Positions 1 to 48,686 of a DNA stretch of 48,686 nucleotides are shown here, one piece after another. Where the stretch lies: the NCBI GenBank assembly GCA_022842585.1, contig JALHPI010000003.1, forward strand, positions 1-48,686. Reading direction: 5' to 3'. The DNA comes from Minisyncoccota bacterium. Its GTDB lineage: Bacteria > Patescibacteriota > Minisyncoccia > Phycocordibacterales > Phycocordibacteraceae. Below the pieces are notes generated by a model. That model searched no databases. It was not told where the DNA came from and worked only from the letters and a program-made list of their open reading frames with translations. The position numbers and the translations under genes are program-made. How positions within the stretch are numbered: the stretch's first letter is position 1; the number at the start of each line of letters is the position of its first letter.

Positions 1-2
1 CA

Positions 3-155
3 CAACCGATGAGAAGTGCGAGTCATGCAACCGCGCACCTTTTCATAGGAGACCCGTTTGGTGCAAAGGCAGGGAAGTTCGTCCAAGGGCTCTTTGCGAC
101 GCATCCGCCTGTAGCGGACCGTGTGAAGCGTCTCTTAGGTAGCGCACCCGAATAG
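3..155 (+). CDS. htpX: Zn metalloprotease HtpX (M48 family), C-terminal fragment, truncated by the window edge
   Basis: Own translation: ...[12 protein letters not shown]...[16 protein letters not shown]..., with the typical M48/HtpX C-terminal F-x-THPP-x3-R motif; TAG at 153-155. Confidence 0.85.
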
Positions 156-236
156 TCTTCCTTTTTTTGGAGGGCGGGTGTATTTTCATACGCAATGCGG
201 CGTAATAGGGCGTCGCAGTGTAAGGGGCTAATCCTA

Positions 237-455
237 ATGCTTGAAAGAAAAGAACTGGTTTACGGACCTCGCCGCGGTCTCTTCAAGTTCATTGAAGGGC
301 CAAGGCATCTGGCGTCTGCGAAAGCAGATGGAGGTACCTCGAATGATTCGGCACCCTATGCCGTCTCGCGCGCGACACCTCAAGCCGCCAAAGTTCGCTG
401 GGCACCACGCCCGGCCAAGCACCCACCCTTTTTCGGAGGAGTACGCCTGACCTAA
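237..455 (+). CDS. Small hypothetical protein (uncertain; competing frame 241-450)
   Basis: ATG at 237 within ORF 195-455, followed by a GC hairpin; no recognisable motif. Confidence 0.3.
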   Translation: MLERKELVYGPRRGLFKFIEGPRHLASAKADGGTSNDSAPYAVSRATPQAAKVRWAPRPAKHPPFFGGVRLT

Positions 456-462
456 CGGTCTT

Positions 463-490
463 CGGGGCGGCGCAGAGATGCGTCGCCCCG
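463..490 (+). terminator. GC-rich hairpin, probable terminator
   Basis: CGGGGCGGCGCA-gaga-TGCGTCGCCCCG. Confidence 0.55.
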
Positions 491-528
491 TGCTGATTTC
501 TCTAAATAGATAAACTTGTGTGTTTTGA

Positions 529-1278
529 GTGCAAAAGCAGCGTTTATGTCAAAGGGTCACCTCTATGATTATTGATATGAGTTCTTTAGCTGCCCTCACG
601 TATCCAAAAAAGAGCCACCGGAAAACGGTTATCCTGCCAAGGTATTCTGAGAGTCTTGCCGAATTCTTCGGAATAATGATGGGAGATGGCGGAATAAACA
701 ATCCTTGGCAAGCGAACATCACTCTGAACTCAATAAAAGATGCGTCATACGCCAGATACGTTCAAGAATTAATTAGTAAGCTTTTCTCCATTACTCCAGC
801 ATTGATTGTTAGTAAAACAAAAGATGCGTTGCGGATACATATCAACAGTATCTCAATTGTAGAGTTCCTTGTTCAAAACGGATTAGTGCGAGGCGACAAG
901 TTGAAAGGTGGCTTACGGATTCCAGAGTGGATATTACATAACAAAGACTACAAAATTTTCTGCGTTCGTGGACTCGTTGATACTGATGGATGTGTATTTA
1001 TCCATACCCATACCGTTGCAAAGAAAAAATACCGCAACATAGGCCTCACATTTTCGAGCCGATCGCTAGAGCTTATTTCGCAGGTGGCGGGGGTATTTGA
1101 AGAATTTGGCATTATCCCGCATATTAGTAAGCGAGGTTGGGATATTTATCTGTATAAACAGGCTGCGGTAGAGCAGTATCTACGGATATTTGGCACCTCT
1201 AATGAACGGATTATATCCGTCTATGAAGACTGGAAACGTGGCCGAGCGGTCGAAGGCGCACGCTTGGAAAGCGTGTAA
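529..1278 (+). CDS. LAGLIDADG-family (two-motif) homing endonuclease-like protein
   Basis: Two LAGLIDADG-like motifs, LAEFFGIMMGDGG and CVRGLVDTDG; more AT-rich than its flanks; true start may be an ATG a few codons downstream. Confidence 0.85.
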   Translation: MQKQRLCQRVTSMIIDMSSLAALTYPKKSHRKTVILPRYSESLAEFFGIMMGDGGINNPWQANITLNSIKDASYARYVQELISKLFSITPALIVSKTKDALRIHINSISIVEFLVQNGLVRGDKLKGGLRIPEWILHNKDYKIFCVRGLVDTDGCVFIHTHTVAKKKYRNIGLTFSSRSLELISQVAGVFEEFGIIPHISKRGWDIYLYKQAAVEQYLRIFGTSNERIISVYEDWKRGRAVEGARLESV

Positions 1279-1316
1279 ACCGAAAGGTTTCGAGGGTTCG
1301 AATCCCTCCGTTTCCG
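1232..1316 (+). tRNA. tRNA-Ser(GGA)
   Basis: GGAAACG/CGTTTCC acceptor stem, CACGC-TTGGAAA-GCGTG anticodon arm, long variable arm, GGTTCGAATCC T loop. Confidence 0.95.
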
Positions 1317-1355
1317 CACAATCTGCAGTGTAGTGTTATCTGCTACTATTTACAC

Positions 1356-2402
1356 ATGACCGAATCACCTAAAGAGAGCGCACCTATAGAACGAACTGCC
1401 GGAATAACGTTTACAAATCAACCGCGCGTTTCAAGCGACCCGAAAGTCGCGGAAAACCACGAAGAGCGCATGGCGCTTGCGGGAAAAATCGAGGCATTCC
1501 TCGCCAAGCATTCGTTATTCAAAGACAAGAAAATTAACGTCACGTTTGCCCAGGATGGAGTCGCCTCATTGATTGCAATACTCGAGATGCCGGACGAGGA
1601 AACGTCGAACGAGCGCATGGTACTGAAGATTCCGTTTGGCGGTAGGCCGACGAGTGGAGAAGCGTTCGCGTTTCGCGCGTGGGAAGCTGAAGGGGTTTCC
1701 GTACCGCGCGTCGTAGAGCAGGGAATTTTCGATGAGAAACACGAGTATTTGCTTATGAGTTGTATCGACGCTCCGGCGCTCGACAAAGCGTATTCCTCCA
1801 ATGAAGAAATGGTAGCGAATGGTATATACGCGGAACTGGGCGAAGCGTTCGCGGGAATGCATGCGTCCACGGTTGAAGGATTCGGCGCTATTGGAACGGA
1901 TGGGAAAGGGGAATTCGCTACGTTTGAAGAGTGGATTGACTCGCCAAAGATGACCAAGGATATTCCGTACGTGACGGACAAGGAGAACAATCTCATGGAT
2001 GCCGACCTGATTGTCAGGGCGCGTATGGTACTTATCGAGTACGCCAAAGCGCATCCGCGAAGCACGGTGTGTCATCTTGATTTCGCTACGAACAATGCGT
2101 TTGCGACCAAGCCGGTGACGATATTCGACCCAGCTCCGGAATTCAATCTTCCGTATATAGACACTGGAAAGACATTTGTGAACATGACTGCAAACGGCGA
2201 GCCTGCTCGTGCGCAACTTTTTGACGCGTACGAGAAGAAAACCAGTGCGCCGCTTGATAAAAAAGTCGCGTATGCGGCAACGGTCATCATGATGATACGG
2301 AAGCTCGCTAAGTCGCACAAAACCGGCGGACCAAAGATGGAGGAACGTATAGCGCGCAACAAGGCCTATCTTGCCGATAACGCGCATTTCCTGGACTCGT
2401 AG
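1356..2402 (+). CDS. Aminoglycoside phosphotransferase / fructosamine kinase-like protein
   Basis: VLKIP N-lobe, CHLDFATNN (HxDxxxxN) and IFDP motifs. Confidence 0.75.
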   Translation: MTESPKESAPIERTAGITFTNQPRVSSDPKVAENHEERMALAGKIEAFLAKHSLFKDKKINVTFAQDGVASLIAILEMPDEETSNERMVLKIPFGGRPTSGEAFAFRAWEAEGVSVPRVVEQGIFDEKHEYLLMSCIDAPALDKAYSSNEEMVANGIYAELGEAFAGMHASTVEGFGAIGTDGKGEFATFEEWIDSPKMTKDIPYVTDKENNLMDADLIVRARMVLIEYAKAHPRSTVCHLDFATNNAFATKPVTIFDPAPEFNLPYIDTGKTFVNMTANGEPARAQLFDAYEKKTSAPLDKKVAYAATVIMMIRKLAKSHKTGGPKMEERIARNKAYLADNAHFLDS

Positions 2403-2430
2403 CTTCTTCTCCCCGCGATATACTTTCCCC

Positions 2431-3279
2431 ATGACCGAGCCCATCATAAACGAACGGGAACAAAAGCACGCCGCGGAACTCATGAAGGCAAAAGTACCCA
2501 TACGTGAGTGGTGGTTTAAGGACAATGCACTCCTAACGTTCGCGTTCAACACGAGCTCGGCGACAGTGCCTGAGGGCGAGCGGTTTATTGTACGTGCAGT
2601 GGGGGAGGCAGCGAAGCGAGTGAAGGACGAACACCTCAAGAAAGAAGCGGAGACACTTATGCATGAGGAGCTTGCGCACGCACGCATGCATGACGCGTAC
2701 AACAACTACCTGGACTCCATCGGACTTCCGGCAAATAAGCACTGTGCGGAAACGAAGAAACTGCTTGATTTTTTCGAGCGACGAATGACCTTAAAAATGC
2801 GCCTGGTTACCTGCACCATTATTGAGCATTTCACCGCTACCTACTCAAAGCAGATTCTCGATATCGGTATTCTAGAAGGCGAGGATACCGACGAGCGTAT
2901 GGACCGGGTATGGAGCTGGCACTGCATCGAGGAAGTGGAGCACCGCGCAACCGCGATAGACCTCTACCGAGCTATAGGTGGCGGCTACTTCACCCGCCTT
3001 ACGGTAGGCGCATGGGTAAGCATCGCATTCGCTATCGCGCATGCGCGTTGCCTTATTGATTTCCTCGCGGCGAAAAAATTGCTCTGGAATTTCAACATCT
3101 GGAGCAAGGGCATCGGGTACCTGCTCGGACGCCGCGGCGTGTATGCGCTCGTGCTGAAGTACTGGTTTTCCTACTTTAAGCCCGGCTTCCATCCAAACGA
3201 CATCCCGATAGAAAATCGTCTTAAAAAACAACTCCACCACTACCACATCGAGGACGAGCTTGTCGGGTACTTCCGCTAG
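2431..3279 (+). CDS. Predicted metal-dependent hydrolase (ferritin-like fold family)
   Basis: PEGERF, HEELAHARMH, IEHFTA and WHCIEEVEH motifs; ATG 2431 chosen as start. Confidence 0.8.
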   Translation: MTEPIINEREQKHAAELMKAKVPIREWWFKDNALLTFAFNTSSATVPEGERFIVRAVGEAAKRVKDEHLKKEAETLMHEELAHARMHDAYNNYLDSIGLPANKHCAETKKLLDFFERRMTLKMRLVTCTIIEHFTATYSKQILDIGILEGEDTDERMDRVWSWHCIEEVEHRATAIDLYRAIGGGYFTRLTVGAWVSIAFAIAHARCLIDFLAAKKLLWNFNIWSKGIGYLLGRRGVYALVLKYWFSYFKPGFHPNDIPIENRLKKQLHHYHIEDELVGYFR

Positions 3280-3297
3280 GAGTACCGTAGGGAATAC

Positions 3298-3636
3298 ATG
3301 GACTATTCTGGCATCGTGACGGGCGGCAGCCGAAAGGCGGCAGAGCTTGGGTACCCAACCGCAAATATCCTACTCGCCGATACGGACGTGTCGGGTATCT
3401 ATGCCGCACGGGTCATAAGCGAAGGACAAGAATACCCAGCGGTCGCGTACGCTGACCAAGGGCGGCATATCCTTGAGGCGCACCTCTTCCGCTTTTCAGG
3501 CGATTTATACGGAAAGGAAATCACCGTAACCCTTGAAATGAAGCTCCGCGATTCGGAACACTTTGATACGGACGAGGCGCTCAAGGAGGCTGTTGAAAAC
3601 GACGTTGCCGCCGCTCGTGCGCACTTCAAACTTTAA
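3298..3636 (+). CDS. Standalone riboflavin kinase (RibF C-terminal domain only)
   Basis: LGYPTAN, LEAHLF and DLYGKEI...LRD motifs. Confidence 0.9.
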   Translation: MDYSGIVTGGSRKAAELGYPTANILLADTDVSGIYAARVISEGQEYPAVAYADQGRHILEAHLFRFSGDLYGKEITVTLEMKLRDSEHFDTDEALKEAVENDVAAARAHFKL

Positions 3637-3640
3637 CTCC

Positions 3641-4291
3641 ATGTTTACCGGCATCGTACAGAAAACCGCACTCGTCAAAAGCGCCGCCATGCGCGAGAAG
3701 AACCGCGTCATATCCGTGGAAAAGCCCGCAGGTTGGAAGCTTTCCAAAGGACAGAGCGTCGCCGTTGACGGCGTGTGCCTCACGGTCACAAGCACGACCG
3801 CAAAAACGTTCGAAGCAGAACTGATGCCCGAAACCTTGAAGAAAACGACCGGAAGCTTGTTTGTGGTAGGGAAGCTCGTGAATCTCGAGCGGGCACTGAA
3901 GCTCTCCGACCTCCTCGACGGCCACCTTATTCAAGGGCACGTGGACTCGCGGGCGAAAGTGACTGCCGTACGCGCACAGGGCGCCTCAACCTTGATTACC
4001 ATTTCAATCCCGAAAGCGCTCAAGAAGCAAGTTGCACTCCACGGCTCAGTCGCCGTAAACGGCGCCTCCTTGACCATTGCAAAACAGAACGCGGACACGC
4101 TCACGCTTGCCCTCATCCCGTATACGCTCGCCCATACGAACCTCGGACTCCTCAAAAAAGGGGACGAGGTGAACCTTGAAACGGACTTCTGGGCCCGCCA
4201 TCACAAGGTGAAGAATTATGCTACAGTTTCCCCTAATGCAACGCGGAGAATATCAAAAGGCACGGGAAGCAAAAGACGGCGGAAAGCTTAA
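3641..4291 (+). CDS. ribE: Riboflavin synthase
   Basis: Starts MFTGIV; SVAVDGVCLTV, VNLERAL, GHLIQGHVD. Confidence 0.95.
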   Translation: MFTGIVQKTALVKSAAMREKNRVISVEKPAGWKLSKGQSVAVDGVCLTVTSTTAKTFEAELMPETLKKTTGSLFVVGKLVNLERALKLSDLLDGHLIQGHVDSRAKVTAVRAQGASTLITISIPKALKKQVALHGSVAVNGASLTIAKQNADTLTLALIPYTLAHTNLGLLKKGDEVNLETDFWARHHKVKNYATVSPNATRRISKGTGSKRRRKA

Positions 4292-4694
4292 GATAGGTAT
4301 CGTCGTTTCCTCCTTTAATTCCGACATCACCGAGTCTATGCTCGAAGGAGTACTCGCGACCCTCAAAGAATGGAGTGTAGCGGACGAGAACATTACGGTG
4401 TTCCGTGTACCCGGTTCTTTTGAGATACCGTACGGGTGCCTCAAGCTCATTAAGGAGAAAAAGCCCGACGGTATCATTGCCATCGGTTGCGTGATAAAAG
4501 GCGATACCGAGCACGACCGCTATATCGCAACCGCGACCGCCGACGGTATCATGCGTCTCACACTTCTGTATGAGTTACCAATTTCTTTTGGGGTTATCAC
4601 CACGAACACGCTTGAGCAGGCGAAAATTCGCTCGACCGGAGAGACAAATAAAGGAAAGGAAGCGGCGCTCGCCGTGCTTGAACTTCTCGCCTGA
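4236..4694 (+). CDS. ribH: 6,7-dimethyl-8-ribityllumazine synthase
   Basis: VPGSFEIP, GCVIKGDTEH, FGVITT, NKGKEAA. Confidence 0.95.
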   Translation: MQRGEYQKAREAKDGGKLKIGIVVSSFNSDITESMLEGVLATLKEWSVADENITVFRVPGSFEIPYGCLKLIKEKKPDGIIAIGCVIKGDTEHDRYIATATADGIMRLTLLYELPISFGVITTNTLEQAKIRSTGETNKGKEAALAVLELLA

Positions 4695-5110
4695 TGCGAA
4701 AAGTATTTCTTGCCGGAGGCGTACTTGTGCTCGCAGGGATACTCGGACTTTTCGCACTCAATCACCCGTCGTACTCGCTTGCGCATATTGAAATCGCCGA
4801 TACGCCCTTCGCGCGTGAACAAGGACTTTCCGGCAGAACTGAGATATCGGAAGACTACGGCATGCTGTTCATTTTTCCCGAAAAGGGCGACTACGGGTTT
4901 TGGATGAAAGACATGAAGGTACCTATCGACGTATTCTGGATTGCCGATGATGGAACAATCGTGGGCATCGAGCACGAGCTCAGCCCCGACACCTACCCGG
5001 AAGCGGTGCATCCACCTCTGCCGGTACGCTACGTGCTTGAGACGAAGGCGGGGACTGGAGCGGCGCGCGGATGGGTGGTAGGTACGACCCTTGCACTTCC
5101 TCTTCGTTAA
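4694..5110 (+). CDS. DUF192 family exported protein
   Basis: EIADT...REQGL, GMLFIF, FWMKDM..PID, YVLE; N-terminal hydrophobic segment. Confidence 0.85.
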   Translation: MRKVFLAGGVLVLAGILGLFALNHPSYSLAHIEIADTPFAREQGLSGRTEISEDYGMLFIFPEKGDYGFWMKDMKVPIDVFWIADDGTIVGIEHELSPDTYPEAVHPPLPVRYVLETKAGTGAARGWVVGTTLALPLR

Positions 5111-5113
5111 ACC

Positions 5114-5124
5114 TGTGGTATAAT
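5114..5124 (+). promoter_or_regulatory. Extended -10 promoter for rnpB
   Basis: TGTGG-TATAAT, with the hexamer ending 6 nt before the first P1 base. Confidence 0.75.
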
Positions 5125-5149
5125 TAAGTCGTGCTGGTACAGGCAGTCG

Positions 5150-5275
5150 CCCAGCCCCACTTTTACAGCGCGAAAATTTATTTATCGCCATAGTTGCGAT
5201 AGAAAAATTTCGAACGGGAAAAATTGTCTTGCAGACAATTTTTCCAAAGGATCGTTCTGTAAAAGTGGGGCTGGG
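5150..5275. mobile_element. Non-coding hairpin (MITE-like) element, copy 1, at the P3 position of rnpB
   Basis: Perfect 19-bp IR CCCAGCCCCACTTTTACAG / CTGTAAAAGTGGGGCTGGG with two internal stems. Confidence 0.8.
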
Positions 5276-5293
5276 AGGAAAGTCCGAACACAG

Positions 5294-5420
5294 CCCAGCC
5301 CCACTTTTACGGTGCGAAATTCTACCCATCAACAACTTGATAGTAGAAGAAATTTCGAACGTGAAATGTAGTCTGAAAGACTACATTTCCGAATAATCGT
5401 TCTGTAAAAGTGGGGCTGGG
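5294..5420. mobile_element. Non-coding hairpin (MITE-like) element, copy 2, between P5 and P7 of rnpB
   Basis: 17-bp IR CCCAGCCCCACTTTTAC / GTAAAAGTGGGGCTGGG; junction motifs shared with copy 1. Confidence 0.8.
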
Positions 5421-5590
5421 AGCAGGGTAGCGGGTAACTCCCGTCCGCCGTAAGGCGCGAGGTGCGAACAGAGACGTTCCTAAGCGAAAGCGCGGGAACA
5501 CCCTCCGAATCCGCAAGGAATACGGGGGTGAGCCTGAAGGGTAACCTACAGGCTGAAACGGCAAAATCCTTACCTCTGTGCAAGGCCGTG

Positions 5591-5897
5591 TCCAGCCCCA
5601 GTTTTAGGTACAATGAGCCTATGTTCTCAGTTTATGTAATCCAGCACGACTCTACTAAAGAGATTTATATTGGATTTACAAGCAATCTGCGAAGACGGCT
5701 CATTGAACACCAATCCCGTGGCAATACGTCGACGAAGCGGAAAGTGGGCAAATGGCATCTGATATACGCCGAAGCGTATCGCGCAGAAGCTGATGCTAGG
5801 CTCCGTGAACGTCGACTGAAAAGCCACGGGAGCGGGAAACAAGGGTTAATCAAGCGTATAAAGGCTAGTTTGCTTGATACCTAAAACTGGGGCTGGA
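5591..5897 (+). mobile_element. IR-bounded GIY-YIG cassette in the P15/P16 region of rnpB
   Basis: Perfect 20-bp IR TCCAGCCCCAGTTTTAGGTA / TACCTAAAACTGGGGCTGGA enclosing one ORF. Confidence 0.85.
5621..5884 (+). CDS. Small GIY-YIG nuclease (87 aa)
   Basis: MFSVYVIQ...IYIGFTSNLRRRLIEH...LIYAEAY...ARLRERRLK: the VY/YIG, R and E catalytic pattern. Confidence 0.9.
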   Translation: MFSVYVIQHDSTKEIYIGFTSNLRRRLIEHQSRGNTSTKRKVGKWHLIYAEAYRAEADARLRERRLKSHGSGKQGLIKRIKASLLDT

Positions 5898-5990
5898 AGT
5901 GCCGCTTGAGGCCGTCGGCAACGGCGGTCCTAGATAAATGACTGTCCAACGACAGAATTCGGCTTATCGGACCAGCACGTCAAATGCGAT

Positions 5991-6020
5991 ACACCCGCCT
6001 CACGGCGGGTGTTCGCTTTT
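5991..6020 (+). terminator. Intrinsic terminator after rnpB
   Basis: ACACCCGCC-tcac-GGCGGGTGT followed by a T-rich tract. Confidence 0.7.
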
Positions 6021-6114
6021 CTATATCCACTGTATTTCCTGGCACAGCTCCTATTGACGGATATCTCATGGGGTATACTTGACCCATTACCAACGGGCAC
6101 TTTCAAGGACATAT

Positions 6115-8529
6115 ATGCAGGACACACCTTCGATGAAGCGTTTTTCGTTCGACTCCGCCACTGTGTGGATACTCGCGGCCGTCGCGTTCCTATCCACCGT
6201 AGCGCTTATTCCGGGCAATACCGTCTCATTATTCGGGACTAAGGTATCGATTCTTGCGACCGGCGCGCTCATTGCGCTCATCGCATACATTATTGCGCGT
6301 TTGGTTCGGGGCAATATCGTATTCCCGCCGCTCGCACTTCTTGGGACCGTATGGCTTATACCGATTGCGTACGGCATCTCGACTTTGTTCTCTGGCGTAA
6401 ACCAGACGCAGGCATTGTTCGGCGTTGAGTTCGAAACCGACACACTCGGCTTCGTGCTCATCATGGCAGTGCTCGCAACGCTTGCGGCACTCGCGCTTCG
6501 CCAAGCTTCACACTACGCGCTCTTCTATAAAGCGCTCGGTGCGACCTACGCCGTTGTGGTGCTTGCACAGATAGGATTTATCATCGCGGCTAATAGTGGC
6601 GCACCAGTGAGCGCGGTAACGAATCTCGTCGGTTCATTCTCCGACCTCGGATTTGTCGCAGGACTCGGCATCGTCATGTCGCTTCTCGCGATGCGTTTCC
6701 TCACGCTCTCTCAGAAGGTGAAGATTGCGCTCTGGGTCGCGATTGCCGCAGGTCTCGCACTTGTCGTACTCGCAAACGCGGTACTCGTATGGGTGCTTGT
6801 CGGTCTTGTGTCGCTCGGCCTCTTCATCGAAGCCATTATGCGTCGCCGTGGAAGCGGAAATGACGCGGACCTTGAAGGCGTATCCACGATGTCAGCGGAT
6901 GAGGAATCCGAGGACGCGGGCGGGGAAGCTCGTTCACTCGGTGCACCACTCGTCACGCTTCTCGTATCCCTCTTCTTCCTTATCGGAGGTGCAACCATTG
7001 GAAACTCGATTGCCGCCTCGCTTGGTATCAACGTCATCGACGTCCGCCCATCCTGGCAGTCAACCTTTGACGTCGGTAGCCATACCTATGCTTCTTCACC
7101 GCTCTTTGGCTCCGGCCCAAGCACCTTTGGGGAGCAGTGGCTAAAATATAAGGACCGTGCCCTAAATGACACCGTATTCTGGAACGTTGATTTCGCTTCA
7201 GGCATCGGCTCTATCCCAACTTCGTTCATCACGACCGGTATCGTCGGCGTCCTTGCATGGCTCGTATTCATCGGATTCTTCCTCTACTCGGGAGTCCGTG
7301 CACTCTTGTTCCGTCTCCCTCAGGACCCGTTCATGCGCTTCGTATCGCTCGCATCCTTTACCGGTGCCGCATACGTCCTCGTCGCATCGTTCTTCGCGGC
7401 TCCAGGGGTCGTCGTCGTCGCGCTCGGATTTTTGTTTACCGGTCTCTTCATCTCGTCGCTCCGCTATGGCAAAGGACGTCTTGATTGGGGAATCGTGTTC
7501 TCGAAGAATCCACGCGTCGGCTTCGCCATTGTATTCCTTATGACGCTCATGCTGCTTGCGTCGGTGGCAGCCATCTACGTCGTGCTCGGCCGCTATATGG
7601 CAAGCTCGGCGTACGGAGAAGCTGCTCAGGCGCTTTCTACCGGCAATGTTGATGCCGCGGACGCTGCCGTCGCCCGCTCCGTCACCTTTGCTCCAAGCGA
7701 GCGTGCGTACCAGCTCTCTGCCGCTACCGGTATTGAGCGCATGCGCCGTATCGCGAACGACACCACGCTTTCAGCAAGTGTCGCGCAGCAGCAGTTCCAA
7801 GCAGCACTCTCGGGTGCCGTAAACGCAGGTCTTGCCGCTACACAGGTAGGACCGAACGATTATCAGAACTGGGTCGTGCTCGGTACGGTGTATCAAAGCG
7901 TCGCCTCGCTTGGTATCGCTGGCTCGTATGAGAGCGCGAAGAGCGCGTTCGAGCGCGCGATTGCCCTGAATCCTACAAGCCCGGTCCTTCCGTATGTGAT
8001 TTCCCAGCTTGAAATAGGGAAGAATAACGGAGAAGCGGCAGAAGCAAGCTTGCTCACTTCGGTCAACTTAAAACGAGACTACATTCCAGCAATCCTCTTG
8101 CTTTCACAGCTCAAGATTCAGCTTGGAAAGGCAAGTGAGGCGCTTCAGGCTGCGGAGGCGGCAGCGTACTTCGCTCCAAACGAGCCGGCCGTACTCTTCC
8201 AGGTAGGCATACTCCGCTCAGGAACAGGAGACGTGAGTGGTGCGGTCTCAGCGCTTGCGCGCGCAGTGGAGATAAACCCTCAGTACGCAAATGCCCGCTT
8301 CTTCCTCGGTGCCATGTACTCGATGCAGGGTAAGTATCCTGAAGCACTCGAACAGTTCCGCGCTATCGCAACATTCTCTCCGGAGAACGCGACGGCAGTT
8401 GCTCCGGACATCGCGTCGCTTGAAGGTGGTAAGAATCCGTTCCCTCCGGCCCGTATGAAGTCGCTCGGTATTCCGACACCTCCGGTAACGGAACCAGTAG
8501 CGCCTCAGGCCGCAGCTCCAGCGCCGTAG
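6115..8529 (+). CDS. Polytopic membrane protein (O-antigen ligase-like) with C-terminal TPR repeats
   Basis: Many TM segments, PLFGSGPSTF loop, TPR-like repeats (AFERAIALNP, ARAVEINPQYANARFFLG); start uncertain (6079/6115/6133). Confidence 0.75.
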   Translation: MQDTPSMKRFSFDSATVWILAAVAFLSTVALIPGNTVSLFGTKVSILATGALIALIAYIIARLVRGNIVFPPLALLGTVWLIPIAYGISTLFSGVNQTQALFGVEFETDTLGFVLIMAVLATLAALALRQASHYALFYKALGATYAVVVLAQIGFIIAANSGAPVSAVTNLVGSFSDLGFVAGLGIVMSLLAMRFLTLSQKVKIALWVAIAAGLALVVLANAVLVWVLVGLVSLGLFIEAIMRRRGSGNDADLEGVSTMSADEESEDAGGEARSLGAPLVTLLVSLFFLIGGATIGNSIAASLGINVIDVRPSWQSTFDVGSHTYASSPLFGSGPSTFGEQWLKYKDRALNDTVFWNVDFASGIGSIPTSFITTGIVGVLAWLVFIGFFLYSGVRALLFRLPQDPFMRFVSLASFTGAAYVLVASFFAAPGVVVVALGFLFTGLFISSLRYGKGRLDWGIVFSKNPRVGFAIVFLMTLMLLASVAAIYVVLGRYMASSAYGEAAQALSTGNVDAADAAVARSVTFAPSERAYQLSAATGIERMRRIANDTTLSASVAQQQFQAALSGAVNAGLAATQVGPNDYQNWVVLGTVYQSVASLGIAGSYESAKSAFERAIALNPTSPVLPYVISQLEIGKNNGEAAEASLLTSVNLKRDYIPAILLLSQLKIQLGKASEALQAAEAAAYFAPNEPAVLFQVGILRSGTGDVSGAVSALARAVEINPQYANARFFLGAMYSMQGKYPEALEQFRAIATFSPENATAVAPDIASLEGGKNPFPPARMKSLGIPTPPVTEPVAPQAAAPAP

Positions 8530-8547
8530 TAGCAGTATCATTCTTCG

Positions 8548-8585
8548 AAACACTCCACCCGCCGAAAGGCGGGTGGAGTGTTTTA
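8548..8585 (+). terminator. Intrinsic terminator
   Basis: AAACACTCCACCCGCC-gaaa-GGCGGGTGGAGTGTTTT. Confidence 0.85.
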
Positions 8586-8656
8586 GTGCCTTCAAATCAC
8601 CCTCTCTGGTACGTGTATGCATCGCGCTCAACAGATTTTCGGCTTACAATAGGCGC

Positions 8657-10360
8657 ATGGTGCACGGCATATTGAAGTCCCTCTCGTCTTCCGTGCGTGG
8701 CGTATCTAAGCCAATAAGCAGCCTTCACCAGGCTGCATATCTTTTGGCGGGACTGACGCTCGTATCTCAAATCCTCGCGCTTTTCCGCGACCGCATATTC
8801 GCACACGCGTTTGGTGCAACAGAGACGCTCGACCTCTACTACGCCGCATTTCGTATCCCTGACTTGGTGTTCGCACTCGTCGCGTCCTTGGTGTCCGCAT
8901 ACGTGCTTATCCCGCGCATCGCTGGCACTACCAAAGAGGACACGAAGCGCCTGCTTTCAAACGCCGTTTCTTTTCTCCTTATTGGTGGGGGAATCATCGC
9001 GCTTTTCCTTGCCGTACTTATGCCAAACATTATGTTTGCGCTCTTTCCAGACTTTGCTTCTTCGCCCGACCGAGCAAGTTTCATACTTCTCTCTGAGCTC
9101 TTATTGCTTCAACCAATCCTCCTCGGACTCTCGGGCATTCTCACCAGTGTGACGCAGGTGCATCGGCGATTCGTACTGTTTGCGCTTTCTCCCGTCCTCT
9201 ATAACCTCGGCATCATTTTCGGTGCCGTTGCACTCTATCCGGTCTTTGGTCTTCCGGGCATTGGTATGGGCGTAGTAGGTGGCGCACTGCTGCACCTTCT
9301 TATTCATATTCCGGTCGTCCTGCATGCGGGGGTTTTTCCGAAGCTCATCATCCCCTCAAAAAAAATTGTCCTCTCCATCGTGCGTGACTCGGTACCGCGT
9401 TCACTTGCGCTTTCATTTGGTGCGCTCACCACACTTCTTTTGACTATCCTTGCTTCACAGACCGGTGAGGGCGCAGTGACGGTCTTCACGCTTGCGGGGA
9501 ACCTGCAAGCAGTGCCGCTTGCGCTTATTGGCGCCTCCTACGCAACCGCGGCGTTCCCCGTGCTCTCCGAAGAAGCGCGCGGAAAGCGCGATGAGGCTTT
9601 TAGGGACACCCTGACTGCCGCCGGACGCCACCTCATCTTTTGGTGTTCCGTCGTCGCTATACTGACCATAGTGCTTCGGGCACACTTGGTGCGCGTCATT
9701 TATGGCACGGGTGCATTTGACTGGGATGCCACCAGACTGACGGCAGCGCTTCTTGGCGTGCTGGTCATCGGACTTGCCGCACAAGGGTTTGTACTGCTTG
9801 CGTCGCGTGCGTTTTACGCTGCCCGTCGCTCATGGAACCCGCTTATCATTCAAATCGTCGGACTCTTGATGTCACTTCTGGGCGCGTATGGGTTCTTGGC
9901 TCTTGCTGAAGCGAATATCCATGTAAAATATTTCATTGAGGCACTGCTGCGCATTGAAGACATCAAGGGTTCTTCCGTGGTCTTTATTGCGCTTGGGGCT
10001 ACGCTTGGACAAATTGCCATGGGCGTCCTTGCGCTCATCACCCTTCGAGATGTGGCGCCCGGGGTTGCAAAGAACTTACTCCGCCCACTCTTTGAAGGAG
10101 TGGCGGCTGGCATCATGGGAGGGTTTGCAGCGTATGGCGTTCTCGCAGTGCTCGGAAATATTGCATCTTTGGCCACACTGTCGGCGGTCTTCACGCAAGG
10201 GCTCGTGGCTGGTATGGTGGGGCTAGCCGTATCCGCTTCGGTACTCATTCTCTTGGAGAATCGCGAGTTTAAGGACCTGTATGAATCGCTCCGAAAGATA
10301 ACGCTTTCGAAAGCACTTGCGCCGTCGGGTACTGCATTGAACGACCATCCTCACTCGTAG
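8657..10360 (+). CDS. murJ: Lipid II flippase MurJ (MviN)
   Basis: [30 protein letters not shown]; [12 protein letters not shown]; multiple TM helices. Confidence 0.9.
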
Positions 10361-10370
10361 AACAACTTTC

Positions 10371-12167
10371 ATGAATATTAGAAATTTCAGCATCATTGCG
10401 CACATTGATCACGGCAAGTCGACCCTTGCCGATCGCATGCTTGAGCGCACGGGTACCATAGAAGCGCGCAAAATGCGCGACCAGGTGCTCGACTCCATGG
10501 ATCTCGAGCGCGAACGCGGCATCACCATCAAGATGCAACCGGCACGTATGAATTTCAAAGCAAACGACGGGACTGCCTAAGTACTGAATCTCATTGTCAC
10601 GCCGGGCCACATCGATTTCGCGTACGAAGTGTCGCGCGCGCTTACCGCAGTAGAGGGAGTGGTCTTGCTTGTGGACTCTACTCAGGGCGTACAGGCGCAG
10701 ACTCTTACCACACTCTCGATGGCGAGGGCCGCAGGCTGCGTCATCATTCCGGCTATATCAAAAATAGATGCGCCGGCGGCGCGTCCCGACGAAGTGAAAG
10801 ACGAGCTCGCACACCTACTCCAAGTTTCTGCCGATAGTGTGCTTGCGGTCTCAGGCCGTACCGGAGACGGTGTGGAGGAACTGCTCCAGGCAATCGTCGA
10901 GCGTGTGCCAGCCCCACGCGCGTCAGAGAGTAACGAGCCGCGCGCAAGCATCTTTGACTTTTCATACTCCACGCATCGTGGCATCGTCGTGTACGTACGC
11001 GTGTTCGACGGGGCCGTGAAGAAAGGCCAGCCTCTTAAATTCCATGCGGCTGGCGCGCATTTCACGTCGCTTGAAACGGGCATCTTCACACCAGGAGAAA
11101 CACCCGCTGAGACCCTTTCTGCAGGAGAAATCGGCTACATAGTCACCGGTATCAAGGAACCGGGCGTGGTGGCGGTCGGAGACACTATAGGCGCCGAAAA
11201 GGGCGTATTACCGCCTTTAGGCGGGTTTGCGCGCCCTCGCCCGGTCGTCTGGGCATCCGTATACCCTGAAAGTCAGGATAGCCTGAATGACCTCAAGCAG
11301 GCGCTTGAACGTCTCCGTCTATCCGACTCCTCACTTTCGTTTGAGGAGGAATCTTCGGGCGTTCTCGGGCGCGGATTCCGTTGTGGATTCCTCGGTATGC
11401 TCCATCTGGAAATCGTCACCGAGCGTCTGCGTCGTGAGTTTTCTCTCTCACTGGTCGTTACGATTCCGACCATCGAGTACGTCGTCACGGATTCAAAAGG
11501 GAAGCGGGAAACTATCTACACGCCGTCGAAGTTTCCCACGTTCGGCGAGACCGAGTCGGTGGAAGAGCCGTGGGCGAACGTCATACTGATTGCGCCGCCC
11601 GACGCGCTTTCGGGACTCATACAGTTGTTGCACGATCATGAGGCTATTGTAGGAAATACGCATGCGTACGCCGACGGGCGCATCGAGCTTACTGCCGAGA
11701 TGCCGCTTCGCGAACTCATGCGCGGATTCTTCGACCGCGTGAAAAACGTTTCTTCCGGATACGCTTCGCTTTCTTACGAGCTTCTGCCGGTGCGTCCCGC
11801 AGACGTGGTGAAGCTCGACATACTGATTGCGGAAGAAGAGGTGCCCGCATTTGCCCGCATCGTCTCTCGTCGTCGCGTACAGGAGGAAGGCGAGCGCATG
11901 GTGGAGAAGCTCTACCAGATACTCCCAAAACAACTTCAAGTCACGAAAATCCAGGCGTTCGCGCTCGGGCGCATCATCTCCTCGCGCACTATTTCCGCGG
12001 TCCGCAAGGACGTCACCGGCTACCTCTACGGAGGCGATATCACGCGAAAAATGAAACTGCGCGAGAAGCAGAAGAAAGGCAAGAAGCACCGTGCGCAATT
12101 CGATAAGAATCGCGTGGATATACCCGAAGATGTCTTCATGAAGATGGTACAGGAGTCGGACCGATAA
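10371..12167 (+). pseudogene. lepA: Elongation factor 4 LepA with in-frame TAA at 10578-10580 (pseudogene or sequence error)
   Basis: [20 protein letters not shown]...RERGITIK and the downstream ORF (GFRCGFLGMLH, GGDITRKMKL) share one frame; a single TAA and IVTPGH in place of IDTPGH. Confidence 0.9.
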
Positions 12168-12179
12168 AGTTCGCTCACC

Positions 12180-12333
12180 GTATTCGAAAATGAACGTAAC
12201 AACGCCTTTCAGGGCGCGCGGAGCTGCATAGTCGTCTCGTTCCAAAAATAGCTAAAGCGCTTAGCTAGTCGCTATTTTTGTCCTCGACTCCATGCGCTCC
12301 GGCTGCTTGCAGGAAGCGTTCATTTTTGAATAC
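12180..12333 (+). repeat. ~155-nt multibranched structured repeat, copy 1 (homologue at 41274-41431)
   Basis: Closing stem GTATTCGAAAATGAACG/CGTTCATTTTTGAATAC; motifs CGCCTTTCAGGGCGC, TAAAGCGCTTAGCTAGTC, CGGCTGCTTGCAGGAAG. Confidence 0.75.
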
Positions 12334-12388
12334 GCCTCGCTCGGAGGTGTCGGAAAAGATGCGTGTTGAGGTTGGTATACTGCGTAGC

Positions 12389-12742
12389 ATGATGCGCAGG
12401 AAAAAAACTACGATGCGCGAGTACTTGATAGCAGGCGGACTCATACTCCTTCTTTTGTGGCTCCTGTTCCTTTTCTGGGGGATTTTCCGCAAGGAAGAAG
12501 TGGCGCGGCGCGCGGCCGAAGACAGTAAGCGCCAACTTGCAGCTCTCACCGCGCGCGAGGAGACACTCCGAAAGAACATTGCGGACTTGAATACGGAACG
12601 CGGTCAGGAAGCCTCTATCCGCGAGACGTACGGAGTTGCACGAGAGGGCGAGGAGGTTATTATCGTGGTACCGGCGGAAGGGGGCGAAGTCGTCCCGAAG
12701 GGGAATTGGTGGGATGGTCTCTTTAGCTGGTTGAAGTTTTAG
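12389..12742 (+). CDS. Septum formation initiator (FtsB/DivIC-like)
   Basis: One TM helix, coiled coil, E..IRETYGVAREGEEVIIV motif. Confidence 0.75.
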   Translation: MMRRKKTTMREYLIAGGLILLLLWLLFLFWGIFRKEEVARRAAEDSKRQLAALTAREETLRKNIADLNTERGQEASIRETYGVAREGEEVIIVVPAEGGEVVPKGNWWDGLFSWLKF

Positions 12743-12746
12743 AATT

Positions 12747-12817
12747 GCGAAATTGGTTTAGTGGCAGAACACGACCTTCCCAAGGTTGGGGCACGGGTTC
12801 GATTCCCGTATTTCGCA
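12747..12817 (+). tRNA. tRNA-Gly(CCC)
   Basis: GCGAAAT/ATTTCGC acceptor, CGACC-TTCCCAA-GGTTG anticodon arm, GGTTCGATTCCC T arm. Confidence 0.95.
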
Positions 12818-12820
12818 CAT

Positions 12821-12903
12821 AGTTGTGGTAGAACGATGAAGTGACGCCCCGCGTCACTTCATTCCCTCGGTTCAGGTACGAGTTCGATTCTCGTATTCCG
12901 CAC
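12821..12903 (+). pseudogene. Truncated tRNA-Gly-like relic containing a 12-bp hairpin
   Basis: GTGGTAGAAC D-arm remnant and intact ACGAG-TTCGATT-CTCGT-ATTCCGCA 3' end, but no 5' acceptor strand. Confidence 0.6.
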
Positions 12904-13152
12904 ATGAAGCACGCGTATGCGTGCGTAATGGCTGGAATAAGAGAATCGAAGCTGAGCACGGGTACCATTTTCAGCAGAAAATGGTCGTGCGAAGGGTGGT
13001 CAGGCGGAGTATCGAGTGACGACGAGATGCGAGCGCTTGACCGATGCGCGCTGAGATTTTGTTAGCATTCCGATGCTCTAGAAAATCCAAGTGTGGTCAT
13101 TCCTGTGAGCCACTGCCTGCGGTCTTCGCAGGACACTCCCCGTATTTCGCAC
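12904..13152 (+). repeat. tRNA 3'-associated structured element, copy 1 (homologue at 28726-28923, minus strand)
   Basis: Inverted copy of the tRNA 3' end (12934-12950), shared ~105-nt core, direct copy CCCGTATTTCGCAC ending at 13152. Confidence 0.8.
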
Positions 13153-13219
13153 CAATAGAGGGGCTGATACCTGTGGATAAGTACAGATGATATACTGACG
13201 GGACCTAAACGAAATAACC

Positions 13220-13477
13220 ATGGATAAAACAGTCACCATCTACTCGACCCCTACGTGTCACTTCTGCCAGATGAGCAAAGAGTTCTTTACGGCGAACAAT
13301 GTCGCATACACGGAATTCAACGTCGCGGCGGATCCTGCGAAGCGTCAGGAAATGATTGATAAGAGCGGACAGATGGGAGTACCCGTCATCTACGTCGGAG
13401 ACGAGATGATCATCGGATTCGATAAGGGACGTCTTTCGGAGCTCTTGGGAATTGGACAGGGAACAACAGAGGTTTAG
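13220..13477 (+). CDS. Glutaredoxin-like protein (NrdH/YruB type)
   Basis: YSTPTCHFC, GQMGVPV, IIGFD. Confidence 0.9.
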   Translation: MDKTVTIYSTPTCHFCQMSKEFFTANNVAYTEFNVAADPAKRQEMIDKSGQMGVPVIYVGDEMIIGFDKGRLSELLGIGQGTTEV

Positions 13478-13488
13478 TCGTAGAAACC

Positions 13489-13517
13489 AAAACCGGCCGC
13501 GTAGAGCGGCCGGTTTT
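13489..13517 (+). terminator. Intrinsic terminator
   Basis: AAAACCGGCCGC-gtaga-GCGGCCGGTTTT. Confidence 0.8.
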
Positions 13518-13548
13518 GTGCTATCCTCCGCCTGGTACGTGCAATTTT

Positions 13549-13631
13549 CCGCTATATGGGTTATTTGCACCCATATAGCGGCTCGTTCGGAGAATATAAG
13601 AATAAAGGGTATTCTTATATTTCCTCACTTC
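13549..13631 (+). repeat. tRNA 5'-leader element, copy 1
   Basis: Hairpin duplicating the tRNA 5' end (CCGCTATA), then CGTTCGGAGAATAT-hairpin-TTCCTCACTT. Confidence 0.7.
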
Positions 13632-13706
13632 GCCGCTATAGCTCAATGGATAGAGCATCTCACTCCTAACGAGACGATGTAGGTTCGATTCCTGCTGGCG
13701 GCACCA
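13632..13706 (+). tRNA. tRNA-Arg(CCT)
   Basis: GCCGCTA/TGGCGGC acceptor, loop CTCCTAA, GGTTCGATTCC, encoded CCA; one mismatch in the anticodon stem. Confidence 0.9.
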
Positions 13707-13721
13707 AGGTATACTGAAGGT

Positions 13722-14012
13722 ATGGAAATTGATACTACCGATAACGGCAGCATGAGCGATCAGATAGAGGAGATGCTCATCCTTACCCGCGAAAACAACA
13801 AACTCCTAAAACGGATACGTCGGGACGCCATCATCGGTGGAATACTGAAAATCGCCCTTTGGGTCGTCGTTATCCTCGCATCGTTCTACTTCTCGGCAAA
13901 ATTCCTAGAACCGTATCTGGGTATGCTTCAGACTGCCGGGCAGCAAGGAGGACAGAGTATAGGGGACGTACAAGGGCTTATAGAGCAATATAAAGGCCTT
14001 TTAGGGCAGTAG
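13722..14012 (+). CDS. Small single-pass membrane hypothetical protein
   Basis: LTRENNKLLKRIRR followed by a TM segment; -10-like hexamer upstream. Confidence 0.7.
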   Translation: MEIDTTDNGSMSDQIEEMLILTRENNKLLKRIRRDAIIGGILKIALWVVVILASFYFSAKFLEPYLGMLQTAGQQGGQSIGDVQGLIEQYKGLLGQ

Positions 14013-14153
14013 TGAAAGCGGAGGCGCGATATGCTAGGATAAGCCCAAGTCGGGGGATTAGCTTGGATAAACCGTCGCTACGCTTCGGTTTTTCCTACGC
14101 TCGCTCGACGAATATCAGAATATGCCTTCGGCGCATTCTGATATTGTCTCGCT

Positions 14154-14223
14154 CGCTTGGATAAGTAGGCTTGTCCAAGCGGCGTTCGGAAAATATGATT
14201 AGGAATCATCTTGTTCCTCACTT
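14154..14223 (+). repeat. tRNA 5'-leader element, copy 2
   Basis: Hairpin duplicating the tRNA 5' end (GCTTGGATA), then CGTTCGGAAAATAT-hairpin-TTCCTCACTT. Confidence 0.7.
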
Positions 14224-14296
14224 GCTTGGATAGCTCAGTTGGTAGAGCACTTCCCTGAAGAGGAAGGGGTCCCCGGTTCGAGCCCGGGTCCAAGCA
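14224..14296 (+). tRNA. tRNA-Phe(GAA)
   Basis: GCTTGGA/TCCAAGC acceptor, CTTCC-CTGAAGA-GGAAG anticodon arm. Confidence 0.95.
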
Positions 14297-14300
14297 CACG

Positions 14301-15395
14301 ATGCCTCTCTCCGGCATATTTCAAAATCTCCTCACGTGGGCCGCTAAAAACGAGCGTCCGCTCGGTGCGGCGCTGTTCGCGTTTGGGTTCTGTATTGACT
14401 TCTTCACGTTCGGAGTACTTCCGATAGGGCTCGTAAACTACTTCTTTATCGGCTACCTCACACTCGCGGCTGTGTCATGCCTCGGTTCCCATATCTTCAT
14501 TCACCACCATGACAGTACGTCCTGGTGGAAGAAGACGCTCTCGGTCGTATTTCCGCTTGGTGCGCAGTATGCGTTTGGCGGGCTCTTGTCGGGCTTTCTT
14601 GTCTTTTATACTGCGCATTCGGTCGTTGCTGTTTCCTGGCCGTTTCTTATCGTGCTTGCGCTCGTGTTCATCGGGAACGAATACTTCCGCATGTACAAGC
14701 AGTTCCTCGTCTTCCAGACCACGCTCTTTTTCTTTTCGCTCTACGCATACACTATTTTCGGAGTGCCGCTCATCCTCGGCTCGCTTGGCCCGCTCGTATT
14801 TGTATGGAGCACACTTGCTGCGATCGTCCTCTTCACGCTCTTCCTGCTTGCGCTTCGGTATTTGAATACTGCCCGCTACAAGGAAAACCGTACCCGTATC
14901 CTCCAAGCCTGTGCTGCCGTACTTATCGCGGTTTCCGGCTCTTATGCGTTCGGGGTTATACCTCCCATACCGCTCGTGATGAAGGATTCAGGCATGTACC
15001 AAAGTCTTGCCAAAATTCAGGGCGGATATCGGGTAGAGGGCGAGGTACCGCGTGAGTGGTGGGATTTACGTACGCCGGTCGTGCATCACGTCCCGAATAC
15101 GTATGTATACGCGTATAGCGCGATAGCGGCGCCGGTGAAGTTCGGAAGCACGGTGGTGCACCGCTGGGAGCGATATGATGCGGAAGAGAACGATTGGATT
15201 ACGGTAAGCAAAGTCGCGTTCCCCATAACAGGCGGCCGTGCCGAAGGGTATCGCGGATATTCGGAACGAAATACGCTACCTGAAGGGAAGTGGCGTGTCT
15301 CGGTAGAGACGGCGAACGGCCAAGTGATTGGCCGCATACGCTTTGATATAGAGACTGTGAGTGTAAAGCCCCCGCTAATTGAAAAAACCTTATAG
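14301..15395 (+). CDS. DUF2914 domain membrane protein
   Basis: N-terminal TM bundle; C-terminal HRW...GGRAEGYRGYS...GKWRVSVET. Confidence 0.8.
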   Translation: MPLSGIFQNLLTWAAKNERPLGAALFAFGFCIDFFTFGVLPIGLVNYFFIGYLTLAAVSCLGSHIFIHHHDSTSWWKKTLSVVFPLGAQYAFGGLLSGFLVFYTAHSVVAVSWPFLIVLALVFIGNEYFRMYKQFLVFQTTLFFFSLYAYTIFGVPLILGSLGPLVFVWSTLAAIVLFTLFLLALRYLNTARYKENRTRILQACAAVLIAVSGSYAFGVIPPIPLVMKDSGMYQSLAKIQGGYRVEGEVPREWWDLRTPVVHHVPNTYVYAYSAIAAPVKFGSTVVHRWERYDAEENDWITVSKVAFPITGGRAEGYRGYSERNTLPEGKWRVSVETANGQVIGRIRFDIETVSVKPPLIEKTL

Positions 15396-15401
15396 CAAGC
15401 T

Positions 15402-15893
15402 CTACGAAGAACGGACCTTAAGTTTGGTCTGGCGAGTCTTATCTAGTTTCGGAAGGATGATAGTGAGGAGGCCGTCCTTCGAAGACGCTTGTGCGCCATC
15501 CACATCCACTTCCTGGGGAAGCATGATGGTGCGGGTAAAGGTGCCCCAGAACAATTCCTGGTTGAAATAGTCGGTGCCGGAAATTTCAGTACGCTCCTCA
15601 CGCGAACCTTCAATAACCACCATATCGCGGCTTATGGAGACGTTCATCTCGTCCGGACGAACTCCTGCGACGAAGGTACGGATGACGAGCTCGGTCGGGG
15701 TTTGGTAGAGGTCTACCGGGAGGTGTCCCTCAGTACGTTCTTCAGAGGCGAGCGGGTGGATGCTTACTCCGCCGCTAGATACAGGAGTACGTCGCATATT
15801 GGACTCCATAGGCATGACATCATCATCAAAATCGTATTCTTCTTCGCGGTGGGAGGAACCGGAGAGACGCTCGAACAGGGAAGGTTTTTTCAT
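15402..15893 (-). CDS. Hsp20 / alpha-crystallin small heat-shock protein
   Basis: VDLYQT, ELFWGTFTRTIMLP, DGLLTIILPK. Confidence 0.9.
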   Translation of the reverse strand: MKKPSLFERLSGSSHREEEYDFDDDVMPMESNMRRTPVSSGGVSIHPLASEERTEGHLPVDLYQTPTELVIRTFVAGVRPDEMNVSISRDMVVIEGSREERTEISGTDYFNQELFWGTFTRTIMLPQEVDVDGAQASSKDGLLTIILPKLDKTRQTKLKVRSS

Positions 15894-15897
15894 ACGA

Positions 15898-16650
15898 TTA
15901 GCAGGTGTTCTTTGGTAAATTTCGGTAGAGGAAGTATTTCAATATCTCGAATGCGGCGAAAATCGCCACCGCGCCGGTCCACACTGTGAAAAGCGCGAGA
16001 ATGACATACGAGCCATCTCCTTCGATTATAAAAAAATTAAACAATGCATGCAATGCAATCGCAAGGATAAGTCCGATGGATGCGGCAATGGTACGTACGA
16101 CTGGCGCGGCTTTGTATGAGAATGCAAGCGCAAACCCGAGCACTGAAGAAGCGACAATATGAAGTAAGGTTGAGCCGATGAAGCGGAGGTTCCCAAGGCC
16201 GATAGCTTCCATGAGATATCCTTGGGAGAACGGCTGTATGAGGAAGAGCATGTTCTCAAGAGCGGCAAACCCGAGCGCGACCGTAAGCATGGTTGCGACG
16301 ATATCAAGAGAATTACGAACCGCGTTACGCATCCAGAGTACGAGAACCGCAGCAAGCGCGTACTTGGCCGTCTCCTCTATGGCTGACCAAGCAATGAGGA
16401 CTTTTGTGCCAAGCAGGCTCGTCTCGCCATGGGTACAGGCAAGATACGCCTGTATGGCCCATTCATTGCACGAGAGAGCCTGGAGAGGCATCACCAGCGG
16501 CACCGCAATCATGCCTGCCACAAACGCAAGTATGACCGCCCAGCGCGGTTGCGGGCAGCGGTCCTCTTCGCGAAGCATGAAAACGAGCCAGGCAAGCGCA
16601 GGCAAGACTCCGCCTAAAAATGCGTATCCAAGAGTCTCAAGGCTCGGCAT
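15898..16650 (-). CDS. PrsW-family intramembrane metalloprotease
   Basis: IEETAK, LGFAALEN, LLH and LHALFN motifs. Confidence 0.85.
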   Translation of the reverse strand: MPSLETLGYAFLGGVLPALAWLVFMLREEDRCPQPRWAVILAFVAGMIAVPLVMPLQALSCNEWAIQAYLACTHGETSLLGTKVLIAWSAIEETAKYALAAVLVLWMRNAVRNSLDIVATMLTVALGFAALENMLFLIQPFSQGYLMEAIGLGNLRFIGSTLLHIVASSVLGFALAFSYKAAPVVRTIAASIGLILAIALHALFNFFIIEGDGSYVILALFTVWTGAVAIFAAFEILKYFLYRNLPKNTC

Positions 16651-16669
16651 CCTTCTATTCTAACAGGCC

Positions 16670-18796
16670 TTAGGTCGGCCACTTCTCTATGATGAGCGGA
16701 TTCTTCGAGGAAGAAAGCGATGCCCAGATTTCCTCAGTTACAAATGGCATGAATGGATGTAGAAGCTTGAGGCAGGTCGTGAGATTCCGCATCAGGAGCG
16801 ACTTGCGAGAGGCGACAACGTCCGCGGGGAACGAGCTTGGTGCGTCGTGGGTACCAAGTATTGGCTTCGATTCTTCAAGTATTTCTGCCGCGAAACGGTC
16901 CCAGACGTAGTGGTAGATACTCTCTGCGGCAAGATATACACGATATCCTTCGATGTTTGCCGTTGCCGAGGCAACGACATCCGCAAGTTCTTTTTCAAGC
17001 TTTGCATCAGCTTCGGTCAAGGTTCCGTTTACGTCCGCGTCTCCCACGTTTTCAAGTACGAAGCGCGCGATGTTCCAGAGCTTGTTCGCGAAGTGCTTAT
17101 AGCCTTTCACTTTATCTTCACGAAGCGCAAGGTCGGTGCCGGGCGTGTTACCGACGACGAGCGCCATGCGAAGCGCGTCAGTCCCATACATATCCGTGAG
17201 GGTAAGCGGATTGATGACGTTGCCTTTTGATTTCGACATCTTCTTACCGTTTGCGTCGTTTACGAGACCGTGGAGATAGACGGTAGGGAACGGCACGGAG
17301 TCGGCAAGATAGAGCCCGAAGATAATCATGCGTGCCACCCAGAAGAACAGGATATCGCGTCCTGTTTCCATAAGGTCAGTAGGATAGTATCCAGCATCTT
17401 TTCCGTTTGGATATCCGGTTACCAAGAGTGGCCATTGTCCGGAAGAGAACCACGTATCGAATGTGTCGCCGTCTTGGGTCCATCCCTCTCCGGGTCGTTC
17501 TACACTTGCTTTCCACTCACCATCCTTGTGCCAGGCGGGTATCGGGATGCCCCAGACGATTTGACGGCTGATGTTCCAGTCATGCGTATCTTCCATCCAG
17601 TGGCGGAATATCTTTTCCTCGTATTCCGGGATGAAACGCACGTCGCCTTTGTTTACGGCGGTCACTGCCATACTTGCAAGCGGAGCCATCTTCACGAACC
17701 ATTGGTCCTTTACCTGCGGCTCAATCATCGCGGAGCACTTGTAGCACTTCTTCACGACGTTCTTGTACGTCTCGTCGGTTTTTACGAGAAGTCCTTTCGC
17801 CGCGAGCTTCTCCACGATTTTCGCACGTGCGTCTTTAATGCTTACGCCGGCGAATTCTTGCGCGATAGGAAGAAGCTTCCCGCGCCAGTCGATAATCTGT
17901 TCCATAGGGAGGCTATGACGCTTTGCGATTTCGAAGTCGATTTGCGAGTGCCATGGCGTAATGGTCATGACACCCGTGCCAAACTCCATATCGGCCGCGT
18001 TGTCCTTGATGACGGTTGCTGTGATAGGGCCGTTTATCCACTCCACCTCAAGCGTGTCGCCGTGCTTCCATTTGCTATATCTCTTATCGTCCGGATGCAT
18101 GACGACGTATTTGTCGCCAAACTTCGTTTCGGGGCGCACGGTACCAATCTCGAACGGACCGTACTTGAACGTATAGAAAGGAGTGGATTCTTCCACACTC
18201 TCGGTCTCCACGTCCGAAAGGGAGGTCTGATGCTTCGGGCACCAGTTTACGGTGCGCGCACCGCGATACACGAGTCCGTCCCCAAACATTTTCACGAACG
18301 TCTCCTGTGTTTTCTTCACGAGGTCTGGGTCGAGCGTGAACTTCTCGCGCGACCAGTCGCAGGAAGCACCCAAGGCGCGGATTTGTCCCACCATATTCGC
18401 TTTGTTTGCGAGCGTGAACGCGAGTATTTCCTCGTAGAGGGCCTTAGGATCCATGCCAAAGCGCGAGCGACCTTCTTTTTCGAGTTGCTTTTCATATACC
18501 ACCTGCGTCTCGAATCCTGCATGGTCGGCGCCCGGTATCCAGAGCGCACGATACCCACGCATGCGCTTGAAGCGGGTGATGATGTCCTGAAGGGTGACGA
18601 AAAGGGCGTGGCCTGCATGGAGATTGCCGTTTGCGTTAGGCGGTGGCATGACGATAGTAAAGGTCTTGCCTTCGGTCTGTGCGAGCAAATCGGCAGGGAG
18701 ATTGTCCGGGTTAAAATACCCGCTTTTCTCCCACGCCTCGTAGATACGGCCCTCGGTAGAGGCCGGATCGTACGGCTTTAGAAACTTACTGTCCAT
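16670..18796 (-). CDS. valS: Valine--tRNA ligase (short form, no C-terminal coiled coil)
   Basis: PPPNANGNLHAGH, DWNISRQIVWG, DTWFSS, KMSKSKGN. Confidence 0.95.
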   Translation of the reverse strand: MDSKFLKPYDPASTEGRIYEAWEKSGYFNPDNLPADLLAQTEGKTFTIVMPPPNANGNLHAGHALFVTLQDIITRFKRMRGYRALWIPGADHAGFETQVVYEKQLEKEGRSRFGMDPKALYEEILAFTLANKANMVGQIRALGASCDWSREKFTLDPDLVKKTQETFVKMFGDGLVYRGARTVNWCPKHQTSLSDVETESVEESTPFYTFKYGPFEIGTVRPETKFGDKYVVMHPDDKRYSKWKHGDTLEVEWINGPITATVIKDNAADMEFGTGVMTITPWHSQIDFEIAKRHSLPMEQIIDWRGKLLPIAQEFAGVSIKDARAKIVEKLAAKGLLVKTDETYKNVVKKCYKCSAMIEPQVKDQWFVKMAPLASMAVTAVNKGDVRFIPEYEEKIFRHWMEDTHDWNISRQIVWGIPIPAWHKDGEWKASVERPGEGWTQDGDTFDTWFSSGQWPLLVTGYPNGKDAGYYPTDLMETGRDILFFWVARMIIFGLYLADSVPFPTVYLHGLVNDANGKKMSKSKGNVINPLTLTDMYGTDALRMALVVGNTPGTDLALREDKVKGYKHFANKLWNIARFVLENVGDADVNGTLTEADAKLEKELADVVASATANIEGYRVYLAAESIYHYVWDRFAAEILEESKPILGTHDAPSSFPADVVASRKSLLMRNLTTCLKLLHPFMPFVTEEIWASLSSSKNPLIIEKWPT

Positions 18797-18812
18797 TATT
18801 CAAGCAATATAG

Positions 18813-18838
18813 CAAAAACCGCGCTTTTTGGCGCGGTT
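18813..18838 (-). terminator. Intrinsic terminator for the candidate ncRNA at 18847-18962
   Basis: AACCGCGC/GCGCGGTT stem with U tract on the minus strand. Confidence 0.7.
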
Positions 18839-18846
18839 ATAGAGGT

Positions 18847-18962
18847 GACGGCGAGCGGAGGTTCAGCTATTTGAAAAGCCGGGTATCGTGTTCCGGGTTA
18901 CGTAGTTTCCATGATGGACTTACGTCGCTCCCTAGGCAGACACTCCCTCCCAGCTCGCTGTC
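18847..18962 (-). ncRNA. Candidate ~116-nt rod-like small RNA (possibly a short 6S-like RNA)
   Basis: TAGTAT -10 just upstream, ends pair (GACAGCGAGC/GCTCGCCGTC, GGAGG/CCTCC), terminator just downstream. Confidence 0.55.
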
Positions 18963-18981
18963 GAGCACATACTATATTTTC

Positions 18982-20151
18982 TTAGGCAAGATGCAAATTC
19001 CCGTTTGCGGTAACATCCTTCTTGAATTCCTTCCTCCGCGCGCGGTAAAAGCCTGCAAGTCCTATCATGAGCGCGTTGTCGGTCGTGAGGTCGCGCGACG
19101 GGATGTGGAGCGTTACTTCAGGATGGTCCCTAGCAATCATGTCGGTGAAGAGTCGCTGTATGTGCTTATTTGCAGCAACGCCTCCACCGATGATAAGCAT
19201 CTTTGCACCCGATTCGTCGAGTGCGCGTGACGCTTTCTTCCATAGCACTTCGGATACCGCGTCCTCAAATTCTCTCGCCATTTGCTCTTTCTCTATGTCA
19301 GTAAGTGTACCTTTCTCCTTTATCTTGTAGAGCACTGAAGTCTTTATGCCGGAGAAAGAAAAGTCGTAATCGTTGCTCTCAAGCATGGGGCGGGGCAGGA
19401 TAAACGGGTTTTCTCGCTGCGTTTCTCGGTCGCGTTCGGCAAGCTTTGAAATTTGCGGGCCGCCGGGATAGGGAAGGTCCATCATGCGCGCGACTTTATC
19501 AAACGCCTCTCCCACTGCATCATCCCGCGTGGCACCCAGGAGTTCATACGAGAGCCAGTCCTTCATCAAATCAAGCTCGGTGTGCCCGCCTGAAATAAGC
19601 AACCCAAGCACCGGCAGCTTCACACTCTCCACTGTCAAGGTGTCACCTTGACATGAGGCGAGGGATGCGAGGAAGTGGCCCTCCATGTGGTTTATCGGAA
19701 CGATAGGGATGTCCCAGGCGACCGAGAGCGCACGCGCAAAATTCACCCCGACCCAGAGCGCAGGTTCAAGTCCCGGTCCATGTGTAACGGCGATAGCGTC
19801 TATGTCGGCGTGCTTAGTAGTACTAAGGAATAAGAGAAAGGCATCAGTAAGGCCGGGCTCGCGCGCGAGTATTTCGGACACCTTTGCACGTGTTTCTTCG
19901 GAAATGTCTTGTGGCGCTTCTGTAAGCATGCCGGCTTCTTTGAGTGCCGCATGCAAAAGCGGGGTGAGGTTTTCAGCATGCGCGCGCTTCGCGAGCGCCG
20001 GGAACACCCCGCCGTACTGCTTGTGTATCTCTATCTGGGAGAGGAGTGCGTTCCCGAGTATCTTGAACGTCGCCGACTCGTCCGTGCCCGACGCTTCAAG
20101 CAATGCTACCGCCGTCTCATCACAACTCGTCTCTATCGCAAGAATGTTCAT
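18982..20151 (-). CDS. tsaD: tRNA threonylcarbamoyltransferase TsaD
   Basis: ILAIETSCDETA, NHMEGH, SGGHT, TRDDAVGEAFDK, DNALMI. Confidence 0.95.
   Translation of the reverse strand: MNILAIETSCDETAVALLEASGTDESATFKILGNALLSQIEIHKQYGGVFPALAKRAHAENLTPLLHAALKEAGMLTEAPQDISEETRAKVSEILAREPGLTDAFLLFLSTTKHADIDAIAVTHGPGLEPALWVGVNFARALSVAWDIPIVPINHMEGHFLASLASCQGDTLTVESVKLPVLGLLISGGHTELDLMKDWLSYELLGATRDDAVGEAFDKVARMMDLPYPGGPQISKLAERDRETQRENPFILPRPMLESNDYDFSFSGIKTSVLYKIKEKGTLTDIEKEQMAREFEDAVSEVLWKKASRALDESGAKMLIIGGGVAANKHIQRLFTDMIARDHPEVTLHIPSRDLTTDNALMIGLAGFYRARRKEFKKDVTANGNLHLA
19633..19653. repeat. 21-bp palindrome inside tsaD (second copy at 45001-45021)
   Basis: TGTCAAGGTG-T-CACCTTGACA. Confidence 0.7.
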
Positions 20152-20170
20152 AGGAGAGATACCGATAAAC

Positions 20171-20190
20171 TGATATGATATATCATATCA
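20171..20190. promoter_or_regulatory. Perfect 20-bp palindrome upstream of tsaD (identical copy at 35423-35442)
   Basis: TGATATGATATATCATATCA. Confidence 0.6.
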
Positions 20191-20250
20191 GTTAGTGCAA
20201 GAGACCAGAGAAGAGACAAGAAGAGAGGGTGTACGGCATGACTATGAGTA

Positions 20251-21129
20251 CTATTCGGGAGTAGAGGCATCATCTGATTCGATTTTTTCCCACGGAAGCG
20301 GAGCACCCCACGGGAGGGAGAATGCCGCAGAGCTCGGGTGACCATTGCCGCCGTACTTTTGTGCGAGCTCGGCGACGTTTACCGACCCATCACCACGCAG
20401 TGATACGCGCATACCGTCAGGACGCGCTTGCGCGACAAGTGCGAGCGGAGCCTTGGTGCGCGCAAGCAGGTTTCCAAGGTCTGAGGTAAGCGCGCTGATG
20501 CTCGCGGTGAAGTACACTTCATATCCCTCGAAGCGTACGAGCTTTGCGCGCTCGGCAAGCTCTCGGATAAGCGAGTCGGCGTGTTCCTTGAATATTTCCC
20601 CACGACGCACCATCTCGAGTCGCTTTGCATCATCCGCCACCTCTTCCACAAGCGTGTCCCACATCCCGAAGTCAAATGGGTTGCTGTAGAGATAAGTGAG
20701 CAAGGGACGAGAGTCGGGAAGCATAAACTTGTAGAGGTCACCGTCTTCCACATAGCGGAGCATGAGCGGGACTTCGGTATCGGGATGGAAGTAGCTCCAC
20801 GCAATTGTTGCGCCCGAGCGTGATGCGTCATAGACGAACTCTGGCATACTCTCCACGATTTCGCGCACACCTTCATGGTGGTCGAGTACGGTCACGGATG
20901 CGGCGATGGCAATCAGCTCATCCATCTGCTCCTTCGGGAAGCAGAAGTCTATGAAGTAGAGATGCGCTCCCTCGAGCCCTTCGGGCGCGGGTTTCTGGTG
21001 GCGAAGTGCCACGTATTCCGCCGTATCACCGAATTTCTTCCACGCCGCATACGCTCCGCCAAAGCCGTCTGGGCATCCGCCATGATAGAGAATTACGGTT
21101 CGTTCCATATTAGGAAAAGGGTTCGTCAT
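20251..21129 (-). CDS. DHH/DHHA1 family phosphoesterase (NrnB-like)
   Basis: YH..CPDG, FIDF, LDHH, GGNGHPSSAAF. Confidence 0.9.
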   Translation of the reverse strand: MTNPFPNMERTVILYHGGCPDGFGGAYAAWKKFGDTAEYVALRHQKPAPEGLEGAHLYFIDFCFPKEQMDELIAIAASVTVLDHHEGVREIVESMPEFVYDASRSGATIAWSYFHPDTEVPLMLRYVEDGDLYKFMLPDSRPLLTYLYSNPFDFGMWDTLVEEVADDAKRLEMVRRGEIFKEHADSLIRELAERAKLVRFEGYEVYFTASISALTSDLGNLLARTKAPLALVAQARPDGMRVSLRGDGSVNVAELAQKYGGNGHPSSAAFSLPWGAPLPWEKIESDDASTPE

Positions 21130-22129
21130 GCACGTGTCCTGCGTTCTTTAGTTTACGTGACGAGTAGTACGCGGCGACTACGAACACGATACCTATGAGT
21201 CCGGTAATAAGTTCAGGGATAGGGTAGAAGATGCTGGTGAGCATGGCGCCAGCAAGTCCAAGAATTGCCCAGTGTGCACCATGCTCAAGATAGATAAGCG
21301 TGTCGAGCGTCTTTTCTCGTACAAAGTATATGGTTATCGAACGAACGAAGAAGGCACCAACGCCTAGACCAGCGACAATCACCGGCAAGTCGGTCGTAAT
21401 CGCAAATGCACCTATGACGCCATCGAGCGAGAACGCGGCATCCAAGACTTCAAGATACATAAAGAGTGCAAATCCTGACGCGGCAGCAGCTTTCCCCGCG
21501 ATACTGGCGAATGATTTTGAAATACCCTGCATGATAATAAACAGAAGAATGCCGATGATTCCCGAGAAAAGCACTCCTTCTGCGTGATGAGGTACGAGAA
21601 ACGCAATGACGGCAAGCACGAAAAGTGCAAAGCCTATCTCTATAGCCTCTATACGCCCAAAGCGTGCGAGCTGTTTTTCTATAACGGCTATCCAGTGAAC
21701 TTCTTTAGCGGAGTCAAAAAAGTACTTCAGCGCGACCATCAAGAGGAACATACCGCCGAAGGCTGCAATAAGCTCGTGCACCCCGTGCAATAGTTCACCG
21801 TACGTATGCGGGTCAAAAAGAGCGAGCTGTGCGACCTCGAACGGGGGTAGTGCGACCGCAATTGCCACGATAAGAATAGGGAGAATAAAACGGGTCCCGA
21901 ATACTGCAATGATGATGCCCCATGTCAGAAACCGCCTCTGCCACACTGGGCTCATACGTTCAAGCACACGCGCATTTACTACTGCATTATCAAACGAAAG
22001 AGTGACTTCAAGTATGGTAAGGATTATGGCGATAGCAAGCGCTTGCCACCCTCCCCACATAAACACTGCCACGAGCGCGATAGCCCATATACTGAACGAA
22101 ACCCCAAAGAATTTTAGAATAGTTTGCAT
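21110..22129 (-). CDS. DUF475 (TerC-like) membrane protein
   Basis: LEVTLSFDNAVVNA, LEVLDAAFSLDGVIGAFA, YLEHGAHWAI. Confidence 0.9.
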   Translation of the reverse strand: MQTILKFFGVSFSIWAIALVAVFMWGGWQALAIAIILTILEVTLSFDNAVVNARVLERMSPVWQRRFLTWGIIIAVFGTRFILPILIVAIAVALPPFEVAQLALFDPHTYGELLHGVHELIAAFGGMFLLMVALKYFFDSAKEVHWIAVIEKQLARFGRIEAIEIGFALFVLAVIAFLVPHHAEGVLFSGIIGILLFIIMQGISKSFASIAGKAAAASGFALFMYLEVLDAAFSLDGVIGAFAITTDLPVIVAGLGVGAFFVRSITIYFVREKTLDTLIYLEHGAHWAILGLAGAMLTSIFYPIPELITGLIGIVFVVAAYYSSRKLKNAGHVHDEPFS

Positions 22130-22139
22130 GATGCTTCGG

Positions 22140-22212
22140 TGCGCGATACAGGATTCGAACCTGTGACCCTCTCAACGTCAATGAGATGCTCTACCAACTG
22201 AGCTAACCGCGC
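22140..22212 (-). tRNA. tRNA-Val(GAC)
   Basis: Minus strand: GCGCGGT/ATCGCGC acceptor, TCTCA-TTGACGT-TGAGA anticodon arm. Confidence 0.95.
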
Positions 22213-22260
22213 ATTACAGGTCGCAGAATAACCCGAAAAGGAGTACTATTCAAGCCATAT

Positions 22261-22881
22261 ATGGAGTTGATTCGGCTCGATGAACACAACCTAGAGAAGG
22301 CCGCTAAGAAGGCCGCAAACGTCCTTAAAAAGGGCGGGATTATCCTCTATCCGACCGATACGGTGTACGGGCTTGGGGTAGCGGCGCACAATCTCGTCGC
22401 CATTGAGCGACTGCGAAATCTGAAGGGTAGGGAGCGCAAGCGCCCCATTTCAGTCATAGTGCCGGACGCGAAGAGTATAGAAAAATATGCGACCTTGACT
22501 CCGCTTGCGGAAAAATTCGCACTTGAACACCTCCCAGGACCACTTACTCTTGTAGTGCCTGCAAACGCCACGATGCCGGACGCGCTCACGCTAAACGGCG
22601 CGATAGGTATGCGCGTACCGAATGAGCCGTTCTGTCTCGCACTTGCGAAAGAATTCGGCAAGCCGTACACAACGACGAGCGCGAATATGGCCGGACTTGC
22701 AACGCCGAACAATATCGAAGACATACTTCAGCACTTCCGCATGAACATACATGAAATAGACTTGGTCATCGACGGAGGTGCTCGTATGAATCCAAACCCC
22801 TCCACGGTCGTCTCCTGCGTGGGCGACACTCCCTACGTCCTCCGTGAAGGCATGCTCTCTCGGGCACAACTCGGTCTTTAG
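22261..22881 (+). CDS. tsaC: L-threonylcarbamoyladenylate synthase (TsaC/Sua5/YrdC)
   Basis: PTDTVYGL, LKGR, PGPLTLV, TTSAN, PSTVV. Confidence 0.9.
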   Translation: MELIRLDEHNLEKAAKKAANVLKKGGIILYPTDTVYGLGVAAHNLVAIERLRNLKGRERKRPISVIVPDAKSIEKYATLTPLAEKFALEHLPGPLTLVVPANATMPDALTLNGAIGMRVPNEPFCLALAKEFGKPYTTTSANMAGLATPNNIEDILQHFRMNIHEIDLVIDGGARMNPNPSTVVSCVGDTPYVLREGMLSRAQLGL

Positions 22882-22922
22882 TGTTCGAATCCAAGACAGC
22901 CACAGAAGGTTATACTTCACCT

Positions 22923-23201
22923 ATGTCTCAAATAACGCTTCTTGCTGCATTCGCTATTTTCGGAGGCATACTCCTTCTCGGGTATATCTTTAGTCGATGG
23001 ATGACGTGGCGTGTTGCTAAGAATAAGCCAGCATTTACAGGTATAGGAGGTGCAATGGAGACGGGTGTACAAAAATATACTGCGGAAGGAAAAGACGGTC
23101 CAAGAATCATAACCGCTGTCATTGCCTATCTTGTTTTCCTGGCTTTCCTGGCTTACGTAGCCTTCAACAACTTGCCTAGTTTCCTACAATGGCTTGGCTA
23201 G
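22923..23201 (+). CDS. Small two-TM hypothetical protein
   Basis: Two hydrophobic segments; TATACT 6 nt before the ATG; terminator downstream. Confidence 0.65.
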   Translation: MSQITLLAAFAIFGGILLLGYIFSRWMTWRVAKNKPAFTGIGGAMETGVQKYTAEGKDGPRIITAVIAYLVFLAFLAYVAFNNLPSFLQWLG

Positions 23202-23234
23202 AAAAGTTCCATAATCGTCCCAGATAGCCAGCAT

Positions 23235-23270
23235 AAAAGAAAAGCCCCGCGAGAGCGGGGCTTTTCTTTC
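23235..23270. terminator. Bidirectional terminator
   Basis: AAAGAAAAGCCCCGC-gaga-GCGGGGCTTTTCTTT between convergent genes. Confidence 0.85.
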
Positions 23271-23294
23271 GCCGAAGGCAGGTTTTGTATCTAC

Positions 23295-23394
23295 GGGGTC
23301 CCCATTCCGATGGGGATGTGAACGGCGAATGATGTATGTGAAGGCGCTTCGCCTGAGCTGGAATCATTCGGTAAGTGAACAAGGGTAAGCGAGC
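23295..23394 (-). repeat. Stop-codon-associated repeat, copy A (after ahcY)
   Basis: GGGGTCCCCATTCCGATGGGGA...GGTAAGCGAGC abutting the stop codon. Confidence 0.75.
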
Positions 23395-24651
23395 TTACGT
23401 TCCATGCTCCCAATCCGCCAAATACTTCTTCTGCTCCTCCGTCAATTCATCAATCGTAATACCCATCGAAGCAAGCTTCACGCTCGCAACACTATTCTCG
23501 ATTTCATCAGTCACGTCGTAGACAGCAGGAGCAAGCTTTTCTTTTTGGAGGGCCATCCACTCGCAGGCGAGTGCCTGAGTGGCAAAGCTCATATCCATCA
23601 CGGATGCTGGGTGGCCTTCGGCTGCGGCGAGGTTTACGAGGCGGCCGTCTGCAAGGAGGAATACGCGCTTGCCGTTCACCATGTATTCGTCGACGAACGG
23701 ACGGATATCCTTACGCACCGCAGACGCTTCTTTCTGAAGTCCTGCCACATCTATTTCCACGTCGAAGTGACCGGTATTGCAGACGATAGCACCGTCTTTC
23801 ATAGCTTTCATGTGCTCGACGCGGATGACATGGATGTCGCCGGTCGCCGTGCAGAAGACGTCGCCCACCGGTGCGGCTTCTGCCATCGTCATGACGCGGA
23901 AGCCGTCCATGGTCGCTTCAATGGCCTTCACTGGGTCTATCTCGGTCACGATGACCTGTGCGCCCATACCACGTGCGCGAAGTGCGAGTCCGCGACCGCA
24001 CCAGCCGTAGCCTGCGGCTACGAAGACTTTCCCTGCAAGGAGGATATCGGTTGCGCGTACAATACCGTCCAACGTTGATTGGCCTGTGCCGTAGCGGTTG
24101 TCGAAAAGATTTTTTGTCTTCGCATCGTTCACGGCGACGATAGGGAACTTCAAGGCGCCCGCCTTACTCATAGCACGGAGGCGAATGACGCCGGTCGTGG
24201 TTTCTTCCGTTCCGCCAATCACGGAGTCGATGAGTTGCGGATAGTCCTTATGAATAGTGGAGACGAGGTCCGCCCCGTCGTCCATGGTGAGATGCGGGTT
24301 TGCTCCGATGACTGCGTTTAGGTGCGCGAAGAAGGTATCGCGGTCCTCGCCCTTCTTTGCGAATACCGGAATGCCTTCGTCTTTTACGAGAGACGCGGCG
24401 ACGTCGTCTTGGGTGGAGAGGGGATTGGACGCGCAGAGTACGACGTTTGCGCCACCAGCCTTCAAGGTACGCATCAGTGTTCCTGTTTCAGCGGTGACGT
24501 GAAGGCACGCACCGATAGTCTTTCCTTTAAACGGAAGTTCTTTCGCAAAGCGTTCACGCACCGCCTGTAAGACCGGCATATCGTTGTCTGCCCACGCAAG
24601 GCGCTTCTTTCCAAGTTCTGCGAGTGATTCGTCAGCGATGTCGTACTTCAT
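23395..24651 (-). CDS. ahcY: Adenosylhomocysteinase (SAH hydrolase)
   Basis: CLHVT, SNPLSTQD, DDGADL, EETTTG, FDNRYGTGQS, GYGWCGRG, EGHPASVMDMSF. Confidence 0.97.
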   Translation of the reverse strand: MKYDIADESLAELGKKRLAWADNDMPVLQAVRERFAKELPFKGKTIGACLHVTAETGTLMRTLKAGGANVVLCASNPLSTQDDVAASLVKDEGIPVFAKKGEDRDTFFAHLNAVIGANPHLTMDDGADLVSTIHKDYPQLIDSVIGGTEETTTGVIRLRAMSKAGALKFPIVAVNDAKTKNLFDNRYGTGQSTLDGIVRATDILLAGKVFVAAGYGWCGRGLALRARGMGAQVIVTEIDPVKAIEATMDGFRVMTMAEAAPVGDVFCTATGDIHVIRVEHMKAMKDGAIVCNTGHFDVEIDVAGLQKEASAVRKDIRPFVDEYMVNGKRVFLLADGRLVNLAAAEGHPASVMDMSFATQALACEWMALQKEKLAPAVYDVTDEIENSVASVKLASMGITIDELTEEQKKYLADWEHGT

Positions 24652-24652
24652 A

Positions 24653-25591
24653 TTACAGAGTGATTGATTCCTTATAAGCGTTTTCGTACCTTGCTTTGAC
24701 CTCATCCAGAGTGAACCGGTGATTCTGTGTACCATAGCATTCCACTGCATAGGCTGCCACGACGCTTCCGAGCTTTGCGCAGGTAGGGAGCGGAAGTTCC
24801 GCCGTATAGGCGCGCAAAAAGCCCGCGCGGTACGCGTCTCCCGCTCCGGTAGGGTCTACGACTTTTTCCACAGCTACCGCAGGAATGCGTTCATCACTAT
24901 CCTTTGTCACGATACGGGTGCCTTCGGCGCCAAGCGTAATGACGAGGAATTCGACGCGTGAAGCGATGTCTGCTTCCTTCCATCCGGTCTTTTCTGAGAC
25001 GAGTGAGAATTCGTAATCGTTTAAGAATACGCCGGCAGCGCCGTCTATTGCTTCTTTTAGTTCTTCACCCGATAGCATGGGAATCTGTTGGCCGGGGTCG
25101 AAAAAGAGGGGAATGCCTGCAGCCTTAGCTTCGCGCGGTACGTGTATCATGTCGTCTTTGTTCGTAGGCGATACGATGGCGGCTGCATAATTTTTATACG
25201 CGATGTCTTGCTCGTACGGATACACGGCGGCGCTTCCGGAGAACGCGGTGATTTGGTTGTCCTTCATATCCGTCATGATGTAGCCGGAAGCGGTAGGCAC
25301 GTCCTCGCGCACCATGACGCTTGCGGGAGAGATGCCGTGCTCGGTGAGCCAGTGCGCGTAGCGTCCGAAGTCGTTTCCCGCGGTCGCGGCGATATCCGCG
25401 CGCGCACCTAGAAGTGAGAGGGAGTAGGCGATGTTTCCTCCCGTGCCTCCGAATTCTTCTTTCGGGGGACTCACAAAAAAACTTACGTTTATGGAATGCA
25501 ATTTGTCCGGCATGAAGTGCTCGGAGAAATTGCCCGCGAAATTCATAATCCGGTCATAGGCTATGGAGCCGCACGCGAGTATTGGTTTCAT
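24653..25591 (-). CDS. PfkB carbohydrate kinase, adenosine kinase-like
   Basis: GSIAYD, GGTGGNIAY, FDPGQQ, DPTGAGDAYRAG; directly upstream of ahcY. Confidence 0.9.
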   Translation of the reverse strand: MKPILACGSIAYDRIMNFAGNFSEHFMPDKLHSINVSFFVSPPKEEFGGTGGNIAYSLSLLGARADIAATAGNDFGRYAHWLTEHGISPASVMVREDVPTASGYIMTDMKDNQITAFSGSAAVYPYEQDIAYKNYAAAIVSPTNKDDMIHVPREAKAAGIPLFFDPGQQIPMLSGEELKEAIDGAAGVFLNDYEFSLVSEKTGWKEADIASRVEFLVITLGAEGTRIVTKDSDERIPAVAVEKVVDPTGAGDAYRAGFLRAYTAELPLPTCAKLGSVVAAYAVECYGTQNHRFTLDEVKARYENAYKESITL

Positions 25592-25684
25592 CGCGTAGCA
25601 GTGTACCCCATGAAAGAGTAGAAGATAAATACCAAACGGGCACCTACCCACAGGTCTCACGAGGCATGCCTCATATATACTCGT

Positions 25685-26485
25685 ATGATGAAACGTTTCG
25701 TCGTACTCGAGAAAAAGGTAGGCGAAACCCCGCTTTCGTGCCTGCTTAGTTATAAGAAAGCGCACCCTGAGCTTGCGGGCATTCCCGCAAGCTATGCCGG
25801 AAGGCTCGACCCGATGGCCTCCGGGAAGCTCCTCATACTGCTTGGCGAAGAGTGCAAAAATCAGGCGAAATACACGGGACTCGATAAGGAGTACGAGATA
25901 GAAGTATTGCTTGATGTCGGGAGCGATACGGGAGATGCGCTCGGACTCCTGGAGTTTGAAAGTGTCGAGACGGCGCTCTCGCTTAAAAAACTCCGCAAAG
26001 CGCTTCGAAAAGAACGCGGACGGCATGCGCGCGCGTATCCTCAGTTCTCCTCGAAACCGGTGAAAGGCAAACCGCTCTTTATGCACTCGCTTGAAGGTAC
26101 GATAGATGCGATAGACATACCCATGCACGAGGAACGCATCTACAAGACGAAAATCCTTGGCTCGACACTCATAGAGTCGAAGGCACTTGAGCACCGTATC
26201 AAAGACTTTCTCTCAAAAGTTCCAGTGTCCGACGAACCATCAAAAGCGCTCGGCGCAGATTTCCGCATCGCGCGCGTACGAAAATGTTGGGAGGACGTGT
26301 TCGAACAGACGAGTGAACGCACATTTACGATTTTAAAACTACGCGTTGCGTGCGGCACCGGCGCCTACATGCGCTCGCTTGCAGGACGCATCGGCGAAGC
26401 GCTCGGTACAAAAGCGCTCGCACTCTCCATCCACCGCACAAAGGTAGGGAAGTACTGGAACGGACTTTGGCTCAAAAAGTTTTAA
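25685..26485 (+). CDS. truB: tRNA pseudouridine synthase TruB-like
   Basis: YAGRLDPMASGKL, KEYE, TDTGD-like SDTGD, CGTGAYMRSLA. Confidence 0.8.
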   Translation: MMKRFVVLEKKVGETPLSCLLSYKKAHPELAGIPASYAGRLDPMASGKLLILLGEECKNQAKYTGLDKEYEIEVLLDVGSDTGDALGLLEFESVETALSLKKLRKALRKERGRHARAYPQFSSKPVKGKPLFMHSLEGTIDAIDIPMHEERIYKTKILGSTLIESKALEHRIKDFLSKVPVSDEPSKALGADFRIARVRKCWEDVFEQTSERTFTILKLRVACGTGAYMRSLAGRIGEALGTKALALSIHRTKVGKYWNGLWLKKF

Positions 26486-27345
26486 CGGGTGAAGCGGACG
26501 TAGATACCCTCGGGAATGGAACGGTCGGAATCTTTTTCGGAAAGGCGGAGTTCACCGAATTCTGGGTGTGAATCAGGGAAGACGCTCTCGATAAGCTGTT
26601 TGAACGAGAGCGGGGAATAGCCCGCGGCGTAGCCGTTTAGGAGGAAGAACGAGCCTTTTTCTTCGCTTAGAAGTTCTTTTAGGGTTTCAAGGAGCGGAAT
26701 TAAATCTTCCTCGATTTTCCATACTTCGTCTTTTGCTCCACGACCAAATGCCGGTGGGTCGAGGATAATGCCTTGGTACTTTGCTCCGCGGCGCGCTTCG
26801 CGCTTACAGAACCCGCGCGCGTCTTCGAGGATGAACCGTGCGGAGTCCTCGGTGAGACCGGAACGCACCAGATTTTCCTTGCACCAGCCGATTGAGGATT
26901 TTGAGGAGTCCACATGAGTGACTAGTGCCCCTGCGGATGCGGCGACTACGGTCGCGGCTCCGGTGTAGCCGAAAAGGTTCAATACTTCTGGTTTTCCAAG
27001 TGCTGAAATTTTGTCCGCGCTCCATGCCCAGTTGGGTTCCTGTTCGGGGAAGATGCCGGTGTGTTTGAAGTTGCCGAGCTTTGAAACGAATGAAAGTTTT
27101 CCGTACTGCACGTCCCATGTTTCATCAATCTTCGTTCGGAGCGTCCATGCGCCTTTGCCGCCGTTGAATACGAATTCCGCATCTGCGTTGTCCCAGAGTT
27201 CGGGCTTTTGCTTTTTCCAAATTGCCTGCGTATCAGGACGCGAAAGGGTATACGCGCCGAAGCGCTCGAGCTTCATATGGTCGCCCGAGTCGAGGAGTTC
27301 ATATCCTTCGAAGTCGGCTGAGTTTTCAAGATGCTGCTCGGTCAT
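26482..27345 (-). CDS. Class I SAM-dependent methyltransferase (RlmI/RlmK-related)
   Basis: LLDSG...KLERFG, HTGIFPEQ, VLNLFGYTG, IILDPPAFG. Confidence 0.85.
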   Translation of the reverse strand: MTEQHLENSADFEGYELLDSGDHMKLERFGAYTLSRPDTQAIWKKQKPELWDNADAEFVFNGGKGAWTLRTKIDETWDVQYGKLSFVSKLGNFKHTGIFPEQEPNWAWSADKISALGKPEVLNLFGYTGAATVVAASAGALVTHVDSSKSSIGWCKENLVRSGLTEDSARFILEDARGFCKREARRGAKYQGIILDPPAFGRGAKDEVWKIEEDLIPLLETLKELLSEEKGSFFLLNGYAAGYSPLSFKQLIESVFPDSHPEFGELRLSEKDSDRSIPEGIYVRFTR

Positions 27346-28112
27346 ACGGAAAGGGAATGTGGGTGTTGCTCACTCCATGCGTTAAAGACGACTCCGGCGG
27401 ACACGGCGACGTTTAGCGACTCGCAGCGCGGGTGCATAGGGATGGAGAGGGTGATGTCGCACGCCTCGAGCGTCTTTGCGCGTATGCCTTCTCCTTCGTT
27501 TCCGAGGACGAATGCGGACGGAGCGTCAAACGTCTCGCTCTTCAAAACCTTTCCTTCCATCGCAAGCCCGTAAATCCAGAATCCTTTTTCCTTTAGTTTC
27601 CGAAGTGCGTCGTTTACGTTGCCGATGGTGATGAGCGGGATACGGAACGCCATGCCTGCGGACGTCTTCACGACGGTGCCCGTTACCTGCGCCTGATTGT
27701 GCTCAGGGATGAGTACGGCTGAAAATCCGAATGCGGCCGCGGAACGGATGATGGCGCCTACGTTGTGCGGGTCCTGCACTTCGCCAAGCACAGCAATAGC
27801 TGTTTCCTTTGTAGGCTCGATATTCTTTATAAACGTCTCAAACGGTGTCATGAGGCGGCCCGTATCAATGACGGCGATGACTCCCTGGTGCGTCTTGTCT
27901 TCGCCTACGGTACGGTCCGCCTCATGTGCTTCCATAATTTGAACCGGGATATCGGCGGCTTTGAGTGCGGCGCGGAGCCGGGCATCTTCCATTTCCGGAG
28001 AGAGGTGTACGCGCTTTATGACCTGGGGAGCATTCTCCAAGGCCTCGATGAGCGCGTTTTTACCATACATGTAGACCTTGTCAGGCGGTCCTTTTTTCCC
28101 TGGTCGAGGCAT
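27342..28112 (-). CDS. rlmB: TrmH/SpoU-family RNA methyltransferase (RlmB-like)
   Basis: HQGV, QDPHNVGAIIRSA, LGNEGEG, ESLNVAVS. Confidence 0.9.
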   Translation of the reverse strand: MPRPGKKGPPDKVYMYGKNALIEALENAPQVIKRVHLSPEMEDARLRAALKAADIPVQIMEAHEADRTVGEDKTHQGVIAVIDTGRLMTPFETFIKNIEPTKETAIAVLGEVQDPHNVGAIIRSAAAFGFSAVLIPEHNQAQVTGTVVKTSAGMAFRIPLITIGNVNDALRKLKEKGFWIYGLAMEGKVLKSETFDAPSAFVLGNEGEGIRAKTLEACDITLSIPMHPRCESLNVAVSAGVVFNAWSEQHPHSLSV

Positions 28113-28202
28113 TATGGACTAAGGATAGGGGAAAGAGAGAGGGTAGTCCAGTATAGTTCTCCGCGCGGTTTTGGAGATGCGTAGGATATAATTCGTTTTT
28201 GC

Positions 28203-28724
28203 ATGGAAGCTATCGCCTCTCTTCTAACTGAAATCCTTCACACACTCGAACATATAGGTGTGTGGGCGTACTGGATAATTTTCGTGATTGCATTTCTTGA
28301 TTCGCTCGTTGTCGTCGGCACGTTTACGAGCGGAACAGTATTCCTTTTATTTGCTGGCGTTCTGGTATCGCGCGGAGTATACGACCTGGCGGACATGTCA
28401 TTGTTTGCCGCTGCAGGCGCGATTCTCGGGAGCGTGACGAGCTACTGTATCGGTAGATTCGTTGCCAACTCATTCAATACCGAAAGCAAACTTTCACAAA
28501 GTAAACGTTTTGCGCATGGTTCTGAATTGCTCGAAACCTACGGAGGGGCAGGAGTTTTGTTTGGCCGTTTTCTTGGCCCGGCGAGCTCAGTCGTTTCTTT
28601 TATTGCAGGCTTGAGCAAATTACCTACCAGAACGTTCCTTCTCTGGAGCGTCTTTGGCGGGCTGGTATGGGCCGTGTCCTATGTGTTTATTGGAACTTTC
28701 TTCGGGCATTTGTTGCCGTTGTAA
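28203..28724 (+). CDS. DedA family membrane protein
   Basis: GAILGS..SY..GR, YGG...FGRFLG, hydrophobic helices. Confidence 0.85.
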   Translation: MEAIASLLTEILHTLEHIGVWAYWIIFVIAFLDSLVVVGTFTSGTVFLLFAGVLVSRGVYDLADMSLFAAAGAILGSVTSYCIGRFVANSFNTESKLSQSKRFAHGSELLETYGGAGVLFGRFLGPASSVVSFIAGLSKLPTRTFLLWSVFGGLVWAVSYVFIGTFFGHLLPL

Positions 28725-28725
28725 T

Positions 28726-28923
28726 CCCACGGAGAAGCGTACTGATAAGAATCAGTCGCGCATCGGCGAAGCGCTCGCATCTCGTCGTCACTCGATGCTC
28801 CGCCTCGCCACCTCGCACGACCATTGTCTGCTGACAATGGTTCCCGTGCTCGCTTCGATTCCCCGTAGGGTCTACAAACGGCAACAGCCGGAAATGCATA
28901 CGCATTTCCGGCTGACCGATTTG
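28726..28923 (-). repeat. tRNA 3'-associated structured element, copy 2 (after tRNA-Glu)
   Basis: Inverted tRNA 3' copy at 28854-28872, core nearly identical to ~12945-13050, direct repeat CCCACGGAGAA at 28726-28736 and 28928-28938. Confidence 0.8.
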
Positions 28924-28995
28924 TGACCCCACGGAGAATCGAACTCCGATTTCCTGCGTGAAAGGCGGGCGTCCTAACCGTTAGACGATGGGGCC
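28924..28995 (-). tRNA. tRNA-Glu(TTC)
   Basis: Minus strand: GGCCCCA/TGGGGTC acceptor, loop CTTTCAC, GAGTTCGATTCTC T arm. Confidence 0.93.
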
Positions 28996-29048
28996 TTGGC
29001 CGAAACTATAGCATTTAGTGGCTAAAATGCTAGGATTCCTTCTAACCT

Positions 29049-29135
29049 GGAGAGGTGGCAGAGTGGTCGAATGCACCGGTTTCGAAAACCGGCAGGGATG
29101 AAAGTTCCTCGGGAGTTCGAATCTCCCCCTCTCCG
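29049..29135 (+). tRNA. tRNA-Ser(CGA)
   Basis: GGAGAGG/CCTCTCC acceptor, CCGGT-TTCGAAA-ACCGG anticodon arm, long variable arm. Confidence 0.95.
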
Positions 29136-29139
29136 CATT

Positions 29140-29415
29140 ATGAACAGAAAAGCTGAAAAGGGTTTGGAAAGCATTCCCGGAGTAGGAAAGGCGGTTGCTG
29201 AGAATCTGCGCCTGATTGGTATAGACCGCCCGAGCTGTCTCAAAGGTAAGGACCCGCAAAAGCTCTACGATAAGCACAATAAGCGTGTAGGGCGCACGGA
29301 GGACCGCTGTCTCCTCTATGTATTCCGCTGTGCGGTCTACTACGCGCAGGGCGGCAAGCTTCCCGAGAAGCTCAAATGGTGGAACTGGTCGGATAAAAAT
29401 TTGAATATGAGATAA
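29140..29415 (+). CDS. Helix-hairpin-helix protein (Cdd1 / pathogenicity-locus family)
   Basis: IPGVGK..A..L..IGI, LKGKDP..LY, DRCLLYVFRCAVY, KWWNW. Confidence 0.85.
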   Translation: MNRKAEKGLESIPGVGKAVAENLRLIGIDRPSCLKGKDPQKLYDKHNKRVGRTEDRCLLYVFRCAVYYAQGGKLPEKLKWWNWSDKNLNMR

Positions 29416-29460
29416 AAATTGGGCCGGATGTTTCCATCCGGCCCCCGCGAGAATCGCGGA

Positions 29461-29793
29461 TTACGTGCGTTCGTGGCTTGTGTCGCCGTACGCATCGATA
29501 ACGACGAGCGTGGTTGAAAGCCGCTCCCAAGGATATTTGGAGTCCTTGGTTTCTTCCGCTTGAGCGTCGCCGTATGCGTCGCTGAAGTCTTCAGCCATGC
29601 CATCGCCGGTCCCCCACGTTGCAATGAACAAGCCCTCTACTGTTCTGGTGAGATAGTCGCTTTCGCGGATAGTGATGCGTGTATCGGACGGAAGTCCGTC
29701 CGCAAGTGCCGTGAGCATCGCGATGAAATCGCTCAGCAGCATTGAATCGTTAAACGCTTCATCCGCCGTTTCGAGCTTTCGTTGCTCAGTCAT
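29461..29793 (-). CDS. Acidic hypothetical protein
   Basis: GAGGAG SD upstream, hairpin downstream; no recognised motif. Confidence 0.6.
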   Translation of the reverse strand: MTEQRKLETADEAFNDSMLLSDFIAMLTALADGLPSDTRITIRESDYLTRTVEGLFIATWGTGDGMAEDFSDAYGDAQAEETKDSKYPWERLSTTLVVIDAYGDTSHERT

Positions 29794-29905
29794 TTTCTCA
29801 CTCTCCTCTACCTAGTAGAACGGAGAAGGAATATACCTATATTCGTATGTTCTGTCAAAAAATTATAAGAATCGTCTTTTTAGCACATGGTACGATACGA
29901 ATATT

Positions 29906-31339
29906 ATGGAGAACCTGAACGAGAAATGCGCAATCTTCGGGGTCTATGGAAAGGGAATCGATGTCGCGCGCCTGACGTTCTTCGGACTCTTCGCGCTCCA
30001 GCATCGCGGTCAGGAAAGCTCCGGCATTGCGGTAGCGGACGGTAGTGACATAAAACGCCACAAGGACCACGGCCTTGTGGCGCAAGTGTTTACGGAGGAA
30101 GCGATTGATTCCTTGAAAGGTCATATCGCGATAGGACATAACCGCTACTCGACTTCAAAGGGGTCGGGCACCGAGCATATCCAGCCGATGGTGGTGGGGA
30201 ACGGCGCATTGGCGTTCGCCCATAACGGAAACCTTCCGTCGACGAGGGCGCTTGAGGAATTTCTCCAAGGCAAGGTAGAAAACACTGCAGGCCTCTCCGA
30301 CTCCTGCCTTATGGCGCACGCAATCCACTGGTACATGGAACAAGGTAAGGCGCTTCCGGATGCGGTTACGGCCGCGTACCCGCTTTTCACCGGCGCGTTC
30401 TCAATCGTCGCAATGACCAAGGACACGCTCGTCGCGGCGCGCGACCCAAAGGGCATCCGCCCGCTATCTTTAGCCCGCCTTAACGGCGGTTTCGTCGTTT
30501 CAAGTGAGACGTGCGCGTTCAGTACGATAGATGCAAAGTTTGTTCGTGAAATTCTCCCTGGGGAAATGGTGACCATAGACGAGAGCGGACTTTCTGAAAA
30601 GCAGATTGCCGAAGGGGAACAGAAGCTCGATATTTTTGAATTCATTTATTTCGCCCGCCACGACAGCGAGCTTATGGGGAAGTCGGTATACGAAGTACGT
30701 AAGAACTTCGGCAAAACGCTCGCACGCGAGTATCCGATAGATGCGGACGTGGTAGTCGGCGTACCGGAGACGAGTCTTCCATGCGCCTTAGGCTATGCGG
30801 AGCAGTCCGGCATCCCGTACGAGATGGGGCTCAATAAGAACCGCTATATTCAGCGCACGTTCATACAACCCGACCAGAAGCTTCGAGATAAAAGCGTAAA
30901 GATGAAGCTCACACCCATACCCGGAGTATTGAAAGGGAAACGCGTCGTCGTCATAGATGACTCCATCGTGCGCGGCACGACCAGTAAGCCCATTATCGAC
31001 TTGCTGTTTGAAGCAGGTGCGACCGAAGTGCACTTCCTCGTGTCGTCTCCGCCGATACGCTTTCCTGATTTTTACGGCATTGATACGCCCGCGCAGGACA
31101 GCCTGATTGCCTACGGGAAGACGGTAGAAGAGATGCGTGCCGCGATAGGTGCAACCTCGCTCCACTTCCTCTCGCTTGAAGGCATGCTCCGCTCCACCGG
31201 ACTTCCGAAGGAATCGTTCAGCACGTCCTGCTTTACCGGTGAGTACCCGGTTGATTTGAAAGAACGCTACGACGAAATCAATTACCCGTCGGACGTTAGT
31301 ATTTCTTCCACAAGTCCCAAACAGATGGAGCCAGGTTGA
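29906..31339 (+). CDS. purF: Amidophosphoribosyltransferase
   Basis: EKCAIFG (Ntn Cys), LQHRGQE, GHNRYST, HNGN, VIDDSIVRGTT, YGIDTP. Confidence 0.95.
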   Translation: MENLNEKCAIFGVYGKGIDVARLTFFGLFALQHRGQESSGIAVADGSDIKRHKDHGLVAQVFTEEAIDSLKGHIAIGHNRYSTSKGSGTEHIQPMVVGNGALAFAHNGNLPSTRALEEFLQGKVENTAGLSDSCLMAHAIHWYMEQGKALPDAVTAAYPLFTGAFSIVAMTKDTLVAARDPKGIRPLSLARLNGGFVVSSETCAFSTIDAKFVREILPGEMVTIDESGLSEKQIAEGEQKLDIFEFIYFARHDSELMGKSVYEVRKNFGKTLAREYPIDADVVVGVPETSLPCALGYAEQSGIPYEMGLNKNRYIQRTFIQPDQKLRDKSVKMKLTPIPGVLKGKRVVVIDDSIVRGTTSKPIIDLLFEAGATEVHFLVSSPPIRFPDFYGIDTPAQDSLIAYGKTVEEMRAAIGATSLHFLSLEGMLRSTGLPKESFSTSCFTGEYPVDLKERYDEINYPSDVSISSTSPKQMEPG

Positions 31340-32483
31340 TTGGTTCGCCGTAGAGCGGTGTTTGATGCAGATCTATCCATGGGAGGGAATTCGCTTCGAT
31401 GAAACCCCAGCGCTGTTCGTCAGCAGATAGTTGTGGATCTGGAATGATGAGGTCGAAACCTACGACCGCAAGATGCACATTCTTCGCGGCTTTCTCTATA
31501 AGCGGAATAAAGGAAGGATGTATGGAGCGTCCGTGCTCGCGGTTTCTCCCGCCGCTACTGGCTCCTGCGCGGTAGGTGAGGGGAAGGGAAACGCCTTCGG
31601 GCAGAACGTCCGTGAGCGCGTATCCGCGGCGGCGAACATATGCCTCATGCGAACTGGTAAGGGTAATATCCGCCACACCTGCCGGCTTTTCCGCGTTCGC
31701 CTTTTGAACAAGCTCGCTAATCGTCGAAACGCCGTCTCCGGTGACGGTAGGGTAGAGGGATTCTAGGAAGCCGACGAGCACACCGTCTACGCACGTCGCC
31801 CGGCAGAGATTTCCCTCCATATGTTCCTCAATGCTCGCAAGCACGCAAACTTCCGTTGCACTTTTGAGCGCTACCTCCAAGTCTTCGTCGGTTTTTACGA
31901 ACGGATAGGTATGACGGCCATTTGAGCCCGACTGCGGTTTTACGCACACGGTCCCCAGTTCGGACAGTACCTGCTTCGCACGGCGGTAGGTGCGTACGCT
32001 ATAACTCTTCGGGACGGGAAGACCGAGCGTGCGAAGCGTACGCTTGAATGCCACTTTATCGTCCATATCAAGCGACTCGGTTTTCTCAAGTGCAGGCGGT
32101 ATCGGGATACTCTGAAAAAAATGCCGTTTTCCGTTTATAAAAATTTCAAACATATCGCTTGGTTGTCCGAACAGGAAGAGCTGGCGCATGGGTATGTTTC
32201 GTGCGTTCGCTTCGCGCCATATGAGACGCGAGCGGTCCGAATGCGCTTTCCCGAGGTCTTCGCTAAGCGTAAGAAATCCAAACGTTTTTCCGAAGAAAAA
32301 TGCAGCGCGCCCAAGTGTGCTTACGAGATATTCGCCGAACGTTGCAAAAAAACGAAGCACAGGAGCGTTTCGTATACTTCCAAGTTTTAGTGCGAGCACA
32401 TCTGAGGAATTAGTAAGCCAGAGGGCGCTATGGCTCGCCTTGGCAAAGCCACATTCGATGCAATCTTTAGCAGAGGTGCTCAT
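31296..32483 (-). CDS. ATP-grasp protein, cyanophycin synthetase-like
   Basis: DDK...K..L...GLPVP, VKP..GSNGR, VTGDGVSTISEL, GFDLI, IEANSLP. Confidence 0.75.
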   Translation of the reverse strand: MSTSAKDCIECGFAKASHSALWLTNSSDVLALKLGSIRNAPVLRFFATFGEYLVSTLGRAAFFFGKTFGFLTLSEDLGKAHSDRSRLIWREANARNIPMRQLFLFGQPSDMFEIFINGKRHFFQSIPIPPALEKTESLDMDDKVAFKRTLRTLGLPVPKSYSVRTYRRAKQVLSELGTVCVKPQSGSNGRHTYPFVKTDEDLEVALKSATEVCVLASIEEHMEGNLCRATCVDGVLVGFLESLYPTVTGDGVSTISELVQKANAEKPAGVADITLTSSHEAYVRRRGYALTDVLPEGVSLPLTYRAGASSGGRNREHGRSIHPSFIPLIEKAAKNVHLAVVGFDLIIPDPQLSADEQRWGFIEANSLPWIDLHQTPLYGEPINLAPSVWDLWKKY

Positions 32484-32509
32484 GGCGTTTCGTGGAGTAT
32501 ATCAAAAAA

Positions 32510-32537
32510 GCACGAAGCCCCTTTCGGGGCTTCGTGC
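32510..32537. terminator. Terminator-like hairpin
   Basis: GCACGAAGCCCC-tttc-GGGGCTTCGTGC with U tract on the minus strand. Confidence 0.6.
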
Positions 32538-32794
32538 AGGGATTCGTTCGAATCTAGTGTCCTCCTCCGATCATAGGCGTCGTGCTAATGAGTAACCTCT
32601 ATAGTGTACTCCTAGTCGTCTGTATGTTTTCGTGTTCCTAGTGGATAACTGGAGGTATGGGTGCTCACAGGTTGTGCCACAGGATATTAGGAGTATCATT
32701 GTCTTGAGGTCGCATTGCCAGCCGAAACGGGCGGCTTTCTTTTTTGCCGATTTTGGCAGGGAAGTGAAGTTTGCTCGAAACTAATCAAACAACC

Positions 32795-32890
32795 ATGGAC
32801 GATACCCAGATGGACCCTATGGCACCAGCAATGGAGCCTGAAGTTACCGAAGAGGCTCCGGCAATGCCGGAAGAAGAAGCGGCTGCGTAA
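32795..32890 (+). CDS. Candidate 31-aa acidic peptide
   Basis: MDDTQMDPMAPAMEPEVTEEAPAMPEEEAAA*, A/C-rich leader, hairpin downstream. Confidence 0.5.
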   Translation: MDDTQMDPMAPAMEPEVTEEAPAMPEEEAAA

Positions 32891-32903
32891 GCAGTTCTTC
32901 GTT

Positions 32904-32939
32904 ACAACGCCCAGTCCCACGCGTGGGGCTGGGCGTTGT
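32904..32939. repeat. Minimal hairpin carrying the rnpB-insertion terminal motif
   Basis: ACAACGCCCAGTCCCAC-gc-GTGGGGCTGGGCGTTGT. Confidence 0.55.
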
Positions 32940-32988
32940 CCGTTGCAAAGTGGGGGAGTCGGCGCTTTAATACAGGTACTACTCTCAT

Positions 32989-33951
32989 ATGAGCGCCAAC
33001 GGATTCGGGACTATTCAGGTTTTTGCGACCAACGTTGGAAAAGAACTTGCGGAGAAGATATGTCAAGACCTGGGGATAACTCTCGGCCAGGCGAGATTGG
33101 CGCGTTTTAAGGATGGGGAAGTAGACGTACAGATACTGGAGAACGTGCGCGGCAACGATATCTTCATCGTAGCTCCCACCCAGCCACCGGCGGATAACCT
33201 GCTTGAAGCAATTTTCCTCGCAGAAGCTGCACGTCTCTCCTCTGCCGGAAGAATTACGCTCGTAATCCCCTACTTCGGCTATGCACGCGCGGACCGGAAA
33301 GACGCCCCCCGCAAAGCCATTGCCGCTCGCCTTGCCTTTAAGATGCTCGAAGTCGCCCATCCGAACCGCTTCCTCATGCTTGATATCCATGCCGAGCAGA
33401 CCCTGGCCACGGTCGAGTATGCGGTCACGGACCACCTCTACGGCTCAGCGGTCGGAGTCCCCCATTTGAAGAAACTTTTGGACGGAAAGGACTTCGTCAT
33501 TGCCTCTCCTGACCGCGGCGGAGGCGCGCGCGCCATCAAGTACGCAACTCTGCTTGGTCACGATGATTTCGTATTCTTCTCCAAACAGCGCGCAAGCGCC
33601 GGTGAGGTAAAACAGGACTCCATTAAAATAATCGGTGATGTGAAAGGAAAGCTCGTGGTGCTCGTGGACGACATGATAGACAGCGGTGGCACGATGATTG
33701 CGGACGCGGCCGCCGCAAAGGCGGAAGGTGCGACCGAAGTGTGGGCGTTTGCCACCCACGGGCTCTTTTCCGCAGGAGCACTTGAGAGATTCAAAACAAG
33801 CGCGATAGACCGAGTATTCACCACCGACTCCGTGTACCACGACCCGAAAGAGCTTGCCGACGCGAAAGTAGAAGTCATTTCCGTATCCACGCTTCTTGCG
33901 AGCGCCATCAAGCGGACGCATGACGGGGAATCACTTTCTTCATTGATATAA
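32989..33951 (+). CDS. prs: Ribose-phosphate pyrophosphokinase
   Basis: FKDGE, PYFGYARADRK, LDIHA, SPDRGG, LVDDMIDSGGT, ATHGLFS. Confidence 0.95.
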   Translation: MSANGFGTIQVFATNVGKELAEKICQDLGITLGQARLARFKDGEVDVQILENVRGNDIFIVAPTQPPADNLLEAIFLAEAARLSSAGRITLVIPYFGYARADRKDAPRKAIAARLAFKMLEVAHPNRFLMLDIHAEQTLATVEYAVTDHLYGSAVGVPHLKKLLDGKDFVIASPDRGGGARAIKYATLLGHDDFVFFSKQRASAGEVKQDSIKIIGDVKGKLVVLVDDMIDSGGTMIADAAAAKAEGATEVWAFATHGLFSAGALERFKTSAIDRVFTTDSVYHDPKELADAKVEVISVSTLLASAIKRTHDGESLSSLI

Positions 33952-34017
33952 AAAGAAATTTGACTTCCCTACTTTTCTAAACTAAAAATAACCTGCTGAG
34001 TCGGACAGCGGAATCCG

Positions 34018-34251
34018 ATGTATCACGCCGAGGAGGCGGATATGATAACCACCCTGTACTATCCTAAGAGTTTCGTACTACGAGTGAAAGCGACCTTTCC
34101 GGACGACCTGACACTGCACGCGCTGCTTGATAGCGGTTCCAAAGAAGTCGGTAAGCATCTCGAAGACCTCGAGAAGCAGTTGACCGTCAAGACCACTTTT
34201 CACGCGGAATGGAGTCAGTGGGTCGAACTGAAGGAGGCTAACGCCCGGTAA
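34018..34251 (+). CDS. Small hypothetical protein
   Basis: ORF with AGGAGG before a second ATG (about 34042) and a hairpin downstream. Confidence 0.6.
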   Translation: MYHAEEADMITTLYYPKSFVLRVKATFPDDLTLHALLDSGSKEVGKHLEDLEKQLTVKTTFHAEWSQWVELKEANAR

Positions 34252-34322
34252 CACGAAACGAAGGGTGAAGCCCCCCATCTTCGATGACGGGGGGCTTTGC
34301 TTTGTATATCTCCGGTGCGAAT

Positions 34323-34425
34323 AAAAATACTTCAGATACGAGGCGCGAGCGAGTAGCGAACGAGGCGTACAAGAGTACGACGAGTGAGAAACGGAGCGAG
34401 CAACAAAGTAGCTGAAGCTATTTTT
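34323..34425. repeat. IR-bounded intergenic element
   Basis: AAAAATACTTCAG / CTGAAGCTATTTTT ends enclosing GAGCGAG...GAGCGAG and a CGTAC/GTACG hairpin. Confidence 0.45.
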
Positions 34426-34434
34426 AAAGCACTA

Positions 34435-35358
34435 CTAACGAGTTTTAATCCACTGGTAAATATCTTCGAGCGCCTTCACCGCATCTCCCGCAGCGATGTT
34501 GTTCTGGTGGTAGAGCTCGTCCGTACAGTCTCCCGCAGCCCACACGCCCTCCACGCTCGTATGCTGATTCTTCGGGTCGGTGACGACGCGTCCTACTTCA
34601 TCAAGTTTCACTAACTCTTTTGCGAAGTCGGTGTTCGGCATGACGCCTACTTCGACAAAGATGCCGGTCGTCGCAAGCTCGCGCTGTTCCTTGGTATCCA
34701 AGTCCTCTATAACGAGCGCGTTTACAAATTTCTCACCTTTTACTTCCACGGGAGCCGTATGGAGAAGCGCGGTCATCTTAGGGTTTGCGAGTACTTTTTC
34801 TACGGTAATGGCATCGGCCTTGAAAGAATGACGGCGGTGGAGGAGTGTGACGGACTTCGCGTAGGCGAGGAGCTGAGCGGCCGTTTCAAAGCCAGCATTC
34901 CCGCCGCCGATAACCACGACGTCTTGGTCGGCGAATAGAGGGCCATCGCATGAGGCACAGTAGGTGACGCCCTTATGCTCAAAGGCGTCTGCACCCGGTA
35001 CTTCAAGGCGTCTGCGGGCCGCGCCCGAAGCGATAAGCACTGCAGTCGCTTCAAAGGACTTTCCTCCCGTTGTGGTCGCCTTGAATCCCCCATCCACTTT
35101 CTCAAGCTTTGCGACACGCTCCCCGATGACGCTTTCAAGCTTGTCTGCTTTATATGCTTCCAGATGCTCCTTCAGGGATTTTGCAAGGTCTGCGCCAGAA
35201 ATATTTACCGTACCTATCCAGTTCTGTATACCTTCAGAAACGGTGGACTGTCCACCGATTTCTTCCGCGATGAGCACGCTTTTAAGATGCTTGCGAGCGG
35301 CATATACGCCCGCCGCTATACCTGCTGGTCCGCCCCCGATGATGATTAGATCGTTCAT
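34435..35358 (-). CDS. trxB: Thioredoxin reductase / AhpF C-terminal-like FAD oxidoreductase
   Basis: IIGGGPAG, YCASCDG, VIGGGNAG, AAGD. Confidence 0.9.
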   Translation of the reverse strand: MNDLIIIGGGPAGIAAGVYAARKHLKSVLIAEEIGGQSTVSEGIQNWIGTVNISGADLAKSLKEHLEAYKADKLESVIGERVAKLEKVDGGFKATTTGGKSFEATAVLIASGAARRRLEVPGADAFEHKGVTYCASCDGPLFADQDVVVIGGGNAGFETAAQLLAYAKSVTLLHRRHSFKADAITVEKVLANPKMTALLHTAPVEVKGEKFVNALVIEDLDTKEQRELATTGIFVEVGVMPNTDFAKELVKLDEVGRVVTDPKNQHTSVEGVWAAGDCTDELYHQNNIAAGDAVKALEDIYQWIKTR

Positions 35359-35422
35359 AGTCCGTGCAGTATATCAAAAAATTTATCTACCTGCTTCAGA
35401 ACCTCCTACACCACCTTCTAAA

Positions 35423-35442
35423 TGATATGATATATCATATCA
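35423..35442. promoter_or_regulatory. Perfect 20-bp palindrome upstream of trxB
   Basis: TGATATGATATATCATATCA, identical to 20171-20190. Confidence 0.6.
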
Positions 35443-35555
35443 TTTTAATACAGGGGTATGTACCACAAGGTAAAGGAAAAGGCGGTCAACGAGCGTGAGA
35501 TCTCGTTAACCGCCTCCTGCGCCCCTAGGCGACTTTTTTCGGACCCTACCAGTCC

Positions 35556-35657
35556 TTAGCTAGCTGAACCGCCATCGCCATTTTGGCGAATGAGAACGGT
35601 GCCGCCGTCGATGCCGTCGCCGTCGGGCTCCGGGTTGTATGTGTGTTGCGTGCGCAT
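35556..35657 (-). CDS. Candidate 33-aa peptide
   Basis: AAGGAG SD 7 nt upstream; MRTQHTYNPEPDGDGIDGGTVLIRQNGDGGSAS*. Confidence 0.4.
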   Translation of the reverse strand: MRTQHTYNPEPDGDGIDGGTVLIRQNGDGGSAS

Positions 35658-35938
35658 AATCTTTCTCCTTCTGCGCGTTGCACCAATTGTTTCAGCCGGA
35701 AATGCACCGGCCTCCACATATAAAAGACTACACCTCAGTAAGTAAAAAACAACGCAGGTTTCCTTTTCCCACGGAGCGAGGAGTGCGGTTCGGAAGATTC
35801 GGAAGAGTAGAGAAGCTGGTCAGGCATGGTGTTTTGGTATCCCTATGCGCGAAGCGCTATACCAAAACCTGACCGCGGAACTTAGAAAACCACCCGCTGG
35901 GGTGGTTTTCGCTCTTCCGAACTGCGCTCCGAGTGGAG

Positions 35939-37174
35939 CTATTTTTTGTTGCGACGGAGGAAGCTCGGAATCGCTCCACCCCATGAGTCATCATCTTCCA
36001 CAATCGGTTTTATGACCTCTACCGGCTTCTCGCTTCTGGCAGTCACGATAGGCTCCGGACGCTCTTTCTTCGGCTCATCATCAAGAGTAGCGGCCTTCTC
36101 GGGCTTTGGCATTTCGTTATAAATCTTGCCACGGACCTGTTCCTGCTCCTGCTTTGGCATGGAGAAAAGGGAACGCTCCGCAGGCGCGAGGTGCGACACA
36201 GCGCCTTCCATCGCGTGTTCTGGGAAACCGGTCGCGATGACGATGATGCGGATTTGACCTTTCTTAAGCTTCTCGTCGCGCATGATACCGAAGATAATCT
36301 TCGCGTTCTTATCAACCGACTCGCCGATGACTTTTGCCGCTTCCTGGACTTCCAAGATACCGAGGTCTTCGGCACCGGCGACGACGAAGAGGATACCTCG
36401 TGCGCCATTGATGGAAACATCGAGCAATGGGGAATTGACGGCGGCTGCGGCGGCGTCGCGTGCGCGGTTGTCACCCTCGGCGACACCAATACCCATGAGG
36501 GCCGGACCTGCGCCTTCCATAATCGCCTTGATGTCGTTGAAGTCGGTGTTGATTTCTCCCGGAGTAGTGATGACATCAGAGACGCCTTCCACCGCCTGAC
36601 GGAGGATTTCGTCACAGAGCGCAAACGCGCTCTTTGCGGTCGTGTTCGCTTCGACGATAGAGAGGAGCTTGTCGTTCGGAATGACGAGGAACGCATCCAC
36701 TTCTTTTTTCAGTTCGGAGAGGCCGCGGTCGGCTATTTCCGAGCGCTGTGCGCCTTCAAAAGCAAACGGCTTAGTGACCACGGCGACGGTGAGTGCGCCG
36801 AGCTCTTTTGCGATTTTTGCGACGATAGCGGATGCGCCGGTGCCGGTGCCACCGCCCATACCGCAGGTGATGAATACCATGTCGGAACCCTGGAGCGATT
36901 CCTGGATTTCCTGGCGCGTTTCTTCTGCTGCACGACGTCCGAGTTCCGGATTCATACCAGCACCAAGTCCGCGAGTCAGGTTCTTTCCGATGTGGATTTT
37001 GCGCTTTGCGAGAGAACGGTGGAGGTCTTGGGCATCAGTGTTTATCGCGACGAACTCTACGCCTTTCACTTTGCAGTTGATCATGTGATTCACTGCATTT
37101 AGTCCGGAACCGCCCACTCCGACGACGCGGATGCGCGCAAAGGTCTCAATCTCTGGAATGACGCGTTTAGACAT
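35939..37174 (-). CDS. ftsZ: Cell division protein FtsZ
   Basis: VGVGGSG, NTDAQ, GMGGGTGTG, C-terminal IPSFLR. Confidence 0.98.
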   Translation of the reverse strand: MSKRVIPEIETFARIRVVGVGGSGLNAVNHMINCKVKGVEFVAINTDAQDLHRSLAKRKIHIGKNLTRGLGAGMNPELGRRAAEETRQEIQESLQGSDMVFITCGMGGGTGTGASAIVAKIAKELGALTVAVVTKPFAFEGAQRSEIADRGLSELKKEVDAFLVIPNDKLLSIVEANTTAKSAFALCDEILRQAVEGVSDVITTPGEINTDFNDIKAIMEGAGPALMGIGVAEGDNRARDAAAAAVNSPLLDVSINGARGILFVVAGAEDLGILEVQEAAKVIGESVDKNAKIIFGIMRDEKLKKGQIRIIVIATGFPEHAMEGAVSHLAPAERSLFSMPKQEQEQVRGKIYNEMPKPEKAATLDDEPKKERPEPIVTARSEKPVEVIKPIVEDDDSWGGAIPSFLRRNKK

Positions 37175-37383
37175 AGGTAGGTTTTATAAAAATAAGGGCC
37201 CGTAAATAGTACTCCCGCAAAAGAGCTTTTCTTCGGAACGCTGTGCCCGCACAGTTGATTTATCATACTCCTCGGCGTAGCAGGTGCAAATGTTGCCACT
37301 ACCTATGTAAATGTGTTCTAAAAGTCCTCGCTTGCCGGACTACTATCGTTCAGGCGAAGACACCCTGCACTACCGTAGTCCGC

Positions 37384-37518
37384 CGCTCGTCTCCCCATAA
37401 GAATAGGGACCCATATCCTAAGAATTTTGGGGGTACCCCCATTCCTATGGGGGAAGCGAGCGGCCGATTATGTAAGCGAAGTTGTCTTCAACTGAGCAAA
37501 AATAATCGGGTAAGCGAG
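37384..37518 (-). repeat. Stop-codon-associated repeat, copy B (after ftsA), plus an inverted partial copy at 37384-37412
   Basis: GGGGGTACCCCCATTCCTATGGGGGAAGCGAGCG...GGTAAGCGAG abutting the stop; CGCTCGTCTCCCCATAAGAATAGGGACCC in the opposite orientation. Confidence 0.75.
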
Positions 37519-38691
37519 CTATGGAAGGAACTGACGGAAAAAGCGCTTCAGCATCTTACCTGCCTCCGTAACGGTCGCGTTCCCACGCCGCGGAGCGTCT
37601 GTGTCTCCAGTAAGGCCCCAGAGTGCGATGCCGTAGGCGACCGCCCAGGTGGCGTCGCGCACCTTCGACTCCCCCGCTACCTGCATTTCCGCGATGCGTG
37701 AAGGGAGTGCGAGCGTGCCTTTCGCTATGTCCGTGATGGAGCCTTGGCCCGAGCCTCCGCCTGAAAGGATGATGCCGGCAGGGAGGTTGCCACGCTTACC
37801 GAGCGCTTTCAGATGCTGGTCGATGAGATTGAACATGGCGCGGAATTTCGAAGCGATGATATCGTCCACTTTTTTCTTCGGATACATCGCACCCGAAAGA
37901 CGACCCATCTTTATGCGCTCCGCGTCTTCAAGCGATACTCGGAATCCGAGTGCGAGTTCATCCGTGATGGATGCGCCACCCGACGGAAATACTTTTACGG
38001 ATACGGGTACGTTTTCGTCGTACACGACGATGGAGAGCGTTTCGGCGCCGATGTTCGCCAACACGCAGCCTTTCATCTTCTGGTCTTTCGAGAGAGTGAC
38101 GTATGAGCCTGCGAGAGGAGATGCCATGCAATCGAGCACTTCCACATCCGCAGCTTCCACCGCGTTCGTGAGCGTGTCGGCGTGGCTTTCAAGGCAGGTG
38201 ATAAAAAGATAGTCGCCTTCAAGGCGCGTACCGCGTAGTCCAATCGGGTCACCAAGCACCTTGTTCCCATCGACGCGGAATTCAATGGGGATTTCGTGGA
38301 GGATACGGCGGTTTAAAAATTGCGGCTGCGCGACGTGTCGGGCGCTCTCAAGCGCCTTTTCCAAATCAAGGTCGGTGACTTCCTGATCGGCCCGCGAGAT
38401 GACTGACGTACCGGTAGCGCGCGCCTCATCAAGGGAAATACCGCCGATAGCGAGGAACGCGTTCTTTATGGGGATGCGCGCGATGTTTTCCGCTTGGCGG
38501 CGCGCATTTTTCACGGTCGCTGCGACGTCCTCCGCGTCGACCACGTAGCCGTGGCGCATACCCGCAGACGAGGCAAGACCGGTACCGATGATTTTAAGCT
38601 CTGACGACTTACCGGTTACGACCTCTTCAACGACCACGACTTTCGTCTGGTGCGTTCCGATGTCTATTCCGGTTGCTATTCGTCGAGGCAT
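37519..38691 (-). CDS. ftsA: Cell division protein FtsA
   Basis: GIDIGT, NIGAET, GGASITD, GIILSGGG; upstream of ftsZ. Confidence 0.95.
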   Translation of the reverse strand: MPRRIATGIDIGTHQTKVVVVEEVVTGKSSELKIIGTGLASSAGMRHGYVVDAEDVAATVKNARRQAENIARIPIKNAFLAIGGISLDEARATGTSVISRADQEVTDLDLEKALESARHVAQPQFLNRRILHEIPIEFRVDGNKVLGDPIGLRGTRLEGDYLFITCLESHADTLTNAVEAADVEVLDCMASPLAGSYVTLSKDQKMKGCVLANIGAETLSIVVYDENVPVSVKVFPSGGASITDELALGFRVSLEDAERIKMGRLSGAMYPKKKVDDIIASKFRAMFNLIDQHLKALGKRGNLPAGIILSGGGSGQGSITDIAKGTLALPSRIAEMQVAGESKVRDATWAVAYGIALWGLTGDTDAPRRGNATVTEAGKMLKRFFRQFLP

Positions 38692-39085
38692 GTGGAGCAT
38701 TTCGCGAACTACTAATAATGCGAGCAAGCAGTGCTCGTTCCTTCTTCTCCATTGTAGGCCCGTGTGGGTATCCTTTCAAATGCATGAGTGCGTGGATAAA
38801 CAAAAAGCCGACGAATTGCGAGTACGGCATGTCGTAGGAAGGTGCTTGCTTTTCCGCTTCTTCAAGGCAAATAATGATTTCCCCACTTCTCTTTCCGGTT
38901 TCGTATGAGAGTACATTTGGTACGTATTTTTTTCGACGCAGATTCCAGTTCAAGGTCTTTGCGCGCGTCGCGCCCGCAAACACCAGAGAGATATCCCAAG
39001 CAGGCAGTACGGCTTTTACCGCTTCCTCGTACGCAAAACGAGGCGCAGGGCGCCTCGTCATGTTCCGTGTATCAAGAGTACTCAT
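38627..39085 (-). CDS. ybeY: Endoribonuclease YbeY
   Basis: LN...R.K..PNVLSY, GEIII, HALMHLKGYPH. Confidence 0.9.
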   Translation of the reverse strand: MSTLDTRNMTRRPAPRFAYEEAVKAVLPAWDISLVFAGATRAKTLNWNLRRKKYVPNVLSYETGKRSGEIIICLEEAEKQAPSYDMPYSQFVGFLFIHALMHLKGYPHGPTMEKKERALLARIISSSRNAPHASTNSNRNRHRNAPDESRGR

Positions 39086-39109
39086 CAGGGGATGAGCCGG
39101 GGAAGCGAA

Positions 39110-39373
39110 TTAACGCTTGCGACCCTTTCCGCGAGGAGCCGAAAGGTCAATCTTTCCGAGCTTTACGAGCTCATTGAACTTAGCGCGGCGCTCGCCGGAA
39201 ACCATGGCGCGCTTATGGTCGACGTTCTTCGACTTCTGGCGTTCAAAGTACCGCTTCTTGCGCATCATGCGCACGAGGTTAAGACCCTGCGCGCGGCGGG
39301 AAAAGCGTCGGATAAGAGAAGCGGCGGATTCGTTTTTACCGCGCTTAACCTCTACGCGTATAGCGTTCATCAT
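39110..39373 (-). CDS. rpsU: 30S ribosomal protein bS21
   Basis: Basic; EVKRGKNES..SLIRRFSR...RYFER. Confidence 0.8.
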   Translation of the reverse strand: MMNAIRVEVKRGKNESAASLIRRFSRRAQGLNLVRMMRKKRYFERQKSKNVDHKRAMVSGERRAKFNELVKLGKIDLSAPRGKGRKR

Positions 39374-39444
39374 AGTGAAACTAATCTACCACGCGCACTC
39401 TATGTGTGCAACAAAATAATCTTGTATCTTGACTCCTATCATCT

Positions 39445-39527
39445 GGGGTCCCCATTCCTATGGGGGAGCGAGCGACGAGGACGAAAATGAGGACGTCTCG
39501 TCCGAGTGGGAGTCTTCGGTAAGCGAG
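39445..39527 (-). repeat. Stop-codon-associated repeat, copy C (after the HisRS-like gene)
   Basis: GGGGTCCCCATTCCTATGGGGGAGCGAGCG...GGTAAGCGAG abutting the stop codon. Confidence 0.75.
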
Positions 39528-40691
39528 CTAAGCTACTGCCCTTAAACGGTCTACCAGAGTGTCGAACGGAATAAACGTCTCGGTATGGGTCGCGCGCTCC
39601 CGGAGGATGACTGAGCGCTCGAGTGCCTCTTTTCGGCCCATGATGACAAGGTAGCGGGGGTTCAGCTCGTCGGCGACGCGCATCTGCTCAGTGAGGCTTT
39701 CAACACCGAGTACCTGGGTCATCGGGATGCGCGCCTTACGGAGGCTATCCGCCATTTTTATGCTTTCGCGCTTCGCTTCGTCGCCGATGTGGACGAAGAC
39801 GAACCGAGGCGTGCTTTTTTCCTTTACGGGAGTTATGGAAGGTCCTTTCTTTCCTCCTGTAAGCGCGTCGGCAGTGATGCGGATAACGGCACCCACTGAG
39901 GAAGGAATCGATTTGAAGAAGTGCTTCGCGAGGTCGTTGTAGCGGGAGCCCCATGCGTTGAAGCGTTCGCCTGCCGTGACTTCAAAACAGGTTTCATTCC
40001 AAGTACCGCCGCGCGAAAGAAGCTGAGGTGCAAGTTCGTACGGAGTCTCGGTCGATTCAAGGTACTCAAGCACGGATTCGAAATGCTTGCGGCTCGCTTC
40101 CGAGAGATGGTCGGTCGAGCTTGGAAGGCCGTCGCATTCAGGGGTTGCAATCAAGAGCTCGGCTGCGGCGAACACGTCTTTCTTTGCGCAGTCGGTGCAC
40201 TCTGCCGGAAGCGTATTACCGCGCTTGCGGAAGAATGACGCAAGCTCGCGCGCAAGACGGCCGCGCGTCTCGCGATCGCCCATGGAATTGAGACGGAGAC
40301 GGGAATCGAGTTTCGTGATGTCGGTTGCAAGCGAACGAATCGCGCGTATAAGTACGGCATCCGCAATCGCGCGGTCAGCGCCGAGCGCGTGGAATTGGAT
40401 AACGATTTGTTTCGGAGCCTGGCGTCCTGCCGTGATGTTCGTGTGCCAGAGAAAGAGCGGACGGCCAAGCGAAGGGGCAAGCCCCGCATCGCGCACCTGC
40501 TTCAGAAATGCGGCTACTTCGCGCGCGTGCGGGTCGAGTGTGTCGACGGCGAGACTTTCCGGGTATGCCGCCTTAGTGCCGTTTCCGCGGTTTTTATGCG
40601 CCGCGGAAGCAAGTGATTCAAATCCGTAGTAGGTTCCCACCGCATGTGCGCGGCGTAGTACGTCGGAAGGTTCTATCGTAAGCGTGCTCAT
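39528..40691 (-). CDS. Degenerate histidyl-tRNA synthetase paralogue with anticodon-binding domain
   Basis: LNSMGD, HFESVLEYL, GSRYNDLA, SL..QMR.AD...YLVIMG..E; class II motif 2 not recognisable. Confidence 0.75.
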   Translation of the reverse strand: MSTLTIEPSDVLRRAHAVGTYYGFESLASAAHKNRGNGTKAAYPESLAVDTLDPHAREVAAFLKQVRDAGLAPSLGRPLFLWHTNITAGRQAPKQIVIQFHALGADRAIADAVLIRAIRSLATDITKLDSRLRLNSMGDRETRGRLARELASFFRKRGNTLPAECTDCAKKDVFAAAELLIATPECDGLPSSTDHLSEASRKHFESVLEYLESTETPYELAPQLLSRGGTWNETCFEVTAGERFNAWGSRYNDLAKHFFKSIPSSVGAVIRITADALTGGKKGPSITPVKEKSTPRFVFVHIGDEAKRESIKMADSLRKARIPMTQVLGVESLTEQMRVADELNPRYLVIMGRKEALERSVILRERATHTETFIPFDTLVDRLRAVA

Positions 40692-41227
40692 TGTGGAAGT
40701 ACGACGGCTCCAGGAAGCACGCCCGCCTGTGCTACCGGATATACGCGAAAGTATGCGCGACCAATGATGTCTTCTTTCGGAAGCGGGCCCCACACGCGCG
40801 AGTCCGAGCTTTTCGGGCGATTGTCGCCCATAACGAAGTACTGCTCATTGCCCAGCATGGCGTCGAGTGTGTAGGTAGCGTCCTCGTCGATAACGTACGG
40901 CTCAGCCAAGGTCGTTTTTTCCCCGTTTACGTGGGTGACCGTGACGATGCCGCGTTCTATGGACACCGTTTCTCCTGGGAGGCCGATGATGCGCTTGATA
41001 TAGAAAACGGACGGATTGCCTGGATAGCGGAACACGACGACATCGCCGCGAACGGGGTTGTTGAAGCGGTAGGAAATTTCATCGATGATGAGGTAATCCT
41101 TGTCTTTAAACGTAGGGTACATGGAGAGTCCCTCGACGACGAACGGTTGTGCGATGAAGACGCGCACCGGAACGACTATAAGCACCGCGAGAATCACTAG
41201 TGTGAAAATCTCCTTAAGTGCTCGCAT
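40688..41227 (-). CDS. lepB: Signal peptidase I
   Basis: SMYPT, RGDVVVF, YIKRIIGLPGE, MGDNRPKSSDSR. Confidence 0.95.
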   Translation of the reverse strand: MRALKEIFTLVILAVLIVVPVRVFIAQPFVVEGLSMYPTFKDKDYLIIDEISYRFNNPVRGDVVVFRYPGNPSVFYIKRIIGLPGETVSIERGIVTVTHVNGEKTTLAEPYVIDEDATYTLDAMLGNEQYFVMGDNRPKSSDSRVWGPLPKEDIIGRAYFRVYPVAQAGVLPGAVVLPQ

Positions 41228-41273
41228 TGCAACGCATTGTACGCCTCACTTTTTTCCGTGCAAGTTTTCATTC

Positions 41274-41431
41274 GCTTGCTCAAAATAAAAGGCAGCATCG
41301 CCTTACAGGGCGCACGTTGCGTGTTGTCGCCGTATAGCAGAAAATCCTTAAAGCGCTTCGCTAGTCAGGATTTTCCGATACGGCTCTGCACGCAACGGCT
41401 GCTTTCAGGAAGCCTTTTATTTTGAGCAAGC
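41274..41431 (+). repeat. ~155-nt multibranched structured repeat, copy 2
   Basis: Perfect 20-bp closing IR GCTTGCTCAAAATAAAAGGC; motifs CGCCTTACAGGGCGC, TAAAGCGCTTCGCTAGTC, CGGCTGCTTTCAGGAAG. Confidence 0.75.
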
Positions 41432-41474
41432 TCATTCCATGTGTATATGATGCACGTGATAGAATCGAGCCATC

Positions 41475-42071
41475 ATGGGATTCGTCATCATGGGCCTTGG
41501 AAATACGGGTAAGGAGTATGAGAAGACGCGACACAATGCGGGTCGACTCGCGGTAGAGCTTTTTGCGAAGAAGAACGACTTCCCTGCTTTTGTATTGAAT
41601 AAGACGGCAAAGGCGCTCGTGTCGCAGGGAGTGCTCGACGGGGAAAAAGTCACGCTCGTACTTCCGGAAACGATGATGAATTTATCGGGGAAGTCGGCAC
41701 CCGCATTCGTGAAGAGTGTGAAAGCAGCGAAGCAGCTTTTGGTAGTGCAAGACGAGCTGGATTTGCCGCTTGGAACTTTGAAAATGGTATTCGGTAGGAA
41801 CTCAGGCGGACACAAGGGAGTGGAAAGCATCATGCGCGCACTGAAAACGAAGGATTTCGCCCGACTACGTATCGGGATTTCAGGAGCGGGGAAGAAGCAT
41901 CAGGCAAAGAAACCGTCGGGAGAGGAAAAGGTGGTGAAGCACGTCATCGGGAAATTCAAACCTGCCGAAGAAGCGGTACTGAAGAAGTCGCTTAAGCATT
42001 CTGTAGAGGCCATGACCTATTTCGTGACGGAAGGAATCGAAAAGGCTACAATGGAGGCTAATACACGGTAG
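41475..42071 (+). CDS. pth: Peptidyl-tRNA hydrolase
   Basis: GLGN...Y..TRHNAG, MNLSG, DELDLP, GGHKG, RLRIGI. Confidence 0.95.
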   Translation: MGFVIMGLGNTGKEYEKTRHNAGRLAVELFAKKNDFPAFVLNKTAKALVSQGVLDGEKVTLVLPETMMNLSGKSAPAFVKSVKAAKQLLVVQDELDLPLGTLKMVFGRNSGGHKGVESIMRALKTKDFARLRIGISGAGKKHQAKKPSGEEKVVKHVIGKFKPAEEAVLKKSLKHSVEAMTYFVTEGIEKATMEANTR

Positions 42072-42073
42072 GT

Positions 42074-42838
42074 ATGCAATTGGGATTTGAAATTTTCCGG
42101 ACACGTTTTGCCCGCGACATTGTCGCGGAGTTTCTTCCAGCAGTAGGCACCTCGAACAAGGTCGCCATACTTTCAAGTGGTGCGCCGGGGTATCCGGGCG
42201 GGAAGCGCGAGCTCATGGAGATGCTCTCGAAGCGCGGGTACTGGGCTATCGTGCCTCGCTATCGCGGTACGTGGGAGAGCGACGGCACATTCCTCGAGTT
42301 CCCGCCTTCCGAGGACATCAAACTCATTATGGACGAGGTGGGTACGGAATTCGTGGACGTATGGAGCGGCACCGAGCATCGAGTGCATGAGCCTGAGTTC
42401 TATCTTCTGGGCGGATCTTTCGGCGGACCGTCCGCAGTACTGAATTCCGCTGACCCGAGAGTAAAGAAAGCGGTCGCTATTTCTTCCGTTGTCGATTGGC
42501 GTGAGCAAGAGCATACGGTGGAACCGCTCGACTTGATGAATGAGTACGTTCCAAAGGCGTTCGGCGTCGCCTACCGAGCGGGCGATGGGGCATGGCAGAA
42601 ACTTGCTGAAGGAAATTTTTACAATCCGGTGACGGAACGCGAAAAAGTGGACGGCAAAAAACTCATGTTCATACATGCTGCGGACGACCGGGTCGTGCAT
42701 GCGGCACCCGCACGTGCGTTTGCGAAAGAAATCGGCGCGCAGTACATCGAGCTCTCGTCTGGCGGTCATATGGGCGTAGGGAAGGCGCATGAGCCACACC
42801 TGTGGAAGCACATAGAGAAGTTTTTGAAAGCAAAATAA
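42074..42838 (+). CDS. Alpha/beta hydrolase
   Basis: RYRGTWESDG, GGSFGG nucleophile elbow, HAADD, GGH. Confidence 0.85.
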   Translation: MQLGFEIFRTRFARDIVAEFLPAVGTSNKVAILSSGAPGYPGGKRELMEMLSKRGYWAIVPRYRGTWESDGTFLEFPPSEDIKLIMDEVGTEFVDVWSGTEHRVHEPEFYLLGGSFGGPSAVLNSADPRVKKAVAISSVVDWREQEHTVEPLDLMNEYVPKAFGVAYRAGDGAWQKLAEGNFYNPVTEREKVDGKKLMFIHAADDRVVHAAPARAFAKEIGAQYIELSSGGHMGVGKAHEPHLWKHIEKFLKAK

Positions 42839-42844
42839 AAGGGA

Positions 42845-42985
42845 GCGCATGCATTCAGTATGAATGCATGCGCGAACACTTTCGCAAGACTTTAAGGGGA
42901 GTGAATGTGCGTAAAGCGCACATTCACGGACACTTACGCATAAAATTTGACGGTCTTTACCGCGTCAAATTTTAGGCGCTCGCGG
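42845..42985 (+). repeat. Hairpin-GACACTWCGCA-like repeat (one partial and one full copy)
   Basis: Palindrome + GAACACTTTCGCA; palindrome + GGACACTTACGCAT + hairpin + AGGCGCTCGCGG. Confidence 0.65.
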
Positions 42986-43086
42986 GCATTCTTCGAAAAA
43001 GTTAGGCGTCGTTAACATCCCGCTCGTACCTTTAAATTTCTCCACAATAGGTGCATACTCTGCGCCAGAGTGCGGAGGACTGTTCT

Positions 43087-43668
43087 ATGAAAAAGACACT
43101 GACCACTCTCGTAGCGTTCAGGGCATTCTTGGACGAGCACGGAATCGACTACTCGACGTGGGGTGAAGGCCCTACGAAGACGGTCGAACGACTTTTCTAT
43201 GAGTACTTGTCGGGCGAAACGACGTTCATCTTGCGAAAAAAACGCCTGCTACGCGTAGTAAAACGGGTGCAAATCCTCGTGTACTACAAGACCCGCAAGG
43301 GTACGCTTTTCAAGCTCATTGAGAAGCGTCAGGTATTTAGAAACGGAGGAGTGCGCATGCGCTCCCGCAGGCGAAGCCTGAGCGAGAAGATGCCTGTTGG
43401 GGAAAAGGGTATGGACGCAGCAATGCGCGCCTTAAAAGAAGAAATCGGCGTCGCCGGTCTCGACCCCACCGTCTTTAAACAGCTCAAATCAATCAGGCAG
43501 GGAAAGCCGAAGAGCTCGAGGTCCTACCCAGGACTTCCGAGTATCCACTTCGGTCCCCGTTTCAAAGTCATGATGCCTAGTGCGTTCTACGAGCGCGCAG
43601 GGTATGACGAAGTGCAGCAAGACAAGACGACCGAATTCCGTTGGCGTGTGATGCGCAAGCGGAAGTAA
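43087..43668 (+). CDS. Basic hypothetical protein with a degenerate NUDIX-like segment
   Basis: SEKM..GE....AAMRALKEEIG resembles a NUDIX box. Confidence 0.65.
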   Translation: MKKTLTTLVAFRAFLDEHGIDYSTWGEGPTKTVERLFYEYLSGETTFILRKKRLLRVVKRVQILVYYKTRKGTLFKLIEKRQVFRNGGVRMRSRRRSLSEKMPVGEKGMDAAMRALKEEIGVAGLDPTVFKQLKSIRQGKPKSSRSYPGLPSIHFGPRFKVMMPSAFYERAGYDEVQQDKTTEFRWRVMRKRK

Positions 43669-43729
43669 CGGAAAACGCCGGCCCCCACTTGGGCCGGCGT
43701 TCACCATGTATATCTTGTGTCAGTTTTTA

Positions 43730-43812
43730 CCGCGACGCCTGATTTTTACGAAGAGAGCCCGCGTAAAAATCATGCGAAAGTGTCCAGTAGAAATTCGTTC
43801 CGAATTTCTACT
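43730..43812 (-). repeat. Inverted copy of the 42901-42985 repeat
   Basis: Minus strand: palindrome + GGACACTTTCGCAT + hairpin + AGGCGTCGCGG. Confidence 0.65.
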
Positions 43813-44953
43813 TACCCTTTTTCTTCGGACCGGTAAACGCAAGCGTCATGCGCTGGTCTTTCGGTTCAAATACTTTAATGGAGAACGGATAGGTCTTGCC
43901 TAGTTCGAGGTTCTCACGAAGTTCCGCAGGGGATGCGAATTCCGAGATGTGCACGAGACCGGCCACGCCTTCCTCAACGGAGGCGAGTGCGCCGTGCTTG
44001 TTGTATTTGATGACGACGCCGTGTACCTCCATACCCTTCTTGTAGCGTTCCGTAGCTGCCTTCCAAGGATTTTCCTTGAGTGCTTTGACGGAGAGCGATA
44101 CCTTGCCGTCCTTGATTTCAATTACCTTCACACTCACTTTGTCGCCGACTTTGAAGAGAGCACGAGGGTCTTCGACGAGGCCCCAATCAAGCTCGCTGAT
44201 ATGCACGAGCCCTTCAAGACCTTGCTCGAGCTTCACGAAGATTCCGAAATCAACGGCGCCCGTGACTTCGCCCTCAACCGTGTCACCCACCTGGTACTTG
44301 TCGATGAGAGACGTCTTTTCTTCGTCCTCAGCGCCGGTGCGCTCAGAGAAGATAAGTTTACCTTCCTTTGCGTCCGCCGTGATAACGCGGACCGAGAGCG
44401 GCATACCCACAAGCTTGCCGAGTTCGCCGAGAATCTTTTCCTTATCTCCTTCAGGTACGCGCGGGTAGTGCTCCTTGCCGAGCTGGCTTGCAGGGAGGAA
44501 GCCCTGGATGCCCTGCCACGTGAGGATGAGGCCGCCCTTGTTCGCCTCTTCGACGATGAGCGTGTAGACCGAGCCTGAAAGGATAGCCTGTTCCGCTTCG
44601 CCCCAGATAGCCGCCTGACGAGCTTCCTTGAGGGAAAGCTCGATGTAGCCTTCGATGCCGGACGGGTCTACGACTTTTGCCGTAATCTGGTCGCCCGGGT
44701 TCGCCTTGCGGAGCACGTCTGCGGCGTTCAGGTATTCGCGACCGTAAATGATACCGGTACCAAACGGTGGGAGGTCTACGTAGAGGCGTCCGCGCACGAG
44801 CGCGATGATGGTGCCTTCGATGATGTCGCCCGCCTTTGGAGGAGTCGCGATGGAATCAATAAGACCGGCCATCGGGTGGCCTTCGGCAAGGATAATGGTA
44901 ACGGGTTCAATTTTCTGCACGTCCGCTTTTGGAGCGGTAGTTTCTTCTGACAT
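43808..44953 (-). CDS. rpsA: 30S ribosomal protein S1 (four S1 domains)
   Basis: GFLPASQL, FGIFV...EGLVHISEL, GLVHISE; ATG 44953 chosen as start. Confidence 0.9.
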   Translation of the reverse strand: MSEETTAPKADVQKIEPVTIILAEGHPMAGLIDSIATPPKAGDIIEGTIIALVRGRLYVDLPPFGTGIIYGREYLNAADVLRKANPGDQITAKVVDPSGIEGYIELSLKEARQAAIWGEAEQAILSGSVYTLIVEEANKGGLILTWQGIQGFLPASQLGKEHYPRVPEGDKEKILGELGKLVGMPLSVRVITADAKEGKLIFSERTGAEDEEKTSLIDKYQVGDTVEGEVTGAVDFGIFVKLEQGLEGLVHISELDWGLVEDPRALFKVGDKVSVKVIEIKDGKVSLSVKALKENPWKAATERYKKGMEVHGVVIKYNKHGALASVEEGVAGLVHISEFASPAELRENLELGKTYPFSIKVFEPKDQRMTLAFTGPKKKGK

Positions 44954-45000
44954 ATGTTTTTGTATAGAATCGAGAGGGTCTGCACCGCGGGTACTTTCCA

Positions 45001-45021
45001 TGTCAAGGTGACACCTTGACA
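45001..45021. repeat. 21-bp palindrome in the rpsA leader
   Basis: TGTCAAGGTG-A-CACCTTGACA, matching 19633-19653. Confidence 0.7.
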
Positions 45022-45451
45022 TGAGAAGAGGGTTAGCCCGCTTGCGCCTTACGCACGCCACTCTTGACCTTCGGACTATAGCATAGGTCGTATAAAACAA
45101 AAGGCCCGAAAGCGCTTTGCTTTACGGGACCTTGCGGCTCCAGTGGGGAGGTCTTTGTCTGACCTCCCCACCTTCGCATAGACGACCAGCTGGGGTTGGG
45201 GCTGGGTGCTGGCCGCCTAAGAAGAACTTGTGTAAGCATCATATATCAAGTATGAAAATTGTCAAGTCTTGCTTGCCTATATACAAGAAAGGCTCGCCCG
45301 AAAGCGAGACCCTTGTTGGACGTGTGGGGAGCGATTGTGGTCGCTCCCACACAGCCCCTTTCCTAAAACTGGCTCTCTCGAGCTCTTCCTTCAGCCGAGG
45401 GCTTCAGGCATTCCGTTTCAGCTCTATGCTGGCATTGCCCGATGCGTGGGA

Positions 45452-45580
45452 CTAGCCGGCGCCGCTGAAGTCCTTCACGGCCATTGCGTTATCGATCTTG
45501 GCGCCTTGCTGCTGTTGCATCGCCGTCTGGGCGAGCTTGGCGGTTGTCGCAGGATCGTGGACTTTACGGATTGTGGCCAT
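45452..45580 (-). CDS. Candidate 42-aa peptide
   Basis: GAGGAG SD; MATIRKVHDPATTAKLAQTAMQQQQGAKIDNAMAVKDFSGAG*. Confidence 0.5.
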   Translation of the reverse strand: MATIRKVHDPATTAKLAQTAMQQQQGAKIDNAMAVKDFSGAG

Positions 45581-45923
45581 TGGAGTGTCTCCTCTAGACC
45601 GTTTCAGGGAACCCCTTTTCAGGGTTGCTTCAGTTCGGGATATGCACCCTCACCTCCACAAAAAAGAGCCTACTCCTCTATCTCAATTCTGCAATAGCGT
45701 AGGGGTGCGTATAAAAAACGAAAGGCCCGCATGAAGCGGGGCCTTGTGCGCGTGCGGGGCAGAAAGGAAGTAATGAACTGAGCCCGTTCATCCTTTTCCT
45801 CTCTGCACCGGCTTACCGTGTGTGTATGGTCGAGCCCACTAGCTTCCATCAACCTTTTGGGTATCAGGGCTCTTTTGGGTGCTCGGCGTTTCGTCTCCCT
45901 ATATCATGTCTGATCACGGATCA

Positions 45924-45998
45924 TCAGATGGCGGCCTGCGCGACGTCGACGGTTGCTTGCGTTTGCGCAAGACGGGTCGGATCATGCTGGTGCTTCAT
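45924..45998 (-). CDS. Candidate 24-aa peptide
   Basis: Full AAGGAGGTGA SD; MKHQHDPTRLAQTQATVDVAQAAI*. Confidence 0.5.
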   Translation of the reverse strand: MKHQHDPTRLAQTQATVDVAQAAI

Positions 45999-46533
45999 CT
46001 TTTTCACCTCCTTCCTTTGTCGGGTGGACGAGCCGAACGGAATACCTTCCGAGCGGTAGTGGCGATACTACTCCTATGTATTACAAATGCAATAGGTCTT
46101 ATCTGGATAAAAAATGCGCACGGCGTCGCCGTGCGGTTTTATATGCAAAAGGGAAACCGGACGGAGGCTGCGCGACTCTCGGAAGAGTTGCGGAGCGCCG
46201 CCCGGTCCAATCCCTACTTACGCGAGTACTACGTAGGGACTGTGTACCCCAGCCTTATCCGATACACGTCCGGCGTGTCCTGTCCGGAAGTGTGAGTCGG
46301 TAGACCGACTCGATGGGTGGACCCGTTGCTTGCTTTGTGTCGGCCATCAGTGATGACTCCAAACACGACCTAGTTTCTAGGTGAAGCGGAGTAGCTGCCA
46401 CGCGTACCCCTACCGGACACGTCCTGCTTACGCTCAGACGGCCGGTACCTCAATGGTCTATGTAAAAGCAAGACATTGCAAGGGAAAAACCGTATGTACG
46501 CCGCACGGGAATCGCGGTATAATTTCCCGCATC

Positions 46534-47175
46534 ATGGTTATCACCCACCACGGCGGTCAGTGCTTCAAAGTGACGTTCGGCGACCTCACGCTCGTGTTCG
46601 ACCCAATTTCAAAAACGGGCACCCTACCGGGAGTTCGCTTCGGTGCAGACATTGCACTTGTTTCGCGCAATCATCCGGATATGAATGGTGTCGCGGAAGT
46701 CACCTATGGGGAAAAAGAACCGTTTGCGATTGCGGGCCCTGGAGAGTACGAGTACGGAGGAGTCACGGTGCAGGGCTTTCTCACGAAAAGCGAGTACGGA
46801 CTTGCAAAAGGCCAAGCCGATGCGGTCAATACCATATATAGCGTGAAGCTTGAAGGTATGACCATCGTCCACCTCGGTGCGCTCTCAGACACGACCCTTC
46901 CAGCTGACGCCAAAGAAGCCATCGATGAAATCGACGTACTATTCCTCCCGGTAGGAGGCGACGGAGTGCTTGATGCCGCACAGGCGGCGAAGCTTGCGAC
47001 CATGCTTGAGCCGAAGCTCATCGTGCCGATGCATTGGAGCGGTATGGGCGCCGCCAAATCACTTGAGGCGTATATTAAGGAAGAGGGCGGTAATTCCGAA
47101 AAAGTAGACAAACTCACCCTGAAGAAAAAAGATGTCCTTGACAAGGATGGTGATATAATGGTGATAACACCGTAA
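46534..47175 (+). CDS. Metallo-beta-lactamase-fold hydrolase
   Basis: CFK...FDP, PGEYE, HLGAL, IDVLFLPVGG, IVPMH; TATAAT upstream. Confidence 0.85.
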   Translation: MVITHHGGQCFKVTFGDLTLVFDPISKTGTLPGVRFGADIALVSRNHPDMNGVAEVTYGEKEPFAIAGPGEYEYGGVTVQGFLTKSEYGLAKGQADAVNTIYSVKLEGMTIVHLGALSDTTLPADAKEAIDEIDVLFLPVGGDGVLDAAQAAKLATMLEPKLIVPMHWSGMGAAKSLEAYIKEEGGNSEKVDKLTLKKKDVLDKDGDIMVITP

Positions 47176-47179
47176 CCGT

Positions 47180-47539
47180 ATGGATATACGCGACTACATC
47201 GAGGAACTGCGAAGGAAGCCGGAACATATCCGACAACGAATTGCCATCGGGAGCTCAATCGGTATCACCGGTCTCGTATTTGTCGGATGGCTCACCGCGC
47301 TCACGACTTCCGGAACACTCGCGAGCCAGCCGACGATAGCGGACGCGCATGAAGCGGAACAAATGAGTGCGGCGGTAGAGGCGACCAAGTCCAATTTTTC
47401 TGAACTACTCGGCGCCGTCGGTTCTATCCAGGCTCCGTCGCAAAATGAGGGCGGACTCCAGATAGTGGATGCGACTACGACCACGACGTTTGATACGCCT
47501 TCAGACCCGCTTGAAGGCAAGACGGTGATACCGTTTTAA
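47180..47539 (+). CDS. Single-pass membrane hypothetical protein
   Basis: KPEHIRQRIA followed by a TM segment. Confidence 0.7.
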   Translation: MDIRDYIEELRRKPEHIRQRIAIGSSIGITGLVFVGWLTALTTSGTLASQPTIADAHEAEQMSAAVEATKSNFSELLGAVGSIQAPSQNEGGLQIVDATTTTTFDTPSDPLEGKTVIPF

Positions 47540-47575
47540 TAAAATGTTATGAGTAGAACGAATTAGATTTTATTA

Positions 47576-47683
47576 ACCCAGCCCCACTTTCCAACATGAC
47601 AACTTTTTATGTCGTTTTAAGTTTAAAACTCGGAAACCGTTCTTTCGGTAGTAGAACGACGTATGTGGAAAGTGGAGCTGGGT
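47576..47683. mobile_element. Intergenic member of the CCAGCCCCA hairpin family, upstream of gyrA
   Basis: ACCCAGCCCCACTTTCCA / TGGAAAGTGGAGCTGGGT (one mismatch), AT-rich interior with small stems. Confidence 0.75.
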
Positions 47684-47723
47684 CTAAGATTTCTTAACTC
47701 GCTTCGCTCTAACGAAATCTAAG

Positions 47724-48686
47724 ATGGCAAAAAAAGAGGTACAACCTGAAGAACCGATGACGGTTGCAAATGTCATAGACCAGTCGATTACGACCGAGAT
47801 GCGCTCGAGCTATCTCGACTACGCGATGTCGGTCATCACCTCACGTGCCTTGCCGGACGTGCGCGACGGCTTGAAGCCGGTGCATCGCCGCATCCTCTAC
47901 GCTATGCGTATGACCGGACTCACGCCTACGGCGAAGTTCCGCAAGTCGGCTACCGTAGTGGGAGAAGTGCTCGGAAGTTACCACCCGCACGGCGATGCGT
48001 CCGTGTATGACGCGATGGTGAAGCTCGCGCAGGATTTCTCCACCCGCTATCCGCTCGTCGCCGGCCAAGGTAACTTCGGTTCCATCGACGGAGACCCGCC
48101 TGCAGCCTACCGCTACACCGAAGCGAAGATGTCGCGCCTTGCGGACGAAATGCTCCGTGACCTTGAAAAGGAGACCGTCACCTGGTCCCCGAACTTCGAT
48201 GGAAGCAAGCAGGAACCGAACGTGTTGCCGGCTGCTGCCCCGAATCTTCTTTTGAACGGCACGCTCGGGATTGCGGTCGGTATGGCGACAAACATTCCGC
48301 CACACAATCTCCGCGAAGTCGTGGACGCCTCCATCCATCTCATAGACAACGACGATGCGACGACCGACGACCTGTTGGAATTCGTGAAGGGTCCGGACTT
48401 CCCGCTCGGCGGCATTGCCTTCAATCAGACCGACATCAAGCAGGCGTACACGAGCGGTCGCGGTGGCGTGGTGTGTCGCGGTGTTGCGGAAATCGTAGAG
48501 GACAAGAAAGGAAGCTCCATCATCATCACGTCCATTCCGTTTCGCGTAAACAAGGCGGACCTCATAACGCGCATCGCTGACCTTGTGCGCGACAAGAAGC
48601 TTGAAGGTATCAAGGACCTGCGAGACGAGTCCGCTGAAGACATCCGCGTCGTGGTGGAGCTTAAGGGTACCGCGCACCCCCAGGCC
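47724..48686 (+). CDS. gyrA: DNA gyrase subunit A, partial (runs off the window end)
   Basis: Own translation: [62 protein letters not shown]. Confidence 0.97.

Follow-up and report, generated by a model that had tools for sequence, protein, structure and literature searches.

An inverted-repeat element family, one member of which encodes a GIY-YIG nuclease, inside the RNase P RNA gene of a Minisyncoccota bacterium

Organization of the rnpB locus

The window analysed here is contig C3 (48,686 nt) of a 657-kb Minisyncoccota genome (G000; 95.6% complete). Its RNase P RNA gene (rnpB; 5131–5978, + strand) is the only RF00010 locus of the genome and spans 848 nt, and removal of three inserts leaves a core of 288 nt (848 − 126 − 127 − 307), so the coordinates and sizes of the original prediction, which was made from the sequence alone, are correct. 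All parts of the gene described below lie on the + strand. The 5' strands of P1 and P2 (5131–5149), whose counterparts at the 3' end give 8 and 7 standard pairs respectively, are followed by a non-coding inverted-repeat (IR) element (5150–5275) in place of the whole P3 hairpin. After conserved region I, with the P4 and P5 5' strands (5276–5293), a second non-coding element (5294–5420) replaces the hairpin at the P5/P7 junction. The next segment (5421–5590) comprises the S-domain (P7–P12 region), the P5 3' strand, the P15 5' strand and L15; it aligns with positions 64–218 of the RF00010 model and takes part in the P5, P7, P8, P9 and P15 pairs. The hairpin of the P15 extension (P16 position) has given way to a third, coding element (5591–5897), whose terminal repeats are perfect over 20 bp, and the 3' strands of P15, P2, P4 and P1 together with P18 and P19 (5898–5978) were placed by the RF00010 alignment and by pairing. 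The arms of the three inverted repeats are at 5150–5173/5252–5275, 5294–5317/5397–5420 and 5591–5610/5878–5897. The P3 and P5/P7-junction positions stand as first proposed, while the third insert, originally assigned to the P15–P17 region, can be located more precisely to the P16 position, past the internal loop L15.

The coding element contains an open reading frame (ORF; 5621–5884, + strand) for a single-domain GIY-YIG nuclease of 87 aa, and a −10-like hexamer (TACAAT, 5609–5614, + strand) lies 6 nt before its ATG. The rnpB gene itself had been described as flanked by an extended −10 promoter and a terminator. An intrinsic terminator is present (5991–6022, + strand; hairpin 5991–6012 plus T-run), and the extended −10 promoter-like box (TGTGGTATAAT; 5114–5124, + strand, with TATAAT at 5119–5124) is seen directly and recurs before many orthologues, although the scan for −35/−10 promoters, which requires a −35 and missed this box, returned no site.

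The rnpB gene is immediately preceded by a DUF192 gene (4694–5110) and followed by a membrane/TPR gene, an arrangement that many relatives share. Elsewhere in the window, a further non-coding copy of the same IR family (47578–47681; strand unassigned) is located upstream of an ORF which, from its N-terminal sequence, we take to be gyrA-like. A LAGLIDADG-like ORF (529–1278; Pfam PF14528, E = 4.5e-8) ends 47 nt inside a tRNA-Ser(GGA) gene (1232–1317) on the same strand, and is the only ORF longer than 120 aa that overlaps any of the 7 tRNA genes of the window.

Conservation and folding of the RNase P RNA

The original prediction held that all conserved RNase P RNA segments are present, and the core indeed contains 112 of 112 conserved columns (defined by conservation of at least 90% across 31 genes that lack this element at P15). 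The median share of conserved columns is 0.99 in 16 genes with coding inserts versus 0.98 in empty genes. P1, P2, P5, P7, P8, P9 and P15 of the core consist of standard pairs only, and P18 and the P4 3' strand are present in the Rfam alignment of the locus. With the full locus as query, Rfam gave only RF00010 fragments of 49 and 23.8 bits (cut-off 100); among 11 orthologous loci, the cut-off was passed by 7 of 8 insert-free ones (121–131 bits) and by none of the 3 that bear inserts. The insert-deleted core scored 190.5 bits against a profile of 7 Rfam-validated orthologues, on which 14 held-out relatives span 131–239 bits, and none of 5 shuffles of the core matched. No second RF00010 locus was found in the 95.6%-complete assembly, and no protein-only RNase P (HARP) in G000, while rnpA and RNase III genes are present in it. 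The RNase P RNA of the locus is very probably functional.

Inserts 1 and 2 have identical ends. Pairing between them would leave the P4 5' strand trapped in a loop of 18 nt and is calculated to be as stable as pairing within each (−385.7 versus −385.1 kcal/mol; 0.83 versus 0.17 at equilibrium), so that the RNA would rely on the order of co-transcriptional folding, or on excision, to fold correctly. In simulated growing transcripts, insert 1 is self-paired with a probability of 0.86–1.0 until insert 2 is complete (by a model that cannot score the P4 pseudoknot), and correct folding of the insert-bearing RNA is plausible on this modelling. In the RNA runs X16 and X17, which contain only insert-free relatives, the inserts have little or no coverage and the contigs are multi-kb in length, so these runs do not bear on transcription.

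Verification of the assembly and empty sites in relatives

At least 72% of sampled words were contained in four runs of one study, and one of these (X1) was compared with the locus, together with three small-share runs. The inserts are reproduced by the separate X1 assembly, which speaks against a repeat-driven misassembly: its contigs match 4700–5448 with 2 differences, 5447–5590 and 5561–5927 with none, and 5898–6400 with 16. X1 is possibly a near strain and is not fully independent of the assembly; the contig over insert 3 extends 30 letters on each side, one below the bridging threshold, and no contig spans the whole locus. In X1, 5590 is also joined to 5898 at a depth of 5.9 with a side of 30 letters; this joint could come from an empty allele or from a different organism, and was left out of the evidence.

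Empty sites, for which a comparison with close relatives had been suggested, were found at all three positions in an 894-letter contig of run X5. This contig matches 4874–5150 (85%), 5421–5590 (97% over 170 nt) and 5898–6290, and carries 51 letters in place of 5151–5420 and 14 letters in place of 5591–5897. In X16, the 14 letters at the third site form a 5-bp hairpin unrelated to the element. The short native hairpins at these empty sites indicate that a native hairpin was replaced, without target duplication.

The inserts as one inverted-repeat element family

The assignment of the three inserts to a single family holds, with 78% identity between inserts 1 and 2 and an end motif common to all three. 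In the 657-kb genome, the exact 15-nt end motif occurs only at the six insert ends. Between genes, G000 has three more family copies of about 100 bp and one half site; these three copies are not flush but lie within other hairpin-like inserts, and only the copy in rnpB is coding. The other two GIY-YIG matches of the genome are one longer frame and one 89-aa frame, at which such ends were not seen. In two places (C16:7300–7495 and C19:2720–2890), the surrounding hairpin-like insert is of the GAGCGAAGCGA/GCGAGTGAG type, and the spacers are short or without insert in the relatives checked.

Pairing of the inverted repeats is predicted to loop the inserts out, as first proposed: their self-folding has z = −12.7, −12.9 and −10.0 against dinucleotide shuffles, none of which (0 of 200, 200 and 100 for inserts 1, 2 and 3) is as stable, and the basal stems are 19–20 bp. 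The further idea that element stems serve in place of native helices agrees with two observations. At precisely the positions of the inserts, insert-free relatives carry a short hairpin, and in many orthologues the element has shrunk to 32–34 nt, the size of the native helix. At the DNA level, whole hairpins have thus been replaced from base to base, without duplication and with the catalytic core intact.

We compared the family with known classes of inserts. As in IS elements and their MITEs, terminal inverted repeats are common to the coding and the short copies, and the short copies are best read as MITE-like derivatives with the ends of the coding element. However, no direct repeat that could be a target-site duplication was found at the six G000 sites, and in rnpB the native hairpin is replaced; the ORF is a GIY-YIG nuclease, and G000 has no match to a DDE (PF01609, DDE_Tnp_1) or HUH (PF01797, Y1) transposase. 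The two features expected of RNase III-excised intervening sequences (IVSs), a long basal stem and a host RNase III gene, are both present. In the element stems, the sense strand has 26 G-U versus 6 A-C mismatches, a weak indication owing to kinship and to intrinsic asymmetry of the ends. Three Paceibacteria genomes contain Y1 (RAYT-like) genes of 216–237 aa with their own palindromes alongside (L345–L348).

The GIY-YIG nuclease

The ORF matches Pfam GIY-YIG with E = 1.2e-13, and its Y5, Y16, R26, H30 and E63 are intact; Y16, R26, Y49, E51, E63 and K67 are invariant in 39 sequences. Against solved structures, the nuclease profile matched UPF0213 (E = 2e-12 and 2e-9) and Slx1 (2e-5), with I-TevI last (0.025). 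A structure model (pLDDT 85.7) gave UPF0213, HIGLE and Slx1 as the top Foldseek ranks, none at E ≤ 0.001. At 87 aa the protein is without a DNA-binding extension, and TIGR01453 matched only residues 3–39 with 19 bits (cut-off 56). No intron family, group I or group II, is among the 18 Rfam matches to the locus at E ≤ 10. Homing enzymes would be expected as one lineage at one site without target loss, but this lineage occupies several sites and the native DNA is lost.

The protein resembles Ssn enzymes in being a small single-domain GIY-YIG protein with the catalytic Tyr, Tyr and Glu. The NTS/SRM motif has no match in G000, exact or relaxed, and the ends seen here are a different, mutually pairing repeat. 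Six NTS-flanked GIY-YIG proteins form their own clade (support 99/96), with a different C-terminus, apart from all 39 CPR proteins (88 columns, long branch). As the NTS-flanked proteins are separate and G000 lacks the NTS, the nuclease is not an Ssn member, although it may work like Ssn enzymes.

Recurrence in other rnpB genes

A GTDB-wide exact pattern with a P15 extension of 285–315 nt gave 9 matches, and all 9 contain a sense GIY-YIG frame between inverted repeats flush with the conserved flanks, neither of which the pattern required. Seven frames are intact and two have one internal stop; five of the nine have repeat ends as seen here and four have those of a second family. The rnpB gene of L094 (about 940 nt) carries two GIY-YIG elements of different families, at P15 and P19, plus a short copy at the junction, and a third repeat family has its ORF in P3 (L040). 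A metagenome scan for the left end of the element at P15 yielded 62 loci; 15 of these are duplicates and 3 were not closed, which leaves 44 unique closed elements. Among the 44, 7 are coding (305–309 bp) and 37 are short (32–126 bp), including 11 of 32–34 bp.

Altogether, at least 17 distinct rnpB genes contain a GIY-YIG frame, 15 of them intact, with three repeat families at P3, P15 and P19. Identical loci were counted once (L093 = L004, L087 = L057, L092 = L196, and L130 with the same protein as L087). These counts are lower bounds from strict patterns, and most genomes of the order are without such a gene. At the sites not fixed by the patterns, 7 of 8 other copies at P3 are flush, and 6 of 7 at the junction are in the same register. 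Within the genus, the family is present in the rnpB of 1 (G005) of 28 other genes parsed, and two further genes have short copies. The same gene design was found in records titled Kaiserbacteria, Yonathbacteria, Paceibacterota/Minisyncoccia, unclassified bacterium and, in one case, Saccharibacteria; one record titled Kaiserbacteria is identical to a same-genus locus. Within the order, the nuclease gene in rnpB forms a family-wide pattern and not a one-off, and the locus of G000 can be regarded as real, recurrent and probably functional.

Unrelated non-coding palindromes of 100–170 nt also occur at the P5/P7 junction, P15 or P19 of rnpB genes (L007, L023, L025, L031, L036, L042, L049, L052 and L055), and the gene of L023 contains the same palindromic unit of about 120 nt twice. 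Long 5' segments obtained for G042, G055, G058, G045 and G037 in the same comparison are parsing artefacts.

The wider nuclease lineage and its evolution

Homologues at E ≤ 1e-12 were found in 64 of 301 genomes of the order. Most of the 30 homologue loci inspected are units of 275–330 bp with inverted repeats of 14–26 bp at the ends, located in rnpB, at rRNA-like hairpin sites, beside tRNA genes and between genes. From flank motifs we take the rRNA sites to be 16S h6/h9 and 23S H63/H25/5' region; Rfam gave no label to these rRNA-embedded loci. The 23S 5' site of G000 is empty, with a 19-nt hairpin where L064 and L067 carry the element (one comparison only). Five GIY-YIG elements with GCCCC-type ends (L072, L073, L074, L083 and L205) lie immediately before tRNA-Val or tRNA-Ala genes, and their right ends run into the tRNA 5' end. 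A tRNA insertion in L076 was not upheld (an intact tRNA-Thr gene lies upstream), and an aragorn intron-tRNA call on C15 was disregarded. About 70 nt before rpsN (L220–L224), a conserved TTTGACAG-hairpin and, after it, a second, short hairpin with a T-run stand directly before the S14 gene in 5 of 5 genus relatives; this is a possible cis-regulatory element.

The proteins at rnpB P15 form one clade (95/93) together with P19, 23S and intergenic copies, and each repeat family goes with its own nuclease clade. A tree of rnpB cores places coding hosts among empty ones at strongly supported nodes, and the P15 site of sister hosts can be occupied by different families. Element clades roughly follow host clades, which suggests spread mostly among kin. 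All 55 pairs of the 11 intact family-A ORFs have a higher pS than pN, and their dN/dS is 0.07–0.20 in the unsaturated pairs listed, and family B has dN/dS of 0.03–0.10 in 3 of 3 pairs; judged by these substitution ratios, the ORF is under purifying selection. A −10-like hexamer, from a list chosen after viewing the data, precedes the ATG in 22 of 45 related ORFs, mostly 6 nt away (shuffles: mean 1.7, maximum 7), so a leaderless internal promoter is probable.

In 121 genomes of the genus, the exact end motif occurs 19 times in G005, 12 in G000 and 10 in G360, and at most 4 times elsewhere. The best nuclease matches in the same 121 genomes are those of G000, G005 and G360 (self, 94 and 87 bits; next 79), each in rnpB P15. 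The three genus genomes with the most short copies are therefore also those with the nuclease gene in rnpB, but this co-occurrence amounts to about two independent cases, given the kinship of G005 with G360 and the internal stop in the ORF of G360. Identical recent copies at two sites were not found; the exact pattern of the autonomous element gave 0 matches in viral contigs, the nuclease protein had no match in plasmids, and a word-index protein search for it gave only 5 matches.

A possible mechanism and alternative explanations

We propose, with a probability of about 0.6, that a working rnpB gene was colonised three times by one small selfish element family that swaps hairpins. The family is in all likelihood mobile, and its GIY-YIG protein is likely to be the mobiliser. 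The autonomous member would be a unit of about 300 bp, in which terminal inverted repeats of 20–26 bp surround a leaderless single-domain GIY-YIG gene. The nuclease may recognise hairpins in single-stranded DNA, such as transforming DNA or replication or transcription bubbles, and nick at the stem base, after which host repair would install the element hairpin for the native one; for this cut-at-base swap we see not far short of an even chance. Homologous recombination through the conserved rnpB flanks probably aids spread at an occupied site among kin. As a peripheral hairpin is exchanged in its entirety, the element's own stem would become the helix, the catalytic core would be untouched, and deletion could later shrink the stem to native size. 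The P15 extension may be a safe haven for the coding copy. For the transcript, two fates have about even odds: it would keep the inserts as looped-out stems, or RNase III would cut them out, so that the ribozyme is in pieces but still folded. Somewhat more tentatively, the family could represent an undescribed class of transposable element, a unit of about 300 bp with an Slx1-like GIY-YIG protein as its only enzyme, which swaps its own hairpin for a resident DNA hairpin.

In favour of the hairpin-swapping account are the sole, intact rnpB core with rnpA present, the flush replacement at P15, P3 and the junction, the relative contig empty at all three sites, the coding hosts scattered among empty ones, the sister hosts with different families, the one protein lineage at P15, P19, rRNA and intergenic sites, the purifying selection, the coincidence of numerous end motifs with the nuclease in three genus genomes, the ComEC gene of G000 and its lack of a Y1 or DDE_Tnp_1 match, and the cutting of single-stranded DNA by the related Ssn enzymes next to their hairpin repeat (PMC11893778). 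Several points weigh against it. A lone nuclease is not known to have strand-transfer activity, and an element tree that roughly follows the hosts, with synonymous sites near saturation, also fits old vertical inheritance. Cross-pairing of inserts 1 and 2 prevails at equilibrium, the genus co-occurrence comes down to about two independent cases, the intergenic copies of G000 are nested, and identical recent copies at two sites were not found. A single old insertion at P15 could have been kept for restriction of single-stranded DNA or for protection of its own site; empty relatives would then have arisen through recombination with empty alleles, and jumps to new sites would be rare accidents and not an evolved transposition pathway. 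The matching of element and host clades (L004/L092/L125, L057/L086/L149 and L056/L120/L134/L135) and the strong purifying selection agree with such a history, as do the activity of SsnA, which lowers transformation by repeat-bearing DNA (PMC11893778), and the ComEC genes in 4 of 5 genomes checked, G000 included. We consider it unlikely, because P15 is occupied by one repeat family in L090 and by another in its sister hosts L089/L091 (support 99/98), L094 carries both families and L040 a third one in P3, short copies are also found at P3, at the junction, in P19 and between genes, and a close relative is empty at all three sites. Alternatively, another enzyme, either a REP-associated Y1 transposase or host recombination, could move hairpins into loops, with native stems trimmed later and the GIY-YIG gene as a passenger. 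Y1 transposase frames do exist in 3 of 5 genomes checked (G005, G360 and G310), nested copies occur in intergenic regions and in two rnpB genes, and the rnpB genes of this order also gather unrelated non-coding palindromes. But none of 4 Y1 loci has a CCAGC-type end in the flanks examined, the Y1 loci having repeats of their own; G000 is without a Y1 match, most junctions are flush, and each repeat family goes with a nuclease clade of its own, which makes this explanation quite improbable.

Classical homing, in which a double-strand break in an empty rnpB allele is repaired by gene conversion from the filled one, would account for the repeated occupation of one site with conserved flanks, and GIY-YIG domains do occur in homing enzymes (PMC1564403). 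It is nevertheless very improbable for a protein without a DNA-binding extension that is nearer to UPF0213 and Slx1 than to I-TevI, whose lineage is found at unrelated sites and whose element in rnpB has displaced native DNA and not just interrupted it, and the GIY-YIG inserts of CPR rRNA genes were also judged to be outside homing (PMC11270868). The chance that the locus is a misassembly or a dead gene is slighter still. The failed Rfam cut-off, the possibility of a second rnpB in the missing part of the genome, misfolding by cross-pairing and the short reach of the X1 contig over insert 3 would speak for it; the X1 contigs that reproduce 4700–5448 and 5561–5927, the complete set of conserved columns and 16 other genes of the same design speak against it.

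Comparison with known systems and significance

The closest known kinds are the GIY-YIG inserts of CPR rRNA genes, Ssn-like repeat-nuclease pairs and intervening sequences. The first are sparse, non-intron inserts in 16S and 23S rRNA genes (PMC11270868). They share with the present elements the hosts, the protein class, the absence of group I/II introns and the scatter over variable stem-loop sites, and the rRNA copies found here belong to the same protein lineage as the rnpB nucleases. In contrast, terminal repeats, a link to short non-coding copies, hairpin replacement and rnpB do not appear in the main text of PMC11270868, in which "RNase P" and "inverted repeat" have 0 occurrences. Ssn enzymes (cd10448) cut single-stranded DNA beside their own hairpin repeat, and an IS-like origin was hypothesised for them (PMC11893778). 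They are also small single-domain GIY-YIG proteins, with Y6/Y17/E64 corresponding to Y5/Y16/E63 here, and their gene lies between its own repeats, which are also dispersed without the gene (PMC11893778). However, the NTS repeats are separate 28-nt hairpins, mostly outside genes (PMC11893778), whereas here both ends pair across the gene and replace hairpins of structural RNAs; "Patescibacteria" and "CPR" have 0 occurrences in the main text of that paper. RNase III-excised rRNA intervening sequences are likewise stem-closed inserts at variable helices, some with an ORF, and G000 has RNase III, but they are known from rRNA and encode a different ORF family, 23S_rRNA_IVP (PMC11270868).

Diverged CPR RNase P RNAs are also missed by Rfam cut-offs, have large helix extensions, including one extended P15, and have frequently lost P16/P17 and the UGG motif; the section of that paper covered here mentions neither a mobile element nor a repeat family or ORF (PMC8172020), and its extended P15 may be such an element. 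Autonomous genes with short non-autonomous palindromes are also known from REP/RAYT systems, MITEs and Rickettsia palindromic elements (PMC10969869, PMC3184786). The partner enzyme here is GIY-YIG and not HUH or DDE, target duplication is absent, the native hairpin is lost, and the coding copy itself lies inside a ribozyme gene; the MITE review has 0 occurrences of "GIY" and "RNase P". No protein-coding gene inside rnpB and no report of this repeat-bounded family was found in searches of full-text literature that take in few subscription journals. Rickettsia palindromic elements in rnpB and tmRNA genes and cyanobacterial repeats in rnpB form a precedent for non-coding repeats in this gene.

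A nuclease gene in a probably mobile hairpin within an essential ribozyme gene, present in this bacterium and in at least 16 relatives, points to an overlooked route by which selfish DNA may enter essential RNA genes without breaking them, and suggests that mobile DNA can replace variable RNA helices wholesale. Such elements could also explain why non-intron GIY-YIG inserts and many short inserts occur in CPR rRNA, and why CPR RNase P RNAs have extended helices and escape detection by Rfam. The matched empty and filled sites, together with the 87-aa enzyme, would allow a direct test of repeat mobilisation by a small stand-alone GIY-YIG protein, as hypothesised in PMC11893778. If the family is indeed an undescribed class of transposable element, the P15 extension of an active RNase P RNA of 848 nt would harbour a protein gene, and the element would land harmlessly in ribozymes and rRNA, where shrunken copies would become new helices of the host.

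Follow-up and report, generated by a model that had tools for sequence, protein, structure and literature searches.

Two gene-less inserts of nearly equal length lie in the RNase P RNA gene (rnpB) of a Minisyncoccota bacterium, and a third insert in the same gene carries a GIY-YIG nuclease gene. Where do these inserts come from, how did they replace parts of a ribozyme, and is their fold kept as RNA or as DNA? We address these questions for the window, i.e. the whole stretch of 48,686 nucleotides of contig JALHPI010000003.1, and for relatives of this bacterium. We lean, with slightly more confidence than doubt, towards the view that inserts 1 and 2 are non-autonomous hairpin-swap elements, moved in trans by a small SLX1/UPF0213-like nuclease.

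An enlarged RNase P RNA gene

The host gene is a class A RNase P RNA with its conserved regions in order (Table 1). In the window, RF00010 finds it only as partial matches (5420-5575, E 2.5e-5; 5802-5975, E 6.8e-14), and all these pieces stay below the gathering score. The insert-free orthologue of a relative (locus L088, genome G923) reaches 131.9 bits against the same model, for a cut-off of 100. Such inserts thus conceal essential RNA genes from annotation. The -10-like motif TGTGGTATAAT is identical in L088, as is the 18-nt segment between inserts 1 and 2, which was assigned from the Rfam alignment. A two-hexamer scan near the rnpB 5′ end returned no full promoter. Furthermore, the genome of the bacterium contains rnpA and RNase III genes and no match to HARP (PF08745). 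Since rnpA is present, PF08745 is absent and the genome is 96% complete, the enlarged RNA probably works, and probably has to. The organism was present in none of the RNA sequencing runs examined.

Table 1. Position and nature of the features discussed in the text (window coordinates)
Feature	Position	Strand	Remarks
Extended -10 promoter-like motif TGTGGTATAAT	5114..5124	+	7 nt 5′ of the RNase P RNA start; by eye
rnpB, class A RNase P RNA, enlarged by three inserts	5131..5978	+	Rfam RF00010 and insert-free orthologue
Insert 1, 126 nt	5150..5275	+	In place of helix P3 (20-nt hairpin in relative)
Motif GCGAAAATT in insert 1	5170-5178	+	
Insert 1, first inner hairpin	5174..5211	+	Imperfect; register differs among copies
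Insert 1, second inner hairpin	5217..5245	+	Perfect 13-bp palindrome, loop TGC (GCA on opposite strand)
Conserved host segment, 18 nt	5276..5293	+	CR-I / P4 5′ strand; separates inserts 1 and 2
Insert 2, 127 nt	5294..5420	+	In place of 14-nt hairpin between P5 and P7
Insert 2, second inner hairpin	5363..5389	+	Perfect 12-bp palindrome, loop GAA
GIY-YIG cassette, 307 nt	5591..5897	+	Perfect 20-bp inverted repeat, same family; candidate mobiliser
P0001, 87-aa single-domain GIY-YIG nuclease gene	5621..5884	+	PF01541, E 1.2e-13
Terminator-like hairpin after rnpB	5991..6012	+	
Family member, 106 nt (~100-nt class)	47577..47682		Nested in larger insertion before start codon

G923 is the closest genome found (89% identity over 5421-5590). 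Its rnpB has the same flanks at the three sites, where the hairpins measure 20, 14 and 14 nt. All three are replaced base to base in the window, with neither duplication nor remnant, and the cassette stands where the 14-nt hairpin at the P16 position would be. The site of insert 2 is presumably the P5.1-like position of RNase P RNA. At two of the three sites, the variable closing pair of the insert differs from the basal pair of the relative. An RNA-library contig from a relative closer than G923 lacks inserts 1 and 2 and has 51 letters between the flanks, for 270 in the window, and 51 is the length of the G923 empty allele. This length, together with differences at 17 of 260 positions, identifies the contig as the empty allele of a relative, and splicing as its origin was rejected. 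An assembly artefact is ruled out by a public DNA contig which spans 5050-5448 with one difference and comes from a run that may be the source sample.

Anatomy and fold of inserts 1 and 2

Both inserts fold into a 19-bp closing stem and two inner hairpins. The pattern first described for them from the letters (an inverted repeat, GCGAAA(A)TT and two hairpins) is borne out, every named motif being found in each insert. The stem of the first hairpin is TATCGC/GCGATA in insert 1 (5183-5188/5196-5201) and CTAC..ATCA/TGAT..GTAG in insert 2 (5322-5346). Folded as RNA, inserts 1 and 2 have z-scores of -9.9 and -12.0, respectively, and folded as DNA, of -10.5 and -11.7; z is about -10 to -12 on either strand, and none of 200 shuffles folds equally well. 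The first hairpin of insert 1 reaches a z of -5.4 on the sense strand. A 25-nt 3′ motif has exactly two matches on the plus strand of the window and one match with three mismatches on the minus strand, a total of three which was reached by 0 of 100 shuffles.

The 17-nt arms of the two inserts are identical at 34 of 34 positions. Their interiors are 62-67% identical, a value like that of host-to-host four-fold sites (284 of 460), and the inserts are sisters on the tree (support 0.98). A secondary-structure model, which ignores the pseudoknot and the co-transcriptional order, favours cross-pairing of inserts 1 and 2 by 85:15. According to this model, near-identical inserts on both sides of the 18-nt catalytic segment would be a folding hazard.

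A defined module rather than deletion debris of the GIY-YIG cassette had been proposed, and this proposal is supported by the lack of any GIY-YIG trace, by the existence of 16 copies and by the covariation of two helices (see below). Debris was rejected with a GIY-YIG profile built from 68 homologues, whose best match in all frames had an E of 0.31; the control gave 1e-37. The similarity of the interiors to three cassettes does not exceed that of shuffles.

A class of sixteen copies and its family

Four copies beyond the two of the window were chosen by the terminal repeat alone, in pattern scans. From these six, a covariance model was built with the terminal stem and the second hairpin, the first hairpin being omitted, and its search returned ten more copies. 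The resulting class comprises 16 copies of 125-128 nt, in which a 17-bp terminal stem (CCAGC.CCA.TTT type) closes two inner hairpins. Four copies are hosted by rnpB (in four different helices), two by 23S and one by 16S, while nine occupy non-RNA sites, several of them directly before the start codons of protein genes. All seven copies within RNA genes are in the sense orientation. The interiors are 34-92% identical. Two copies in L068 and one in L069, of 118-120 nt and with a different second hairpin, were omitted from the alignment because they would not align in register.

At E<=0.001, the covariance model has matches in 25 of the 151 genomes of the order, most of them to a ~100-nt class. 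The exact repeat pattern was found in 1 of 401 genomes of the order and the lenient pattern in 4 of 401 genomes in the phylum, while further model searches gave 3, 1 and 1 of 80 genomes. No match to the family was obtained in viral contigs, and Patescibacteria are the source of the public records in which this repeat stands at such sites. The genome of the bacterium itself holds five gene-less family copies. A group I or II intron, or a known Rfam family, was rejected as the identity of the inserts, with no Rfam intron match in the window or the region and no Rfam family matching the inserts.

Several side observations illustrate the variety of the family. By length, 96 family elements fall into clusters of 99-107, 125-128 and 287-332 nt, the last being cassettes, and a tail extends over 31-69 nt. 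At window 47545-47722 and at C16:7290-7495 of the same genome (G000), family elements lie inside members of a second repeat family, which consists of ~160-175-nt insertions directly before start codons, absent in relatives. In L076 (1500-1608), the family inverted repeat has a tRNA gene as cargo. The rnpB genes of L032, L064, L109 and L156 carry family elements at two to four helices each, and those of L041, L057, L058, L059 and L065 have long inserts with other repeat families at the same helices; the P3 insert of L058 has a GIY-YIG-like reading frame, and its ends are different. A conserved structured leader precedes a gene with an rpsN-like start (by eye) in L086 (C19:2735-2885 of the same genome), L124 and L125. 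It gave no Rfam match at gathering score, and in L086 one of its hairpins is replaced by a 103-nt family element. Finally, unrelated repeats of the window lie at 12954-13050 and 28757-28851, at 41274-41431, at 19633-19664 and 45001-45032, and at 20166-20195 and 35418-35447.

Covariation of the helices

Covariation was assessed on the 16 copies by a G-test with background correction, our own approximation of R-scape. The nulls comprised 300 alignments for each of two schemes which redistribute the parsimony changes on the tree. The second hairpin has a mean G of 8.6 against about 0, a value reached by 0 of 300 null alignments, and five of its pairs have E<0.05. For the terminal stem, the null count is also 0 of 300, with four pairs at E<0.05. 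The first hairpin gives no significant covariation, since 46-47 of 300 null sets reach its value; a fixed register, in which 61% of its cells are paired, was rejected. For the junction, 68-71 of 300 null sets reach the observed G, and 75% of cells are paired against 54-56%. A separate pair counter agrees with these results. In a register-free analysis of the sense strand, a first hairpin forms at z<-2 in 10 of the 16 copies and not in the other six. An inversion of this hairpin in L160 and L163, suspected by eye, was rejected: the antisense z is 0.7 and -0.8, and the hairpin is lost instead.

The sequence-only reading had stated that both inner stems undergo compensatory changes and had asked for covariation with more copies. 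The second hairpin does covary, as does the terminal stem, but the first hairpins of the two inserts pair in different registers and their covariation does not emerge. The latter changes are therefore better described as re-formed hairpins than as covariation of columns.

The second hairpin requires a closer look. Its constancy is inflated because 10 of the 16 copies were found by a model which contains it; in the six starting copies it is 100% paired as well. Its ten core pairs include no G-U cell and only double Watson-Crick changes. Of the 16 loops, 8 read GNA and 6 its reverse complement, with a flip between two copies which are 92% alike (GCA in L067, TGC in L072). Stable d(GNA) loops are known from DNA, a C-G closing pair being the most favourable (PMC3201870, in part); the closing pair found here is T-A. 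Template switching is described as yielding both compensatory changes and loop inversions (PMC8794818, in part).

A mobile element whose inner stems are unselected by-products, with template switching making or repairing palindromes in a length-constrained spacer, would be another explanation, and we consider it possible, if somewhat unlikely. The loop flip between the sisters L067 and L072 and the double nature of all changes in the second hairpin agree with it. Furthermore, the interior beats shuffles in only 6 of 18 copies of the ~100-nt class, and L166 has the same junction without the second hairpin. However, position, length and a GTCT..AGAC core are maintained in the second hairpin while the interiors differ as much as they do, even if this constancy is inflated by the model search. 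In addition, 14 of 16 loops are GNA on one strand, and the sense bias of the junction and first hairpin (see below) is not expected from template switching.

Junctions and helix replacement

Among 21 family insertions examined in rnpB loci, 18 leave no continuous host pair past one variable closing pair, although two of these 18 show a short host remnant past a mismatch. The other three retain one or two extra host pairs. The same replacement occurs in a leader of the own genome and in the distal part of a 16S helix. Over all loci, 82 of 96 distinct family elements have no duplication, ten have one of 2-3 bp and four one of 4-5 bp; for the last group the null mean is 0.84, and 17 of 2000 shuffles reach the observed number. 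Family repeats were found in 4 of 54 other rnpB loci (relative and genus searches), and family insertions in this gene are thus sporadic.

These junctions could also be the end state of another process, in which a MITE-like element enters a loop with a short duplication and the redundant host stem is then lost because selection favours a working RNA. The elements do resemble MITEs in being short and non-coding, in their terminal inverted repeats, in their dispersed copies and in the empty orthologous sites of relatives. The four 4-5-bp duplications, the partly kept host pairs in 5 of 21 rnpB insertions and about four kept pairs in L069 are in line with such a course, and 20 of the 96 elements are eroded to hairpins of 31-69 nt, which means that deletions do occur. 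Yet target-site duplications are lacking at the three rnpB sites as well as in the 82 elements above. Three sites in one gene are all flush while close relatives are still empty, and no rnpB copy examined keeps the whole host stem around the element. We therefore regard MITE-like insertion followed by erosion as unlikely. The three insertions with extra host pairs and the two remnants fit loop insertion and erosion and count against the hairpin swap.

Two further sites deserve mention. In L008 (1197-1306), an element lies at a TTGACA-like box and is bordered by TTGA at either end, which makes a 4-bp duplication, and L144 shows the same arrangement by eye. At the counterpart of window 5490-5517, where the window has an ordinary 28-nt host hairpin, L088 has a 28-nt hairpin with family-type arms CCCAGCACTAAC. 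Judged by eye, it could represent a reciprocal replacement or an eroded element which is now a helix.

RNA or DNA

The strand preferences of the element are mixed. The terminal stem is strand-neutral (five G-U and five A-C), and the junction alone is sense-biased, with 22 G-U against 7 A-C (binomial p 0.008, the copies not being independent). With RNA parameters, the sense strand folds better in nine of nine copies tested.

Could the inserts be a functional RNA (the RNA option of the sequence-only reading), or an intervening sequence removed for example by RNase III, with an inner fold selected as RNA? The better sense fold and the junction bias speak for it, and among copies in RNA genes 6 of 7 have a first hairpin, compared with 4 of 9 elsewhere (p 0.15). 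RNase III is encoded, all copies in RNA genes are sense, and a long stem in place of a stable-RNA helix is what an intervening sequence would look like. The remaining evidence points the other way. No G-U pair is seen in the ten core columns of the second hairpin, and the terminal stem has no strand preference. The loop of the second hairpin occurs in both orientations, whereas for stable loops of rRNA an enrichment of 8- to 66-fold over the reverse complement is given (PMC8794818, in part). No Rfam family matches, and the copies are sporadic and recent. This explanation appears decidedly improbable to us. A last one, that the inserts are domesticated, conserved parts of the RNase P RNA of this lineage, gains from an enlarged RNA which probably works and is largely refuted by the empty alleles of the closest relatives, by the rarity of family repeats in other rnpB loci and by the presence of the same unit in 16S, 23S and before protein genes.

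The claim that selection acts on the single-stranded fold is not borne out by these results: the first hairpin gives no significant covariation, the loop of the second flips between strands, and the junction alone is sense-biased. Selection on an RNA fold does not follow, since template switching can give the pattern of the second hairpin. Overall, the element resembles a system of DNA palindromes on which a weaker single-strand constraint is superimposed in the copy of the transcribed sense, and this signature is more that of a selfish element at the level of DNA than that of a functional RNA. As a general caution, covariation in perfect palindromes need not signify functional RNA.

The candidate nuclease

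The termini of the cassette belong to the family and enclose P0001. A -10-like TACAAT (5609-5614) lies 7 nt before its ATG (promoter by eye), and its stop codon falls within the right repeat. The protein keeps the family-invariant Tyr, Gly, Arg, Tyr and Glu positions, and its model has a pLDDT of 91. Among solved proteins, UPF0213 and SLX1 come nearest and I-TevI ranks lower. Foldseek gave no match at E<=0.001 (best 2.1e-3); NCBIfam returned no specific model above cut-off. To our knowledge, a nuclease of the P0001 type would be the smallest candidate mobiliser.

Close homologues exist in 36 of the 151 genomes. Repeats of at least 14 bp enclose 19 of 30 homologue genes examined, and seven of these 19 match the family pattern. 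All four genomes with the 126-nt class among the 151 have a close homologue. Over all genomes, the co-occurrence is weak: the nuclease is present in 10 of 25 genomes with the element and 26 of 126 without it (p 0.04, kin not being independent; p 0.07 without the own genome). The 23S site of two 126-nt copies holds a cassette in L183. The repeat variants of cassette and gene-less copies agree within a genome or contig in the case of C16 and C19 of the own genome, of L038 and of L068. The local cassette has the repeat CCAGTTTTAGG, and inserts 1 and 2 have CCACTTTTAC[AG]G; because these repeats differ, this cassette may not be the partner of the two inserts. For a second GIY-YIG gene of the genome (on C5), inspection by eye and folding revealed no enclosing repeat; this gene resembles a housekeeping gene of the UPF0213 type.

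A proposed hairpin-swap mechanism

The hairpin swap which we favour would comprise several steps. A nuclease of the SLX1/UPF0213 kind, made in trans from a cassette, would recognise the terminal stem in single-stranded or cruciform DNA. It would then nick at hairpin bases, i.e. at the junctions of single and double strands, in donor and target. This would parallel SsnA, a 94-aa single-domain GIY-YIG protein, which binds to hairpins in ssDNA and cleaves a few bases to their 5′ side (PMC11893778, main text). At the extruded target hairpin, staggered nicks followed by flap trimming would remove the host hairpin, and the donor would be joined in its place. Where a small bubble is filled in instead of trimmed, the occasional 4-5-bp duplications could result. 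As a hydrolytic nuclease alone cannot join DNA, joining by host ligase or recombination is assumed.

In the transcript, the terminal stem would rebuild the helix which the host has lost, and RNase P RNA, rRNA and leaders would tolerate the element on this account. The second inner hairpin would be a palindrome at the DNA level, whose perfect pairing and flips would both result from template switching and which may be used in movement. The first hairpin and the junction would be loosely kept on the sense strand, where a compact insert lets the closing helix form quickly. The inner hairpins may also let each insert close before cross-pairing. The six of 16 copies which lack the first hairpin count against this mechanism.

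If the swap holds, a mobile element would choose its targets by structure and repair the helix that it destroys. The unassigned GIY-YIG-bearing and short inserts of CPR rRNA genes would then be explained, nucleases of the Ssn type might have a selfish origin, and the turnover of peripheral ribozyme helices would have a route. More tentatively, the hairpin swap might be a new kind of DNA mobility: a stand-alone GIY-YIG protein of fewer than 90 residues would cut hairpins of donor and target at the base and swap them, safe sites being found by shape and not by sequence, the 126-nt passenger would carry a working flip-flop palindrome, and eroded copies would become new helices of RNase P RNA and rRNA.

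Comparison with known systems

A small enzyme that works on single-stranded DNA moves REP/REPIN hairpin repeats in trans. The present family likewise combines hairpin repeats with a small, possibly trans-acting enzyme on single-stranded DNA. In contrast to RAYT, the enclosed gene encodes a GIY-YIG hydrolase rather than an HUH tyrosine enzyme, and the copy number is low, with the five gene-less copies of this genome. REP/REPIN and RAYT (IS200/IS605-type HUH) are discussed in PMC11893778 (main text).

Small non-coding repeats such as RPE, ERIC/IRU (127 bp), Correia and RUP measure 100-150 nt and have terminal inverted repeats and long stem-loops (PMC2229807, in part). Rickettsia palindromic elements were even found in tmRNA and RNase P (M1) RNA genes (same source). 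Size, non-coding units, terminal inverted repeats and stem-loops are shared with RPE and MITEs as described there. Unlike these, the present element has no TA ends, mostly lacks duplications and replaces hairpins instead of interrupting them. Its candidate partner is a GIY-YIG nuclease, not a transposase. A GIY-YIG homing endonuclease is not a suitable model either, as P0001 is an 87-aa catalytic domain alone and the sites are many and unrelated.

In rRNA intervening sequences, a long stem, sometimes with an ORF, stands in place of a helix and is excised by RNase III. The replacement of a host helix by a long insert-bearing stem is common to both, but the present element is found in many RNA types and at non-RNA sites.

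A parallel in terms of enzyme is Ssn, a ~90-aa single-domain GIY-YIG nuclease tied to hairpin repeats (NTS/SRM), in which the unit NTS-ssnA-NTS resembles an insertion sequence (PMC11893778, main text). Both systems associate such a nuclease with a family of hairpin repeats. In Ssn as described there, 28-nt hairpins flank the gene, whereas here one inverted repeat encloses gene or cargo, and the present targets are helices of stable RNA genes. The NTS consensus has no match in the window at up to three mismatches, and the main text of PMC11893778 does not mention Patescibacteria or rRNA.

A parallel in terms of location is provided by CPR rRNA genes, which contain sporadic GIY-YIG genes and short (<200 bp) gene-less inserts, distinct from group I/II introns, at the top or base of stem-loops (PMC11270868, main text). 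The same source also mentions rRNA intervening sequences. Its 'insertion sequences' probably include the present family. Its main text mentions neither inverted repeats nor RNase P, although its supplementary tables may list some copies, and its passages on these inserts define neither a structured class nor a replacement mechanism. In its workings, the present element recalls an RPE or MITE with a partner of the Ssn kind. In the literature searched (main texts, few of them from subscription journals), no description of the element in RNase P RNA was found. Compared with these systems, the new findings are the base-to-base replacement seen against a close empty allele, the class of 16 copies, and helices of one element of which two covary and one does not.

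What the first reader, a model, noticed from the sequence alone, without database searches (positions are those of the whole stretch)
5591..5897. Minimal GIY-YIG cassette: a candidate autonomous partner for hairpin MITEs
Seen: a perfect 20-bp IR encloses only an 87-aa GIY-YIG ORF. A TACAAT -10 hexamer overlaps the left IR end and lies 6 nt before the ATG, and the TAA stop is inside the right IR, so expression signals appear built into the ends. No transposase and no obvious target-site duplication were seen. Inference: the nuclease may recognise or spread the CCAGCCCCA hairpin family, analogous to RAYT/REP pairs but with a different nuclease fold. Mobility is not shown by the sequence.
Basis: partly seen in the sequence, partly recalled or inferred. 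Interest (0 to 1): 0.85.

Follow-up and report, generated by a model that had tools for sequence, protein, structure and literature searches.

The report
Nuclease gene inside RNase P RNA
A tiny DNA-cutting enzyme gene, wrapped in a perfect hairpin, sits inside the gene for the RNase P ribozyme of an ultra-small (CPR) bacterium, and it belongs to a wider family of such hairpin cassettes that occupy the tips of ribosomal and other stable RNA genes.

Summary
In detail: a perfect 20-bp inverted repeat (5591-5610 / 5878-5897) encloses an intact 87-aa GIY-YIG ORF (5621-5884). The cassette lies inside the genome's only RNase P RNA gene (rnpB, about 5131-5985), where same-genus relatives have a short P16/17 hairpin. 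Two ORF-less 124/125-nt hairpins with the same CCAGCCCCA stem fill two further hairpin positions of that gene.

In the same order, 22 of 48 homologue loci examined are tightly IR-flanked, against 0 of 75 shifted controls. Many carry CCCAGC-type ends. They replace terminal hairpins of 23S, 16S and rnpB, or abut tRNA genes, and 24 of the 26 with a nearby RNA gene lie in the sense orientation.

The protein belongs to the minimal UPF0213/Slx1 branch, and its catalytic residues are invariant.

My best reading is an intervening-sequence-like, ribozyme-free GIY-YIG hairpin cassette that is co-transcribed with its host stable RNA and behaves as a selfish, homing-like element. Mobility, RNA processing and substrate are all untested. 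GIY-YIG insertions in CPR rRNA are already published; the rnpB host, the palindromic architecture and the orientation rule appear not to be.

The parts
5116..5124 (+). Extended -10-like motif (TG-n-TATAAT) just upstream of the rnpB 5' end; likely promoter of the whole unit
   Evidence: Read. The same motif stands before the G005 rnpB. The consensus scan, which needs both hexamers, reports 0 sites, so this rests on the sequence alone.
5131..5985 (+). RNase P RNA gene (bacterial type A) interrupted by three large hairpins; the core without them is about 302 nt
   Evidence: Two sub-threshold Rfam RF00010 pieces: 5802-5975 at 49 bits and 5420-5575 at 23.8 bits, against a cut-off of 100. End-to-end alignment with 11 same-genus rnpB genes that score 101-141 bits. 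Core identity 68-73%. These are the only RF00010 matches in the genome.
5151..5274 (+). ORF-less hairpin H1 at the P3 position, with stem CCAGCCCCACTTTTAC
   Evidence: Folds as an 18-bp stem plus a three-way junction, -63.3 kcal/mol. Relatives have a 16-24-nt hairpin here.
5275..5289 (+). Conserved RNase P core segment (GAGGAAAGTCCGAAC, 5' strand of P4) between H1 and H2
   Evidence: Nearly invariant in the alignment with 11 relatives.
5295..5419 (+). ORF-less hairpin H2 between P5 and P7. It has the same 16-nt stem as H1 and the same architecture, with different sub-hairpin sequences
   Evidence: A contig in run X4 carries a 20-nt filler in place of each of H1 and H2, with 0 differences in the flanks.
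5591..5610 (+). Left arm of the perfect 20-bp inverted repeat. It is the 5' strand of the helix that stands where relatives have the P16/17 hairpin
5621..5884 (+). 87-aa GIY-YIG nuclease ORF of the minimal UPF0213/Slx1-like type, sense to rnpB
   Evidence: Pfam. Invariant Y5, Y16, G18, R26, H30, E51 and six other residues across 19 relatives. Profile against PDB: UPF0213 BH0048 8.3e-11, SLX1 2e-4, I-TevI 2.3e-3. Model pLDDT 82.9.
5878..5897 (+). Right arm of the inverted repeat; contains the TAA stop codon (5882-5884)
5991..6022 (+). Intrinsic-terminator-like hairpin and T run just after the rnpB 3' end
47576..47683 (+). ORF-less hairpin of the same stem family (CCAGCCCCACTTTCC ... GGAAAGTGGAGCTGG, one C.A mismatch). 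It is part of a roughly 190-nt block between the upstream gene and gyrA
   Evidence: None of the 9 relatives examined has this hairpin; in 8 of them the gyrA start follows the upstream stop within about 2-20 nt.

Best explanation
The feature is a 307-bp hairpin cassette nested in the only RNase P RNA gene of a 0.66-Mb CPR (Patescibacteria) genome.

Shown. The 20-bp inverted repeat stands exactly where relatives have the short P16/17 hairpin. The loop carries an intact, sense-oriented gene for a minimal Slx1/UPF0213-type GIY-YIG nuclease. The cassette lies between the rnpB promoter-like motif and the rnpB terminator. It belongs to a CPR-wide family of similar palindrome-bounded GIY-YIG cassettes. 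These replace terminal hairpins of 23S, 16S and rnpB, or sit beside tRNA genes.

Inferred. The ORF has no promoter of its own and is transcribed as part of the stable-RNA precursor. The long helix keeps the insert out of the ribozyme core, as in the intervening sequences (IVS) of 23S rRNA. The helix is probably cut by RNase III, which the genome encodes, releasing a structured mRNA. At the DNA level the cassette persists and spreads as a selfish, homing-like element. The nuclease, probably a symmetric dimer, would cut cassette-free palindromic hairpin sites, and repair would copy the ORF in. This would explain arms that look like two half-sites, the absence of a target duplication, one copy per site, and the same sites being occupied in different families.
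For: rnpB context. Rfam pieces. Alignment with 11 relatives whose rnpB is 283-488 nt long, showing three filled hairpin positions in the window against short hairpins in the relatives.

Same site elsewhere. G005 carries a cassette at the same rnpB site with identical 19-20-nt ends, although the protein is only 55% identical.

Family. Tight IRs occur in 22 of 48 homologue loci of the order and genus, against 0 of 75 shifted controls. They also occur in the four CPR loci from other lineages, L001-L004, and in a second cassette in L004.

Host sites. Of 48 loci, 7 are in or at 23S, 5 in 16S, 2 in rnpB and 12 within 150 nt of a tRNA. The junctions show whole-hairpin replacement.

Orientation. 24 are sense and 2 antisense; 14 of 14 in rRNA or rnpB are sense. 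L001, L002, L004 and L056 are also sense.

Expression signals. No promoter-like site in 4950-6150, and a terminator after rnpB. RNase III is present at C21:3310-3696.

RNA structure. The insert RNA is unusually structured: z -6.45 for the window and z -3.91 for G005.

Selection on the protein. 12 invariant residues, including the catalytic set. The 3 of 3 ORF differences in a 96%-identical contig from another study fall at third codon positions.

Patchy, mobile-like distribution. 107 of 201 order genomes and 43 of 61 genus genomes have homologues, 1-7 per genome. The G005 rnpB core is 87.9% identical to that of G014, which lacks the cassette, but only 68.2% identical to the window's. On the protein tree the rnpB cassettes fall among 23S-borne and tRNA-adjacent ones, and the rnpB label needs 3 changes.

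Dimer. Homodimer model score 0.72 against a best control of 0.44. That mark was reached by 20 of 30 solved homodimers and 1 of 23 solved monomers. The three runs agree in 100% of contacts and the partner pLDDT is 80-81. Slx1 homodimers have been solved, so this pass may reflect likeness to them.

Literature. GIY-YIG ORFs occur in CPR rRNA insertions that are neither group I nor group II introns (PMC11270868, passages read).
Against: No RNA data exist for this organism.

A stem-mismatch test for RNA-level selection was inconclusive: 19 G.U-type against 13 A.C-type mismatches, p 0.38.

26 of 48 homologue loci lack a tight IR, and 22 of 48 have no RNA gene found nearby with my limited methods.

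Homing is not shown. No clean empty allele was recovered. The only candidate is one X1 contig that joins 5590 to 5898, with 30 letters on the shorter side and an unknown filler.

An 87-aa catalytic core has no obvious sequence-reading domain.

The tree rests on 83 columns and many of its forks are open.

A TACAAT 6 nt before the ATG cannot be excluded as a weak internal promoter.
Confidence: 0.65

Rival explanations
1. The cassette is the autonomous member of a REP/RAYT-like or MITE-like system. The nuclease recognises the CCAGCCCCA stem and mobilises the ORF-less hairpins, both the two in rnpB and the intergenic ones.
For: The ORF is flanked by inverted copies of a stem that recurs elsewhere. 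There are 15 exact CCAGCCCCA sites in the genome, 6 of them in rnpB, and hairpins stand upstream of gyrA, rplL and rpsN. G000 and G005, the two genus genomes with this cassette lineage, have 6 and 8 motif hits, against 2 or fewer in the 59 others. The gyrA-upstream hairpin is part of an insertion that none of the 9 relatives examined has. H1 and H2 are replaced by short hairpins in a co-occurring strain.
Against: G000 and G005 are only two lineages, and kin are not independent. Three other cassette lineages have no extra copy of their 12-nt ends in the 5 genomes searched. ORF-less hairpins share only the stem, and their loops of 4 to about 90 nt are unrelated to each other. G009, G236 and G016 have such hairpins without a close cassette. 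GIY-YIG enzymes hydrolyse DNA and are not known to transfer strands (established knowledge of the family, recalled). No target duplication is present.
Confidence: 0.2
2. A host-function model. The small GIY-YIG protein is not selfish. It serves stable-RNA metabolism, for example by cutting the hairpin stem in RNA or acting on stable-RNA genes, and the hairpin is an expression and processing device inside stable-RNA operons.
For: The association with stable-RNA genes is strong and crosses phyla. 26 of 48 CPR loci lie in or near such genes. Among the mostly Bacteroidota loci, 46 of 65 lie 25-141 nt downstream of a same-strand tRNA gene, and 41 of those are tRNA-Met(CAT). The ORFs are intact and the catalytic residues invariant. 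Dunin-Horkawicz et al. 2006 note a fusion of a prokaryotic Slx1-like domain to a TrmH-like tRNA methyltransferase and suggest a role in RNA metabolism (PMC1564403, passages read).
Against: The distribution is patchy: 94 of 201 order genomes and 18 of 61 genus genomes have no match. Copy number varies from 1 to 7. Some copies carry in-frame stops. I know of no GIY-YIG ribonuclease (recalled, not searched exhaustively).
Confidence: 0.12
3. An ordinary helix expansion of a divergent CPR RNase P RNA that happens to contain an open frame, or a decaying relic, with no present function.
For: CPR RNase P RNAs are reported to have large helix extensions and to fall below Rfam cut-offs (PMC8172020, passages read).
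Against: The ORF hits Pfam GIY-YIG at E 1.2e-13. It keeps every invariant residue of the family. It stays intact in G005 at 55% identity, and differences in a near-identical strain are at third codon positions.
Confidence: 0.03

Closest known systems
Intervening sequences (IVS) of bacterial 23S rRNA genes (Salmonella, Leptospira, Coxiella and others; some carry an ORF of the 23S_rRNA_IVP family)
   Same: An insert bounded by long complementary arms replaces the tip of a terminal helix of a stable RNA. It is sporadically distributed, can carry a sense-oriented ORF, and has no ribozyme. One cassette of this family (L004, 81-371) sits at model position 582/583 of the Rfam 23S model; from memory this is the classical helix-25 IVS site, which I did not check. 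The IVS description is from PMC11270868.
   Different: The host here is rnpB, not rRNA. The ORF is a GIY-YIG nuclease. Excision by RNase III without religation, the defining behaviour of an IVS, is untested.
GIY-YIG-encoding 'insertion sequences' of CPR 16S/23S rRNA genes (Brown et al. 2015, as cited in PMC11270868; Tsurumaki et al. 2024, J Bacteriol, PMC11270868)
   Same: Same protein family, same group of organisms, and not group I or II introns. The closest homologue loci found here lie in 23S and 16S.
   Different: In the passages I read, that work catalogues rRNA genes only. The terms 'inverted repeat' and 'hairpin' occur 0 times in its main text. Its supplements, which list the sites, could not be opened. 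The rnpB host, the palindromic arms, the sense-only orientation, the tRNA-flanking copies and the ORF-less hairpins with the same stem are additions made here.
Free-standing and intron-borne GIY-YIG homing endonucleases (I-TevI; T4 Seg proteins, recalled)
   Same: GIY-YIG catalytic domain. Association with conserved genes. Patchy, site-specific occupancy.
   Different: This protein has no DNA-binding domain and is 87 aa rather than about 200 or more. By sequence profile and fold it lies nearer UPF0213/Slx1 than I-TevI. There is no intron, since 264 of the 307 nt are ORF.
REP elements and their RAYT transposase (REPtrons)
   Same: A nuclease gene is flanked by inverted copies of a short palindromic unit that also occurs without the gene elsewhere in the genome.
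   Different: A RAYT is an HUH/Y1 enzyme, whereas this is GIY-YIG. Only about 4 extra hairpins occur per genome. Their loops vary widely. Other cassette lineages have no satellites.
Prokaryotic minimal Slx1-like GIY-YIG proteins (UPF0213: BH0048, EF2693) and eukaryotic Slx1
   Same: These are the best sequence and fold matches. Both are minimal catalytic domains (PMC1564403). Slx1 cuts branched DNA near the branch point (abstracts listed).
   Different: No function is known for the bacterial proteins. Nothing here shows structure-selective cutting.

Membership tests
GIY-YIG nuclease superfamily | Sequence match to the GIY-YIG catalytic domain above the curated cut-off | tested here: met
   PF01541, 51.6 bits against a cut-off of 22.6, E 1.2e-13.
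GIY-YIG nuclease superfamily | Catalytic residues present: the two Tyr of the GIY and YIG motifs, Arg, His and the metal-binding Glu | tested here: met
   Y5, Y16, G18, R26, H30 and E51 are invariant in 19 sequences. Assigning these positions to catalytic roles is from memory of I-TevI and UvrC.
GIY-YIG nuclease superfamily | GIY-YIG alpha/beta fold | tested here: met
   AF2 model pLDDT 82.9. The top Foldseek hits are UPF0213 BH0048 and Slx1 (TMq 0.56-0.64, probability 1.00), but none reaches E 0.001 or better.
Bacterial RNase P RNA, type A (host gene) | Rfam RF00010 score above the gathering cut-off (100 bits) | tested here: not met
   Two pieces at 49 and 23.8 bits. The three inserts break the match. 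The inserts could not be removed and the gene rescored, because joined sequences may not be submitted.
Bacterial RNase P RNA, type A (host gene) | Conserved core segments and P1/P2/P4 pairings collinear with accepted rnpB genes | tested here: met
   End-to-end alignment with 11 same-genus genes that score 101-141 bits, 68-73% identity over the core. The P1 and P4 complementarity was read by eye.
rRNA-type intervening sequence (IVS) | Insert with long complementary arms replacing a terminal helix tip of a stable RNA | tested here: met
rRNA-type intervening sequence (IVS) | Excised from the transcript by RNase III without religation | not testable with these tools
   Only the presence of an RNase III gene is shown. 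No RNA reads of this organism were available.
Group I / group II intron | Ribozyme core | tested here: not met
   No intron family matches in 4000-7000 at E 1 or better. Only 43 nt of the 307 lie outside the ORF.
Homing endonuclease gene | Cleaves the cassette-free allele, with the ORF then copied in by repair | not testable with these tools
   Indirect evidence only: the same sites are occupied in different families, and the distribution is patchy.
MITE / autonomous transposon pair | Terminal inverted repeats shared by autonomous and non-autonomous copies | tested here: inconclusive
   13-16 nt are shared in this lineage. Three other lineages have no non-autonomous copies.
MITE / autonomous transposon pair | Target-site duplication and a transposase | tested here: not met
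   No flanking direct repeat. The only ORF is a hydrolytic nuclease domain.
REP/RAYT | HUH/Y1 (IS200/IS605-like) transposase | tested here: not met
   Pfam gives GIY-YIG, T5orf172 and a weak SPOR hit only.

The most novel reading that the evidence does not exclude
The 87-aa Slx1-like protein is a dimeric, hairpin-specific nuclease that recognises the two-fold symmetric CCAGC-type stem, either as a DNA palindrome or cruciform or as the RNA helix. Together with that stem it would form a new kind of ribozyme-free, protein-dependent 'hairpin cassette' element. The element would colonise helix tips of stable RNAs (23S, 16S, RNase P RNA, tRNA leaders) by splitting or swapping palindromes. It would leave ORF-less satellite hairpins, including some in the 5' leaders of gyrA and ribosomal-protein genes. 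RNase P RNA in these bacteria could then be made in pieces, or carry a translated insert.
Probability: 0.2. Interest if true: 0.85.

Novelty: new variant of a known kind. Interest (0 to 1): 0.68.

Why it matters
I found no report of a protein gene nested in a bacterial RNase P RNA gene. The searches were 'RNase P RNA' + 'Candidate Phyla Radiation' + 'insertion' (2 papers hold all three terms, 1 listed and read in passages: no ORF mentioned) and 'rnpB' + 'intervening sequence' (10 of 11 papers listed; by title mostly on mitochondria and insect endosymbionts, none on an insert in a free-living bacterium's rnpB).

The finding explains why rnpB escapes standard detection in some CPR genomes. It gives the so far unexplained GIY-YIG insertions of CPR rRNA a common anatomy: palindromic arms, whole-hairpin replacement and sense orientation. 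It also gives them a testable mechanism.

It further points to a possible natural role for the large, function-less family of minimal Slx1-like bacterial GIY-YIG proteins, which has 23,659 cluster representatives at E 0.001 or better.

If the RNA is cut at the stems, this would be a naturally fragmented RNase P ribozyme.

Tried and rejected
Promoter. It is not strictly excluded.

Strand test on stems. Counting G.U-type against A.C-type stem mismatches, to tell RNA-level from DNA-level constraint, gave 19 against 13 (p 0.38) and is inconclusive.

Expression.

Empty site. One X1 contig joins 5590 to 5898, skipping exactly the 307 nt. It has only 30 letters on the shorter side and an unknown filler, so it may come from another organism and was not used.

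H1/H2 polymorphism. The long/short difference at H1 and H2 in run X4 could be a single allelic recombination tract rather than two transpositions, so it is not counted as proof of mobility.

Rfam failures. Rfam scans of 20 and then 8 genome-search loci failed internally. 'None found' for 22 loci is therefore weak. A later Rfam call on 7 other loci worked.

Other libraries. NCBIfam gave only sub-threshold hits and PHROGs gave none. The region around 45197, which holds another CCAGCCCCA, matches no RNA family.

Bacteroidota homologues lack tight IRs. Over all 78 loci, 13 reach the score against 1 of 78 shifted controls. Among the CPR loci L001-L003 reach it and L004 scores 10; the other passing loci are mostly repeated terminator-like palindromes. 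The palindromic cassette is therefore a CPR trait, not a trait of the whole protein family.

Brown et al. 2015 is not held. The supplements of PMC11270868 could not be seen and may already list positions or arms of GIY-YIG insertions.
Full report
OBSERVATION

The inverted repeat is as described. Its arms lie at 5591-5610 and 5878-5897: 20 nt, 100% complementary, 267 nt apart. It encloses one ORF, 5621-5884, of 87 codons plus TAA. The ORF matches Pfam GIY-YIG at E 1.2e-13, 51.6 bits against a cut-off of 22.6. TACAAT (5609-5614), the 6-nt gap to the ATG, and the TAA inside the right arm are all there. No direct repeat flanks the arms.

The stem word CCAGCCCCA occurs 10 times in the window against 0.23 expected, and 0 of 100 shuffles reach 10. 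It occurs 15 times in the 657-kb, 35-contig genome. Contigs of public DNA runs cover both junctions without differences. Those runs may include the source sample.

The cassette lies inside an RNase P RNA gene. Rfam finds only two sub-threshold pieces of RNaseP_bact_a: 5802-5975 at 49 bits and 5420-5575 at 23.8 bits, against a cut-off of 100. These are the genome's only matches.

Eleven same-genus rnpB genes, 283-488 nt long and scoring 101-141 bits, align with 5128-5985 from end to end. Identity over the roughly 302-nt core is 68-73%.

The alignment shows three places where relatives have a short hairpin and the window has a large one:
- the P3 position (5151-5274, 124 nt);
- a hairpin between P5 and P7 (5295-5419, 125 nt);
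- the P16/17 position (5591-5897, the GIY-YIG cassette).

All three begin with CCAGCCCCA[C/G]TTTTA and end with its complement. In each case the large hairpin replaces the native hairpin completely, starting at the helix base.

An extended -10-like motif (5116-5124) precedes the gene, and a terminator-like hairpin (5991-6012 plus a T run) follows it. The consensus scan finds no promoter-like site in 4950-6150.

THE FAMILY

With this protein as query, 107 of 201 genomes of the same order have a match at E 1e-5 or better. In the genus, 43 of 61 have a match at E 1e-3 or better. There are 1-7 matches per genome, and the window's own genome has one.

I examined 48 loci, all that the tools returned as sequence.
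- Inverted repeats. 22 of 48 have a tight IR: 12 or more net matches, a left arm ending 35 nt or less before the start, and a right arm starting no later than 10 nt after the stop. This compares with 0 of 75 controls shifted by 450 nt. The arms are 14-31 nt long and 243-284 nt apart, and the stop codon usually lies in the right arm.
- Ends. Many begin CCCAGC[A/C]C or a near variant. So do the cassettes in CPR records of other lineages: L001 (titled Moraniibacteriota, 19 of 19 nt) and the second cassette of L004 (titled Saccharimonadales), with ORF 111-353 and arms 81-99 / 353-371.
- Host sites. 7 are in or at 23S, 5 in 16S, 2 in rnpB (G005 at the same site as here; G166 at P3), 12 within 150 nt of a tRNA gene, and 22 have nothing found nearby. 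The Rfam tool failed on most of these loci.
- Recurring sites. The same 23S hairpin is occupied in L100, L102, L104 and L001. The same 16S hairpin is occupied in L103, L105, L117 and L128. The window's own 23S and 16S have short GNRA-type hairpins at those sites.
- Orientation. 24 are sense and 2 antisense to the RNA gene, and 14 of 14 in rRNA or rnpB are sense.

The mostly Bacteroidota homologues lack tight arms. However, 46 of 65 lie 25-141 nt downstream of a same-strand tRNA gene, and 41 of those are tRNA-Met(CAT). The link to stable-RNA transcription units is therefore wider than CPR, whereas the palindromic cassette is not.

THE PROTEIN

Twelve residues are invariant in 19 relatives, including Y5, Y16, G18, R26, H30 and E51.

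A profile of the alignment matches solved structures in this order: UPF0213 proteins BH0048 (8.3e-11) and EF2693 (9e-8), then Slx1 (2e-4), then the I-TevI catalytic domain (2.3e-3).

The AF2 model (pLDDT 82.9) gives the same order by fold. Slx1 reaches TMq 0.59-0.64 and I-TevI 0.40-0.46, although no Foldseek E-value reaches 0.001.

This is the 'minimal', domain-less Slx1-like branch described by Dunin-Horkawicz et al. 2006. They also note a fusion to a tRNA methyltransferase (PMC1564403, passages read).

A homodimer model scores 0.72 against a best control of 0.44. That mark was reached by 20 of 30 solved homodimers and 1 of 23 solved monomers. The three runs agree in 100% of contacts and the partner pLDDT is 80-81. 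Slx1 homodimers have been solved, so the pass may reflect likeness to them.

The family is large: 23,659 cluster representatives at E 0.001 or better and 4,443 at 1e-10 or better.

SIGNS OF SELECTION AND OF MOVEMENT

G005, in the same genus, has a cassette at the same rnpB position. Its ends are identical over 19-20 nt, but the protein is only 55% identical and the ORF is intact.

The G005 rnpB core is 87.9% identical to that of G014, which has a short hairpin there, and only 68.2% identical to the window's.

On a protein tree of 47 rows and 83 columns, with many open forks, host-site labels cluster: 13 changes against 23.6 in shuffles. The rnpB label, however, needs 3 changes. The window's cassette and G005's fall in a clade with four 23S-borne ones, and G005 groups with two of these to the exclusion of the window (support 97/80). 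G166's cassette falls among tRNA-adjacent ones. This fits movement between host genes, weakly.

A 96%-identical contig from another study (run X5) spans the left junction. Its 3 differences inside the ORF are all at third codon positions.

The insert RNA folds far better than dinucleotide shuffles: z -6.45 here and -3.91 in G005.

THE ORF-LESS HAIRPINS

H1 and H2 share an 18-bp stem and a three-way-junction architecture with different sub-hairpin sequences.

In run X4 a contig with 0 differences in the flanks carries a 20-nt filler in place of each. These form short hairpins that resemble one another. Long and short alleles therefore coexist in nature. A single recombination tract could explain both changes.

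Three further hairpins of about 105 nt, with CCAGCCCCA...TGGAGCTGG stems, lie 30-50 nt upstream of gyrA (window 47576-47683), rplL and rpsN. None of the 9 relatives examined has the gyrA hairpin; in 8 of them the gyrA start follows the upstream stop within about 2-20 nt.

G005 has five more such hairpins, of 40-102 nt. G236, G009 and G016 have one or two, of 30-47 nt. Only the stem is shared; the loops are unrelated. All intergenic copies examined (the 3 in the window's genome, 4 of G005's and G016's) carry the same C.A mismatch in the same orientation, whereas the copies in rnpB pair perfectly. I cannot explain this.

Among 61 genus genomes the motif count is 6 in G000, 8 in G005 and 2 or fewer elsewhere. 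Against generality, three other cassette lineages (in G007, G007/G228 and G246) have no copy of their 12-nt ends other than at the cassette itself.

INTERPRETATION

The anatomy is that of an intervening sequence: a helix-bounded insert replacing a helix tip of a stable RNA. Here it sits in rnpB and carries a nuclease gene. The sense-only orientation, the lack of a promoter-like site, the position between the rnpB promoter motif and terminator, and the presence of RNase III all make co-transcription and stem cleavage the most economical reading. None of these is shown.

At the DNA level, several features fit a homing-like selfish gene better than a transposon: one copy per site, recurrence of the same sites across families, patchiness, no target duplication, and arms that look like the two halves of a palindrome. 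A symmetric dimer cutting the uninterrupted palindrome would account for the arms.

A host role in RNA metabolism is a minority rival.

PRIOR KNOWLEDGE

GIY-YIG ORFs in CPR rRNA insertions that are not introns are published (PMC11270868, passages read; it cites Brown et al. 2015, which is not held). Its authors consider them outside homing.

Divergent CPR RNase P RNAs with large helix extensions are also published (PMC8172020, passages read), with no ORF mentioned in those passages.

Searches for GIY-YIG with MITE and hairpin, with Patescibacteria, and for rnpB with 'intervening sequence' gave nothing closer.

I therefore rate this a new variant of a known kind. The host gene is new, and the family gains a common architecture and an orientation rule, but no mechanism is demonstrated.

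Noticed in passing
window 47576-47683; also own-genome contigs C16 about 7346-7452 and C19 about 2759-2866: Hairpins of about 105 nt lie 30-50 nt upstream of gyrA, rplL and rpsN. All have the stem CCAGCCCCA...TGGAGCTGG and the same C.A mismatch in the same orientation relative to the downstream gene. 4 of G005's intergenic copies and G016's copy show the same mismatch, whereas the copies inside rnpB pair perfectly.
   Followed up: partly
L005-L078 (mostly Bacteroidota records): 46 of 65 homologues lie 25-141 nt downstream of a same-strand tRNA gene, and 41 of those are tRNA-Met(CAT). Several are bracketed by two copies of the same self-complementary terminator-like palindrome, for example L019, L034 and L058.
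   Followed up: partly
L004 (record titled Saccharimonadales), 81-371, 1475-1761 and 2325-2616: One 23S rRNA gene carries two separate GIY-YIG hairpin cassettes and a group I intron-like match (47.1 bits, just under the cut-off of 50).
   Followed up: partly
L085 (G017 rnpB), between the 3' strands of P2 and P4: A same-genus rnpB has a hairpin of about 65 nt with CCAGCACCAACTTTG ends at a fourth position, which is not occupied in the window.
   Followed up: no
window 5152-5273 and 5296-5418, run X4: A strain with identical flanks has 20-nt fillers instead of H1 and H2. Another abundant organism in runs X3 and X4 shares the sequence up to CCAGCCCCAGTTTTA at the P16/17 position and then continues with a different payload.
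   Followed up: partly
L100 (G144) ORF; other matches listed: Some homologues carry one in-frame TGA, TAG or TAA. L100, inside 23S and with a 22-nt IR, has one TGA. I did not check whether this is decay or recoding.
   Followed up: no
one search list (for example P0006, P0015, P0043, P0099): Some representatives are 200-612 aa long, with the GIY-YIG domain at the N-terminus or present twice. These fused forms of the minimal domain were not examined.
   Followed up: no
L142, L154, L145 (G233, G007, G005): Three genus genomes share a cassette with the same 22-nt imperfect arms (beginning TGAATACCGTTAGAG). No RNA family was found nearby in the two that were scanned. Its host site is unknown.
   Followed up: partly

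What the first reader, a model, noticed from the sequence alone, without database searches (positions are those of the whole stretch)
12883..13152. tRNA 3'-end-targeting element that carries an inverted and a direct copy of its host tRNA end (second copy at 28726-28923)
Seen: at both the Gly locus and tRNA-Glu the layout is tRNA 3' end, hairpin, inverted copy of that 3' end (...GAATCGAA), a near-identical core (GAGCACGGG-ACCATT-TCAGCAGA-AATGGTCGTGCGA...GGCGGAG-ATCGAGTGACGACGAGATGCGAGCGCTT...CCGATGCGCG), then a direct copy of the tRNA 3' end. The flanking copies match the local tRNA (Gly vs Glu), while the core is shared. No integrase is present. Inference: a non-autonomous element whose insertion templates repeats from the target, and whose transcript could pair with the pre-tRNA T arm and acceptor strand.
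Basis: partly seen in the sequence, partly recalled or inferred. Interest (0 to 1): 0.75.

Follow-up and report, generated by a model that had tools for sequence, protein, structure and literature searches.

The report
Hairpin elements mirroring their neighbouring tRNA
Behind two tRNA genes of a tiny-genome bacterium sit copies of a small folded non-coding element whose arms mirror the end of whichever tRNA gene it follows; it behaves like a miniature mobile element that I could not find described, and the enzyme that moves it is unknown.

Summary
The layout is real, with corrections. At Gly the hairpin follows a degenerate tRNA-Gly duplicate (12820-12903), not the gene. Both window arms are exceptions to exact tracking: the Glu(TTC) arm matches Glu(CTC) 19/19 and its own tRNA 17/19.

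This is one member of a family: at least 8 of 35 tRNA genes in this genome, and 86 core-model hits in 40 of 137 genus genomes. Of 85 hits examined, 67 lie within 500 nt of a tRNA/tmRNA end. The core fold is conserved (23 of 30 pairs change on both sides). The inverted arm complements tRNA positions 54-70 and follows genome-specific variants (55 of 61 diagnostic bases). Copies are patchy, tandem, or displaced by serine-recombinase islands.

Best reading (0.55): a non-autonomous element that inserts at the T-loop as a folded single strand, with the arm re-copied from the target. I found no mobilising enzyme, no ORF-bearing version, no RNA evidence and no description in the papers searched. This scan has already noted the family on other DNA (85 notes, at least 78 genomes, including this genome's Arg pair).

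The parts
12747..12818 (+). tRNA-Gly(CCC) gene
   Evidence: ARAGORN; Rfam
12820..12903 (+). degenerate tRNA-Gly duplicate (D loop to 3' end; hairpin 12836-12862 in the anticodon arm; compensated T-stem variant). A separate module, seen without the core at Gly(CCC) of G133, G219, G232
12904..12933 (+). Gly spacer hairpin (homologous hairpin at tRNA-Gly(TCC) of G043, G148, G204)
12934..12950 (+). inverted arm, complement of positions 54-70 of the duplicate
12951..13044 (+). conserved two-hairpin core, ending in tRNA positions 56-58
   Evidence: model R1 103 bits; covariation
13045..13136 (+). small hairpin modules inserted between positions 58 and 59 of the direct copy
13137..13154 (+). distal direct copy of tRNA-Gly(CCC) positions 59-76 (different Gly variant in a sister strain)
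28923..28995 (-). tRNA-Glu(TTC) gene
28873..28922 (-). Glu spacer hairpin (homologous to the C13 copy and to Glu elements of G194, G110, G120, G061)
28854..28872 (-). inverted arm, complement of positions 54-72; 19/19 to Glu(CTC), 17/19 to Glu(TTC)
28763..28853 (-). conserved core, ending in positions 56-58
   Evidence: model R1 97 bits
28737..28762 (-). hairpin module between positions 58 and 59 of the direct copy
28725..28736 (-). distal direct copy of tRNA-Glu(TTC) from position 59, abutting the stop codon of a DedA/VTT-domain gene

Best explanation
A small non-coding, non-autonomous element of small-genome, Patescibacteria-like bacteria (lineage inferred). The unit is spacer hairpin, inverted arm, two-hairpin core, and tRNA positions 56 to about 73. 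On the tRNA-sense strand it folds so that the inverted arm and a direct copy rebuild a duplex of the tRNA T-loop-to-acceptor segment, capped by hairpins. SHOWN: anatomy, fixed junctions (arm ends at T54, direct copy starts at C56, optional hairpins at 65/66 and 58/59), conserved strand-biased fold, tracking, patchiness, tandem units, closest cores within a genome. INFERRED: the folded single strand is the substrate for insertion or exchange at the T-loop by a protein acting in trans. The housekeeping Xer-type recombinase is the only tyrosine recombinase here. Insertion leaves the tRNA intact and a duplicate of its 3' end downstream. The inverted arm is then re-copied from the adjacent tRNA end by fold-back template switching, as in quasipalindrome mutagenesis; the reverse copying would damage the tRNA and be purged. 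The window's Glu and Gly arms would be recent or chimeric copies not yet corrected.
For:: 96.8% of cells paired, 23 of 30 pairs with double changes, 0 of 500 shuffles; G-U pairs on the sense strand; a circular unit folds better on the sense strand with both RNA and DNA parameters; own tRNA is the best of 172 sequences for 43 of 46 arms, 55 of 61 diagnostic bases follow the own gene, and similarity stops at T54 (4 of 46 match position 53, 0 of 46 position 52). (core-ascertained): 48 of 59 arms have 2 or fewer mismatches in 17 nt; all 18 TTCAA/TGCAA-type T-loops are mirrored in the arm and 16 of 18 at the core end; at wobble positions the arm complements the 3' strand 23 of 25 times and copies the 5' strand 0 times. 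G017 cores at Glu and Ser are 97.7% identical with spacers 83% and arms 2 of 11; G193 93%; G000 Gly/Glu 88%. Occupancy 7 of 52 Glu(TTC) and 5 of 19 Glu(CTC) loci. Tandem units. Copies persist kilobases from their tRNA beyond serine-recombinase islands. Template switching perfects imperfect inverted repeats (PMC7202029, abstract and opening text).
Against: No enzyme found. No ORF-bearing long version among 127 elements. No reverse transcriptase or Y1 transposase in G000. No association with Y1 transposases (25 of 40 carriers vs 51 of 97 others) or serine recombinases (29 of 40 vs 65 of 97, counted by hand). No empty-site or circle joint among the rows shown (35 joints not shown). A simple circle crossover predicts tRNA end = inverted arm, but the window's Glu has tRNA = distal copy, different from the arm. 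Spacer loops are mostly GNRA (25 of 87) with no excess of DNA-type GNA triloops (7 of 87), which fits RNA at least as well. Spacer and core diverge at different rates, so core conversion without retargeting explains the closest pairs.
Confidence: 0.55

Rival explanations
1. A host-selected RNA device. The pre-tRNA trailer first sequesters the tRNA 3' strand and then refolds arm-to-distal-copy, tuning tRNA maturation or releasing a stable structured RNA. The arms track because pairing is selected.
For: Always on the tRNA-sense strand in the hits printed. G-U-rich covariation and GNRA loops. The misfold is favoured by 12-15 kcal/mol. No terminator-like site between tRNA and arm. E. coli RttR is said to affect tyrT processing (bioRxiv 10.1101/2024.07.17.603846, passage).
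Against: Patchy occupancy (7 of 52 Glu(TTC) loci), tandem copies, and intact copies kilobases from their tRNA. Arms are strict Watson-Crick complements where RNA would tolerate G-U. Distal copies are not enriched for CCA (4 of 17 vs 56 of 244). No RNA run held the stretch beyond a 0.05 share.
Confidence: 0.2
2. No dedicated mobility. Old tRNA-specific scaffolds are inherited, lost by recombination between the two direct copies, regained by transformation, and homogenised by core gene conversion and template switching.
For: The window Glu element is a chimera: spacer and arm 81% to C13, core 71% to C13 and 88% to Gly. The same spacer carries different cores at G043 vs G148 Gly(TCC) and at G110's two Glu genes. 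In a sister strain the distal copy changes together with the downstream allele. No enzyme found.
Against: One spacer type occurs at Glu, Ser, Gly and Ala, and cores of 90 bits or more occur at Glu, Gly, Ser, His, Ala, Leu, Tyr, Val and Asp, so retargeting did happen. Fixed junctions and identical tandem units suggest a defined reaction.
Confidence: 0.17
3. An RNA-guided or reverse-transcribed element. The transcript's antisense arm guides an unknown protein to the tRNA gene, and the direct copy is a target-site duplication.
For: In the window's Glu element tRNA = distal copy, different from the arm, as a target-site duplication with a carried guide predicts. The arm is often split into 7 and 12 nt by a hairpin (24 of 46), resembling a guide scaffold.
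Against: No reverse transcriptase in G000 and no linked ORF. A carried guide does not explain mirroring of rare host T-loop variants.
Confidence: 0.08

Closest known systems
Genomic islands at tRNA/tmRNA genes (Islander, PMC4383910, passages) and their integrase-less derivatives
   Same: Intact tRNA gene, inserted DNA, displaced 3' fragment in direct orientation; a T-stem-region site class exists; tandem arrays
   Different: No integrase, about 150-250 nt long, an internal inverted copy of the target, a conserved folded core, and many tRNA types used by one core
Integron attC sites (PMC4792948, passages); IMEX/CTX folded attP (recalled; named in earlier scan notes)
   Same: Imperfect palindrome plausibly used as a folded single strand, strand bias, variable inner structure, arrays
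   Different: The arms copy the host target instead of a fixed crossover triplet; no integron integrase found; no cassette ORF; recombination not shown
REP/REPIN with RAYT (passages in bioRxiv 10.1101/2024.07.17.603846; PMC3116915 listing only) and NTS/SRM with Ssn nucleases (PMC11893778, passages)
   Same: Short non-coding hairpin repeats thought to be handled as single strands by a protein in trans
   Different: Those have a fixed sequence and are dispersed; here location is restricted to tRNA/tmRNA ends and the arms vary with the target. No Y1 transposase in G000 and no association across the genus
E. coli RttR / tRNA-linked repeats at tyrT (one passage in the bioRxiv paper; anatomy recalled)
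   Same: Repeat behind a tRNA gene that contains its 3' end; RNA role proposed
   Different: No Rfam match; recalled as direct repeats at one operon, without an inverted arm or a core shared across tRNA types
Quasipalindrome template-switch mutagenesis (PMC7202029, abstract and opening text)
   Same: Would make the arm an exact complement of the adjacent tRNA end
   Different: A mutational process, not an element; it does not explain the core, the junctions or the spread

Membership tests
tRNA-targeted genomic island (Islander type) | Intact tRNA plus displaced 3' fragment in direct orientation | tested here: met
tRNA-targeted genomic island (Islander type) | On-board tyrosine integrase | tested here: not met
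   No ORF in the elements; the only PF00589 gene of G000 is a stand-alone Xer-like gene on C7
tRNA-targeted genomic island (Islander type) | Excision to a circle and restored empty site | tested here: inconclusive
   Empty orthologous loci are common; no such joint among rows shown (contigs only)
Integron attC site | Imperfect palindrome folding on one strand | tested here: met
Integron attC site | Conserved AAC crossover point independent of target | tested here: not met
   Arm ends vary with the tRNA T-loop
Integron attC site | Integron integrase recombines it | not testable with these tools
   G000 has one tyrosine recombinase, Xer-like by Pfam and by my reading; the IntI-specific insertion was not tested with a profile
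MITE | Terminal inverted repeats of fixed sequence with a short target duplication | tested here: not met
   The inverted copy is internal and target-derived; the ends are a spacer hairpin and a tRNA copy
REP/REPIN-RAYT | Dispersed fixed-sequence palindromes | tested here: not met
   67 of 85 hits within 500 nt of tRNA/tmRNA ends
REP/REPIN-RAYT | Associated Y1 (HUH) transposase | tested here: not met
   None in G000, which is 95.6% complete; 25 of 40 carriers vs 51 of 97 others; the six element-richest genomes except G017 have none
NTS/SRM-Ssn | Fixed hairpin motif flanking a GIY-YIG gene | tested here: not met
   The GIY-YIG genes viewed (C5, and window 5621-5884) are not flanked by this element; the third, a 355-aa frame on C6, was not viewed, but no core hit lies on C6
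Known Rfam RNA family | Match at gathering score | tested here: not met
   Only tRNAs in the window
Retro-element (SINE-like) | Reverse transcriptase available and RNA intermediate | tested here: inconclusive
   No PF00078 in G000; no RNA data

The most novel reading that the evidence does not exclude
A class of mobile element that reprograms its own target-recognition arm. When a copy lands behind a new tRNA gene, positions 54-70 of that gene are written into the element in antisense, so one folded core can colonise any tRNA or tmRNA end using a host enzyme, with no gene of its own.
Probability: 0.3. Interest if true: 0.85.

Novelty: new variant of a known kind. Interest (0 to 1): 0.6.

Why it matters
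tRNA 3' ends are the main landing sites for genomic islands. In these streamlined genomes at least 8 of 35 carry a folded element that, in silico, can unfold the essential tRNA it follows. If it moves, it points to an unknown host- or phage-encoded reaction that retargets among all tRNA types, which known integrases do only over long evolution (my knowledge). If it is a host RNA device, it is a new layer of tRNA maturation control. Either way the fixed junctions (T54, C56, 58/59, 65/66) make it directly testable. It also explains stray tRNA fragments that confuse island mapping and assembly in these genomes.

Tried and rejected
Core pattern scans: 0 in viral contigs. The 10 hits in genome contigs were all in unrelated organisms, mostly Actinobacteria, and were taken as chance from their titles without reading; that used the only scan. 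A low-threshold ARAGORN run gave noise. Model R1 found 0 of 150 other genomes of the phylum, but only 27 candidates per genome were scored. A strict layout pattern found 7 of 300 other class genomes, control 0, 6 of them behind a matching tRNA. Loop census for DNA vs RNA: inconclusive, and the control set was contaminated by elements my parser missed. tRNA-mimic idea (arm as a copy of the 5' strand, selected CCA): rejected. The stop at m1A58 of a reverse transcriptase as the origin of the direct copy: rejected, because the copy starts at 56. Serine recombinase as the mobiliser: it inserts at the discriminator end and displaces the element, and shows no association. Y1 transposase and GIY-YIG partners: no support. 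Long ORF-enclosing versions: 6 of 127 had a far copy, 2 with an ORF between, both outside an already closed element. No protein folding or complex job was run, as there was no candidate.

Full report
Setting. The window is contig C3 of a 657-kb, 95.6% complete genome. I infer a Patescibacteria-type organism from genome size and earlier scan notes; no call named the taxon. Rfam finds only tRNAs in the window.

Observation. Both loci show tRNA end, hairpin, inverted copy, core, direct copy. Cores are 89% identical over 113 nt. Both regions fold far better than shuffles (z -9.5 and -7.6). Match scores of 11 or more occurred in 1 of 300 random windows. Two details differ from the finding. At Gly, the end that precedes the hairpin is a degenerate duplicate (12820-12903) with a compensated T-stem variant. 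The inverted arm follows that duplicate, while the distal copy follows the gene. At Glu(TTC), the arm equals the Glu(CTC) end (19/19) and differs from its own gene at 62 and 67, while the distal copy follows its own gene.

A family in this genome. A third copy of the core lies on C13 with Glu(CTC) arms and no tRNA. Glu(CTC) on C26 is followed by a serine recombinase whose frame overlaps the tRNA end. In G225, murF, Glu(CTC) and yqeY are adjacent; in G000, murF is on C26 and yqeY on C13 in matching orientation. So C13 is most likely the Glu(CTC) element pushed away by an island. A strict parser finds the layout with other cores behind 8 of 35 tRNA genes; by eye about 12.

Relatives. Model R1, built from 10 cores, gave 86 hits in 40 of 137 genus genomes. 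I examined 85; one had no locus. Of these, 60 lie within 150 nt of a tRNA or tmRNA end, 7 within 500 nt, 8 are cut by contig ends and 10 have no gene called nearby. Nine of those 10 still carry tRNA- or tmRNA-type arms (two tmRNA-like ends by my reading) and one is a partial core. In G017 and G161 the element lies 6-7 kb beyond a serine-recombinase island, with arms matching the parent tRNA; in G017 that includes a rare T-loop variant. Occupancy is patchy: 7 of 52 Glu(TTC), 5 of 19 Glu(CTC) and 0 of 28 Gly(CCC) loci. Those loci were top-ranked by similarity to the window, and the parser missed at least two Gly carriers. Tandem units occur (G017 Pro, G063 Leu, metagenome L073). In the metagenome scan, 18 of 61 loci show the layout by eye, 13 hit the distal copy of another core type, and the rest are chance or other hits. 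A strict pattern found 7 of 300 other class genomes, control 0. R1 found 0 of 150 other phylum genomes, with only 27 candidates scored in each.

Anatomy. On 30 cores, 96.8% of cells pair and 23 of 30 pairs change on both sides; 0 of 500 shuffles reach this and slid controls give 27-39%. That alignment was fitted to the model and the sequences are kin. G-U pairs mark the tRNA-sense strand. Among 46 arms found by similarity to the own tRNA (a biased set), 27 are perfect over 54-70 and the own tRNA is best of 172 sequences in 43. The single loser is the window's Glu. At 61 diagnostic positions, 55 follow the own gene, 4 the consensus and 2 neither. In the core-ascertained set, 48 of 59 arms have at most 2 mismatches in 17 nt and 4 have 6 or more. 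All 18 tRNAs with A57 have it mirrored in the arm, and 16 at the core end. The arm stops at T54 and the direct copy starts at C56. Optional hairpins sit at 65/66 of the arm (24 of 46) and at 58/59 of the direct copy. At wobble positions the arm complements the 3' strand 23 of 25 times and never copies the 5' strand, so it is an antisense copy and not a tRNA-like duplicate.

Movement. The closest cores lie within a genome at different tRNAs: G017 Glu/Ser 97.7% with arms 2 of 11 alike, G193 93%, this window 88%. Against a clean reading, spacers diverge faster than cores (83% in G017). The window's Glu element is a chimera: spacer and arm 81% to C13, core 71% to C13 and 88% to Gly. One spacer also carries different cores in G043 and G148. 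Cores therefore also swap between scaffolds. Contigs from four runs of one study show a sister strain with 3 differences over 12300-13060, but five changes in the distal Gly copy on a more divergent downstream contig. The distal copy thus probably travels with the downstream flank, as a displaced original end would. No empty-site or circle joint was among the rows shown.

Enzyme. G000 has one tyrosine recombinase (Xer-like, stand-alone), three GIY-YIG genes, and no Y1 transposase or reverse transcriptase. Y1 transposases (25 of 40 carriers vs 51 of 97 others) and serine recombinases (29 of 40 vs 65 of 97) show no association (hand counts; R1 sees one core subtype only). No ORF-enclosing version was found among 127 elements within 1.6 kb.

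RNA or DNA. A read-through Glu transcript would favour arm-tRNA pairing over the cloverleaf by about 12 kcal/mol, or 15 before the core is made. No terminator-like site was found. Loops are mostly GNRA and do not single out DNA. No expression data exist here. The question stays open.

Mechanism. I favour a non-autonomous element used as a folded single strand at the T-loop, with the arm re-copied from the neighbour by fold-back template switching (0.55). The folded-substrate idea came from earlier scan notes (attC, IMEX). Rivals are a host RNA device (0.2), passive inheritance with conversion (0.17) and an RNA-guided or retro element (0.08).

Literature. Searches listed no description of such an element; most subscription papers are not in that library. 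I saw passages of PMC4383910, PMC4792948, PMC11893778 and bioRxiv 10.1101/2024.07.17.603846, the abstract and opening text of PMC7202029, the abstract and outline of PMC11270868, and only the listing of PMC3116915. No supplements were read; repeat catalogues there could bear on novelty. The scan itself has noted this family 85 times in at least 78 genomes; those notes are not independent support.

Verdict. Real, ordered, family-wide and apparently undescribed. It resembles tRNA-targeted insertions and folded recombination sites but fails their defining tests.

Noticed in passing
window 5131-5978: Region noted earlier as RNase P RNA, holding inverted-repeat inserts and an 87-aa GIY-YIG ORF (5621-5884, PF01541); a different repeat family from this element. 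Rfam gave no hit there at gathering score.
   Followed up: partly
window 12820-12903; also G000 C5 Gln(CTG), C6 Gln(TTG), C1 Ile(GAT); L109, L111, L115: A second kind of tRNA trailer: near-full tRNA duplicates lacking the 5' acceptor strand, at Gly with a hairpin in the anticodon arm.
   Followed up: partly
L378 (G000 C26:7010-8725), L369, L371: Large serine recombinases whose frames run into tRNA 3' ends (Glu, Ser, Ala); PF07508 is in 94 of 137 genus genomes. A passage of PMC4383910 (2014) says serine integrases were not known to target tRNA genes.
   Followed up: partly
L370 (G087 C12:158800-164500): Two 96%-identical Asp-type elements bracket four genes and a tRNA-Arg; the second copy has no Asp tRNA.
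   Followed up: no
L374 (G193 C10): A single 230-aa gene with no recombinase lies between tRNA-Ser(CGA) and its element.
   Followed up: no
L345, L321, L367: The element also follows tmRNA ends (one called by ARAGORN, two by my reading).
   Followed up: partly
window 22985-23395 and 13520-13629: The sister-strain contigs skip or replace these stretches, so they are probably strain-variable.
   Followed up: no
G000 C32:237-436: Convergent tRNA-Leu(TAA) and tRNA-Lys(CTT) share one perfect hairpin, a plain bidirectional terminator-like case and not this element.
   Followed up: no
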